DNA of 36,976 nucleotides from a virus. Taxonomy: Duplodnaviria; Heunggongvirae; Uroviricota; Caudoviricetes. The notes beneath the pieces are model-generated. The model was not told where the DNA came from and ran no database searches. It saw only the letters and a program-made list of their open reading frames with translations. Below are positions 1 to 36,976 of the stretch, piece after piece. The translations under genes were made by a program, and so were the position numbers. The DNA lies in the IMG/VR virus record IMGVR_UViG_3300037042_007115; one strand, given 5' to 3'. Position 1 is the stretch's first letter. Each line of letters starts with the position of its first letter.

Positions 1-99
1 TCTTAACCAGGGTCATTAACATTCATTTTTTGTTTTTTCTTATTTTAACCTGTTTTATTCTTTAACTCTTAGTCTGGGGCATGTTTACCCCGGGATATG

Positions 100-107
100 T
101 ATAAATA
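100..107 (+). promoter_or_regulatory. Archaeal TATA box for the plus-strand operon 151-2556
   Basis: TATAAATA at 100-107; GAGGT SD at about 139-143 before ATG 151; T-tract-rich noncoding DNA upstream. Confidence 0.6.
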
Positions 108-150
108 GTACCGCGCCATATCTTTAGTATAATATCACGAGGTATAAAGT

Positions 151-642
151 ATGGTTTTGTCACCGAAACGTGTTCATATCGGCAATTCAGTCATTCACCC
201 TGAGAATGGCTTGATGTATGCCTACTACGGTACAGTTGCAAGCAGAGATCGTGCTGAAGTCCTTACTTCAAAATTCCAGAAGGAACGTCAGTGGACCTTC
301 ATCCATGAAGTTCCCGGAAAGGGATTTAGCATTTTCCATCGCCATTCTACTCTGGAACACGCAAAGGCACCTTTCGGCAAGGTCCCACCCAAAGCCTACA
401 TTCCAATAGAGAAGGCGCTCTTAGACGCACAGGCAGAAAAGCCAAGGCAGCACCGGCAAGCAGAGCCGGGCTCCATTGGCATCATTGTGCCTAAAGCCAC
501 ACGGGAGGTTCTTTCTGAACAAGAGAAACGTGCAAAGAAGGTTCAGCGTCGGGCAGCTCGTCGGATTAAGAAGCAGGAAGAAAAGACCACGAAGCAGGTC
601 ATGGCAGTAATGGGCCAGATTCGTCCGGACCTTCGGGTGTAA
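151..642 (+). CDS. Hypothetical basic protein with C-terminal Arg/Lys-rich helix
   Basis: ORF with SD, first in operon; EQEKRAKKVQRRAARRIKK. Confidence 0.7.
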   Translation: MVLSPKRVHIGNSVIHPENGLMYAYYGTVASRDRAEVLTSKFQKERQWTFIHEVPGKGFSIFHRHSTLEHAKAPFGKVPPKAYIPIEKALLDAQAEKPRQHRQAEPGSIGIIVPKATREVLSEQEKRAKKVQRRAARRIKKQEEKTTKQVMAVMGQIRPDLRV

Positions 643-643
643 G

Positions 644-1057
644 ATGGTACAGACCAAAGAGGAAAAATCAGCTAGGAGAAAGGCTCGCAGAGAGAAGCGA
701 AAAGATGCTTCTAATAATCTAGCCCCTAAAGTAGCTGTAAATCCTCTTGCTGAACAAGATGAAGTTCAGCCAGTAAAAGCCCGGAGGCCGTATTCTGGCT
801 TCCAGGGAACTCTTTTTGAGAAGTTTACAGATGAGTCTAATAATAACGCAGAGTGTTACCGGATTTATACCGATAGACTCAATGTTTTGGGTGTAGTTGA
901 ATATGACCATAATGCAAAAGATTGGTTTATTTTCATTACCCGCTTCCCAATGGACTGGGATCACTCAGCTAGGTTCCCCAGCTTGGATCTTGCTATGAGA
1001 TGTCTCTATGAACATTACCGCCCCCTTGTCACTAAAGACCTGGGTGCCACTGCATAG
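644..1057 (+). CDS. Hypothetical protein with N-terminal Arg-rich motif
   Basis: Starts 1 nt after the previous stop; KEEKSARRKARREKRK. Confidence 0.7.
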   Translation: MVQTKEEKSARRKARREKRKDASNNLAPKVAVNPLAEQDEVQPVKARRPYSGFQGTLFEKFTDESNNNAECYRIYTDRLNVLGVVEYDHNAKDWFIFITRFPMDWDHSARFPSLDLAMRCLYEHYRPLVTKDLGATA

Positions 1058-1066
1058 GAGTTAACT

Positions 1067-2194
1067 ATGACAATGAGTGAAGCAGAGAAAAGACAAAAGA
1101 GAAAGGAACGCAGAGATGCGCGTAAAGGTAAGCAGTCAGAGCCTCAGGGACAGCGTCTCCTGGAGAATTGGGTAGCGGCAGGGAAGAGAGTTCAAGCCAC
1201 AATGCAACCAGCAGAAGCAGAAATACGCCCCATGCATACATCAAAGTCAGGCGGGTCATTTCCAGCTCTAATTCCTGTAATGCTAGCCTCAGACAACTAT
1301 GCGGATAGGGCTCTTACTGACTCATCTTATTTGATTCAGGAGAAATTCGACGGGTCCAGAGTTTGTGCCATAAAGAAAGATGGGCAAATTTGGATGATTA
1401 CCAGAAGTTGGAAGAATAGTCTTGGGCCAGGATACCCAGAGATTATCGCTGATCTCCAGAAAATTAAGGCGGATAATTTTGTCCTCGATGGTGAACTTAC
1501 TTTCTTTAAGAAGAATGGTCAGCCTCAATATCTTACTGCCCTTGCCACTTCAGGCACTAAGGCCGGATTTGATATTAAGTTGATGATGTTCGATGTCCAG
1601 GAGTTTAACGGCCGGAACTATCGCGGTTTTCCATTGACACAGAGGCTTCAACTCCTTAGCAGGATCATCCCCAGGAATCTTAAGCATATTGAAGTTGTCG
1701 AGACTCATACAAACGTTGCCCAGTACCAGTCTATCTTCAACCAAATAGTTGCAAGGGGCGGGGAAGGCGTTGTTGCTAAGAAAAAGAACTCTACCTATGT
1801 GGGGGATTCCAGGTCTTCATGGGTTAAAGTGAAAAAAGCGGCGACAGAAGATGTAGTAGTACTAGGGATTACTGAAGGGACAGGTAAAAGAGCTCCATTT
1901 TTTGGTGCTCTTGTTCTTGGGCAATACGATAGTAAGGGAAATATGAAAGCAATCGGGAAATCCTCCGGCTTTGATGATGCTACATTACTTCGTTTCTACA
2001 AGATGATCATGGAGATGCCCCAACACCCTGCCTACCCCGGGGTGGATATTAAGGATGTTAAACGGTGGATTTCACCCAAACTTGTCATAGAAGTAGAATA
2101 TCTCGAAAAAACCCCTTATGGGATATTAAGGCACCCAAGGTATTTAAGAATAAGAGATGATAAATTACCTTCTCAGTGTAAAATTCAGGGTTAG
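1067..2194 (+). CDS. lig: ATP-dependent DNA ligase (compact adenylation + OB domains, LigC/LigD-ligase-like) with Arg-rich N-terminal extension
   Basis: Motif I IQEKFDGSR, III FVLDGEL, IIIa LMMFDV, IV EGVVAK, V WVKVKK, VI LRHPRYLRIRDDK; GGAG SD. Confidence 0.95.
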   Translation: MTMSEAEKRQKRKERRDARKGKQSEPQGQRLLENWVAAGKRVQATMQPAEAEIRPMHTSKSGGSFPALIPVMLASDNYADRALTDSSYLIQEKFDGSRVCAIKKDGQIWMITRSWKNSLGPGYPEIIADLQKIKADNFVLDGELTFFKKNGQPQYLTALATSGTKAGFDIKLMMFDVQEFNGRNYRGFPLTQRLQLLSRIIPRNLKHIEVVETHTNVAQYQSIFNQIVARGGEGVVAKKKNSTYVGDSRSSWVKVKKAATEDVVVLGITEGTGKRAPFFGALVLGQYDSKGNMKAIGKSSGFDDATLLRFYKMIMEMPQHPAYPGVDIKDVKRWISPKLVIEVEYLEKTPYGILRHPRYLRIRDDKLPSQCKIQG

Positions 2195-2196
2195 TT

Positions 2197-2556
2197 ATGC
2201 TCCATAAAAATTTTCCTCTAAGTAATAAAGTGCTAGGAGAAATTTTAAAAGATATACAAATACTATATCCAGAAGCTAATTCAATTTTTTTAGTAGGAAC
2301 TTATGCTAGGGTTGATGAAGTCCCAACTAAAAAAGAGCATGATGTGGATATTCTCATTCATTTTCCAGCCCGGACTAATAAGCAGCATATTCAGCAGAGA
2401 CCAGATGATATTTTGTGGTCTACTTGGAGTGGTCATAATAGGCCCATTATTGATTTCTTACTAATGTTCGGGAATAAAGATACTGGCTATGGTCAGCACA
2501 TATTCCGTAAAGAAAAAGGTTTAAAAACTCCAAAAATACTACTTTGGAAAAAGTAG
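2197..2556 (+). CDS. Minimal nucleotidyltransferase (MNT, Pol-beta superfamily)
   Basis: IFLVGTYAR (hG[S/T]xAR) followed by HDVDILI (DxD); 119 aa. Confidence 0.8.
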   Translation: MLHKNFPLSNKVLGEILKDIQILYPEANSIFLVGTYARVDEVPTKKEHDVDILIHFPARTNKQHIQQRPDDILWSTWSGHNRPIIDFLLMFGNKDTGYGQHIFRKEKGLKTPKILLWKK

Positions 2557-2591
2557 TATTTTTCATCTGTCCCTAATACGTCCCTTTTAAT

Positions 2592-2855
2592 TCAAAGTTC
2601 TTTTAGCTTAATTTCGCTTTTTACTTCCTCTTTGAGTGGTTCTTGAGAACTGCTAGGATCACTTTGCCCTATTGGCCCTAATTTGTCCCCATTGGGTGAT
2701 TCTTTGGTGATTTGGGGTGAGTCCGGAATAAGGTAGTCTAGGGCGGAAATTAACTTCTTTTTAGAGGCTCTTACTACGAGAGTCGTGAGATTTCCATCGG
2801 CATCTATGACCATCCTCAGGCCAGCTTTAACTGCAGCTCTCATCTGTGCCCACAT
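2592..2855 (-). CDS. Hypothetical protein
   Basis: Last ORF of a minus-strand operon; overlaps upstream ORF. Confidence 0.55.
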   Translation of the reverse strand: MWAQMRAAVKAGLRMVIDADGNLTTLVVRASKKKLISALDYLIPDSPQITKESPNGDKLGPIGQSDPSSSQEPLKEEVKSEIKLKEL

Positions 2856-3052
2856 AATGTCATCTGCCCCTCAGCAACTTCATGTTTGAATTCTCTGGCA
2901 TCGCGTGCTCTTACCCATTCTCGGGATAAAGCCTCCCCGCATCTAAGGCACTCAATATAGTCCCCAAAGATTAAGCCTACTCTAAAAACTAGGTCTTCCC
3001 TAGGGTGGGAGCACCTTCTAGGAAGATCCTTCATATCTTTGATTCTAGTCAT
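2840..3052 (-). CDS. Small zinc-ribbon-like protein (start re-assigned to MTRIKD)
   Basis: CSH...CLRC; ATG 3052 overlaps end of upstream gene. Confidence 0.55.
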   Translation of the reverse strand: MTRIKDMKDLPRRCSHPREDLVFRVGLIFGDYIECLRCGEALSREWVRARDAREFKHEVAEGQMTLCGHR

Positions 3053-4454
3053 GCTTCTTGACCAGTACAACAATGGCTAATAAGCCCAGTATTACCAGCA
3101 TAGGGTCAAGTGACATCGCCGCTAGAGAGTTTCCAACTGGCGAGTCAGGCTTAGCATTTAAGAGCAGGGCTTTCGTGGGTGTTGCAAAGGTAAGTGGGGC
3201 AACTTGTACTGGTACTTGAGTTACATCCTCTGTTACCACTACGCCGTCAACCATTACGTATCCGCCTGGTATTCCTGGGTTTTGATTAACTATTGGCTCT
3301 TGAGTTTGTATAATTTCTATGGGTCTAATTGTGGTATTTGGGGTGGGCTCTTCAGGGAAGCCCATGATATATCTTTGGGGTGTGGGTGTTGGAGTTAACA
3401 TCGGCCAACTCTCCACCAACTCAAAGAATGAGGTTGCTACTAGTCCAAACTTTGGGCTCTTTAAAGTAAGATCATGTTTACCTGGATATAAGGCGGAAGT
3501 ACTGAAATTATAGGCCCACTTATTCCTAGGGTATTGCGGATCTGTATATGGTTCAATAGTTATACCCCGGGTAGCTCGCATTTTTTCTCGTTCAGTGATT
3601 TGTTGATCTGCATCTATAGTAAGAGTAAGTCCATTTCTAATTCCTAGATTAGTAGCTCCACTAACATGCATTTGTGGGTTTACTAAGTCACCATCTGACC
3701 AGCTGTCATCAATACTTATCCAGGGGTCTTCTACTCTAATTTCAAACTCTTCATATGTATCATCGCACCAAACTCTATTATTAAGCATGGCTAATAACTT
3801 ATCCCGGATTTTCATTGGAGAATCACCGGAAGATGCCGGGGTAGATTCTACTGCAGCATAAATGCTATCTAGCCGCTCGTTCTTGGGATCATAAACAATA
3901 TCTCTCTTCCCATTATCCCCCACAAATTGGACTAATGCTTTATATTTGCCCGGTTCTAGTCCATTCGTATCTAGAGCACTAAAATAAATGTGGTATACAT
4001 CTGCTGAATCTACTACTACTTCCTTAGAAAATATTCTATCAAGATTAATAGTCTCCCCAAATAACCAGAAATATGCTTCCCTCTTAGTAGAAATTTTTAA
4101 AGGAGTTGGGTAATTCCGGCTTATAACTCCTTCATCCCCACGGGCTATATAAGTTACTCCCTCTTGATTATCCCCTATGGGGAAAACCTTGATATCTTTT
4201 CCACTCCAAAGTCCACTACCCGGTAAGGGTGTAGGAATAGGTGTAGGAATAGTAGTAGGTATTCTGGTAGGTACCGGAGTTATAAGTATCGTAACATAGA
4301 TTATTTCCGGTGTAGGAGTTGGAACAGGGGTTGGAGTAGGACCTAGTTTAATAGCATCAACTGGAAGTATAGCAATAATAGATAACACTATAAGTATCAA
4401 GCAGATACTCGTTGATGTACTCATAAATTTATACCATTGCCTTGTTTCTTTCAT
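3045..4454 (-). CDS. Secreted S-layer-like surface glycoprotein resembling Methanomicrobiales S-layer/DUF3821-associated proteins
   Basis: N-terminal signal peptide; PT-rich linkers; core motifs LEPGKYKALVQF, DDTYEEFEIRVEDPWISID, VSGATNL; C-terminal TM helix plus basic tail (VILGLLAIVVLVKKHD). Confidence 0.7.
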   Translation of the reverse strand: MKETRQWYKFMSTSTSICLILIVLSIIAILPVDAIKLGPTPTPVPTPTPEIIYVTILITPVPTRIPTTIPTPIPTPLPGSGLWSGKDIKVFPIGDNQEGVTYIARGDEGVISRNYPTPLKISTKREAYFWLFGETINLDRIFSKEVVVDSADVYHIYFSALDTNGLEPGKYKALVQFVGDNGKRDIVYDPKNERLDSIYAAVESTPASSGDSPMKIRDKLLAMLNNRVWCDDTYEEFEIRVEDPWISIDDSWSDGDLVNPQMHVSGATNLGIRNGLTLTIDADQQITEREKMRATRGITIEPYTDPQYPRNKWAYNFSTSALYPGKHDLTLKSPKFGLVATSFFELVESWPMLTPTPTPQRYIMGFPEEPTPNTTIRPIEIIQTQEPIVNQNPGIPGGYVMVDGVVVTEDVTQVPVQVAPLTFATPTKALLLNAKPDSPVGNSLAAMSLDPMLVILGLLAIVVLVKKHD

Positions 4455-4455
4455 A

Positions 4456-5085
4456 TTATGCCCCCGTCATATCCATCCAGCCGGAAGTACGCACTAAGAT
4501 TTTTTCCACATCTTCACGAGTAAAGTCTAAATTAATGTAAAAACCTATAGCAGTACCCTCTGTATGGCCGAAACTTTTTGCAATTAGACTCAATGCAGAG
4601 GGCTGACTGCCTTTAATTACTAGTGCCTGTACCAACCAGCTCTCATATGTCTTCCTTAGTGTCTTAGCACTCAATCCCTCTGGGCTAATACCCGCTTTAA
4701 TTGCTTTGGCTTTTAGGAATTTAGTAAAGCCCCTACGAGTATAAAGATCTTTATCAGGTTCAAGACCCTTACGCTTAAAGGCATCCACGGCATACCAACC
4801 CTCCCTTGAGAGATGAACAAACCTATCCGGGGATTTTCGCTCAGTCTTCAGCGCCGCTTCATTTGATAAGTAGATGGTGTGTGTCTGTTCTCGTATCCAA
4901 TCTAAGTTTTTGGAGAGTCGCATTAATTCAATATACCGCATTCCAGTGTATAATGATAAATCCAGAATTAACTTGGTATTTTCACTATCTATGGTTTCCC
5001 TGAGCATATCATACTCTATGGGTCTTAAAACCCTAAGTGGGGTTCCTTTTCTAGTGTGTAAAATAATGGGTAAAATTTCTGCCAT
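4456..5085 (-). CDS. Tyrosine recombinase, catalytic domain only (209 aa)
   Basis: LYTGMRYIEL (Arg I), SAKTLRKTY (HxxR box with H->K), FGHT (His/Trp), GFY (catalytic Tyr). Confidence 0.88.
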   Translation of the reverse strand: MAEILPIILHTRKGTPLRVLRPIEYDMLRETIDSENTKLILDLSLYTGMRYIELMRLSKNLDWIREQTHTIYLSNEAALKTERKSPDRFVHLSREGWYAVDAFKRKGLEPDKDLYTRRGFTKFLKAKAIKAGISPEGLSAKTLRKTYESWLVQALVIKGSQPSALSLIAKSFGHTEGTAIGFYINLDFTREDVEKILVRTSGWMDMTGA

Positions 5086-5088
5086 GTT

Positions 5089-5553
5089 TCACCTTATATA
5101 ATCTATCGTGGGTTTATCTCTACCCAGTGAGAAGGGTTCCTGCGATACTCGCCAAATATACTGCCTAGACATTTTAACTCCAGGTTTTATTTCAGTATTT
5201 ACAGTTACTCCCACAAATAGGTCGGGAGTACTAACAGTGACTAATTTTGGGAATGAAATATTATCTTTAATTAGACCCGTTTCTAATTGATACAGTTCTC
5301 GGTTGCTATTCATTTCTGGGTCTTCCCAACTAGTTTTAAATAATACAGATTTAAATCCAGGTACTTTTTCGGCATCATAGCTAAAGAAGAGATGAGATTG
5401 ATTAGCTGTTAGATTAATCCAGACAGGTTTGTCCTTAGGAATTGTTAAGGTAGCTTCTAAATTCCCTATAAATAGAAGTAAAAGACCTATTACAACTATG
5501 ATAATAATTGCAATTAGTCCAAACCTATCTAAATTATCATTGGGAATATTCAT
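5089..5553 (-). CDS. Membrane-anchored protein
   Basis: Single N-terminal hydrophobic helix (GLIAIIIIVVIGLLLLFIG); TTTTATAG TATA box upstream at about 5583-5590. Confidence 0.7.
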   Translation of the reverse strand: MNIPNDNLDRFGLIAIIIIVVIGLLLLFIGNLEATLTIPKDKPVWINLTANQSHLFFSYDAEKVPGFKSVLFKTSWEDPEMNSNRELYQLETGLIKDNISFPKLVTVSTPDLFVGVTVNTEIKPGVKMSRQYIWRVSQEPFSLGRDKPTIDYIR

Positions 5554-5650
5554 GCGTTCACATATAGAATTGGGTTGAAGCCCTATAAAAAGAATACTAT
5601 AAACGGGAACTAAAAAGGTACACTTTAAGAGATGGGTTCCATCTCAGTAG

Positions 5651-5872
5651 TTAGGCTAATTTAGCATAGATGGCATAGTGCTCCGGGTAATTACTACCTC
5701 GGGGGTCATGACATAGCACGATAAGTGGTGTTCCCGTATATTTAGTATCCCACTTTGTTCCTATGAATTTGGGGAGAAGATCTCCTTTAGTACCTCTTAC
5801 AGAATCAGGTACAAAGTAGTACCTCTTTCTGCGATAAATAATATAATCTGGTATTCCGATTACTTCTTTCAT
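5651..5872 (-). CDS. Hypothetical protein
   Basis: ATGA overlap with upstream ORF; followed by hairpin gagatgg-gtt-ccatctc (5629-5645). Confidence 0.6.
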   Translation of the reverse strand: MKEVIGIPDYIIYRRKRYYFVPDSVRGTKGDLLPKFIGTKWDTKYTGTPLIVLCHDPRGSNYPEHYAIYAKLA

Positions 5873-6369
5873 GGTTTTTCTCCTATGACTATATCTTTTC
5901 TATATTGTGGAACATCTCTAATCATGGCCCTGGTGTCCTGTAAGCCCTTTTTAACAACCATATCCTGGAAACCAGTCTTTTCCATATGATTAGTCACCTT
6001 TTCTACCCAGGCTTTCGGGAGCCTGGCTGCCCCTATCTCTACTTGGCCCCCAGGCTTTAGGACTCTGAATGCTTCTGAGTAGGCTTTTCTGCGGCCAAAG
6101 GCTGCCACTGAACTATGGCTTACTACTACATCAAAAGTTTTATTAGGGTAAGGCAAGGCTTTGTTAAAGTCAACTCCCTCGGTAATATCAACTCTTCTAG
6201 CAAAGCTTCTCCGCCTAGCTATCTCATCTTTAGGGACTCCCAGCTCCTTTGCCTGTAAGGCTACCCACTTTTCATCGCTATTTTGCATCTTTTTATCATA
6301 GCACAGGTCAGCACCATGCGTGGCCCTGTAGTCTGGGACTTTGCCACAACCCATATCTAGAACTTTCAT
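5869..6369 (-). CDS. Class I SAM-dependent methyltransferase (paralogue A)
   Basis: VLDMGCG motif I, LPYPNKTFDVVVS, RVLKPGG. Confidence 0.88.
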   Translation of the reverse strand: MKVLDMGCGKVPDYRATHGADLCYDKKMQNSDEKWVALQAKELGVPKDEIARRRSFARRVDITEGVDFNKALPYPNKTFDVVVSHSSVAAFGRRKAYSEAFRVLKPGGQVEIGAARLPKAWVEKVTNHMEKTGFQDMVVKKGLQDTRAMIRDVPQYRKDIVIGEKP

Positions 6370-6371
6370 AG

Positions 6372-6746
6372 TTATGCCGCCCTAGCTGCAAATACTGTAG
6401 GATGATATAATGTCATCTGTGGCCTACCAAGTACCTGGAAGCGTTCTTCTATCTTCTTGGCAGAAATTTTCTTCTGTTTGATAATATGTCTCTTCTCATC
6501 AATTACATTAAATAGATAAGAGCCTTTATTCGCTAGGAGTAGTTTGTGTTGGTGATGATACAACACAAAGCTTCCATAGCGCCAACCCCTTTTAGCTGCC
6601 ACATAATTAACTTTATCCTGTACGGTCTTTACCTCAAGCCTAGGTGTGTCTAGAACATGGTGGGAACTGATTTGTTTCCCGAGTATTTGTACTTCTATTG
6701 CACGCCCGTTCCCTTGTGCTTTCATATTTCCTGCAGTAGTTCCCAT
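6372..6746 (-). CDS. Hypothetical basic protein
   Basis: Tightly packed operon ORF with GGAG SD. Confidence 0.6.
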   Translation of the reverse strand: MGTTAGNMKAQGNGRAIEVQILGKQISSHHVLDTPRLEVKTVQDKVNYVAAKRGWRYGSFVLYHHQHKLLLANKGSYLFNVIDEKRHIIKQKKISAKKIEERFQVLGRPQMTLYHPTVFAARAA

Positions 6747-6749
6747 GAT

Positions 6750-7205
6750 TTATCTCCTAATTGGTATTTGATGCCCGCTTGGGAAGTAGTCTGTGCACTT
6801 TACCCGCTTTTTCTCATTTTCTACAATGACACAGTCCTGGAAATACTGGCAAGTCTCACAATCTGGTCCTTTACCTTGTACGCGCTTTTTATCTTTTCTA
6901 CGTGCAGCACGCTTAGCTTTCTTTTCTACTTCTTTTCGCCTATCCCTTTCTATGCCCCAGGCTGTGAGTTGATCACCATACCGGCGAGACATAATATGAG
7001 CTACTAATGAGGCTTTATCGATGTGTTCATCAAAGCTGAAGGTTACCCGTGAGTCGAAGTAGGCTTTCTCCTTTAACTCCTCTTTGCTGTACTTCTGAAG
7101 GCTGGTATATGCCTTTTCTATTTCCTGAAACTGTTGTTCAGTTAATACAACAGGTTTTTTAGGGCCTATTTGTCTTGTTGGTGTAAGTGCCATAGTTTCT
7201 CTCAC
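6750..7205 (-). CDS. Hypothetical protein with Arg-rich helix and C-terminal Cys cluster (start GTG 7205 or ATG 7193)
   Basis: EKKAKRAARRKDKKR; CETCQYFQDC...C; TAG/GTG coupling at 7205. Confidence 0.6.
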   Translation of the reverse strand: MRETMALTPTRQIGPKKPVVLTEQQFQEIEKAYTSLQKYSKEELKEKAYFDSRVTFSFDEHIDKASLVAHIMSRRYGDQLTAWGIERDRRKEVEKKAKRAARRKDKKRVQGKGPDCETCQYFQDCVIVENEKKRVKCTDYFPSGHQIPIRR

Positions 7206-7537
7206 TACTCCATAGCCGGGAGTAATTTCTCTAATGCCTTCCACAATTCCCTGAACTTGGGGGGTAATTTGGAGAACCCAGGATAAGTACGAGCAGAATT
7301 GATCCTATGAATGTAAAATTCATAACCGGGTTTTGACTCCACCAAGGGGCTATCCTTTCCTATGTAGCTGAATTCTACCCGGGCAGTATGAACCTCACCG
7401 GATAGTAGGATCTCAGCTGTTACCTGTGTATATTGCTTAGTGTAATTGGTAAAAAGGCTTAGACTTCTTACTTCCATCCCTTTTACATCCAGCTTATCTA
7501 CAGATAACTTTTTTCTAGCAATTCTGTCTTGTGTCAT
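7205..7537 (-). CDS. Hypothetical protein, LPxK[YF] C-terminal motif family
   Basis: YPGFSKLPPKFRELWKALEK; GAGGT SD. Confidence 0.6.
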   Translation of the reverse strand: MTQDRIARKKLSVDKLDVKGMEVRSLSLFTNYTKQYTQVTAEILLSGEVHTARVEFSYIGKDSPLVESKPGYEFYIHRINSARTYPGFSKLPPKFRELWKALEKLLPAME

Positions 7538-7548
7538 TTAATACCTCA

Positions 7549-7827
7549 CTAGATTCTCATATTATTCGGATTTCTATCTTTGAAAGGGTCTTCTTCATCA
7601 CTAAAAAACCGCCTATTACACGTACTACAATGAAGGCCGCCCTCAAATATAACTCTCTTTCCCTTGTCATCGCGGGACAGTACAGGCTGTTTTCGGAGCT
7701 TAGTCCCATCATCCGGACAATATTTAGGCATGTTGGGAGGAAGCTTAATAATTATATGTTTTACCATAAAATCACCAGTCCTCTTCGGATAAGGCCGAGA
7801 ACGTAAGTCTATGATATGGCCTATCAA
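7549..7827 (-). CDS. Zinc-ribbon protein (true start probably MVKHII, about 7767)
   Basis: YCPDDG...LHCSTC. Confidence 0.55.
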   Translation of the reverse strand: MIGHIIDLRSRPYPKRTGDFMVKHIIIKLPPNMPKYCPDDGTKLRKQPVLSRDDKGKRVIFEGGLHCSTCNRRFFSDEEDPFKDRNPNNMRI

Positions 7828-8266
7828 TTATGGGTTTTTGGTAGTTTACTGAGTCAGCATCAGTATAGCGTTTTATAATAGACTTCGCTTTAGAAGGATC
7901 TACTTGTGCACGTGAAAAACCATAATTCTTACTACTTATCTCTGGCTCCAAACAGGCATGTATATCTGGTTTTGTACTCTTGAGTTTCACCAGAAACGGG
8001 TCATCCCTGTGTGGAGCAATATGTACCCAGCCGGTAGGGGTAGTGGCACAACAAGTGTGGCCAGAACAAGATCCCCAAGTTTTATAGCCAACATTATTAA
8101 GTTTAACTAGGGGTTCTCTTAATTTTTCATCCACATCAAGCGGTAATTTATGCTTTTCTAAAGCATCCATCTGCTGGTGTGTGGGATATGGATACTTCTT
8201 AGGGGGTTTGGGGTTCCCACCTGATTGAACTACCCCTCTTGCATACCTCTCCTGGACAGATAACAC
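7772..8266 (-). CDS. Tyw3/Taw3-like protein (paralogue 1)
   Basis: DVDEKLREPLVKLNNVGYKTWGSCSGH resembles the Tyw3 N-terminal D-x2-I-x6-N-x4-T-x-SCSGR motif. Confidence 0.5.
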   Translation of the reverse strand: MLSVQERYARGVVQSGGNPKPPKKYPYPTHQQMDALEKHKLPLDVDEKLREPLVKLNNVGYKTWGSCSGHTCCATTPTGWVHIAPHRDDPFLVKLKSTKPDIHACLEPEISSKNYGFSRAQVDPSKAKSIIKRYTDADSVNYQKPIIDRPYHRLTFSALSEEDW

Positions 8267-8847
8267 TAATACCTCCTCCCTGGAGTAAGTGCCGGGAAAT
8301 TAAAGGAGTGATACTGCTGTTTACAGATTAAATCTCCTTTCTGGTCCCAGTTAGGGGGATTATGCCTTGTGGGTGAAATTCCATTATCTTTAAGGATTCC
8401 CTTTACTTCTCGGGGATCTACCGGCTTTGTACTGGTTGCTCCGCGATCTCCCCCAAGATTATACAGATCCGATACTACCCGCTTCTCACTCACCGGTGTT
8501 TTATAATAACCAGCAACTCTTCTTATGAAAGGCTTAGGAAGCTCTGATGGGTGGGGATTAATACTTACATACCCCCTAGCCCCTACTGCATGGCCCTGAC
8601 AAGAACCCCCGGTACGATACCCAGCATCATGAAGATCAATGACAGCATCTCTTATTTCACTATCAATATCGTGGACGATGCCATATTTATCGAATTTATT
8701 CTGCTGCTTAGTCGTGGGGAAGGTATAACCCTTTGTTTGGAAGGCATCCGGGCCTATTCCATAATGAGCGCACTTATCCCCCTCACAATCAATAAATTCA
8801 GCATCTTTCATGCTCCGGGCAAATCTTTGCTGTCGTGTAAGTGTCAT
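8266..8847 (-). CDS. Tyw3/Taw3-like protein (paralogue 2)
   Basis: DIDSEIRDAVIDLHDAGYRTGGSCQGH; clear paralogy with the adjacent ORF, including VDPSKAKSIIK vs VDPREVKGILK. Confidence 0.5.
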   Translation of the reverse strand: MTLTRQQRFARSMKDAEFIDCEGDKCAHYGIGPDAFQTKGYTFPTTKQQNKFDKYGIVHDIDSEIRDAVIDLHDAGYRTGGSCQGHAVGARGYVSINPHPSELPKPFIRRVAGYYKTPVSEKRVVSDLYNLGGDRGATSTKPVDPREVKGILKDNGISPTRHNPPNWDQKGDLICKQQYHSFNFPALTPGRRY

Positions 8848-8849
8848 GA

Positions 8850-9422
8850 TTATTCCCTGAGTCCTAATATTCCTGATAATGTCCCGCGTTTAGGTCTATT
8901 CATAGGATGGATAAGGTTTTTTTCTCTAAATACTTCATCAAAAACTTGGGGTGAGTGGGCTAGAGATTGACGTACTACACCAGTAAAACCTACTTGTTTT
9001 AAGGGTTCTCTAGTTTGTTCAATTACTCCTGCATCTCCGTGAGCTAGTACAATATACCCCCCGGGTTTAAGAAGTTTACGAACATTTTTGTAGGTTTCTA
9101 TATTTTCTGGGCGATTTCCTGCAAGAGAATTATGGCTGACTATTTTATTAAAAGACTTGTCTGGATAAGGTAGTTTTTTATTAAAGTCAACATTATATTT
9201 ATAATCCATATCATGGATTCTAGGAATAATTTCTTCTTCTATTACTTGTATCCCTTCTTCTTTCTTTTTTGGCCAGGTAGCACTTTTAAAAATACCCGCT
9301 ACTTTCCGAATAGTGCCCTCAATATACGTTTTATTTCTTGCATCTACACAGTGAGTAGCCTCACAATCGGGATTTCCCCCGGCACCTAAGTCTAAAACAG
9401 TATAGGTCATTTCATACCTCAA
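8850..9422 (-). CDS. Class I SAM-dependent methyltransferase (paralogue B)
   Basis: VLDLGAG motif I, VDFNKKLPYPDKSFNKIVSHNS, KLLKPGG. Confidence 0.85.
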   Translation of the reverse strand: MRYEMTYTVLDLGAGGNPDCEATHCVDARNKTYIEGTIRKVAGIFKSATWPKKKEEGIQVIEEEIIPRIHDMDYKYNVDFNKKLPYPDKSFNKIVSHNSLAGNRPENIETYKNVRKLLKPGGYIVLAHGDAGVIEQTREPLKQVGFTGVVRQSLAHSPQVFDEVFREKNLIHPMNRPKRGTLSGILGLRE

Positions 9423-9799
9423 AAAGGATATCCCACATAAGTGAAACCCTCTTCATCATGGATACGGCTCTTAAGAACGCCCTCTAAATAGGCTTCTGCA
9501 ACAAAATTTAACCTATCCTGACCATGAACCTGATTTATTCCAAGTATTAGGAGTTTTCTAGGAATTTTATTTCCTTGACTATTAAGTGCAGGAACTTGCT
9601 TTGAAATATACCCGTATTTCTGCATGAACCTCCTCTGGGTTCTCTCCAGGAAGGGGTCTGATGCATCCATGGGCCTGGACCCAATTACGTGGAAATTCCT
9701 TGCACTAGAATAGTCAACTTTGCTTGCACGAGCCTTTCTTCTGGCTTTCCGCTGTGCCGCCTGTTCAGCTTTTGTAGATTCTGCCACTCCTACCACCAA
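9419..9799 (-). CDS. Hypothetical protein with N-terminal Arg-rich motif
   Basis: KAEQAAQRKARRKARASK; exact start uncertain. Confidence 0.6.
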   Translation of the reverse strand: MVVGVAESTKAEQAAQRKARRKARASKVDYSSARNFHVIGSRPMDASDPFLERTQRRFMQKYGYISKQVPALNSQGNKIPRKLLILGINQVHGQDRLNFVAEAYLEGVLKSRIHDEEGFTYVGYPF

Positions 9800-9822
9800 A
9801 ACCTAAAAATAGTAGGATAGCC

Positions 9823-10068
9823 TCACTTAAGCATAGTCTGCATCTTTTTCGCTGCAGTAAGGGCTACCTTGGCTTCTCTGAGTGTAGTTTCAAGATCATG
9901 AATCAGGTCAGAGGCTTCTAAAGAATCCCTAATTCCAAACCTTCTTAGAACCATGCGGCTTTGATACTCCGCAGCTTTGGTAGCAGACTCAGTTGCTGCT
10001 GCAGCTGCATTGTGGTACTTCTGAAATCTCGCCCTTTCCTTCGTAGATAAATTTACATAAAGACCCAT
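9823..10068 (-). CDS. Small helical/coiled-coil protein, first gene of operon
   Basis: GGAG SD; TTTTTATA TATA box at about 10108-10115. Confidence 0.65.
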   Translation of the reverse strand: MGLYVNLSTKERARFQKYHNAAAAATESATKAAEYQSRMVLRRFGIRDSLEASDLIHDLETTLREAKVALTAAKKMQTMLK

Positions 10069-10171
10069 ATTGTGCGCTCCTTTAATATTAATACTAATAC
10101 GCTCAAGTATAAAAAGGAAGCCTATTTGTAATAAGATGGAATAAAAAAGAAAGTACTAACTTATGCTTAGT

Positions 10172-10774
10172 TTATACTGCTAGGGACATCAGTATAGGAG
10201 TGATATAGGCTTCAATAAATGCTGCTAAAAAAACTAGGGGAATGACCCAAGTTATTATAGCTCGGGCTGCTGGGTTCCATGCCTCTCTTAGGGGTGCGGT
10301 AGATAAATAGTCGGGGTTTCTGAAAAGCATTATGCCATAACCTGTACAGAGGAAGAATGCTCCTAGTTCTGGAACGCCATGAGGAAGTAATGCACTTAGG
10401 GCGTAGAGTAAATTATTCTGACTAGTTACAACTAAGATGACTGCCCCGGTAAGCATACCGAAAGAGATAATAGTCCCATAGATAACATACTTACCCCAGG
10501 CTTTCTGTACAGCGTAAGGTAAGAACATCACCAATAAACAGACTACTAAGTTGTTGAAGAAGAGGGCCAAAAGGTGCACTGTTGTGTCTCCTGACTTTGA
10601 GATTACATTAACTACAGCAATGCTGCTGGTAGTCTGAGATTGGTGGATAAAGTGCATTGCTAATCCAGCAAAAATAAGACAGGCTACTATTCCCACGAGA
10701 ATAGCTACCCCGAAAAGGATAATGCACTCTTTGGCAGCTTTTATATGTGCGGCTTTATCGTAGAAGTGTGTCAT
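10172..10774 (-). CDS. Stage II sporulation protein M (SpoIIM) family membrane protein
   Basis: LFFNNLVV, LLPHGVPEL, AAFIEAYITP motifs; about 5 TM helices. Confidence 0.88.
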   Translation of the reverse strand: MTHFYDKAAHIKAAKECIILFGVAILVGIVACLIFAGLAMHFIHQSQTTSSIAVVNVISKSGDTTVHLLALFFNNLVVCLLVMFLPYAVQKAWGKYVIYGTIISFGMLTGAVILVVTSQNNLLYALSALLPHGVPELGAFFLCTGYGIMLFRNPDYLSTAPLREAWNPAARAIITWVIPLVFLAAFIEAYITPILMSLAV

Positions 10775-10817
10775 GATATTGTAAACTAACTTGGGGTGTA
10801 ATACCTATTAAAGATAG

Positions 10818-11762
10818 TTAGAGCCAGCTTATTCCAAGAATAAAGCTGGAGATGACTAAACCTAGGATAGCTCCCCCGCAGAGGAAGGGTAGGCCTGGTA
10901 AGAGTTTGAACTTCTGTGGGTAACATTTGAGCATAACAAACATTACAGAGTAGGCAACTAAGATTCCTATGATAATACTTATAGTGATGGTGAAGTTATG
11001 TAGGATCTGTGTTGCTGATACTGCTAGGACAGTTGGAAATACTAAGTCACCAGTACCTAAGATCATGAAATTTTTCTTTCCGGCACACATGTCGACGGTG
11101 CTTTCAATATATGAGGTGCCTAGATCATATGGTAAAATAAACATACTAGGCAGTTTGAGATCTGAACTTCCTTGAGCCATATTTTTCATGAAATTTGTAC
11201 AGACTACAGCAATAAAGTCATAAGTACTAAAGAGACATAGGAGAATCATTGCAGGTACAAGACCCATAGAGGACCCTATTAAAGCGGAAATGCCAACGGC
11301 TACTAAAATAGATATAGCGTCGATGACCCAATACTCAGGGTAGAAATATTGTACAACAGTAATACCCAGAGCTAGAAATATTACTCCTATACCATAACTT
11401 CCAAGCGTACCCAATACTGCAGTAGTAATAGCTGCGAAGGTGACGCACAAAATTAAGAAGACACAACAAGAGACAATTACTCGGACGGCAACTTTAATTT
11501 CCTTGTGAAGGATCCAGCGTAAAAATCCCCCCATCAAAAGGCCGATTGCTAATGCTCCTCCCATTGCTATTAAGAAGGTTTGAACAGAATTTCCGATGTC
11601 TGATGGATTATCAAAGGGTTTTTGTAAGAGGGAACCTACTCCGTGCTCTTCTGGAGTTGAGGTAAAGGCCGGGGCAATTGCTATTGCTCCCAGTGCAACA
11701 ATACAAAACACTGCAATTATGATAGCCCACATAGTTGGTAGGCTGAGTTTAGTCTCTGGCAT
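10818..11762 (-). CDS. Presenilin-family (PSH) GxGD intramembrane aspartyl protease
   Basis: YD (STYDFIAV), LGTGD, PGLP (PAL-equivalent); about 9 TM helices; TATA box about 25 nt upstream of ATG (leaderless). Confidence 0.92.
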   Translation of the reverse strand: MPETKLSLPTMWAIIIAVFCIVALGAIAIAPAFTSTPEEHGVGSLLQKPFDNPSDIGNSVQTFLIAMGGALAIGLLMGGFLRWILHKEIKVAVRVIVSCCVFLILCVTFAAITTAVLGTLGSYGIGVIFLALGITVVQYFYPEYWVIDAISILVAVGISALIGSSMGLVPAMILLCLFSTYDFIAVVCTNFMKNMAQGSSDLKLPSMFILPYDLGTSYIESTVDMCAGKKNFMILGTGDLVFPTVLAVSATQILHNFTITISIIIGILVAYSVMFVMLKCYPQKFKLLPGLPFLCGGAILGLVISSFILGISWL

Positions 11763-11819
11763 AATTATTAATTGACGTCAAACCACTTAAAGCTTGACTA
11801 AAAAAGAGGGAAAATAGAA

Positions 11820-12056
11820 TTAAGTCTTTTTGGGCTTTTTAGCCGTGGCCTTCTTAGGCTTTTTAGCCGAAGTCTTGGGCTTCTTAGCTACATCCTTCTT
11901 GGCTGTCTTTTTTGCCTTGGTCTTCTTAGCCGTTACTTTCTTAACAGGCTGAGTTTTTTCCTTGAGCACTTCTTCATCGACAGGGAGTACTTTATCCATG
12001 TCGATTAGTTTCCCACAGTGGGGGCATTTGATTTTTGTCATGGTAGTTTCACCCAT
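11820..12056 (-). CDS. Histone-H1-like Lys/Ala/Pro-rich basic protein with N-terminal CPHC
   Basis: KKVTAKKTKAKKTAKKDVAKKPKTSAKKPKKATAKKPKKT tail; own promoter. Confidence 0.7.
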   Translation of the reverse strand: MGETTMTKIKCPHCGKLIDMDKVLPVDEEVLKEKTQPVKKVTAKKTKAKKTAKKDVAKKPKTSAKKPKKATAKKPKKT

Positions 12057-12083
12057 ACTCCAGGAGAATAAACCTGGGTATTG

Positions 12084-12098
12084 GTATAAATAGCTTTT
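12084..12098 (-). promoter_or_regulatory. Archaeal BRE + TATA promoter
   Basis: Minus strand AAAAGCTATTTATAC about 28 nt upstream of ATG 12056. Confidence 0.65.
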
Positions 12099-12126
12099 AG
12101 TTGTGCCTCTATTTAAAGGTTGGCTT

Positions 12127-12166
12127 AAAAAAAGAGATTAAGTCTTAGAGAGGGAAGGAGCCCTCT
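12127..12166 (-). terminator. Hairpin plus T7 tract terminator
   Basis: AGAGGG/CCCTCT stem (12149-12166), then TTTTTTT on the minus strand, downstream of the 536-aa ORF. Confidence 0.45.
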
Positions 12167-12198
12167 AAACTAGCTAAGATGGGCTCCTCAAACAAATT

Positions 12199-13809
12199 TT
12201 ATTTCTTCCTCAAGCTTTTGGCACTGGGTCCCTTCTGCGGGGCCCTTTTATCAATCTTAGACTCACCCTTCTTCTCTGTTTTATGTGTGGACCTTTCCTT
12301 TTCAGGTTCAGCCGGCTCTTTTTTGACCTTTCTCTTTGGAGCCGGTGCTTCTACAACAGGTTCTGGTTTAACTCTGCGGGGTGATAATGCTGTGAGCTCG
12401 TTGAACCCCGAATCAACCCGGGGGAGAATTTCATTAATTCTTGGTGGGCGATAAGTTACAGGTCCTACTGGCCCAGTCTTGCGCATCTCTGGGTGGATAA
12501 ACTTGGGAGCAATATCTTTGAAACTGGGCATCTTAAAAACTACTGGCCCGGTAGCTTTCTTCTTTTCTGGCCCGGCTGATTCAATAATAGGAGAAATATC
12601 CTTGAAGCTTGGTATTTTATATACTACTGGGCCTCTAGGCTTCTTAGGGCAACTAGGCTCATCTTCGGGGCATTCTTGTTGCCTGGGTTTCTTACCAGAA
12701 GTCATAAACTTGGGCATAAGTGACTCTATACTTGGGGGAGAATAACTTACTCTCCGGGGAGTCTGCCTAACTGCGCGGGGCTCTTCCTCATCTTCATAGT
12801 CTGGTTGCCGAGGCTTTCTCCGGTTCATTTCTGGAAACATTTCAGCATCTGAAAGAATTCTTACCTGGGGAATTCTTACATTCATGTTCTGATCTTCGGG
12901 TGTCCTTATCCTTCTGGTTCCTGACCCGGATGAACTCCCCTGTGCCGGCCTAGGAGCTCTTCGCTGAGGGGGTTCATAGTCCTCTTCATCTGGATCAAAT
13001 ATTGCATCCTCATCTAAGTCTACCCCACGAGCATATCCAGCCTGGCGCTTGGGGTTAGGATAAATGCTTGCATCAGCTAAGAATCGGCCCCCCCTCTGCA
13101 TCTTCTCTGAAAACTCTTGTGAAATAAGGGGGTCTTTAGTAAGCTTTTTGCTTCTTTGTTCTTGTTCACCCGCTTCAATAACCTCATTCATATCTCCTGC
13201 TTGACCTTCTACAGATCCATATAATTTAAAATCTTGGATCGCTTGCTGGGCCATGTCCCTTTCAGCAACCTGACTCGGGTTAAAGACTATGTAGTGGTCG
13301 TTGTCCAACCAATATCGCTTAACTCCGCCTTTAACACTATAGTCTTCCCGAAGACCAGAGGTAGCAGCACGTTTTTCCTTATATTCAGTTATGGCCTCCC
13401 CGGCTGCCCGGCCACTATCTCTGATTACTTTACTAGCAACTTTACCTCCAGCTTTTAAACCTTTACCCGCTGCTTGACCTACTATCCCAGCAGCTTTTCC
13501 CCCGGCCTTTAAACCAATTCCGGCAGCCTGGCTGACTACTCCAGCAGCTTTTCCCCCGGCCTTTAAACCAATTCCGGCAGCCTGGCTGACTACTCCCGCT
13601 GCTTGAACAGCCTTTCCCCCCAATTTTCCAAGGGAAGAAGCTAATCTTGAACCCAAACCCGGTCCCTTAGCTCTCTGTTCTGTTGGCGATTCTTCTGGGT
13701 CCCGGGTAGACTGTCTTTTTGATTCATCTTGAGTATTCCATCCTTCTAAACCAAAAAGTGGGTCTTTTCCCTGGATTGTATTAAGTTCTCTCTGTTGTTC
13801 TTGTGTCAT
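12199..13809 (-). CDS. Large, mostly low-complexity/disordered protein with internal repeats
   Basis: GGTGA SD; Ala/Gly 18-aa repeats; acidic and Pro/Arg-rich tracts; four PxIxxIxP-type motifs. Confidence 0.8.
   Translation of the reverse strand: MTQEQQRELNTIQGKDPLFGLEGWNTQDESKRQSTRDPEESPTEQRAKGPGLGSRLASSLGKLGGKAVQAAGVVSQAAGIGLKAGGKAAGVVSQAAGIGLKAGGKAAGIVGQAAGKGLKAGGKVASKVIRDSGRAAGEAITEYKEKRAATSGLREDYSVKGGVKRYWLDNDHYIVFNPSQVAERDMAQQAIQDFKLYGSVEGQAGDMNEVIEAGEQEQRSKKLTKDPLISQEFSEKMQRGGRFLADASIYPNPKRQAGYARGVDLDEDAIFDPDEEDYEPPQRRAPRPAQGSSSGSGTRRIRTPEDQNMNVRIPQVRILSDAEMFPEMNRRKPRQPDYEDEEEPRAVRQTPRRVSYSPPSIESLMPKFMTSGKKPRQQECPEDEPSCPKKPRGPVVYKIPSFKDISPIIESAGPEKKKATGPVVFKMPSFKDIAPKFIHPEMRKTGPVGPVTYRPPRINEILPRVDSGFNELTALSPRRVKPEPVVEAPAPKRKVKKEPAEPEKERSTHKTEKKGESKIDKRAPQKGPSAKSLRKK
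13487..13594. repeat. Perfect 54-nt tandem duplication within CDS (18-aa unit AAGVVSQAAGIGLKAGGK)
   Basis: ccagcagcttttcccccggcctttaaaccaattccggcagcctggctgactact at 13487-13540 and 13541-13594; degenerate third copy immediately to the left. Confidence 0.95.
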
Positions 13810-13812
13810 AGT

Positions 13813-14157
13813 TCACCCACACTGGTAGCTATCTAGATATGGACGCTTTCCTGCTAGATACTCTTCTACCTGCTTCTTCATAATTTTTAAATCCGCAGTT
13901 TCCCAATCTGTCATGTTTAATAGGCAAAGATCCTTAGCTGGTACACAGCGTTCTATATTTCCACCGCTGCAACCATCGGCACTGTGCCCAGACTTATAAA
14001 TCCCCCGCGGGTACTTCTTTGCCTTGTGTCTAGGGCCATACTCACCTATATCCTTTTCCTTTTTAGCCTGCATATCATTAATCCATTGCAGGAGTTTTTC
14101 CGGAGTTAATTTCCAGAGCATTCCCATCCATTCAAAGTAAATTCTTTGCTTTAGCAT
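13813..14157 (-). CDS. Hypothetical protein
   Basis: Operon-packed ORF with SD. Confidence 0.6.
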   Translation of the reverse strand: MLKQRIYFEWMGMLWKLTPEKLLQWINDMQAKKEKDIGEYGPRHKAKKYPRGIYKSGHSADGCSGGNIERCVPAKDLCLLNMTDWETADLKIMKKQVEEYLAGKRPYLDSYQCG

Positions 14158-14164
14158 AATCCAC

Positions 14165-14341
14165 CTAAATTTTTAGTACTACTGCTTGTAGTCCTCTTGC
14201 ATGAGCTTTTGCTTGTTCCTCAACTGCTGCCCTCTTTGTAGTAAAGCGCATATCCGGCTTAATGTAAATACCATTGAGGTATAGGGCCCATTTTAAAGGA
14301 GCCGGTCCTACCGCTTTAGGTTTCCTGTTACGACGAGGCAT
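14165..14341 (-). CDS. Small basic hypothetical protein (start re-assigned to MPRRNRK)
   Basis: ATG 14341 just after upstream stop at 14343; RFTTKRAA motif. Confidence 0.55.
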   Translation of the reverse strand: MPRRNRKPKAVGPAPLKWALYLNGIYIKPDMRFTTKRAAVEEQAKAHARGLQAVVLKI

Positions 14342-14342
14342 T

Positions 14343-14552
14343 TTATGTCCTTTTATTTGAAGTAATATCAACCCAGATAAAATACCTGAAGGTCGAGTTG
14401 GATTCTTTTGTTCCCGGCCTAATTGTATACCTAGCTCGAGTAAATCCCCCTGCTTTGATATCTTTTACTTCTTTTCTTGCAGAATGTAGGTTCTCCAAGG
14501 TAGCCCAAAGCTCATAAGTACGCTTTCCAAACTTTTTTTGTATAAGTGACAT
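14343..14552 (-). CDS. Small basic hypothetical protein
   Basis: GGGTGA SD; operon-packed. Confidence 0.6.
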   Translation of the reverse strand: MSLIQKKFGKRTYELWATLENLHSARKEVKDIKAGGFTRARYTIRPGTKESNSTFRYFIWVDITSNKRT

Positions 14553-14553
14553 A

Positions 14554-14856
14554 CTATTTCACCCTCTTTTTAACTAGATCAGGTTTTAAAGCTTCAAAGA
14601 ACTTCCTAGGGGTAAGCTTACCTCTATAAAAAATCTCATACTCTCGAGAACTAGCAGTAGTGGAATTAACTACTCTATGTACCCGGATAAAGGGATATTT
14701 ATCATCAGGCAAGGCAGTAATTTCAGTACGCGCCCTAGAGTAGCAAAAATACCCCGGGTAGTCCCAACTAAAGGTCCACCCATTGTAGTGTTTGTAGTCT
14801 TTCTCTAGCCCCCGGACTAACTGCTGAATTAGTAATTTATGTGACTCTGCAGACAA
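14554..14856 (-). CDS. Hypothetical protein
   Basis: Operon-packed with SD. Confidence 0.6.
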   Translation of the reverse strand: MSAESHKLLIQQLVRGLEKDYKHYNGWTFSWDYPGYFCYSRARTEITALPDDKYPFIRVHRVVNSTTASSREYEIFYRGKLTPRKFFEALKPDLVKKRVK

Positions 14857-14857
14857 T

Positions 14858-15232
14858 TTACTTCACTCCCACCAATTTTTGATAGTTTTTCCATGCTTCT
14901 TTGGATGGTGCAGCAAACTTTACACCATTTGCTCTGAGGTAACTCTTCAATTTCTCTACTAAAGGAGCATACTTGAGCGGTAGCCCTATCGCCATAGGAT
15001 AATGGCGAGAATATGACTTTGCTTTAGAATCAAAGGGTTCAACATAGTTAGGGCCTTGATAAATTTCTACCCCCCACATGCGTTCTGTTCTATGATAAGA
15101 GTTGTAAACATCAACTGTACGGTTAACCCCCAGCTCATAGTCATATATCTTTACCTCGGCAAAATCAGTTTCCTGCCCGCCACGATTCATATCCACCTGG
15201 ATATCACCAATAATTTTCCATTCGCCTGACAT
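14858..15232 (-). CDS. Hypothetical protein, LPxK[YF] motif family
   Basis: SRHYPMAIGLPLKYAPLVEKLK; TAATG coupling. Confidence 0.65.
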   Translation of the reverse strand: MSGEWKIIGDIQVDMNRGGQETDFAEVKIYDYELGVNRTVDVYNSYHRTERMWGVEIYQGPNYVEPFDSKAKSYSRHYPMAIGLPLKYAPLVEKLKSYLRANGVKFAAPSKEAWKNYQKLVGVK

Positions 15233-15507
15233 TATTTCACCTCAGTAATATATCCCCGGGCAAGAAGCCGGCTTAATTGTCTTTTAAGACTTGGTAACTC
15301 ATCCCCGGTTTCTCTTTCAAGGTAATTAAGATCTACTGCTCTACTTTTAGGAAACATTTCTAGGTAGGAAGCATCCACTCCGGCCCAAGTCTTATCTAAC
15401 TCTACAAGATCAATTTCATACTGGATAAACTTTTGACAAAGTTTCCCAAGAAGATGAAATTCTTGAAGTAATTTTATTCCAACCGGTGTAACCTTATACT
15501 TAACCAT
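15232..15507 (-). CDS. Hypothetical protein, possibly winged-helix-like
   Basis: LKRQLSRLLARGYI resembles a wHTH recognition helix plus wing; weak. Confidence 0.55.
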   Translation of the reverse strand: MVKYKVTPVGIKLLQEFHLLGKLCQKFIQYEIDLVELDKTWAGVDASYLEMFPKSRAVDLNYLERETGDELPSLKRQLSRLLARGYITEVK

Positions 15508-15508
15508 T

Positions 15509-15745
15509 CTATCTCCTTCCTAATGCTTTATCCAAAGCAATTTCTGAGTCAGTCACACTGAGCCACTGTGCCCGTAGCCGTTTGATGAGCCTCTCAAGTT
15601 GGGTAATTTTCTTGCCCATCTCCGCCTGGGTAATATCCCCAGAGTCTCTACGTTTAAAAGCTGTATCACTTACCTCTCTAAGCAAGCGATACATCTCCTT
15701 GCCCTCTGTAAAGAGTTCTTCTTTAGCTTCTTTTGCCCGGTCCAT
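15509..15745 (-). CDS. Small coiled-coil protein
   Basis: Operon-packed; heptad-like helices. Confidence 0.6.
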   Translation of the reverse strand: MDRAKEAKEELFTEGKEMYRLLREVSDTAFKRRDSGDITQAEMGKKITQLERLIKRLRAQWLSVTDSEIALDKALGRR

Positions 15746-15748
15746 AGA

Positions 15749-16201
15749 TTAGCTCCTATATTTAACCCGGCCTTTTAGGATTGATTCTTCCCAAGAATAA
15801 TTTACCGGGTTATTTTCCCAGAGCCTTATACCAACTTCCTTCCGTTTCTGTGTAAGCCACTCTGGCCAGGTCTTTGCAGTATCAGAGATTAATCCCTCTA
15901 TCGGGTGCTTACTATTAAGTGATACTACCCACCCATGTTGTTTGTGGTGCTTTACTAAATAAACTTGGTCTTTTACAATAATTTTACCGAAGCCGGTATT
16001 TTCATGCCCTAGGTAGACTGTTTGTGTCCGGCCCTTAAAAGCAGGAATATAACTAAAAGTCCCCTGGGAACCAAGTTTTCGTTCAAAAATTGTTTGTTTC
16101 GTGATGATCCTACTATGACCGATGAAAGCAAGGCCTAATGGATGCTTTATAAGCTGCCTCTTTATCCTTTGTTCATAGAGAGTAAGTTTTTCTGCCATCA
16201 T
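15749..16201 (-). CDS. Hypothetical protein
   Basis: GGTGA SD; operon-packed. Confidence 0.65.
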   Translation of the reverse strand: MMAEKLTLYEQRIKRQLIKHPLGLAFIGHSRIITKQTIFERKLGSQGTFSYIPAFKGRTQTVYLGHENTGFGKIIVKDQVYLVKHHKQHGWVVSLNSKHPIEGLISDTAKTWPEWLTQKRKEVGIRLWENNPVNYSWEESILKGRVKYRS

Positions 16202-16202
16202 T

Positions 16203-16451
16203 TCACCTATACTTTACCAAGATTCTTCGGACTTCTAACCAGGGTTTAGCTTTATGCCCCATTCCTTCTCCTTGATGGATAAGCTTTGTAATCTTTTGGA
16301 GATAGTATTCACTTACTCCGTCTTTGCGAAGCCCCCTGATGATGTCCTTAGTACCACTCATATAAAGTAGTACCAAGTCTTCATCAGACTCTAAGCACTT
16401 TAAGCAGAAGGCTACTGTAGGGCGGCGAGGCTTAATCTTCTTAATAACCAT
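16203..16451 (-). CDS. Small basic hypothetical protein
   Basis: TAATG coupling to upstream micro-ORF. Confidence 0.6.
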   Translation of the reverse strand: MVIKKIKPRRPTVAFCLKCLESDEDLVLLYMSGTKDIIRGLRKDGVSEYYLQKITKLIHQGEGMGHKAKPWLEVRRILVKYR

Positions 16452-16525
16452 TACCTTTTCCCCCCACCGGAATTTTCGCTTCTTCCCCCTCGTTTTTGAA
16501 TAATTTGCTTCGTTTTAGACACCAT
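16451..16525 (-). CDS. 24-aa basic micro-ORF MVSKTKQIIQKRGGRSENSGGGKR (not in ORF track)
   Basis: Exactly fills the gap; TAATG overlap at both ends; GGAGG SD. Confidence 0.6.
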   Translation of the reverse strand: MVSKTKQIIQKRGGRSENSGGGKR

Positions 16526-16800
16526 TATTTCCTCCCGGGGGTCAAACCAAAAACGGAATTAAAATAAGCTTCAAGGTCCCACTCTTGGCGAATACCCTGC
16601 TTGATAGTAGCACCGGAGATAGTAACTCCATCATGTGAGATTGATGCTACTCCATTTCTATCCAAAGCCTTCCGCTTCCAAAAGCCAAAAGCACCCCAAA
16701 TTGTAGGAAAGGTTACTTTTCTGTTAAATCTATTAGGCTTAACTAACCGCTGGTTAGTATATATGGCGTATTCTACAATAAATTTAGACAAGTCCCTCAC
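16525..16800 (-). CDS. Hypothetical protein
   Basis: GTGA overlap with upstream ORF. Confidence 0.6.
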   Translation of the reverse strand: MRDLSKFIVEYAIYTNQRLVKPNRFNRKVTFPTIWGAFGFWKRKALDRNGVASISHDGVTISGATIKQGIRQEWDLEAYFNSVFGLTPGRK

Positions 16801-16952
16801 CCGCTCATAGCGACAACTGCTTTAAAATTATTATGAGTTCTCAACCTTTTAATAAAAGCCTCACGGGCCTTGGTTGTGTCAAAGAACTGTTCCCTTTGAA
16901 CCAATTGGTCCTTAGTATTAAATTCGTGCCAGCGTACTCCGAATTGTGCCAT
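16797..16952 (-). CDS. 51-aa protein MAQFGVRWHEFNTK... (not in ORF track)
   Basis: GAGGT SD; fills gap; stop overlaps next GTG. Confidence 0.6.
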   Translation of the reverse strand: MAQFGVRWHEFNTKDQLVQREQFFDTTKAREAFIKRLRTHNNFKAVVAMSG

Positions 16953-16957
16953 TATAA

Positions 16958-17257
16958 TTACCTCAATGTAACTGTTACATCAGACAGGGGCCCATTTACA
17001 AGTTCTTCCCATACTGAGTCTTCAACATTCTCAAGCAAATCCGGACTAATCTTCCCCTTAAACATCTTCCTGGCAAGCTTTTGGCCCTCACTAGCAATAT
17101 CCTCATAAAAGGTTTCAGATAATATTTCTAAGACATCGCTTTCAGATATAGCATCTTTATAGGCCTTAAGCTTAAGTTTTGATAATTTTGCTTTTGGATA
17201 CATCTTCTTCCATTCAGCAATAACTTTTGCTACCAACTCTTTTTCAGTTAATACCAT
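16958..17257 (-). CDS. Hypothetical protein
   Basis: Operon-packed. Confidence 0.6.
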   Translation of the reverse strand: MVLTEKELVAKVIAEWKKMYPKAKLSKLKLKAYKDAISESDVLEILSETFYEDIASEGQKLARKMFKGKISPDLLENVEDSVWEELVNGPLSDVTVTLR

Positions 17258-17428
17258 TTAAATCACTCTCCCAAATACTTTTACCCATTGTGGTGTTCTT
17301 TTAACGCCATCCACCTGACGTTTTCCACTGTCCCACTGTTCGACTTCTAAGGTCTTCCCAGTTTCGCTAAGGTTAAAGCGGTAAGCCATACCGCCTGCCT
17401 TTAATCCAGTAGTTTGCCATTCACCCAT
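17258..17428 (-). CDS. 56-aa protein MGEWQTTGLKAGG... (not in ORF track)
   Basis: Fills gap; TAA abuts next ATG. Confidence 0.6.
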   Translation of the reverse strand: MGEWQTTGLKAGGMAYRFNLSETGKTLEVEQWDSGKRQVDGVKRTPQWVKVFGRVI

Positions 17429-17430
17429 AC

Positions 17431-17982
17431 CTAGTCACCCCTAGTCTTAGTTGCCCATGGGTGATCAACACCCTTTGCTAATTCTTCCAGGGTATTATAT
17501 ATCTTAGAATTGTTATAGGAACTGGATAAAATTCTCCATTTATTATTAGGAAGTTTTTCTACATAAGCACAATAAGATTTAGCAGATAAGTGGTGTATTT
17601 CTCCCCCCTTACTAGATTTAAGTACTTTCCACTCTATTCCAAATGGGTGTAATTTACTTTTTCCACTTGGCTCAGAGATAGGTAAAGAAATACCCTCGGG
17701 CCCAACTATACTATATAGGGGCGTTTTAGGCGTTTTCTTTGGTGAGAAAGTTTTACCCAGAGGTATAACTTTCAAGAAATACGCCGCATCTGAAGATCCA
17801 TTTTTATCTGGGAAAAAAGAAACCTGATAAGTGCCGAAAAGACCCATGCTACCAAGCTTATCCTGTACCCTTTCATCATAGCCAGAGGCCCAAATGTCTC
17901 CCTTAACTTTTTTATAACTTATAATACCACTATCGTTGATTTTTACTTTACGAACCTGGAGATCATCTTTATCTGCTGGCAT
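17431..17982 (-). CDS. Hypothetical protein
   Basis: GAGGAG SD; operon-packed. Confidence 0.65.
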   Translation of the reverse strand: MPADKDDLQVRKVKINDSGIISYKKVKGDIWASGYDERVQDKLGSMGLFGTYQVSFFPDKNGSSDAAYFLKVIPLGKTFSPKKTPKTPLYSIVGPEGISLPISEPSGKSKLHPFGIEWKVLKSSKGGEIHHLSAKSYCAYVEKLPNNKWRILSSSYNNSKIYNTLEELAKGVDHPWATKTRGD

Positions 17983-17984
17983 CT

Positions 17985-18227
17985 TTAAATTCTCCTCTTA
18001 TCGGTTTTACGCTTATTTAGATGGGGAAAGTCCCGTAATTCAGCCGGAGTTGCCAAACGTACTCCATCTACACTTCTAACTTCCTCTATCTGCCCGGGAT
18101 AGGCCCCCTCATAATCATTATTCTCAAATTTCTTCTGAGCTGCTGCTGAAGACTTAGCTGTAATAAACCTAGCCTCAGAATAACCACAGGTGACATCTGC
18201 TCCGTATACTTTTTCACTACGAACCAT
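17985..18227 (-). CDS. Hypothetical protein
   Basis: GGTGA SD; operon-packed. Confidence 0.6.
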   Translation of the reverse strand: MVRSEKVYGADVTCGYSEARFITAKSSAAAQKKFENNDYEGAYPGQIEEVRSVDGVRLATPAELRDFPHLNKRKTDKRRI

Positions 18228-18536
18228 TTACTTCACCTTTTCCCAGCCTACTGGTGCACACTGATAGATAGTACCCGTGCGGGTATTTTTAACACAGTCG
18301 CCAACCGACATTGAAGTATGCAGGGGGATTTCCATAGATTCCCTAAGATTTTTCAACCTGAGTTTGATTGAGGGATCCATTTGCTCACCCTGGAACATAC
18401 TATAGATGTAGTCTTTACTCTTTACCTCTACGGTTGTAATCCAAGCAAAAAGCTTACCCGGAACATCTGACTTAGTAAGAGACTTATCCACGTGGAAATG
18501 TGGCTCTTTTCTGTAATAAACACCATACTTAATCAT
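18228..18536 (-). CDS. YodL-like domain protein
   Basis: HTSMSVGDCV...YQCAPVGW matches the YodL HSLSVSDVV...Y-x-D/C-x-x-GF signature. Confidence 0.65.
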   Translation of the reverse strand: MIKYGVYYRKEPHFHVDKSLTKSDVPGKLFAWITTVEVKSKDYIYSMFQGEQMDPSIKLRLKNLRESMEIPLHTSMSVGDCVKNTRTGTIYQCAPVGWEKVK

Positions 18537-18539
18537 AAT

Positions 18540-19091
18540 TCACCGAATATAATCTTTGGTAGTCGCAATAATCTGATCTCCAGGAAGGCCCAACTCTTTC
18601 AAAGCAGATTCTGAATATGGATTCTTCCACTCATAGGTATCCCTTTTAACCACAGCTGTCCACTTACCCCCGATAAGTTGACTAGTTTTGTATTTCCTGG
18701 GCAAGAACTGAATAAGAGGCTTGGCCTTACGAGAAAGTTTTCCTTTCTCAAAATGATATACTAGGAATTGGCCCCGATCTTTTGGAGGAGTAATACACAT
18801 TATCTGATGCATCACTGCACGGTCTTTCTTGTGCCCGGTTGCTTTAATCTCCCACCCGGGTGAGCAGCCACACGAGCAGCCAGCTTTGCGGTTAAACTTG
18901 ATTTCTACCCCAAGGAATCCCATCCTTGAGAGGTCTTCTTTGACATCCGCAACAACCAGCTTTGCATATTCCTTCTTGCCATCTTCAACTTTGCCACGCT
19001 GCCCGGTCATCCGGGCTTTGAACCAAGACATGACTGTTTCATCATCGAGATATACATAGAGTGTTCCAATTCTGTTTAACATATTATTCAA
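18540..19091 (-). CDS. Hypothetical protein with AGCSCGCSPG motif
   Basis: KFNRKAGCSCGCSPGW, a motif I recall from uncharacterised phage proteins. Confidence 0.6.
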   Translation of the reverse strand: MNNMLNRIGTLYVYLDDETVMSWFKARMTGQRGKVEDGKKEYAKLVVADVKEDLSRMGFLGVEIKFNRKAGCSCGCSPGWEIKATGHKKDRAVMHQIMCITPPKDRGQFLVYHFEKGKLSRKAKPLIQFLPRKYKTSQLIGGKWTAVVKRDTYEWKNPYSESALKELGLPGDQIIATTKDYIR

Positions 19092-19386
19092 ACCTCAGGT
19101 TCTTTTCTACCCAGTCTCCCCAGGTACCTATCCACATCATACGTTTCTGTTTGTTATATAGAAGGGTTTTGCTGTAGGTATCACCCATATTTACAAACAA
19201 TATGTACGGAGCCTCGGGATAGATTGATTCTACCCCATGCCCCCCAAGATAAATATTGGCATGATCCATTGCGCTTCTAGCCCAACCCAGACGACAGGTT
19301 TCTCGAAGCTTCTTTATTTGCAAAACACTAAGACTAAAATGCTTTTTAAGCATCTTGGGGGAGGGACACCTAATTATTTGATTCAT
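19084..19386 (-). CDS. Hypothetical protein with GVE...NxGDTY motif
   Basis: GGHGVESI...FVNMGDTYSKTLLY, a recurrent uncharacterised phage family (from recall). Confidence 0.6.
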   Translation of the reverse strand: MNQIIRCPSPKMLKKHFSLSVLQIKKLRETCRLGWARSAMDHANIYLGGHGVESIYPEAPYILFVNMGDTYSKTLLYNKQKRMMWIGTWGDWVEKNLRFE

Positions 19387-19389
19387 TCT

Positions 19390-19851
19390 TCATACCTCTG
19401 CGAAGACGCCCCAGCCAAAGTCTGTTCTAAACACTTTATAGCCCCAGGTACTAGGCCCATGACCGGAGAATTGACCCGCCTCCACCTTTTTAAGATCAGC
19501 TTCGGCTCGGGATTTCCGGTCAAAATAGCCCCCGTGCCAGGAAAAGTATTCTTGGTTCCCCACTTTAATTCTGTGCTCTCCCCCACCACCATTAAAGCGG
19601 AAAAAATAAATCTCATATTTCTGAGTTTTAGATGTTGGCTTCTTAAGCATTTCTGTAGCATATGTTTCTGCCAGAGCCCTGACTTTTTTAGTAGTTGCCC
19701 CGGTAAGCTCACCGTAAGTTTCATCTAAAAACCCCTCAGTAAACTCATGGGTGTGTGTGATCATATAAGGGGCATCTTTTCGATACTTCCTTACTGCCCA
19801 TTTTGCCCCCCTTAGAGCCATAGTCTGTATAGATGGTGCTTTCTCCGACAT
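19390..19851 (-). CDS. Hypothetical protein, first gene after an AT-rich promoter
   Basis: GAGGT SD; TTTAAATA at 19893-19900. Confidence 0.65.
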   Translation of the reverse strand: MSEKAPSIQTMALRGAKWAVRKYRKDAPYMITHTHEFTEGFLDETYGELTGATTKKVRALAETYATEMLKKPTSKTQKYEIYFFRFNGGGGEHRIKVGNQEYFSWHGGYFDRKSRAEADLKKVEAGQFSGHGPSTWGYKVFRTDFGWGVFAEV

Positions 19852-19949
19852 AATTAGTACCTCTAAATTTAAAATAATATTATTGTTTAAAATATTTAAA
19901 TGTATCTACTACCCTGTAACTGTGAAAAAAGAAAGAATAAAGGAGAGAT

Positions 19950-20243
19950 TCAACTATGCAAAGCTTTTTCAAACTCTTTAACGAGAGATAAATATTTCTT
20001 TGGGCATCCCCGGAAATATTTATATCGCATAGTGCGCGAAGGTTTCTTCCAGGTTCTAACCGGGCCTGAGGTTACCCCGTGCTCAATGATGCATCCATAT
20101 CCCTGACCGGAGTCAACATGATTGAAATATACCGTCAAACTACGGCGAGAACTACCATCTATGACTATAGCATTCGCAGTATCTACATGGCGATTATCTT
20201 TATTCCTTTCAATATTAATAGGACTTTCACGAATAACTGGCAC
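19950..20243 (-). CDS. Hypothetical protein, LPxK[YF] motif family
   Basis: GGAG SD, GTG start; YFRGCPKKYLSLVKEFEK. Confidence 0.6.
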   Translation of the reverse strand: MPVIRESPINIERNKDNRHVDTANAIVIDGSSRRSLTVYFNHVDSGQGYGCIIEHGVTSGPVRTWKKPSRTMRYKYFRGCPKKYLSLVKEFEKALHS

Positions 20244-20595
20244 TCTAAAACTCCTTTAATTTTAATGGAGCTTCAGAGCACAAAAAGGATCCTATCTCCC
20301 TGAAAAACCGATAGTAAGAAACAGCTTTTCTATGAGTGACCGTTTAGTTAGATTCGGTTCTTTCTGTTCTCGTTTGGGTGGATAAACAGAAAAATTTAGA
20401 GCTCAAATCTAGTCGCAATCCCAAACCTTGAGCCAAAATTTCTCCGTTATAGTATAAAAACAGAACTTTTTAACTCCGAAGTAATTTTGTCCTAAGCGGC
20501 GGAGAGGGTATTAACCAAAAACAGCCTGTAGCAAAATTCCTACTGGAAGACTTCGGGAGAAAAGTCATTAGACTAAAGAGTTTGTGGGTAGACCA

Positions 20596-20623
20596 TCATA
20601 TGACAAAATTTTTTGTCATATGA
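20596..20623. repeat. 28-bp inverted repeat, TCATATGACAA-AATTTT-TTGTCATATGA
   Basis: Perfect 11-bp arms (13 bp counting inner A/T); lies in noncoding DNA just past an operon stop. Confidence 0.9.
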
Positions 20624-20638
20624 CTTCTAGAGAAAAGT

Positions 20639-20815
20639 CTAGAGATAGCCTCCAGGTGATGCTTCTCCACCCTCAACTACCTCTGGGTAGTAAGTTCTAC
20701 ACCATTGTTTCTGCGGATCAACAAAAAGACATTTCATGCATAGGAACCACCAGAAGGGGGCAACTGAAAAGCAGCACCTACCATGCTGTTCGTAATAACA
20801 CTTAGTTTTAGACAT
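20639..20815 (-). CDS. 58-aa Cys-rich protein MSKTKCYYEQHGRCC... (not in ORF track)
   Basis: GAGGT SD; five Cys. Confidence 0.55.
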   Translation of the reverse strand: MSKTKCYYEQHGRCCFSVAPFWWFLCMKCLFVDPQKQWCRTYYPEVVEGGEASPGGYL

Positions 20816-20826
20816 ATGTCATAACC

Positions 20827-20988
20827 TCATTGGTACCCCTTTGGACATCTTTTAGACCTGACAACGTGGTCACAGGAAAGAGCACTATTGAACCGTGAAC
20901 ACATAACTTCAAGATGATCATAAAGCAACCAGGTATCTCTATCTGAGCATTCCACAAAAGTATGGATACCTACAATATCATCAGTCAT
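20827..20988 (-). CDS. 53-aa Cys-containing protein MTDDIVGIH... (not in ORF track)
   Basis: ATGA overlap with upstream ORF. Confidence 0.55.
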   Translation of the reverse strand: MTDDIVGIHTFVECSDRDTWLLYDHLEVMCSRFNSALSCDHVVRSKRCPKGYQ

Positions 20989-21155
20989 TTGAACATCCCC
21001 TTATGAATCATCATGCCTACCAATACTCCGAGATGTTTCTGATATGGATCCCTAGAACAAGGCAAATAGTTCAGTGGGTAGGGTGCTTCAGTCTTGCAAA
21101 TTCTCTCATATTGATCCATTGTAAGAGTCTCTGCCTTGAGCTCCCCTTCAGGCAT
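20985..21155 (-). CDS. 56-aa protein MPEGELKAE... (not in ORF track)
   Basis: TAATG overlap upstream, ATGA overlap downstream. Confidence 0.55.
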   Translation of the reverse strand: MPEGELKAETLTMDQYERICKTEAPYPLNYLPCSRDPYQKHLGVLVGMMIHKGMFK

Positions 21156-21514
21156 TACTCCGCCTCAGGCAGGGGGCAGGTAATATGGAAATGATTCTTA
21201 GGCTCTGGTCCTGTCTTGAAATCATTCCAACTCTCGTGGGCAGTAAGAGCTCGTATCTGGCCTTTATATCCCAGTTCTTCTGCGGATTGAAATCCAGATA
21301 CATAGTTCATACCACAGAAACACTGGTGGACATTTTCAGGGTGGAAGTGATGGCAGGGGCAATCACAGCACACCTTAATAGTCAAAGTAGACATTATCTT
21401 GATTGGTGTATGTCCCCGAGCATCTTTCACCGTCTGTAGCATAAATACCCGCGGCTTGTGGGTAATATGGATGGGGTTGACTCTGACCTCATGAATGTGG
21501 TACTCCGACTCCAT
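21155..21514 (-). CDS. Cys/His-rich hypothetical protein
   Basis: CCDCPCHH...CFCG; operon-packed. Confidence 0.6.
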   Translation of the reverse strand: MESEYHIHEVRVNPIHITHKPRVFMLQTVKDARGHTPIKIMSTLTIKVCCDCPCHHFHPENVHQCFCGMNYVSGFQSAEELGYKGQIRALTAHESWNDFKTGPEPKNHFHITCPLPEAE

Positions 21515-21517
21515 GGT

Positions 21518-22216
21518 TTATGCACTTCCTGCAGTGCAGCCCCTTGATGGAAGGGTTGCATCTGCTGCAATAGTTACATACTGGACTCCGCACTTAGAGC
21601 ATGTATAGATGGAGGTTGGGTCTGTCTGTAATGGGCTGTAGACCCCGGTCTTAACTTCCCATACGTGCTCATGCTGAGGAGTAATTGCTTCCTTAATGAG
21701 GACAGCCATACTTAAGAAAACCTTGTCTGCAATAGCCTCGTGCAAATCCGAAACTTTTACATCACTTGAAATAGCCAGCTGGCCCCACTGTGTCAGAAGA
21801 GAGTAGTGCTTTCCTACGAGAGTAAGAGTACCTTTCTTCTCTCGGCCGGGATTAAGGACATCTACTGATGTAATTTTCTTGTTGTGTCCGAGCTGCTTGA
21901 ACTTGTCCATGGGAACATAATATTCCGCGGTGAAGTCATGTACCCATTCATCACCGCTGTATTTGCGCCCATAGCAGGTAATATTCAGGAAAAGGGTTTC
22001 TTCCCCAAGTTTACCTGGTAACTCAGCGAGAGAGACACACCCAGTGGACTGGATACCGTTTGCATAGGTTTTTGAGATATCCTTGCTGTATAGCATAGGA
22101 TGAACCTCACCTGCTTTGGGTCCAGGTAAAATAATCTCGAGTTTCTGAGCTCCCCTGCGGAGCCTTCTCCTTTCGCGTCTCTTTGCTGCCTTGTCTTGCC
22201 CTGGTATGTTTGACAT
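21518..22216 (-). CDS. Protein with N-terminal Arg-rich motif and C-terminal zinc ribbon
   Basis: DKAAKRRERRRLRR; HEHVW...CSKCG; BRE/TATA (GAAATC-TATATATA) about 25 nt upstream, leaderless. Confidence 0.7.
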   Translation of the reverse strand: MSNIPGQDKAAKRRERRRLRRGAQKLEIILPGPKAGEVHPMLYSKDISKTYANGIQSTGCVSLAELPGKLGEETLFLNITCYGRKYSGDEWVHDFTAEYYVPMDKFKQLGHNKKITSVDVLNPGREKKGTLTLVGKHYSLLTQWGQLAISSDVKVSDLHEAIADKVFLSMAVLIKEAITPQHEHVWEVKTGVYSPLQTDPTSIYTCSKCGVQYVTIAADATLPSRGCTAGSA

Positions 22217-22294
22217 ATATCTATATGGGCAGCCGAACTATATATAGATTTCTTAGGGAAAAGGCTATCACTGGGGGACATTAGGATGACCTAC

Positions 22295-22879
22295 TCAATG
22301 AATTCTAAGACAAGCCTCCTCAACTATGAGCTCATAATGTGGCTTGGGGCATTGTGAGGCACTGACCGCAACACAGTCACCAGCTCTGAGGTAGTTACAG
22401 CACCGGGGGTCCGGGATGCCAGATCTCTCCTTGGCCTTGTTAGATTCGTGTAGATGGTATGCACCAGGCTCTAACCCGAAGATTTTCTTCCTGCAGTCTG
22501 GGCATCTAAAAGCCAAAACCCGCTTATTCATAGCAAACATCTCAGCCCTTCTTCCATCTCCGAAGAAATCCTTAGAGTCCTTGATAGTACCTCTCACCCC
22601 GGCAGAGTAATCAGAAAGATACTGCCTGATAAGTTGTGCATCATCAGCACTAGGTTGCTGATATTTCCAATTGTGGCCCCGGCTCCGGGCTTCTTCTAGG
22701 CAATAGTAAATATGTACTAGAGTAAATGGAAGATCAATACAGCCATGGGTAAGGTAGCCCTGAATCTCATGCCCTTTTCTCATTGAGGGCAGGAGCTTAT
22801 TATTAAATTCAGCCAGCACTGCATTCAAATGCTTATCACAGAGGTATTTAGGCCAAACCCCAGGCCATAAGTTTACCAT
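22295..22879 (-). CDS. Pyrimidine-dimer DNA glycosylase / T4 endonuclease V-like protein (start re-assigned to MVNLWP)
   Basis: MVNLWPGVWPKYLCDKHLNAVLAE resembles the Pyr_excise N-terminus (M-R-x-W-x3-P-x2-L-x3-HL-x-AE); GGAGG SD before ATG 22879; RCPDC and C-terminal Cys cluster. Confidence 0.7.
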   Translation of the reverse strand: MVNLWPGVWPKYLCDKHLNAVLAEFNNKLLPSMRKGHEIQGYLTHGCIDLPFTLVHIYYCLEEARSRGHNWKYQQPSADDAQLIRQYLSDYSAGVRGTIKDSKDFFGDGRRAEMFAMNKRVLAFRCPDCRKKIFGLEPGAYHLHESNKAKERSGIPDPRCCNYLRAGDCVAVSASQCPKPHYELIVEEACLRIH

Positions 22880-22880
22880 C

Positions 22881-23069
22881 TTATTCAACCTCCCCATGGT
22901 GATTAACCAGCATTCTTCCACAGGACCCGCAAAATATAGCCTTATTTTCAATGGTATTTTTCCCATTGAAGAAAGGCTGCCCGGGAACATGTGGTTTCTT
23001 CTTACCCTTACACCCGCAATAGCAGGTCAGGGATTCTTTACCATCATATGGTCTGTGATGTATAGTCAT
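22881..23069 (-). CDS. Small zinc-binding protein
   Basis: CYCGC...FCGSCG; GGAG SD. Confidence 0.55.
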   Translation of the reverse strand: MTIHHRPYDGKESLTCYCGCKGKKKPHVPGQPFFNGKNTIENKAIFCGSCGRMLVNHHGEVE

Positions 23070-23082
23070 AGTTCTCCGAATT

Positions 23083-23202
23083 TTAGAAAAAGATGTATGG
23101 ATCTGGGTGTCCTTCTCTAACCAAAAGTATATGAAGCATATAGCGGGGGATGCAATATGCTTCTAAAAAAAGGAGTAATACTACCAACCCAGCCCCATTC
23201 AT
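23083..23202 (-). CDS. 39-aa hydrophobic micro-ORF MNGAGLVVLLLFLEAYC... (not in ORF track)
   Basis: GGAG SD; begins 2 nt after upstream stop; region also holds a GAAGCATAT/ATATGCTTC hairpin. Confidence 0.4.
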   Translation of the reverse strand: MNGAGLVVLLLFLEAYCIPRYMLHILLVREGHPDPYIFF

Positions 23203-23204
23203 AC

Positions 23205-24860
23205 TTACTCCTTCCTGTTCTTCTTTACTTTCTTCCTGGACAGCAGGGCAATCATGGCTTCATTCTTGCTCTTTGTGGCTGCAGACCGCTCCGATGGCTT
23301 AACTTCGTATCCGGCGGTGATGAGTACCTGCATAACCTCTATTTTCTTGTACTCAACGAAGTATTTACCCCAGTCCTGCCACTTGATATAATTCATAATG
23401 TGCTCTTTATCTTTCGACAAGAAATATTCCATCATCTTTGCTGTCATGTATCCAGGCCATACTCTCTGCATAACCAGAAGAGCCCTCTCATCTATCCTCT
23501 CCGACAGAACCATATCTTCTACAATACTGGGAGTCATATAATATTCCCGGCAATGAAGAAGGGTTTCAAAGATTTCTTTGGGTATAATATTCAGTTCAAT
23601 ACATTTGAAGTAGAATTTCTCTTTAGCTTCATTAATTTCTAGGTTACTGGAACCGCGATTGAACTGCAAGAACTCATGAATGACTGACCCAGCGAGGGTT
23701 TTATGCCCGTTATTAATAAGATACTGAACGACCTGCGGTGAAGCAAGTTGAGGAACACCATGCAAATTAACGCCCCCGGTATATTCTAGCCCAGACTGGA
23801 AGAAAGTTTCCATTGCATTAATATCAGAATTTTCAACTGCTGTTGAGAAATAATTTTCTAGGGTATAATAGGGCCTATTGATATTAGGGGTGTAAGTCTT
23901 GAACAACCTGAAAATTTCTCCCAAATCTTGATACTTTCCTTGTTCCCTGAGGCTATGAAATTTGTCATAGAGTCCTGTAAGGAATTGACTAGTTTCCTGC
24001 TTTTCCAAGGGTATACTAGTGATAACTTTAAAGATAGCCTCAATCCTATCATACTGACCAGAATTAACAAGTCTGTAAGCGGCTTCCCTCGGGAGCGCAC
24101 GAATCTTATCCACATTCTGAAGCATTAACTGGAAGTCTTCCTCATGTACCATATCAATAATGTTCTCATATGGGTCACGCTCTATGGATGGACGGAACCC
24201 AATGCTAGTTGCCTGCACTACCAAGTCATCTTTCTTAGCTACACGAAGAGCATTAGTGAGTTCAGCTAACTTACCAGGAAGAACAAGGTACTTTTTCATG
24301 ATATGTGCAATTAGAACCCAGTTACTGCCCCTGAGTGATACCATGGGATCTGGCAATTCATCGCAAAACTCCTGATATACAACATCCAAAACTTCAGGTG
24401 TTCCTTCCTTGAGAGCAACTTCCATAGCATTACAGAACTGAAGGTGGTAGGTCTTGCTGATATACTCCCGGTCTTCTCTACCCCCCTGGGGCTCAATCGT
24501 CTTCCAGAAATTCCGAACAATGGTATAGAACCTGGGATCATGGGATTTTACTGCCCGTGTAACAATTGCCTCACAAGAACAATATTGAATATCCAACCTA
24601 GGAAGAACCTGACTAAGTAAATCAGCGTCTCCAACCTCTATTGCAATTCGAGCAGAGAGGTCTTGGAACTTAATATCCGTCTCATTGATGCAACGCTTAA
24701 TGAGATGCGCTGCTGCTAGGTCCCTGATACTCTCTCCATCTTGTCCATGCCAGGCCATTCCGGAGTCATCCCACCTCAATATAGAAGAGTCCATTGTCCT
24801 GGTCATAGCAAGGAGAATCTTTTGCTCCTCGCTCCAAACCTTAATATTGTCCTTAGTCAT
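23205..24860 (-). CDS. Ankyrin-repeat-like alpha-solenoid protein (start re-assigned to MTKDNI)
   Basis: Degenerate ANK-like units: AIEVGDADLLSQVL, STAVENSDINAMETFFQSG, PQVVQYLINNG, IEVMQVLITAGY...AATKSKNEAMIALL. Confidence 0.6.
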   Translation of the reverse strand: MTKDNIKVWSEEQKILLAMTRTMDSSILRWDDSGMAWHGQDGESIRDLAAAHLIKRCINETDIKFQDLSARIAIEVGDADLLSQVLPRLDIQYCSCEAIVTRAVKSHDPRFYTIVRNFWKTIEPQGGREDREYISKTYHLQFCNAMEVALKEGTPEVLDVVYQEFCDELPDPMVSLRGSNWVLIAHIMKKYLVLPGKLAELTNALRVAKKDDLVVQATSIGFRPSIERDPYENIIDMVHEEDFQLMLQNVDKIRALPREAAYRLVNSGQYDRIEAIFKVITSIPLEKQETSQFLTGLYDKFHSLREQGKYQDLGEIFRLFKTYTPNINRPYYTLENYFSTAVENSDINAMETFFQSGLEYTGGVNLHGVPQLASPQVVQYLINNGHKTLAGSVIHEFLQFNRGSSNLEINEAKEKFYFKCIELNIIPKEIFETLLHCREYYMTPSIVEDMVLSERIDERALLVMQRVWPGYMTAKMMEYFLSKDKEHIMNYIKWQDWGKYFVEYKKIEVMQVLITAGYEVKPSERSAATKSKNEAMIALLSRKKVKKNRKE

Positions 24861-24862
24861 AA

Positions 24863-24982
24863 TTAAATGACCCCACAAAAAGTTAAACCCGTTACAATCA
24901 AGACCATACAGGTTATGTATATCGCCAGCCCTACTGGGGGCTCGTTCCAGCATAGGTTCCAAACTTTCATACAAACTTTCAT
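24863..24982 (-). CDS. 39-aa single-TM micro-protein MKVCMKVWNLCWNEPPVGLAIYITCMVLIVTGLTFCGVI (not in ORF track)
   Basis: GAGG SD; TTATATATA box at 25024-25032; stop 2 nt before ankyrin-like ATG. Confidence 0.55.
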   Translation of the reverse strand: MKVCMKVWNLCWNEPPVGLAIYITCMVLIVTGLTFCGVI

Positions 24983-25060
24983 ACTGTCCTCTGTTATGAT
25001 TACTCTTAAATGAGCTGTGCTAGTATATATAATGCCTACTTAACCGGGTATTATGCAAAG

Positions 25061-25399
25061 TTACACCTTCTTAAACGGGCAACACCCCTCTTTAAACACG
25101 CACCGTTCCCCTTTCATGATCTTGCTAAGCGTTTCAGATTGAATTGCAAGAAGGTTCATATTCATTTTATAGTCTCTCTGGATTAGGGTAGGATATTCTT
25201 TACAAACGGTTCCCTGTTTTTCTGCCTCGTTAACCCATGTATCAATCCATTTCATGTAGTCCGGATCTAAAATGGCGGCGAGCAGTTTCTCTATGTCGGC
25301 CATACCCATGTATCGGGTATCATCCATCTTTGATACCCATCCGAGTTTTTCAACCTTTCCGATAACATCAATTATCTTTTTATTAATATCTGTTGCCAT
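25061..25399 (-). CDS. Hypothetical protein
   Basis: GGTGA SD. Confidence 0.65.
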   Translation of the reverse strand: MATDINKKIIDVIGKVEKLGWVSKMDDTRYMGMADIEKLLAAILDPDYMKWIDTWVNEAEKQGTVCKEYPTLIQRDYKMNMNLLAIQSETLSKIMKGERCVFKEGCCPFKKV

Positions 25400-25409
25400 C
25401 TTACTTCAC

Positions 25410-25655
25410 CTATACCCTCTTTTCAAACAGTTTATCACTAATTTCTATTAAAGAAGCTAAGTCTGAACGAAGAAGAGTGACATGCCCATGCTCATTTTTG
25501 TAAAAACCAGCAAATTCTTCTAGCTTAATAGGCTTACCGTCTTTAAGAATAACCCTCTCCGCGGATTTATCTATGATATACCCGTCTAAATCTATAGATA
25601 GACCGAAAAAACCTAAGATAGCTACCTTAGCATCACTGGAGAAAGTTATAATCAT
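25410..25655 (-). CDS. Hypothetical protein
   Basis: ATGA coupling. Confidence 0.6.
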   Translation of the reverse strand: MIITFSSDAKVAILGFFGLSIDLDGYIIDKSAERVILKDGKPIKLEEFAGFYKNEHGHVTLLRSDLASLIEISDKLFEKRV

Positions 25656-25804
25656 GAGTCCCTCTCCAATCCCTTCTCCAACTTATCTGCTTTATCGAGT
25701 CTCTCCGGAGTTGGATGATTCCTTAGCCACTGAATATGTGCGTACTTACCATTATGGGCTGCTGCACGCTCGTTCAAAAAATCCCCAACTTCAGTGCTGT
25801 TCAT
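25652..25804 (-). CDS. 50-aa protein MNSTEVGDFL... (not in ORF track)
   Basis: ATGA overlaps at both ends. Confidence 0.6.
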   Translation of the reverse strand: MNSTEVGDFLNERAAAHNGKYAHIQWLRNHPTPERLDKADKLEKGLERDS

Positions 25805-25998
25805 GGACACACCTGGAGGTCTTCGATGTCATTCATGGCTTCATCAAACTCGCAGGTTAAATTGGAGAGGTGTTCTATTGAGTCATCGCTATCTAAACAG
25901 GCTCGAACCTCTGCATATACATTAAGATAAGTACTCTTAAGGTTGTTTAGGCGGCTTATCCAAGCTTCTTTCTTCTTTGCAGTGATTCTTGGGCTCAT
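25801..25998 (-). CDS. Small coiled-coil protein
   Basis: ATGA overlaps at both ends. Confidence 0.6.
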   Translation of the reverse strand: MSPRITAKKKEAWISRLNNLKSTYLNVYAEVRACLDSDDSIEHLSNLTCEFDEAMNDIEDLQVCP

Positions 25999-26189
25999 AC
26001 CATATCACCTACTGTCGGCTCCCGGTATGTAGCATGTAAATATACCGGAGTTCCGCAAAAATTACAAGTAGCTAAGTACCAATCTGGTCCGATATCTGGC
26101 ATCTCCAGAATATAGGTAAGAAAACCTTCATTACAGTAATCGCAAGTGGGGTTTGTCCTAATACCCGGATTTTTAGTTTCTTTAATCAT
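25995..26189 (-). CDS. Zinc-ribbon protein
   Basis: CDYC...CNFCG. Confidence 0.6.
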   Translation of the reverse strand: MIKETKNPGIRTNPTCDYCNEGFLTYILEMPDIGPDWYLATCNFCGTPVYLHATYREPTVGDMV

Positions 26190-26192
26190 ACT

Positions 26193-26567
26193 TTACTCCA
26201 AGTTCATGGATTCAGCATCTGGATCGTAGGTTGCTCTACTAATAGTAGCTAAACCTAACCGACGATTTTGAGTCCGTAGGGTTGCACGGATAACATCGAA
26301 GAGTTGTGATTCCGCCGGATTATTAAGAAGTAGTACCTCGCGTAAAGCCACTACTGTCCCATCCTGATTAACAATGGTGGCAATGTTTATATCTGGAGTG
26401 ATATAAAAGGTACCAAGAAGTCTTCCGCATCGATTGAAGTGGGCCTCAACAGCTTCTATCAATTCTGCATCTTCCTCACACTGTTCAAAAACACCGGTAA
26501 AGATATCTACCAGAGGATAAACATCTCCACTTTCTTCAATTACTACGGTATAGGTAAGTGATTCCAT
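26193..26567 (-). CDS. Acidic hypothetical protein
   Basis: Operon-packed. Confidence 0.6.
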   Translation of the reverse strand: MESLTYTVVIEESGDVYPLVDIFTGVFEQCEEDAELIEAVEAHFNRCGRLLGTFYITPDINIATIVNQDGTVVALREVLLLNNPAESQLFDVIRATLRTQNRRLGLATISRATYDPDAESMNLE

Positions 26568-26571
26568 ATAA

Positions 26572-26904
26572 TTAATCTTTGGGCAGTTCTGGATTAAAAT
26601 CCTTTCTAAGCGCCGCTACATCAGTACAGAGTTTCTTAAACTCGGGGTTAGCATTTAGATTCTGGTGTGAGGTGATCCTATTCCAGACATCGTATCTTTC
26701 TGCAATGAAGCCAAGAAAAGTACAAAGCAAAAAAACCGACCCAGCAACAATAGGGATAATCCATAGTGGGATATAGATCCCTTTCACCGTAATCATTGTC
26801 ACTATAGACATTCCGAAGTTAATTAGTCCGATGAAAACACTTAAGAATCCGAAGCCCCAGATGAACCAGATGTATAAAGGGATAACTCTATCTACTAAAG
26901 TCAC
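26572..26904 (-). CDS. Two-TM membrane protein
   Basis: Two hydrophobic helices plus charged tail. Confidence 0.65.
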   Translation of the reverse strand: MTLVDRVIPLYIWFIWGFGFLSVFIGLINFGMSIVTMITVKGIYIPLWIIPIVAGSVFLLCTFLGFIAERYDVWNRITSHQNLNANPEFKKLCTDVAALRKDFNPELPKD

Positions 26905-27083
26905 TTACAACTGCCTCCAAAACAAAGGCGGGACAGATCTGCATGTAATGCCATATCAGGATAAGCTATGTATAACTTTATGGCTAGCAAAACAAGAAGA
27001 AACATAGTAGTAAAGACGATTGCTGCAGAAAGTGGATTAAAGAATACCCACTCTCTAAAAGTCCTAGATGGAAGAAGGGTCAT
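26901..27083 (-). CDS. Single-TM membrane protein
   Basis: Hydrophobic helix; ATGA overlaps. Confidence 0.6.
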   Translation of the reverse strand: MTLLPSRTFREWVFFNPLSAAIVFTTMFLLVLLAIKLYIAYPDMALHADLSRLCFGGSCK

Positions 27084-27289
27084 ACTAAAGCAACCCCGAT
27101 AAAAACACCCAGGGTCATAGAAAGAATGAAGATACCTAGAAAGAGAAGCTTAGGGAAGACAATTACCGTCCCCCACATTTCCTGGTGTATAGAACCGATT
27201 ATACATCCAGCACCAAAAAGAATCCCGAAAAGCGGGAGCAAATTAACTAGTGCTGAGAAAATAAGAATATCAAGAGTCTCAAGAGTCAT
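27080..27289 (-). CDS. Two-TM membrane protein
   Basis: Almost entirely hydrophobic; GAGGT SD. Confidence 0.6.
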   Translation of the reverse strand: MTLETLDILIFSALVNLLPLFGILFGAGCIIGSIHQEMWGTVIVFPKLLFLGIFILSMTLGVFIGVALV

Positions 27290-27416
27290 TTTTTACCTCA
27301 GAATTATCTCCCTCAAAATGAAACCCTTTCTCCTTCATCTGCTTGATGTATTCCTCTTTTGTAAGGATTGTACCATCTAGAACAAAACAATCAAAATCAA
27401 GAGGCATAAAAGTCAT
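27279..27416 (-). CDS. 45-aa protein MTFMPLDFDC... (not in ORF track)
   Basis: ATGA overlap; fills gap. Confidence 0.5.
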   Translation of the reverse strand: MTFMPLDFDCFVLDGTILTKEEYIKQMKEKGFHFEGDNSEVKNDS

Positions 27417-27571
27417 TTCCGGCTCACCGCCCTCCTTTGGAACCTATCACAGCCGCCAAGCCAAACAAATAACCGCCCCCACCAACCGGTTGTACTTACT
27501 TCAGCAAAACACCCCTCAGGGTCTAAAATTTCTTGCCTATGATTACAAACATTGCAGGGGAACTCAATCAT
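27413..27571 (-). CDS. 52-aa zinc-ribbon-like protein (start re-assigned to MIEFPC)
   Basis: GGTGA SD before ATG 27571; CNVC...C; the longer track ORF would overlap the tRNAs. Confidence 0.55.
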   Translation of the reverse strand: MIEFPCNVCNHRQEILDPEGCFAEVSTTGWWGRLFVWLGGCDRFQRRAVSRK

Positions 27572-27634
27572 CCAATCACCAGAACTATATTTAAATATAA
27601 TTAGGGCATCTGGGAATTTAAAGTTAACTAAAAG

Positions 27635-27697
27635 TGGGCACAATCGGGCTTGAACCGATGCGCTCCCGGATGCTCTACCAATCTGAGCTATGCGCCC
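27635..27697 (-). ncRNA. 63-nt tRNA-like RNA lacking the anticodon arm
   Basis: GGGCGCA TA GCTC AGATTGGTA GAGC A TCCGGGAGCGC ATCGG TTCAAGC CCGAT TGTGCCC A: 7-bp acceptor, 4-bp D stem, 5-bp T stem, but only 11 nt between position 26 and the T stem. Confidence 0.8.
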
Positions 27698-27702
27698 ATA
27701 AA

Positions 27703-27776
27703 TGTCACGAGAAAGATTTGAACTCTCGTCTGAGCCTTCCAAAAGCCCAAGGATAACCGAACTACCCTATCGCAAC
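27703..27776 (-). tRNA. tRNA-Pro (anticodon UGG)
   Basis: GTTGCGA TA GGGTAGTTCGGTTATCCT T GGGCT TTTGGAA GGCTC AGAC GAGAG TTCAAAT CTTTC TCGTGAC A; full cloverleaf; CCA not encoded. Confidence 0.82.
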
Positions 27777-27780
27777 TCTA

Positions 27781-28060
27781 TTCTAGCTGGGTCGGAAGAT
27801 GGGATTACATTTGGTTCCCATTTACCCAGCTTTGTGTTATGTGTCCGTGTGGAACAGGTAGGGTGAACAAGCCCATGTATACAAACCTTTGTACGGATAT
27901 GGCCTGCAGTGACTCTATGTTGAGCTGGGTTTCGCATAGATAGCCTTGCCCCGCTCCTCACCTATATTCCACATTCCGGAAAATGCCCCGTGAATCGTGA
28001 CCACCTCAGCAGCGTCCTGTATATTGCACGATTTTGATTTGACAACGAAGGGACATATGT
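27781..28060 (-). ncRNA. Candidate structured noncoding RNA leading the tRNA operon
   Basis: Long interrupted helix (27980-27943 with 27873-27844), internal hairpins, 3' hairpin 27785-27831; TATA-like ATAAATAC at 28083-28076; no SD-supported ORF. Confidence 0.55.
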
Positions 28061-28094
28061 AAATGGTATTCAAAAGTATTTATGGGTTACCCAG

Positions 28095-28322
28095 CTAAAT
28101 TAACCCAAGAATCTCCTCACTATCAATGAAGTCATCGCAGAATAACCGATACATCATCTTGGGCTCAGAATCTAACTGCACTGAAATAATAGTAGGCCTA
28201 TTCCGGCCCTCATTCCCGGGCTTTAACTTAAAGACAATCCTACCGTCTTTCTCTTCTCGGATGTACTTAGTCTCCTCAAAGACATATGAAGAAACTTTAT
28301 CGGTACTTAAAACTTGCAGCAT
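28095..28322 (-). CDS. Hypothetical protein
   Basis: GAGGT SD. Confidence 0.6.
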   Translation of the reverse strand: MLQVLSTDKVSSYVFEETKYIREEKDGRIVFKLKPGNEGRNRPTIISVQLDSEPKMMYRLFCDDFIDSEEILGLI

Positions 28323-28330
28323 AATGTACC

Positions 28331-28510
28331 TCAGAAAAACTTAGTCTTAGCTTTTAACTGAGGAAAGTCAGGCTTATACTCTTGGCAAGCACTACACTCC
28401 TCAGTTGAAAGACCCTTATATTCTTCTCCCGATACCGCTGCATTGTTTCTACCTGTTGCAACGCACTCAAAGCGCTTTGAACACGGTTTTCTACCTTGCC
28501 AATCAACCAT
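28331..28510 (-). CDS. 59-aa Cys4 protein MVDWQGRKPCSKRFEC...CSAC (not in ORF track)
   Basis: GGAG SD; BRE/TATA GGAAACC-TTTAAAA at 28564-28551. Confidence 0.65.
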   Translation of the reverse strand: MVDWQGRKPCSKRFECVATGRNNAAVSGEEYKGLSTEECSACQEYKPDFPQLKAKTKFF

Positions 28511-28564
28511 TTTACTTCTCCTTTGTATAATTACTTAGGGTATTACAAGGTTTTAAAGGTTTCC

Positions 28565-28951
28565 CTAAAGAATACCCCAAAATTTTTCTGCTTTTTCTTC
28601 AGAGTTTAAAGTAAGAGTTACAGGTGCATAGACACATGCTCCACCAAGACCAACAACATTACCACTTGCAGGTGACCTCGCTGGCTTCTCTTGTGTCTGT
28701 GGACTTAGAATAACTGTACAGGTGGCACCAACTTTCAGGAATTGATTAACCTGAGGATCACTAGAGAAGAAAATCTCCTGGTTTTGAGTCATAATGAAAA
28801 CCCCTGAGTCTTTGCCCAATTCCCAAACACTTGGCTTAAGTTCTATGATAGTTATTAGCCGTACAGTAGGCTTTGGTACTTCCGGTGTACTACTACACCC
28901 TGCGGTGCAGAGAAGTAAACCCAAAATTATAAGAATATACAGTGCTTTCAT
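28565..28951 (-). CDS. Putative lipoprotein / secreted protein
   Basis: MKALYILIILGLLLCTAGC lipobox-type signal peptide. Confidence 0.7.
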   Translation of the reverse strand: MKALYILIILGLLLCTAGCSSTPEVPKPTVRLITIIELKPSVWELGKDSGVFIMTQNQEIFFSSDPQVNQFLKVGATCTVILSPQTQEKPARSPASGNVVGLGGACVYAPVTLTLNSEEKAEKFWGIL

Positions 28952-28958
28952 ATTTCTC

Positions 28959-29282
28959 CTATAGCGGGGATCCGCAATTATTAGTTAGCTTTCCTTTAAC
29001 AGCAATTCTATGCACTTTGTAGATTGCATAATACGCATGAGTATTGGGATCTAACTCACTAGAACAATTAAATGCCCAGGCAAAATTGTTAGGATGAACA
29101 AAGAGTGGCTTAAACCTCTTCTCATTGGTTTTATCCAGGTGGTCTTCATCACATACCTCTGTTGGGTTTTTTATCCACCGGTTGATCCAGTATAATGCAA
29201 GGAGCCCATCATCGTCTCCCTTAGCAATAAGCTCCTCAGCACACTTTTTCATCTTAAATATGTTAGGGTCTAGTTCCGGCAT
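28959..29282 (-). CDS. Hypothetical protein
   Basis: Operon-packed. Confidence 0.6.
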   Translation of the reverse strand: MPELDPNIFKMKKCAEELIAKGDDDGLLALYWINRWIKNPTEVCDEDHLDKTNEKRFKPLFVHPNNFAWAFNCSSELDPNTHAYYAIYKVHRIAVKGKLTNNCGSPL

Positions 29283-29529
29283 CTAGCCCCCCCTCATCTG
29301 TACTTACCGTATAGCTGCCGGGATACCATCCCCGCTCAACTGTTCGATAGAATTTTAGTTTATCAACATCACTAAGCTTCCCTAATGAAATTCTAAGTCC
29401 GATGAATGGGACCATGATATAGAGGTGCCTATGTTTAGAATCATAGTAGCCCCCCACCCACCAGTCATATGTGGCCACTAGGACACGTATGCGGGAAGTA
29501 ATAGAGTGTTCCCAGCTACGCCATATCAT
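29263..29529 (-). CDS. Hypothetical protein
   Basis: ATGA overlap. Confidence 0.6.
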   Translation of the reverse strand: MIWRSWEHSITSRIRVLVATYDWWVGGYYDSKHRHLYIMVPFIGLRISLGKLSDVDKLKFYRTVERGWYPGSYTVSTDEGGLDAGTRP

Positions 29530-29801
29530 TTTGTTCTCCTGTAGCCTGCATGTATAAAATCACTAGCAACTGTATCTAGTGTCTCATCCTTAGGTGTCAG
29601 GTACACAGGCTCTGCATAAGCTACATAACTCTGTGAAGAAATAATATATTGCACTGCTCCAATTATAATACTAAAAGTATTAGGTGAAACTCTAATGCCC
29701 AAATTAGGAACAGGCGGAAAAACAGGTTCATATTCAAGCTCAAAGAATGCTGCTTCCTTATCTACTCCAATAACTTGTTGTTTTAATAGAACATTTACCA
29801 T
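29526..29801 (-). CDS. Hypothetical protein
   Basis: TAATG coupling; GGAGG SD. Confidence 0.6.
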   Translation of the reverse strand: MVNVLLKQQVIGVDKEAAFFELEYEPVFPPVPNLGIRVSPNTFSIIIGAVQYIISSQSYVAYAEPVYLTPKDETLDTVASDFIHAGYRRTK

Positions 29802-30295
29802 TATTCCCTCCTAGCTAGAAGCTCAGTCAGTTCTACCGGACGGTAGTCAACTACCTCAACACTAACATTAATAGTCTTATTCGCCTTATTCATGTGTGGA
29901 AACTCCTTTAAATTATTATTATGATGATGGCCATGGATTACCCACCCAGAAAATGGACCCCTTAGATATTCTACAGCATGAACCAGCATAATATTTTCTA
30001 ACCCAACTTGAAGTACAATGCTTTCTCTGGTATTACGCATCTTGCGCAATTCAGCATCATGGTTACCCCGGATGAAACGAATCTCACCATTCAATTGATC
30101 GAGCCAAATACGGGGGTCACCAAAGGCTAAATCGCCCAAGAAATAGACTGTATCATCTGGATGGATAGTTTCATTCCACCGAGTGAGCATTACTTGGTTC
30201 ATTTGACCGACTGAGGAAAAAGGCCTATGGCAATATTTGATAATATTGGCGTGGTTAAAGTGGGTATCAGCAATCAGAAAGATTTTCCCAGTCAT
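29801..30295 (-). CDS. Calcineurin-like metallophosphoesterase (start re-assigned to MTGKIF)
   Basis: IADTHFNH (DxH), LGD, IRGNHD (GNHD), HGHHH. Confidence 0.9.
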   Translation of the reverse strand: MTGKIFLIADTHFNHANIIKYCHRPFSSVGQMNQVMLTRWNETIHPDDTVYFLGDLAFGDPRIWLDQLNGEIRFIRGNHDAELRKMRNTRESIVLQVGLENIMLVHAVEYLRGPFSGWVIHGHHHNNNLKEFPHMNKANKTINVSVEVVDYRPVELTELLARRE

Positions 30296-30296
30296 A

Positions 30297-31199
30297 TTAT
30301 CCTCTGGCCATGTCTTCAAGTTTCTGTTTATAGAATATCATGGGCTTTCGGGTCATTTTACAATTGTGCTTCTCACATTCGATGTTAATAAGTTGGGCAA
30401 TTAATGGCATCGCAAACCTAGCTTCCATAAATTGCTCCATACCAAGCTCAAGATAAGCTTTATTTACCGCACCGTAGATCTCAGAGTCAGGTAGTTCATC
30501 CCGGTCATCTATTATGGTAGACTTCGCTGCTTTTACTTTGGGCTTATCTTCATTCTTCTCTTTGAAGAAATTAATATGACCATCAGGGAGATAGACCTTC
30601 CCAACGGTACCCTCCTTCCCGAGGCATTTCTCTTCCAGAATCTGCCGCTTGTATTCAAGAATATCCTCTACAGATTGGTGAGTAGACACACTGAACAAGG
30701 CGACTTGCGGGATGCCGTACTTCTTGAAGAAATCATACTTGGCTTCAAATGAAAACCATCTCTTCGTAGAGTCATTCCAAATATCAAATGCCTGAAAATC
30801 GTCTGTCTCATGCTGCTCGTATCTGGCAGGGGATGTACCCTTCTCTAAGTATTCGCCAAAAATGACAAAATCAACATTTAAAGCTTTTGCATCGGATAGT
30901 GCCTGCTCGATATTCTTGGCGAATGGCAAGGCCATAAAACGCTTCTTCATCGAGCTCTGTGCATATTCAGCATTACGAGTCCGACACTGAAGATTTCCTC
31001 CAGCATCTAAGTAGAGACCAAAGTTTGAGCCATCCCGTTTCTCCTCCCAGTAGATGGTTTTATTTACAAGTCTGTCATTAAGTGTAGCCCAGCCCAGCCA
31101 TCTCCAGAGAGGAACCTCTGGGGGCCGTTCTATGGGATATTGCTGTAGGAGGTAGACCACCGATTTAAGATCCGGATAAGTAATCTCTGAAATTTCCAT
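30297..31199 (-). CDS. RNA ligase, Rnl2-type
   Basis: Motif I EEKRDGSN (KxDGxN typical of RNA ligases), III IFGEY, IIIa FQAFDI, IV KEGTVGK, V FFKEK; no OB domain. Confidence 0.85.
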   Translation of the reverse strand: MEISEITYPDLKSVVYLLQQYPIERPPEVPLWRWLGWATLNDRLVNKTIYWEEKRDGSNFGLYLDAGGNLQCRTRNAEYAQSSMKKRFMALPFAKNIEQALSDAKALNVDFVIFGEYLEKGTSPARYEQHETDDFQAFDIWNDSTKRWFSFEAKYDFFKKYGIPQVALFSVSTHQSVEDILEYKRQILEEKCLGKEGTVGKVYLPDGHINFFKEKNEDKPKVKAAKSTIIDDRDELPDSEIYGAVNKAYLELGMEQFMEARFAMPLIAQLINIECEKHNCKMTRKPMIFYKQKLEDMARG

Positions 31200-31250
31200 T
31201 ATCGTCCTCTTGATATAGCAAAAATGGATCTCTAAACCTAAAAAGGGTTT

Positions 31251-31853
31251 CTATTCGATATACCGAACCAAGCATGAACCAGACTGCGGAGGCTCAATAA
31301 AGGTAAAAATTAACTTCCAGCCACGCTGCGTAATAAATTTAAATTTACCCATCTTGTAGTGCGTAATGAAATTCCTCACAAGTGAAATAGATTCTATATG
31401 AGTTTGATAGTCACCCTCAAGCTCATATTCTAACCACAAATTATTTAAAAGAATAAAGGTAAGTGAGGGCTCCTTCATGGGCCCCTCCTTAGTTACCTCT
31501 ACAGTCCCATGGAGAATAGTTTGAACATAACGTAGAAATTCTTGATGCTCATACTGACCAGACTCTGTTATTCCGAATAATTTTACCCAGATATGATGGA
31601 AAGGTTGGTAGAGGAAATATGGTATAGCAATTAAAGTGGGAAGATAGGCCAAAATAATAAGAGCACTTAAGCGTGTCCAGCGGGGCATAGTATTCCACTG
31701 GAGAACATTAATGGGCCTAGAGCTATTGCTATTGGTCCAGTCACTAGTATAGTTACGAGAATAGTCCATACGGACGTGTTTAGCAATAAAATCTACGGTG
31801 ATTTCTGCATCAAGGGATTTTACACCAGAATATCTTCCGATCATCGTCCGCAT
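31251..31853 (-). CDS. Hypothetical protein with one hydrophobic segment
   Basis: 200-aa ORF overlapping upstream stop. Confidence 0.65.
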   Translation of the reverse strand: MRTMIGRYSGVKSLDAEITVDFIAKHVRMDYSRNYTSDWTNSNSSRPINVLQWNTMPRWTRLSALIILAYLPTLIAIPYFLYQPFHHIWVKLFGITESGQYEHQEFLRYVQTILHGTVEVTKEGPMKEPSLTFILLNNLWLEYELEGDYQTHIESISLVRNFITHYKMGKFKFITQRGWKLIFTFIEPPQSGSCLVRYIE

Positions 31854-32041
31854 TCAAAGATAGGGTCACCACGAACCTTTCCGCCTTTCTTGGCTTCCTC
31901 AAGGTCTGGCTCAGAAATAGGCTTGACTTCAACTGCCTCTTTTATAGTACTTGAGAGCAGTGCCGCCTGCTTATTCTTAAACTCATCAGAATTTACCTTC
32001 TCGAGAATTTTCTCAACATCATTTTCTGCCATAAATATCAA
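31841..32041 (-). CDS. Small hypothetical protein (start may be MAEND, 32032)
   Basis: BRE/TATA GAAAAC-TTTAAAT upstream. Confidence 0.55.
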   Translation of the reverse strand: MIFMAENDVEKILEKVNSDEFKNKQAALLSSTIKEAVEVKPISEPDLEEAKKGGKVRGDPIFECGR

Positions 32042-32113
32042 ACAAATTGGGGAGATAGTACATTTAAAGTTTTCTAAAAAAGAGGGTGATAGGAGTATGT
32101 TGAAATGTAAACT

Positions 32114-32455
32114 TTAACCCAGCTGGCCTTTGCTATCTCTGAAATGGTTAACTGGGGCCCTTCCTGGAAGGTGGTAGAACTTCATTTTAGAGCCACCCCG
32201 CTCCTGGATAGTAATTTCCATAAGTTTTTTATCCACCAAGGCGTCGATAGTAGCTTGGCTAAGTACTTTCTTCTTATGAATAGTTTGTAATTCGGGAAAA
32301 CAACCATTATTAGCATAAGAACACAATACTTGGCCAGACATAAGATAATCAATAATCTCTTTCTGATGAGTAGAAGGTTTTTTACTCTTCCGATCTTTTT
32401 TCATCTTCTCTACACGAGGAATTTTACGAATTACTAGTTCAGACATTTTAATCAC
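32114..32455 (-). CDS. Basic hypothetical protein, possibly winged-helix-like
   Basis: ATGA overlap; SQATIDALVDKKLM...YHL. Confidence 0.6.
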   Translation of the reverse strand: MIKMSELVIRKIPRVEKMKKDRKSKKPSTHQKEIIDYLMSGQVLCSYANNGCFPELQTIHKKKVLSQATIDALVDKKLMEITIQERGGSKMKFYHLPGRAPVNHFRDSKGQLG

Positions 32456-32649
32456 CTGAATTTTTTGCTTTCACGAAATGATGTTCCACGATTCTTACCA
32501 ATGTAACCATCCGGGTTATTATCATAAACATGGTAGTGTCCCCGGGGATAGTCTTTCTGGGACCTAATCCAATTATTAGCCTCAGGCCTAGTCTTGAAGT
32601 AAACCTTCTTTCCATCTTTAAGTACTATCCAGTAGTCTGTAGCAGGCAT
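32452..32649 (-). CDS. Small basic hypothetical protein
   Basis: YFKTRPEANNW motif; operon-packed. Confidence 0.6.
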   Translation of the reverse strand: MPATDYWIVLKDGKKVYFKTRPEANNWIRSQKDYPRGHYHVYDNNPDGYIGKNRGTSFRESKKFR

Positions 32650-32652
32650 AAT

Positions 32653-32910
32653 TTACTCGGGCAATTTAAAGATTACCTGGAAATATGAGTCCCTTGGCCA
32701 TGGATTCCATACATCATGAGTCTCTTCGATGATAGCCCTTGGAAAGATCAACTTGATCTTATCGGCATATCTATCAGCAGAGTTTCCATGTGTATAGAAA
32801 AACCCACGCCTAAATTCAAAAGTACCGTTCTTCTTCTGAATAAACCTATCAGGAATCATACCATTCTTCTGAAGAATATTCAGTATCTCAGCTTTTTTAA
32901 GTTTTACCAT
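32653..32910 (-). CDS. Hypothetical protein
   Basis: Operon-packed. Confidence 0.6.
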   Translation of the reverse strand: MVKLKKAEILNILQKNGMIPDRFIQKKNGTFEFRRGFFYTHGNSADRYADKIKLIFPRAIIEETHDVWNPWPRDSYFQVIFKLPE

Positions 32911-32916
32911 GACTAA

Positions 32917-33291
32917 TCACTTCATTACAATAAATACTGCTTTTGGGTGTTGTTTTGCCCAGGCATAAATTTCACGAAGCATAAACCCCGCATTCCCTTT
33001 TGTTGGCTTCCACTGGTCTGGGTCAGGTTGTGCATCAAGTTGCTTAACTGCTACAGCTAGTCTCACTTGAGCCTCCTTACCAGTAAACCCATTAAGCCAC
33101 ATAATCCCAAATTTTGGATCAAGATGATCAATAAAAAACTCCCTTAAATTACTGGTAATGGTTAAACGAGCGAGCATTTTCTTACCGGTTGTATGGGTAG
33201 CCCCAAGATGGTGGTTATCTACCAACACTGGTTCTCCGTCATTACCTAAAAGCCAAACTTCGTAAGACATATTAGTTATCCTTATTTGCAT
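32917..33291 (-). CDS. Hypothetical protein resembling an uncharacterised phage family
   Basis: ITSNL...LNGFTGKEA...W-x-PT-x-GNAG...W-x3-HP (from recall). Confidence 0.6.
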   Translation of the reverse strand: MQIRITNMSYEVWLLGNDGEPVLVDNHHLGATHTTGKKMLARLTITSNLREFFIDHLDPKFGIMWLNGFTGKEAQVRLAVAVKQLDAQPDPDQWKPTKGNAGFMLREIYAWAKQHPKAVFIVMK

Positions 33292-33568
33292 CCCAGAGCA
33301 ATTTTGGTCCCCGAACTACTTTCCCAGTACTTATCAATCTAATACCCCGATGCCAATAATCGGATCGTTTCTTCTCTGCAAGAGCAGCAGTTTCGGCACC
33401 AATAACCACCGGCCGGCTTTCTATTCCATTCCAGTTATCATCGATATGAGTAGCCCACTTAATTGCCGCAGCTAAAGTCTTAAACTCTTTCTCACGCTCA
33501 TACCAACCGCCATCCTCATGATTAGATTTCCCAAATAATACAAGAAAAACTTTATTTTTAATTATCAT
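33272..33568 (-). CDS. Hypothetical protein
   Basis: EFKTLAAAIKW motif; operon-packed. Confidence 0.6.
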   Translation of the reverse strand: MIIKNKVFLVLFGKSNHEDGGWYEREKEFKTLAAAIKWATHIDDNWNGIESRPVVIGAETAALAEKKRSDYWHRGIRLISTGKVVRGPKLLWDANKDN

Positions 33569-33573
33569 AGATC

Positions 33574-33858
33574 CTACCTATATACAGGAAGCCAACCGGG
33601 TTTAATCTGCGCAGAAATACGCTTCCCGGTCCGGGTACTACTACCCTCTACATATTCAGTATTCTGTGCATAACCTAGAAGCATACGAGCTGACTCTTCA
33701 GTAAACTTGAGATCACGCATTCCATCATAGTAGGCATCTACGCCCTCATTAGGTTCGTACCTAATTGAGTCTTGACGAGCTCTACGCATGATGTCTTTAA
33801 TCTCAGCCTGCAGTTCTTTTGAAATTAAAACTGTTTGTTTTACTTTCATAGCCCTCAC
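33574..33858 (-). CDS. Hypothetical protein
   Basis: GTGA coupling to upstream micro-ORF. Confidence 0.6.
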   Translation of the reverse strand: MRAMKVKQTVLISKELQAEIKDIMRRARQDSIRYEPNEGVDAYYDGMRDLKFTEESARMLLGYAQNTEYVEGSSTRTGKRISAQIKPGWLPVYR

Positions 33859-33920
33859 CCATATTCTATCTTGTGATTATACCGGTCATACCACTTACCA
33901 CTAGTAAGAAGCTTGGCCAT
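33855..33920 (-). CDS. 21-aa micro-ORF MAKLLTSGKWYDRYNHKIEYG (not in ORF track)
   Basis: GGTGAGGT SD; fills gap; stop overlaps next GTG. Confidence 0.55.
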   Translation of the reverse strand: MAKLLTSGKWYDRYNHKIEYG

Positions 33921-33942
33921 TTAACCTCACCGGCCAAGCTTC
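33908..33942. repeat. Perfect 11-bp inverted repeat with 13-nt loop
   Basis: gaagcttggcc (33908-33918) / ggccaagcttc (33932-33942); minus-strand loop GGTGAGGTTAAAT holds the stop codon, SD and AT of the ATG. Confidence 0.9.
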
Positions 33943-34235
33943 CAGTAGGACTGATTACCATGGGTCCTTTGACGGCTATCTTCACGACGGAATTCCTGAG
34001 AAATCCTGGACCAGTCTTGACGCTCCTTGGTGTTTTTAAATTGTTTCGGCCGGAAATAGATACTATACATCTTAGTCTCTTTTCCTGTCGGCCTATGAAC
34101 TATGACCTCAGACACAAGGACATGCCGGTGGTGCGGTGAGCCCTTCTCCATTCTTGCCATCTCATGCTCAGCAGCTGACTTAGTATCCTCAGCCCAGGCG
34201 CGACGATACCACAAACCCTTAATTTTTCTTCCCAT
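33927..34235 (-). CDS. Basic hypothetical protein
   Basis: GGTGA SD; operon-packed. Confidence 0.6.
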   Translation of the reverse strand: MGRKIKGLWYRRAWAEDTKSAAEHEMARMEKGSPHHRHVLVSEVIVHRPTGKETKMYSIYFRPKQFKNTKERQDWSRISQEFRREDSRQRTHGNQSYWKLGR

Positions 34236-34236
34236 T

Positions 34237-34602
34237 TTACATCACCTTTTTGTAGTCTTGGTGGGCTTTGATAAGAGCAACAAAGGCTCCTCTGGCAGTA
34301 CCGAACTGGTCAGTGAAGTCTGAATTAAGAACATCAAAACCTCTAGTCCCGTATACGGTCCAAACATCTTTGCCTGTCCGCTCTACAAAGTCAACCTTCA
34401 CCTTACCGATAAGTTTCCCTGATCGGTCTACCAAGTGCCACTTAAACACATCCTTGGGAACAATTATGCCCCGGTACAAATGTGTGTCACCATGGGTAAT
34501 TTTGTAGGTCCCACGTTTAAGTAGGGGTAGATCACCCTTGAGGAACTTAATTTTTTCCTCAAACTCTGGATTAAACCCGAGTTCTTCTGTAAGTTTACTC
34601 AT
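34237..34602 (-). CDS. Hypothetical protein
   Basis: GGAG SD; TTTTAAGT TATA at about 34663-34670. Confidence 0.65.
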   Translation of the reverse strand: MSKLTEELGFNPEFEEKIKFLKGDLPLLKRGTYKITHGDTHLYRGIIVPKDVFKWHLVDRSGKLIGKVKVDFVERTGKDVWTVYGTRGFDVLNSDFTDQFGTARGAFVALIKAHQDYKKVM

Positions 34603-34678
34603 CCATACACTCCTTCACCACGTCTTGTGGCTATTCCCATCTCTGGAACTTAACCGGATTTAACTTAAAAAGAATGGG

Positions 34679-35155
34679 TTAATCTTCTGCAAACTGCCGG
34701 ATTAATACTTTATCATACTTGGCCAGCTTACCGGTATAAGCAATGCCCACTGTGCCCACATCTGTCTCTATGAAAGCAACGGCTATTTTACCTGAGAACA
34801 ACAGTTTCCAGGCTTTTTTAACTGCTGCCTTTGAGCCATACTCGGTGATAAGTTGAAGAGCATAGATAGTAGCAGAAGTTACTATCATATTAGGTAAACC
34901 ATTACGGAAATCTTTTGCTGCCTGCCGGAATAGGTGTAGATCGTTCTCAAATTCCTTAAGAGCCAAAGAAGTTGGATCTTGTTTAGCTGGTGCTTTCCCT
35001 ATGGGCTTCCAGATATAATACTGCCCCATCTTGCCTTTCTGAACAATAGTTTTCTGCCCTGGATAAAGTCTAATGGCTTCCCGCTCCATGCTAGCTTTAT
35101 TTGACCCAGAGACTATGCCATCTTCATAGAGGGTATCACCAATAACTTTTCTCAC
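34679..35155 (-). CDS. Hypothetical protein
   Basis: GTGA overlap. Confidence 0.6.
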   Translation of the reverse strand: MRKVIGDTLYEDGIVSGSNKASMEREAIRLYPGQKTIVQKGKMGQYYIWKPIGKAPAKQDPTSLALKEFENDLHLFRQAAKDFRNGLPNMIVTSATIYALQLITEYGSKAAVKKAWKLLFSGKIAVAFIETDVGTVGIAYTGKLAKYDKVLIRQFAED

Positions 35156-35481
35156 TCTTCACGCCTCCAGGGTTGCCACTTTTCCATCTTCACTTTGGTA
35201 ATTACCAAGAAGTGTCCATCTTCATTAGGTAAAGCATATGTGAATTTAAAGACCTTGTCCTTCCGTGTTTTACGTTTTTCAATGCGTTCTTCCATCTTAG
35301 ATGCTTCTATATAATGTGCATCATAGAAACCAAGAACCTTTACTTTACCTTTCAGTATTTTCTCAACGGCTTTAAGGCGAGCCTTTTCTGGGTCTGCATA
35401 GAATCCAAACCCATCCTCTTTAGCCTCAAGCAAATCTAAGAACATTCTGTAGTGTATATCACTTAATTTTTCTGGAATCAT
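35152..35481 (-). CDS. Hypothetical protein
   Basis: GGAGGT SD. Confidence 0.65.
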   Translation of the reverse strand: MIPEKLSDIHYRMFLDLLEAKEDGFGFYADPEKARLKAVEKILKGKVKVLGFYDAHYIEASKMEERIEKRKTRKDKVFKFTYALPNEDGHFLVITKVKMEKWQPWRREE

Positions 35482-35483
35482 AT

Positions 35484-35741
35484 TTACCTCCTACTTAGTG
35501 GTTTGTAGTGCCTAAACTGCGGAGCATTAATTGCTGAGATAGGGCACCACCACTTCTTTGTGCCTCTGACATTCCTAAGCTGCATATGCCAGCCAGTCTC
35601 GCCATTGCGGTTCTTCTGTCCATAAGATAAAGCCAAAACTTCATAAGTTACTTGTTTGTCTTTCTTACCTTTAATCGTCCAAGGAGTTTGTGGAGTATAT
35701 TCTACCAAATCACCTACTCTAACAGTAATGGGCTTGGTCAT
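35484..35741 (-). CDS. Small basic beta-rich protein, possibly SH3-like
   Basis: VRVGDLVEY...YEVLA pattern; ATGA overlap. Confidence 0.55.
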   Translation of the reverse strand: MTKPITVRVGDLVEYTPQTPWTIKGKKDKQVTYEVLALSYGQKNRNGETGWHMQLRNVRGTKKWWCPISAINAPQFRHYKPLSRR

Positions 35742-36049
35742 TTAATCCACCCCTTCTTTCTCCACTCTTTCCTAACACTAGATACTGATTTAAGAGAGTC
35801 TTTAGCCATAGCTTTTATCTTAATAAGTGAATTAATACGAAGTCCATGCCTCTCTTCACCTACTAACTGTAAATAAAACTCCTCATACCCTTCATTAGGC
35901 ACACCATGAGCGAGCTCGGTAAGTTCTACTAAATCTGATAAGAGATTCCGAGCCACTGCTGCATCTTTAGCCCCAGCAAGTGCCCGAAGTAACTCAATTT
36001 CTCTAGCCCGGTCCTTGGGCTTAACCGTAACAACACCTACAAAAGTCAT
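35738..36049 (-). CDS. Hypothetical helical protein
   Basis: GGAGG SD. Confidence 0.6.
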   Translation of the reverse strand: MTFVGVVTVKPKDRAREIELLRALAGAKDAAVARNLLSDLVELTELAHGVPNEGYEEFYLQLVGEERHGLRINSLIKIKAMAKDSLKSVSSVRKEWRKKGWIK

Positions 36050-36050
36050 A

Positions 36051-36536
36051 TTACTTTCCCTCCTCTCTTAACTTCTTATACTGAGCTTCTTTCCACATTA
36101 CGAGTTCAATCTTAGGACGGATAATACAACCTGCTGCTTCGAACTCTTTGGGGTGTTCTTTAAATAAGTGCTCAGCCATATGTGTGCATCCAGCAGTCTC
36201 TGGCCTTCCCCACTCTTGCCACTGATATGTCTTACCACAGACTTTACAGGTAAGTTTGCCCCCTTGAGCATCTGGATAATATTTAGTAGGGCAACCAAAA
36301 AAACTAAAAGTAAGGTACTTGGGCAAAAGAGATAATACTTCATCTTGACGTGAGCGATATTTTACCATGATAGCCTCATTCCTTTTATCTTGTTCATCCC
36401 ACTCCTGCCTCTCTATTCTACGGGCTTCTGTAGGGTTTGTGGCCCACAATTTCCGACGGTCTCTACGAAACTTTCTTTCAGCACGTAATTCCTCTTCGGT
36501 TTTAGGTGGAAGATACTTACTGCGCCTAGTACCCAT
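36051..36536 (-). CDS. Arg-rich N-terminus plus C2H2-type zinc finger protein (start re-assigned to MGTRRS)
   Basis: ELRAERKFRRDRRK; CKVCGK...HMAEHLFKEH; TTATAAAT TATA at 36610-36603. Confidence 0.65.
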   Translation of the reverse strand: MGTRRSKYLPPKTEEELRAERKFRRDRRKLWATNPTEARRIERQEWDEQDKRNEAIMVKYRSRQDEVLSLLPKYLTFSFFGCPTKYYPDAQGGKLTCKVCGKTYQWQEWGRPETAGCTHMAEHLFKEHPKEFEAAGCIIRPKIELVMWKEAQYKKLREEGK

Positions 36537-36849
36537 GATAAACCCACCAAACCTGCTGATTAACAAATCGCATTAAAGAAACCATGGTAAATAAATAATA
36601 TTATTTATAATTCCTTATTAACTTTGCTCTGACAAATTCCCCAAGAAGTAAAACGCGGAAAAAATTTAACCAAACTAAGCAAAGAATCTTTTTCATAGAT
36701 TAAATTAAGAGAAATTCTATCTTGTCTATAATGAATTTACTCGGGGTTTTTAACGGCGTAAAACTGTCGTAAAATTTTCAATTTTTCCCAATACTCTAAA
36801 TTAAAAATCTATAACTTACTTTGGCCAGACGCTGAAAAAATTAAACTCT

Positions 36850-36976
36850 TGACTGACTTTAGATATTCCATACTTAATGCAGGGCAGTTTGTGTCATAAA
36901 TTTGCAAATTTTTTAATTACTCAAGAGGCATAGAAAAAAACCCTTGACTAACCCCTGACTGACTTTAGATATTCCA
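36850..36976. repeat. 21-bp direct repeat, two copies (second runs to window edge)
   Basis: tgactgactttagatattcca at 36850-36870 and 36956-36976. Confidence 0.9.

What the first reader, a model, noticed from the sequence alone, without database searches (positions are those of the whole stretch)
27781..28060. Candidate new structured ncRNA with a built-in two-state switch at the head of the tRNA operon
Seen on the minus strand: helix TCCG-gaa-TGTGGAA-ta-TAGGT...GGGCAAG pairing with CTTGTTC...ACCTG-TTCCACA-CGGA. It encloses hairpins TCTATG/CATAGA and GTACAA/TTGTAT, and is followed by hairpin AGCTGGGT...TGGGA/TCCCA...ACCCAGCT. The loop of the TCTATG hairpin holds a second ACCCAGCT (27930-27923) that can pair with the same AGCTGGGT (27831-27824), so a pseudoknot and the 3' hairpin are mutually exclusive. 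A TATA box puts the start near 28058. RNase P, SRP, group I and hammerhead consensus motifs are absent. Known: GOLLD and ROOL RNAs also lie beside phage tRNAs. Inference: an undescribed RNA, possibly controlling tRNA processing or binding the Arg-rich tags.
Basis: partly seen in the sequence, partly recalled or inferred. Interest (0 to 1): 0.75.

Follow-up and report, generated by a model that had tools for sequence, protein, structure and literature searches.

The report
Orphan folded RNA before viral tRNAs
A large uncultured virus, probably of methane-making archaea, has a 280-base gene-free stretch in front of two tRNA genes that probably folds as RNA, but no relative could be found, and the proposed two-state switch is more simply explained by a repeated hairpin stem.

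Summary
The helices are at the stated coordinates. The stretch is ORF-poor, GC-rich (48% against 21-43% in other gaps) and folds better than shuffles (z -2.7 to -3.7), though 3-8% of this window's tiles fold as well. The repeated 8-mer is beyond chance (45/20,000 shuffles). The four copies alternate in orientation like two copies of one hairpin stem, and any such duplication allows the 'alternative' 2:3 pairing. In the full-length RNA the 3' hairpin dominates (pair probability about 0.99). The hairpin meant to display the pseudoknot strand is not predicted. The pseudoknot is favoured only before copy 4 is transcribed. There is no Rfam hit; Y RNA, RNase P, SRP, hammerhead, GOLLD and ROOL features were not met. 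No homologue was found in any collection searched, so covariation could not be tested. The scan lists no look-alike on other DNA. Best reading: an orphan structured RNA at the head of a viral tRNA precursor, cut free by host RNase P, of the same kind as T4 species I/II. A regulated switch is possible but unsupported.

The parts
28089..28096 (-). With copy 2 it forms a 23-bp, 78% inverted repeat; with copy 4 a 14-bp, 86% one.
   Evidence: (I2, I7)
28077..28084 (-). TATA-like box, predicted start near 28058; a second candidate lies at 28056-28063
   Evidence: sequence; resembles the promoter-like gap 28539-28565 (D1); inferred, no RNA data
27983..28056 (-). 5' domain: outer 7-bp helix (pair probability 0.7-0.86) and a possible inner perfect 7-bp helix 28033-28027 / 27999-27993; not significant on its own (z -0.86)
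27844..27980 (-). Long irregular helix (arms 27980-27945 and 27871-27844) with an ill-defined top; a bulge-helix-bulge-like motif with only a 1-bp outer helix lies at its base
   Evidence: (z -2.88 minus, -1.98 plus)
27923..27930 (-). Copy 2 (ACCCAGCT), followed by a 4-nt spacer and ATAGAGT; the proposed pseudoknot strand
27785..27831 (-). 3' hairpin: copy 3 (27831-27824) paired with copy 4 (27792-27785), inner 5-6-bp helix; ends 8 nt before the tRNA; copy 4 is followed by a 3-nt spacer and ATAGAGT
   Evidence: z -4.4
27703..27776 (-). tRNA-Pro(UGG); RNase P cleavage at its 5' end would set the 3' end of the candidate RNA (inferred)
27635..27697 (-). tRNA-like gene lacking the anticodon arm, second unit of the same precursor
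   Evidence: spanned by one contig of the probable source run

Best explanation
The stretch is the structured, non-coding head of a viral tRNA precursor. Shown: it has no credible ORF, is GC-rich, is predicted to fold into a long helix and a stable 3' hairpin on the tRNA strand, and carries four alternating copies of one octamer. Inferred: it is transcribed from the TATA-like box at 28084 (and perhaps also by read-through, since no U5+ tract follows the upstream ORF). Host RNase P then cuts at 27776/27777 and releases an RNA of about 280 nt, as T4 species I and II are released from the T4 tRNA precursor. The final fold is long helix plus 3:4 hairpin. The four octamers are best read as two copies of one closing stem: both 5' copies continue with AA, and both 3' copies continue with a 3-4-nt spacer and ATAGAGT. 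The 2:3 pseudoknot is then a by-product that can exist only briefly during transcription, until copy 4 displaces copy 2. Most likely job (least certain step): the hairpins keep the leader from mispairing with the weakly paired tRNA-Pro and protect the precursor; the released RNA may persist as a stable decoy-type small RNA beside the anticodon-less tRNA.
For: Non-coding gap in a tightly packed genome, GC 0.48 against 0.21-0.43 in 13 other gaps. The 64-aa ORF scores -0.055 on an in-window codon model, while 18 small neighbouring genes all score +0.017 to +0.256. Folding z -3.71 on the minus strand, -2.59 on the plus strand. 3:4 pairing has probability 0.98-0.99 in all five transcript versions tested; it lost to 1:4 only in a version trimmed at 28105. 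Repeat structure of the four copies; 2+2 pattern in 0/20,000 shuffles. Energetics. [quoted passage not shown]
Against: No homologue, hence no covariation. All nine flanking proteins found in the collection are known only from this genome. Folding scores are matched by 3-8% of window tiles, and those tile z-scores are noisy. The interiors of the two supposed duplicated units do not align (p 0.985), so duplication rests on the ends only. Why only 8 nt stayed identical in all four copies is unexplained. Promoter and processing are inferred.
Confidence: 0.5

Rival explanations
1. A selected switch. Copies 1-4 act like attenuator segments (2:3 pseudoknot against 3:4 hairpin, or 1:4 plus 2:3 in a read-through RNA whose copy 1 overlaps the upstream stop codon) and control RNase P access to tRNA-Pro or the activity of the RNA.
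For: Perfect 8-bp GC-rich alternatives, rare by chance. Before copy 4 is made, the pseudoknot state (-88.2 before a pseudoknot penalty) beats the unknotted fold (-73.4). With the 5' end trimmed at 28105 the predicted fold pairs 1:4 and leaves copy 3 largely free.
Against: The displaying hairpin has probability 0.00. After a usual 7-10 kcal/mol pseudoknot penalty (own knowledge) the knot is 6-9 kcal/mol worse than 3:4 in the full RNA. In the longer read-through RNA, 1:4 costs +4.2 and 1:2 costs +9.4 kcal/mol. No terminator or ligand motif is coupled to either state.
Confidence: 0.12
2. A decayed non-coding leader with no selected structure beyond the 3' hairpin; the repeats and the long helix are leftovers of local duplications and inversions.
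For: Folding is not exceptional for this genome. The top of the long helix and the 5' domain are diffuse (z -0.86). No conservation was found. A similar 270-nt gap behind another tRNA gene of this virus folds no better than shuffles (z +1.37).
Against: GC enrichment against AT-rich gaps, strand-biased folding with G-U pairs on the tRNA strand, and four octamers with no change.
Confidence: 0.25
3. A DNA-level element: the octamers are protein-binding sites around the tRNA promoter, or copies 1 and 2 are the worn inverted ends of a small inserted element (about 28099-27914).
For: Copies 1 and 2 share 21 of 29 bases as an inverted repeat, the best such match in 46 kb. Copy 1 abuts the promoter.
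Against: That match has E = 1.9. No target duplication is visible. The octamer occurs once more in the window and not at all in 39.8 kb of adjoining viral DNA. The long helix crosses the supposed element end.
Confidence: 0.08
4. The bulge-helix-bulge-like motif at the base of the long helix is cut by the host tRNA splicing endonuclease, and the roughly 130-nt domain is released as a circular RNA.
For: 4-bp central helix 27980-27977 / 27847-27844, two 3-nt bulges and a 9-bp inner helix. Such a motif appears in 14/400 shuffles. The same virus has a tRNA intron with a full motif and an RNA ligase 2.3 kb away.
Against: [quoted passage not shown] 21 other loose matches exist in the region.
Confidence: 0.05

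Closest known systems
Phage T4 species I and II stable RNAs (PMC2330249)
   Same: Non-tRNA RNAs encoded in a viral tRNA cluster and made from the same precursor as the tRNAs; function unknown (own knowledge).
   Different: No sequence match in the phage collection. This RNA is about twice as long (T4 sizes from own knowledge), sits at the 5' head of the unit, and comes from a probably archaeal virus.
GOLLD and ROOL RNAs (bioRxiv 10.1101/2024.12.08.627333)
   Same: Structured RNAs of unknown function near tRNA islands of phages and prophages.
   Different: They are about 660 to over 800 nt, multi-pseudoknotted, defined by covariation and form cages. This is 280 nt, has no Rfam match and no covariation data.
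Bacterial, phage and archaeal Y RNAs (YrlA; Chen et al. 2014, PMC4201824)
   Same: The 3' hairpin loosely resembles a terminal Y-RNA stem, it lies next to tRNA-like genes, and earlier notes place a Ro60 gene in this genome.
   Different: The GNCGAAN0-1G motif is absent (two changes away at best), there is no tRNA-like domain, and the Ro60 gene is reported about 74 kb away rather than within 4 kb.
RNase P RNA
   Same: An 8-bp pseudoknot whose 5' strand lies inside a long helix and whose 3' strand follows it after an A/C-rich linker, as for P4.
   Different: The conserved CR-I and CR-V words and the bulged U are absent, and the order of elements differs; no Rfam hit at E up to 10.

Membership tests
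Y RNA (YrlA/YrlB type) | GNCGAAN0-1G (or GGUCCGA) Ro60-binding motif near the 5' end | tested here: not met
   No match on either strand of 27777-28100; the motif is seen beside TROVE genes of archaeal genomes
Y RNA (YrlA/YrlB type) | tRNA-like D/T domain within the RNA; match to RF02553 | tested here: not met
   The only YrlA hit (19.4 bits, cut-off 69) lies over the two tRNAs, not over this stretch
Y RNA (YrlA/YrlB type) | Encoded within about 4 kb of Ro60 on the same strand | tested here: not met
The ORFs within 4 kb are small orphans, an RNA ligase, a phosphoesterase and one 589-aa protein; the long ones scanned gave no TROVE hit.
RNase P RNA | CR-I (GAGGAAAGUC) and CR-V (ACAGAA...) forming P4 with a bulged U | tested here: not met
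SRP RNA (including permuted forms) | Helix 8 SRP54-binding loop with GNRA tetraloop; Rfam SRP match | tested here: not met
   No SRP hit at E up to 10; neither top hairpin has a GNRA or GNAR loop (sequence). A permuted construct was not scanned
Hammerhead and other self-cleaving ribozymes | CUGANGA / GAAA core; Rfam match | tested here: not met
   CUGANGA absent on both strands; no ribozyme family listed. Novel catalytic folds cannot be excluded
HDV-like theta ribozymes | HDV-like fold beside a phage tRNA (placed 3' of it, own knowledge; PMC10879173 listed, not read) | tested here: not met
   This stretch is 5' of the tRNA; no HDV-family hit
GOLLD / ROOL | Size of about 600-800+ nt and match to the Rfam models | tested here: not met
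   280 nt; no hit
Archaeal C/D and H/ACA guide RNAs | K-turn or K-loop; C, D', C', D boxes in order; pseudouridylation pocket | tested here: not met
   One C-like box (27961) and one CUGA (28009), about 45 nt apart in D-then-C order, with no closing boxes; no tandem GA pairs in the long helix (sequence)
tRNA-cluster stable RNAs (T4 species I/II kind) | Encoded in a viral tRNA unit on the same strand | tested here: met
tRNA-cluster stable RNAs (T4 species I/II kind) | Accumulates as a discrete processed RNA in infected cells | not testable with these tools
   Needs RNA data from a sample holding this virus
Conserved structured RNA family (any) | Covariation among homologues | tested here: inconclusive
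   No homologue found
EndA substrate (bulge-helix-bulge) | 4-bp helix with two 3-nt bulges and both flanking helices | tested here: inconclusive
   Inner helix 9 bp, outer helix only 1 bp

The most novel reading that the evidence does not exclude
A new class of viral RNA in archaea in which four identical 8-nt segments form a real switch (pseudoknot against hairpin, reset by the ribosome stopping on copy 1 or by transcription speed) that times tRNA maturation, possibly with the long-helix domain excised as a circle by the host splicing endonuclease.
Probability: 0.08. Interest if true: 0.8.

Novelty: new member of a known kind. Interest (0 to 1): 0.38.

Why it matters
Stable RNAs of unknown function in viral tRNA clusters are a long-standing puzzle, and I found none described for viruses of methanogens in a limited literature search. 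If real, this would be a short, easily synthesised example lying beside an anticodon-less tRNA and an RNA repair pair. A true conformational switch controlling tRNA maturation would be new. As it stands it is a single sequence without covariation or expression data, so its value is as a bench-testable lead and as a query for future metagenomes.

Tried and rejected
Homologue searches, all empty or at chance level: blastn in phages and plasmids; five pattern scans of viral contigs (the hits were coding regions, an unrelated actinophage-like repeat, and one hairpin before a tRNA in a T4-like phage, none scoring with the model); an exact 25-mer in metagenome contigs; a single-sequence covariance model, so of limited sensitivity, over related viral loci and 151 Methanomicrobiales genomes; BLAST over 401 genomes of the phylum, 5 short hits at E 0.002-0.01 where about 4 are expected. 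Loci of relatives reached through the 75-aa ORF and the RNA ligase carry tRNA clusters (L005, L016, L020) but no similar leader. Paralogue test: 39.8 kb of adjoining viral DNA holds no copy of the octamer and no match; the 270-nt gap behind the intron-containing tRNA aligns no better than random tiles. Decayed tRNA-Pro duplicate at 27911-27832: p 0.04 against shuffles, but 16% of native tiles score as well; rejected. Frameshifted small gene at 28056-27914: no homologue; the hits were long repeat proteins; rejected. The 64-aa ORF has a negative codon score and no well-spaced ribosome-binding site; it was not searched against protein databases. Retron, attC and IS200/605 ends were considered by eye and lack their marks. 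Expression: no RNA holder listed, which is no evidence either way; the second DNA run covers only 28395-28555. Two probability values (helix P1c, the 5' helix) were mis-indexed in my scripts and are not used. No whole genome is held.

Full report
Context. The window is part of a 178-kb contig. It encodes an ATP-dependent DNA ligase, a tyrosine integrase, a presenilin-type protease, an RNA ligase and a metallophosphoesterase. Adjoining DNA encodes a PolA, a helicase and nucleotide enzymes. A tRNA intron with a full bulge-helix-bulge motif elsewhere in the genome and TATA-like promoters point to an archaeal virus. Methanomicrobiales as host is my inference from protein motifs and was not shown: the presenilin is only 27-33% identical to their copies. 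The stretch 26500-29500 is spanned without differences by one contig of the probable source run.

Observation. The stretch lies between the stop of a 75-aa ORF (28095) and tRNA-Pro (27776-27703), which is followed by an anticodon-less tRNA (27697-27635). GC is 0.48 against 0.21-0.43 in 13 other gaps. The 64-aa ORF scores negatively on a codon model on which 18 small neighbours score positively. Folding beats shuffles (z -2.65, -3.36, -3.71) and prefers the tRNA strand. However, 3-8% of 200-nt tiles in the window fold as well (noisy), so folding alone does not prove selection. The long helix and the 3' hairpin are well determined. The two inner hairpins are not: 0.00 and about 0.18.

The octamer. 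One strand with two perfect 8-bp partners occurs in 0.2% of shuffles. The copies alternate in orientation. Both 5'-type copies continue with AA, and both 3'-type copies continue after 3-4 nt with ATAGAGT. Copies 1 and 2 extend to a 23-29-bp imperfect inverted repeat. This is the pattern that two copies of one hairpin stem give, and 2:3 pairing follows automatically from it. The interiors of the two units do not align, so the duplication is inferred from the ends. The octamer is not a genome-wide signal: there is one other copy in the window and none in 39.8 kb of adjoining DNA.

Is it a switch? The 3:4 hairpin has probability 0.98-0.99 in all five transcript versions; only a version trimmed at 28105 preferred 1:4. 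Keeping copies 2 and 3 open costs about 17 kcal/mol and the 8-bp helix returns 18.0, giving -88.2 against -86.9 before any pseudoknot penalty. With a usual penalty of 7-10 kcal/mol (own knowledge) the knot loses by 6-9. Before copy 4 is transcribed it wins by about 5-8 over the unknotted fold (-73.4). A transient knot during transcription is therefore plausible. A balanced two-state switch would need a factor that removes or binds copy 4. Copy 1 could do so in a read-through RNA, since no U5+ tract follows the upstream ORF, but 1:4 costs 4.2 kcal/mol more than 3:4.

Homologues. None was found in phage, plasmid, viral, metagenome or archaeal genome collections, by sequence, pattern or a single-sequence model. 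The flanking proteins are known only from this genome at 90% identity. Related viruses reached through the RNA ligase often have tRNA clusters nearby but no similar leader. Covariation, the decisive test, could not be run. The sensitivity of a one-sequence model is limited, so absence is not shown.

Mechanism, marked by basis. Shown: non-coding character, predicted helices, repeats, position. From established knowledge: archaeal RNase P cuts at the tRNA 5' end, which would release the leader with its 3' end at 27777; T4 makes species I and II RNAs from its tRNA precursor (PMC2330249). Inferred: a start at about 28058 (or 28035), a final fold with the 3:4 hairpin, and a role in insulating and protecting the pre-tRNA, with possible persistence as a decoy-type RNA. 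I give this reading 0.5, a decayed leader 0.25, a selected switch 0.12, a DNA element 0.08 and EndA circularisation 0.05.

Comparison with known families. It is not a member of Y RNA, RNase P, SRP, hammerhead, theta, GOLLD, ROOL, C/D or H/ACA families by the features tested. By position it resembles the orphan RNAs of viral tRNA clusters. The scan's own index lists no look-alike on other genomes; it does list other orphan RNAs beside viral tRNAs, which I did not compare.

Verdict. This is probably an undescribed structured leader or small RNA of a known kind, so far a singleton. The built-in switch is not excluded but is the less parsimonious reading. Interest 0.38.

Noticed in passing
window 27995-28001 (-): GTCACGA is the perfect complement of the 3' acceptor strand of tRNA-Pro, whose own acceptor stem has two G-U pairs; it overlaps the inner helix of the 5' domain. 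About 2% expected by chance.
   Followed up: no
window 28351-28411 (+): A 60-nt hairpin antisense to the 59-aa ORF contains GAGGAAAGTC followed by GGCTTAT, two RNase P signature words; no Rfam RNase P hit, probably chance.
   Followed up: partly
L185 19246-19437 (-): Intron-containing tRNA of the same virus. A full bulge-helix-bulge motif suggests tRNA-Gln(UUG) with a 37/38 intron rather than the tRNA-Pro called by ARAGORN. The 270 nt behind it fold no better than shuffles (z +1.37) and are unrelated to this RNA.
   Followed up: partly
L148 about 4998-5043 (+): Hammerhead-like element (CTGATGA core, GAAA, stem III, GTC) with a U-U pair at the base of stem II in a T4-like phage contig, not listed by Rfam at E up to 1. 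It lies in a gap of about 490 nt with no long ORF, upstream of a tRNA cluster.
   Followed up: no
L148 5128-5167 (+): A hairpin closed by the same 8-bp stem lies 9 nt before the first tRNA of that cluster. No other similarity and no model score; may be chance, since the search pattern asked for it.
   Followed up: partly
L005, L016, L020: Close relatives of the window's RNA ligase lie beside or near clusters of only tRNA-Leu and tRNA-Ser genes, a recurring link between the ligase and viral tRNAs.
   Followed up: no
L164, L173, L174, L176, L177: tRNA-ordered RNAs with a GNCGAAG-type motif lie next to TROVE (Ro60) genes in several archaeal genomes.
   Followed up: no
L001 about 1040-1250 (-): Two repeated hairpin units directly behind a gene that looks like an IS110-type transposase (by eye) in a GC-rich phage contig.
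   Followed up: no
window 20244-20638, 5681-5880, 681-880: These tiles fold better than the candidate RNA (z -4.5 to -5.7 with 12 shuffles); the first is the second-largest non-coding gap after the tRNA unit.
   Followed up: no
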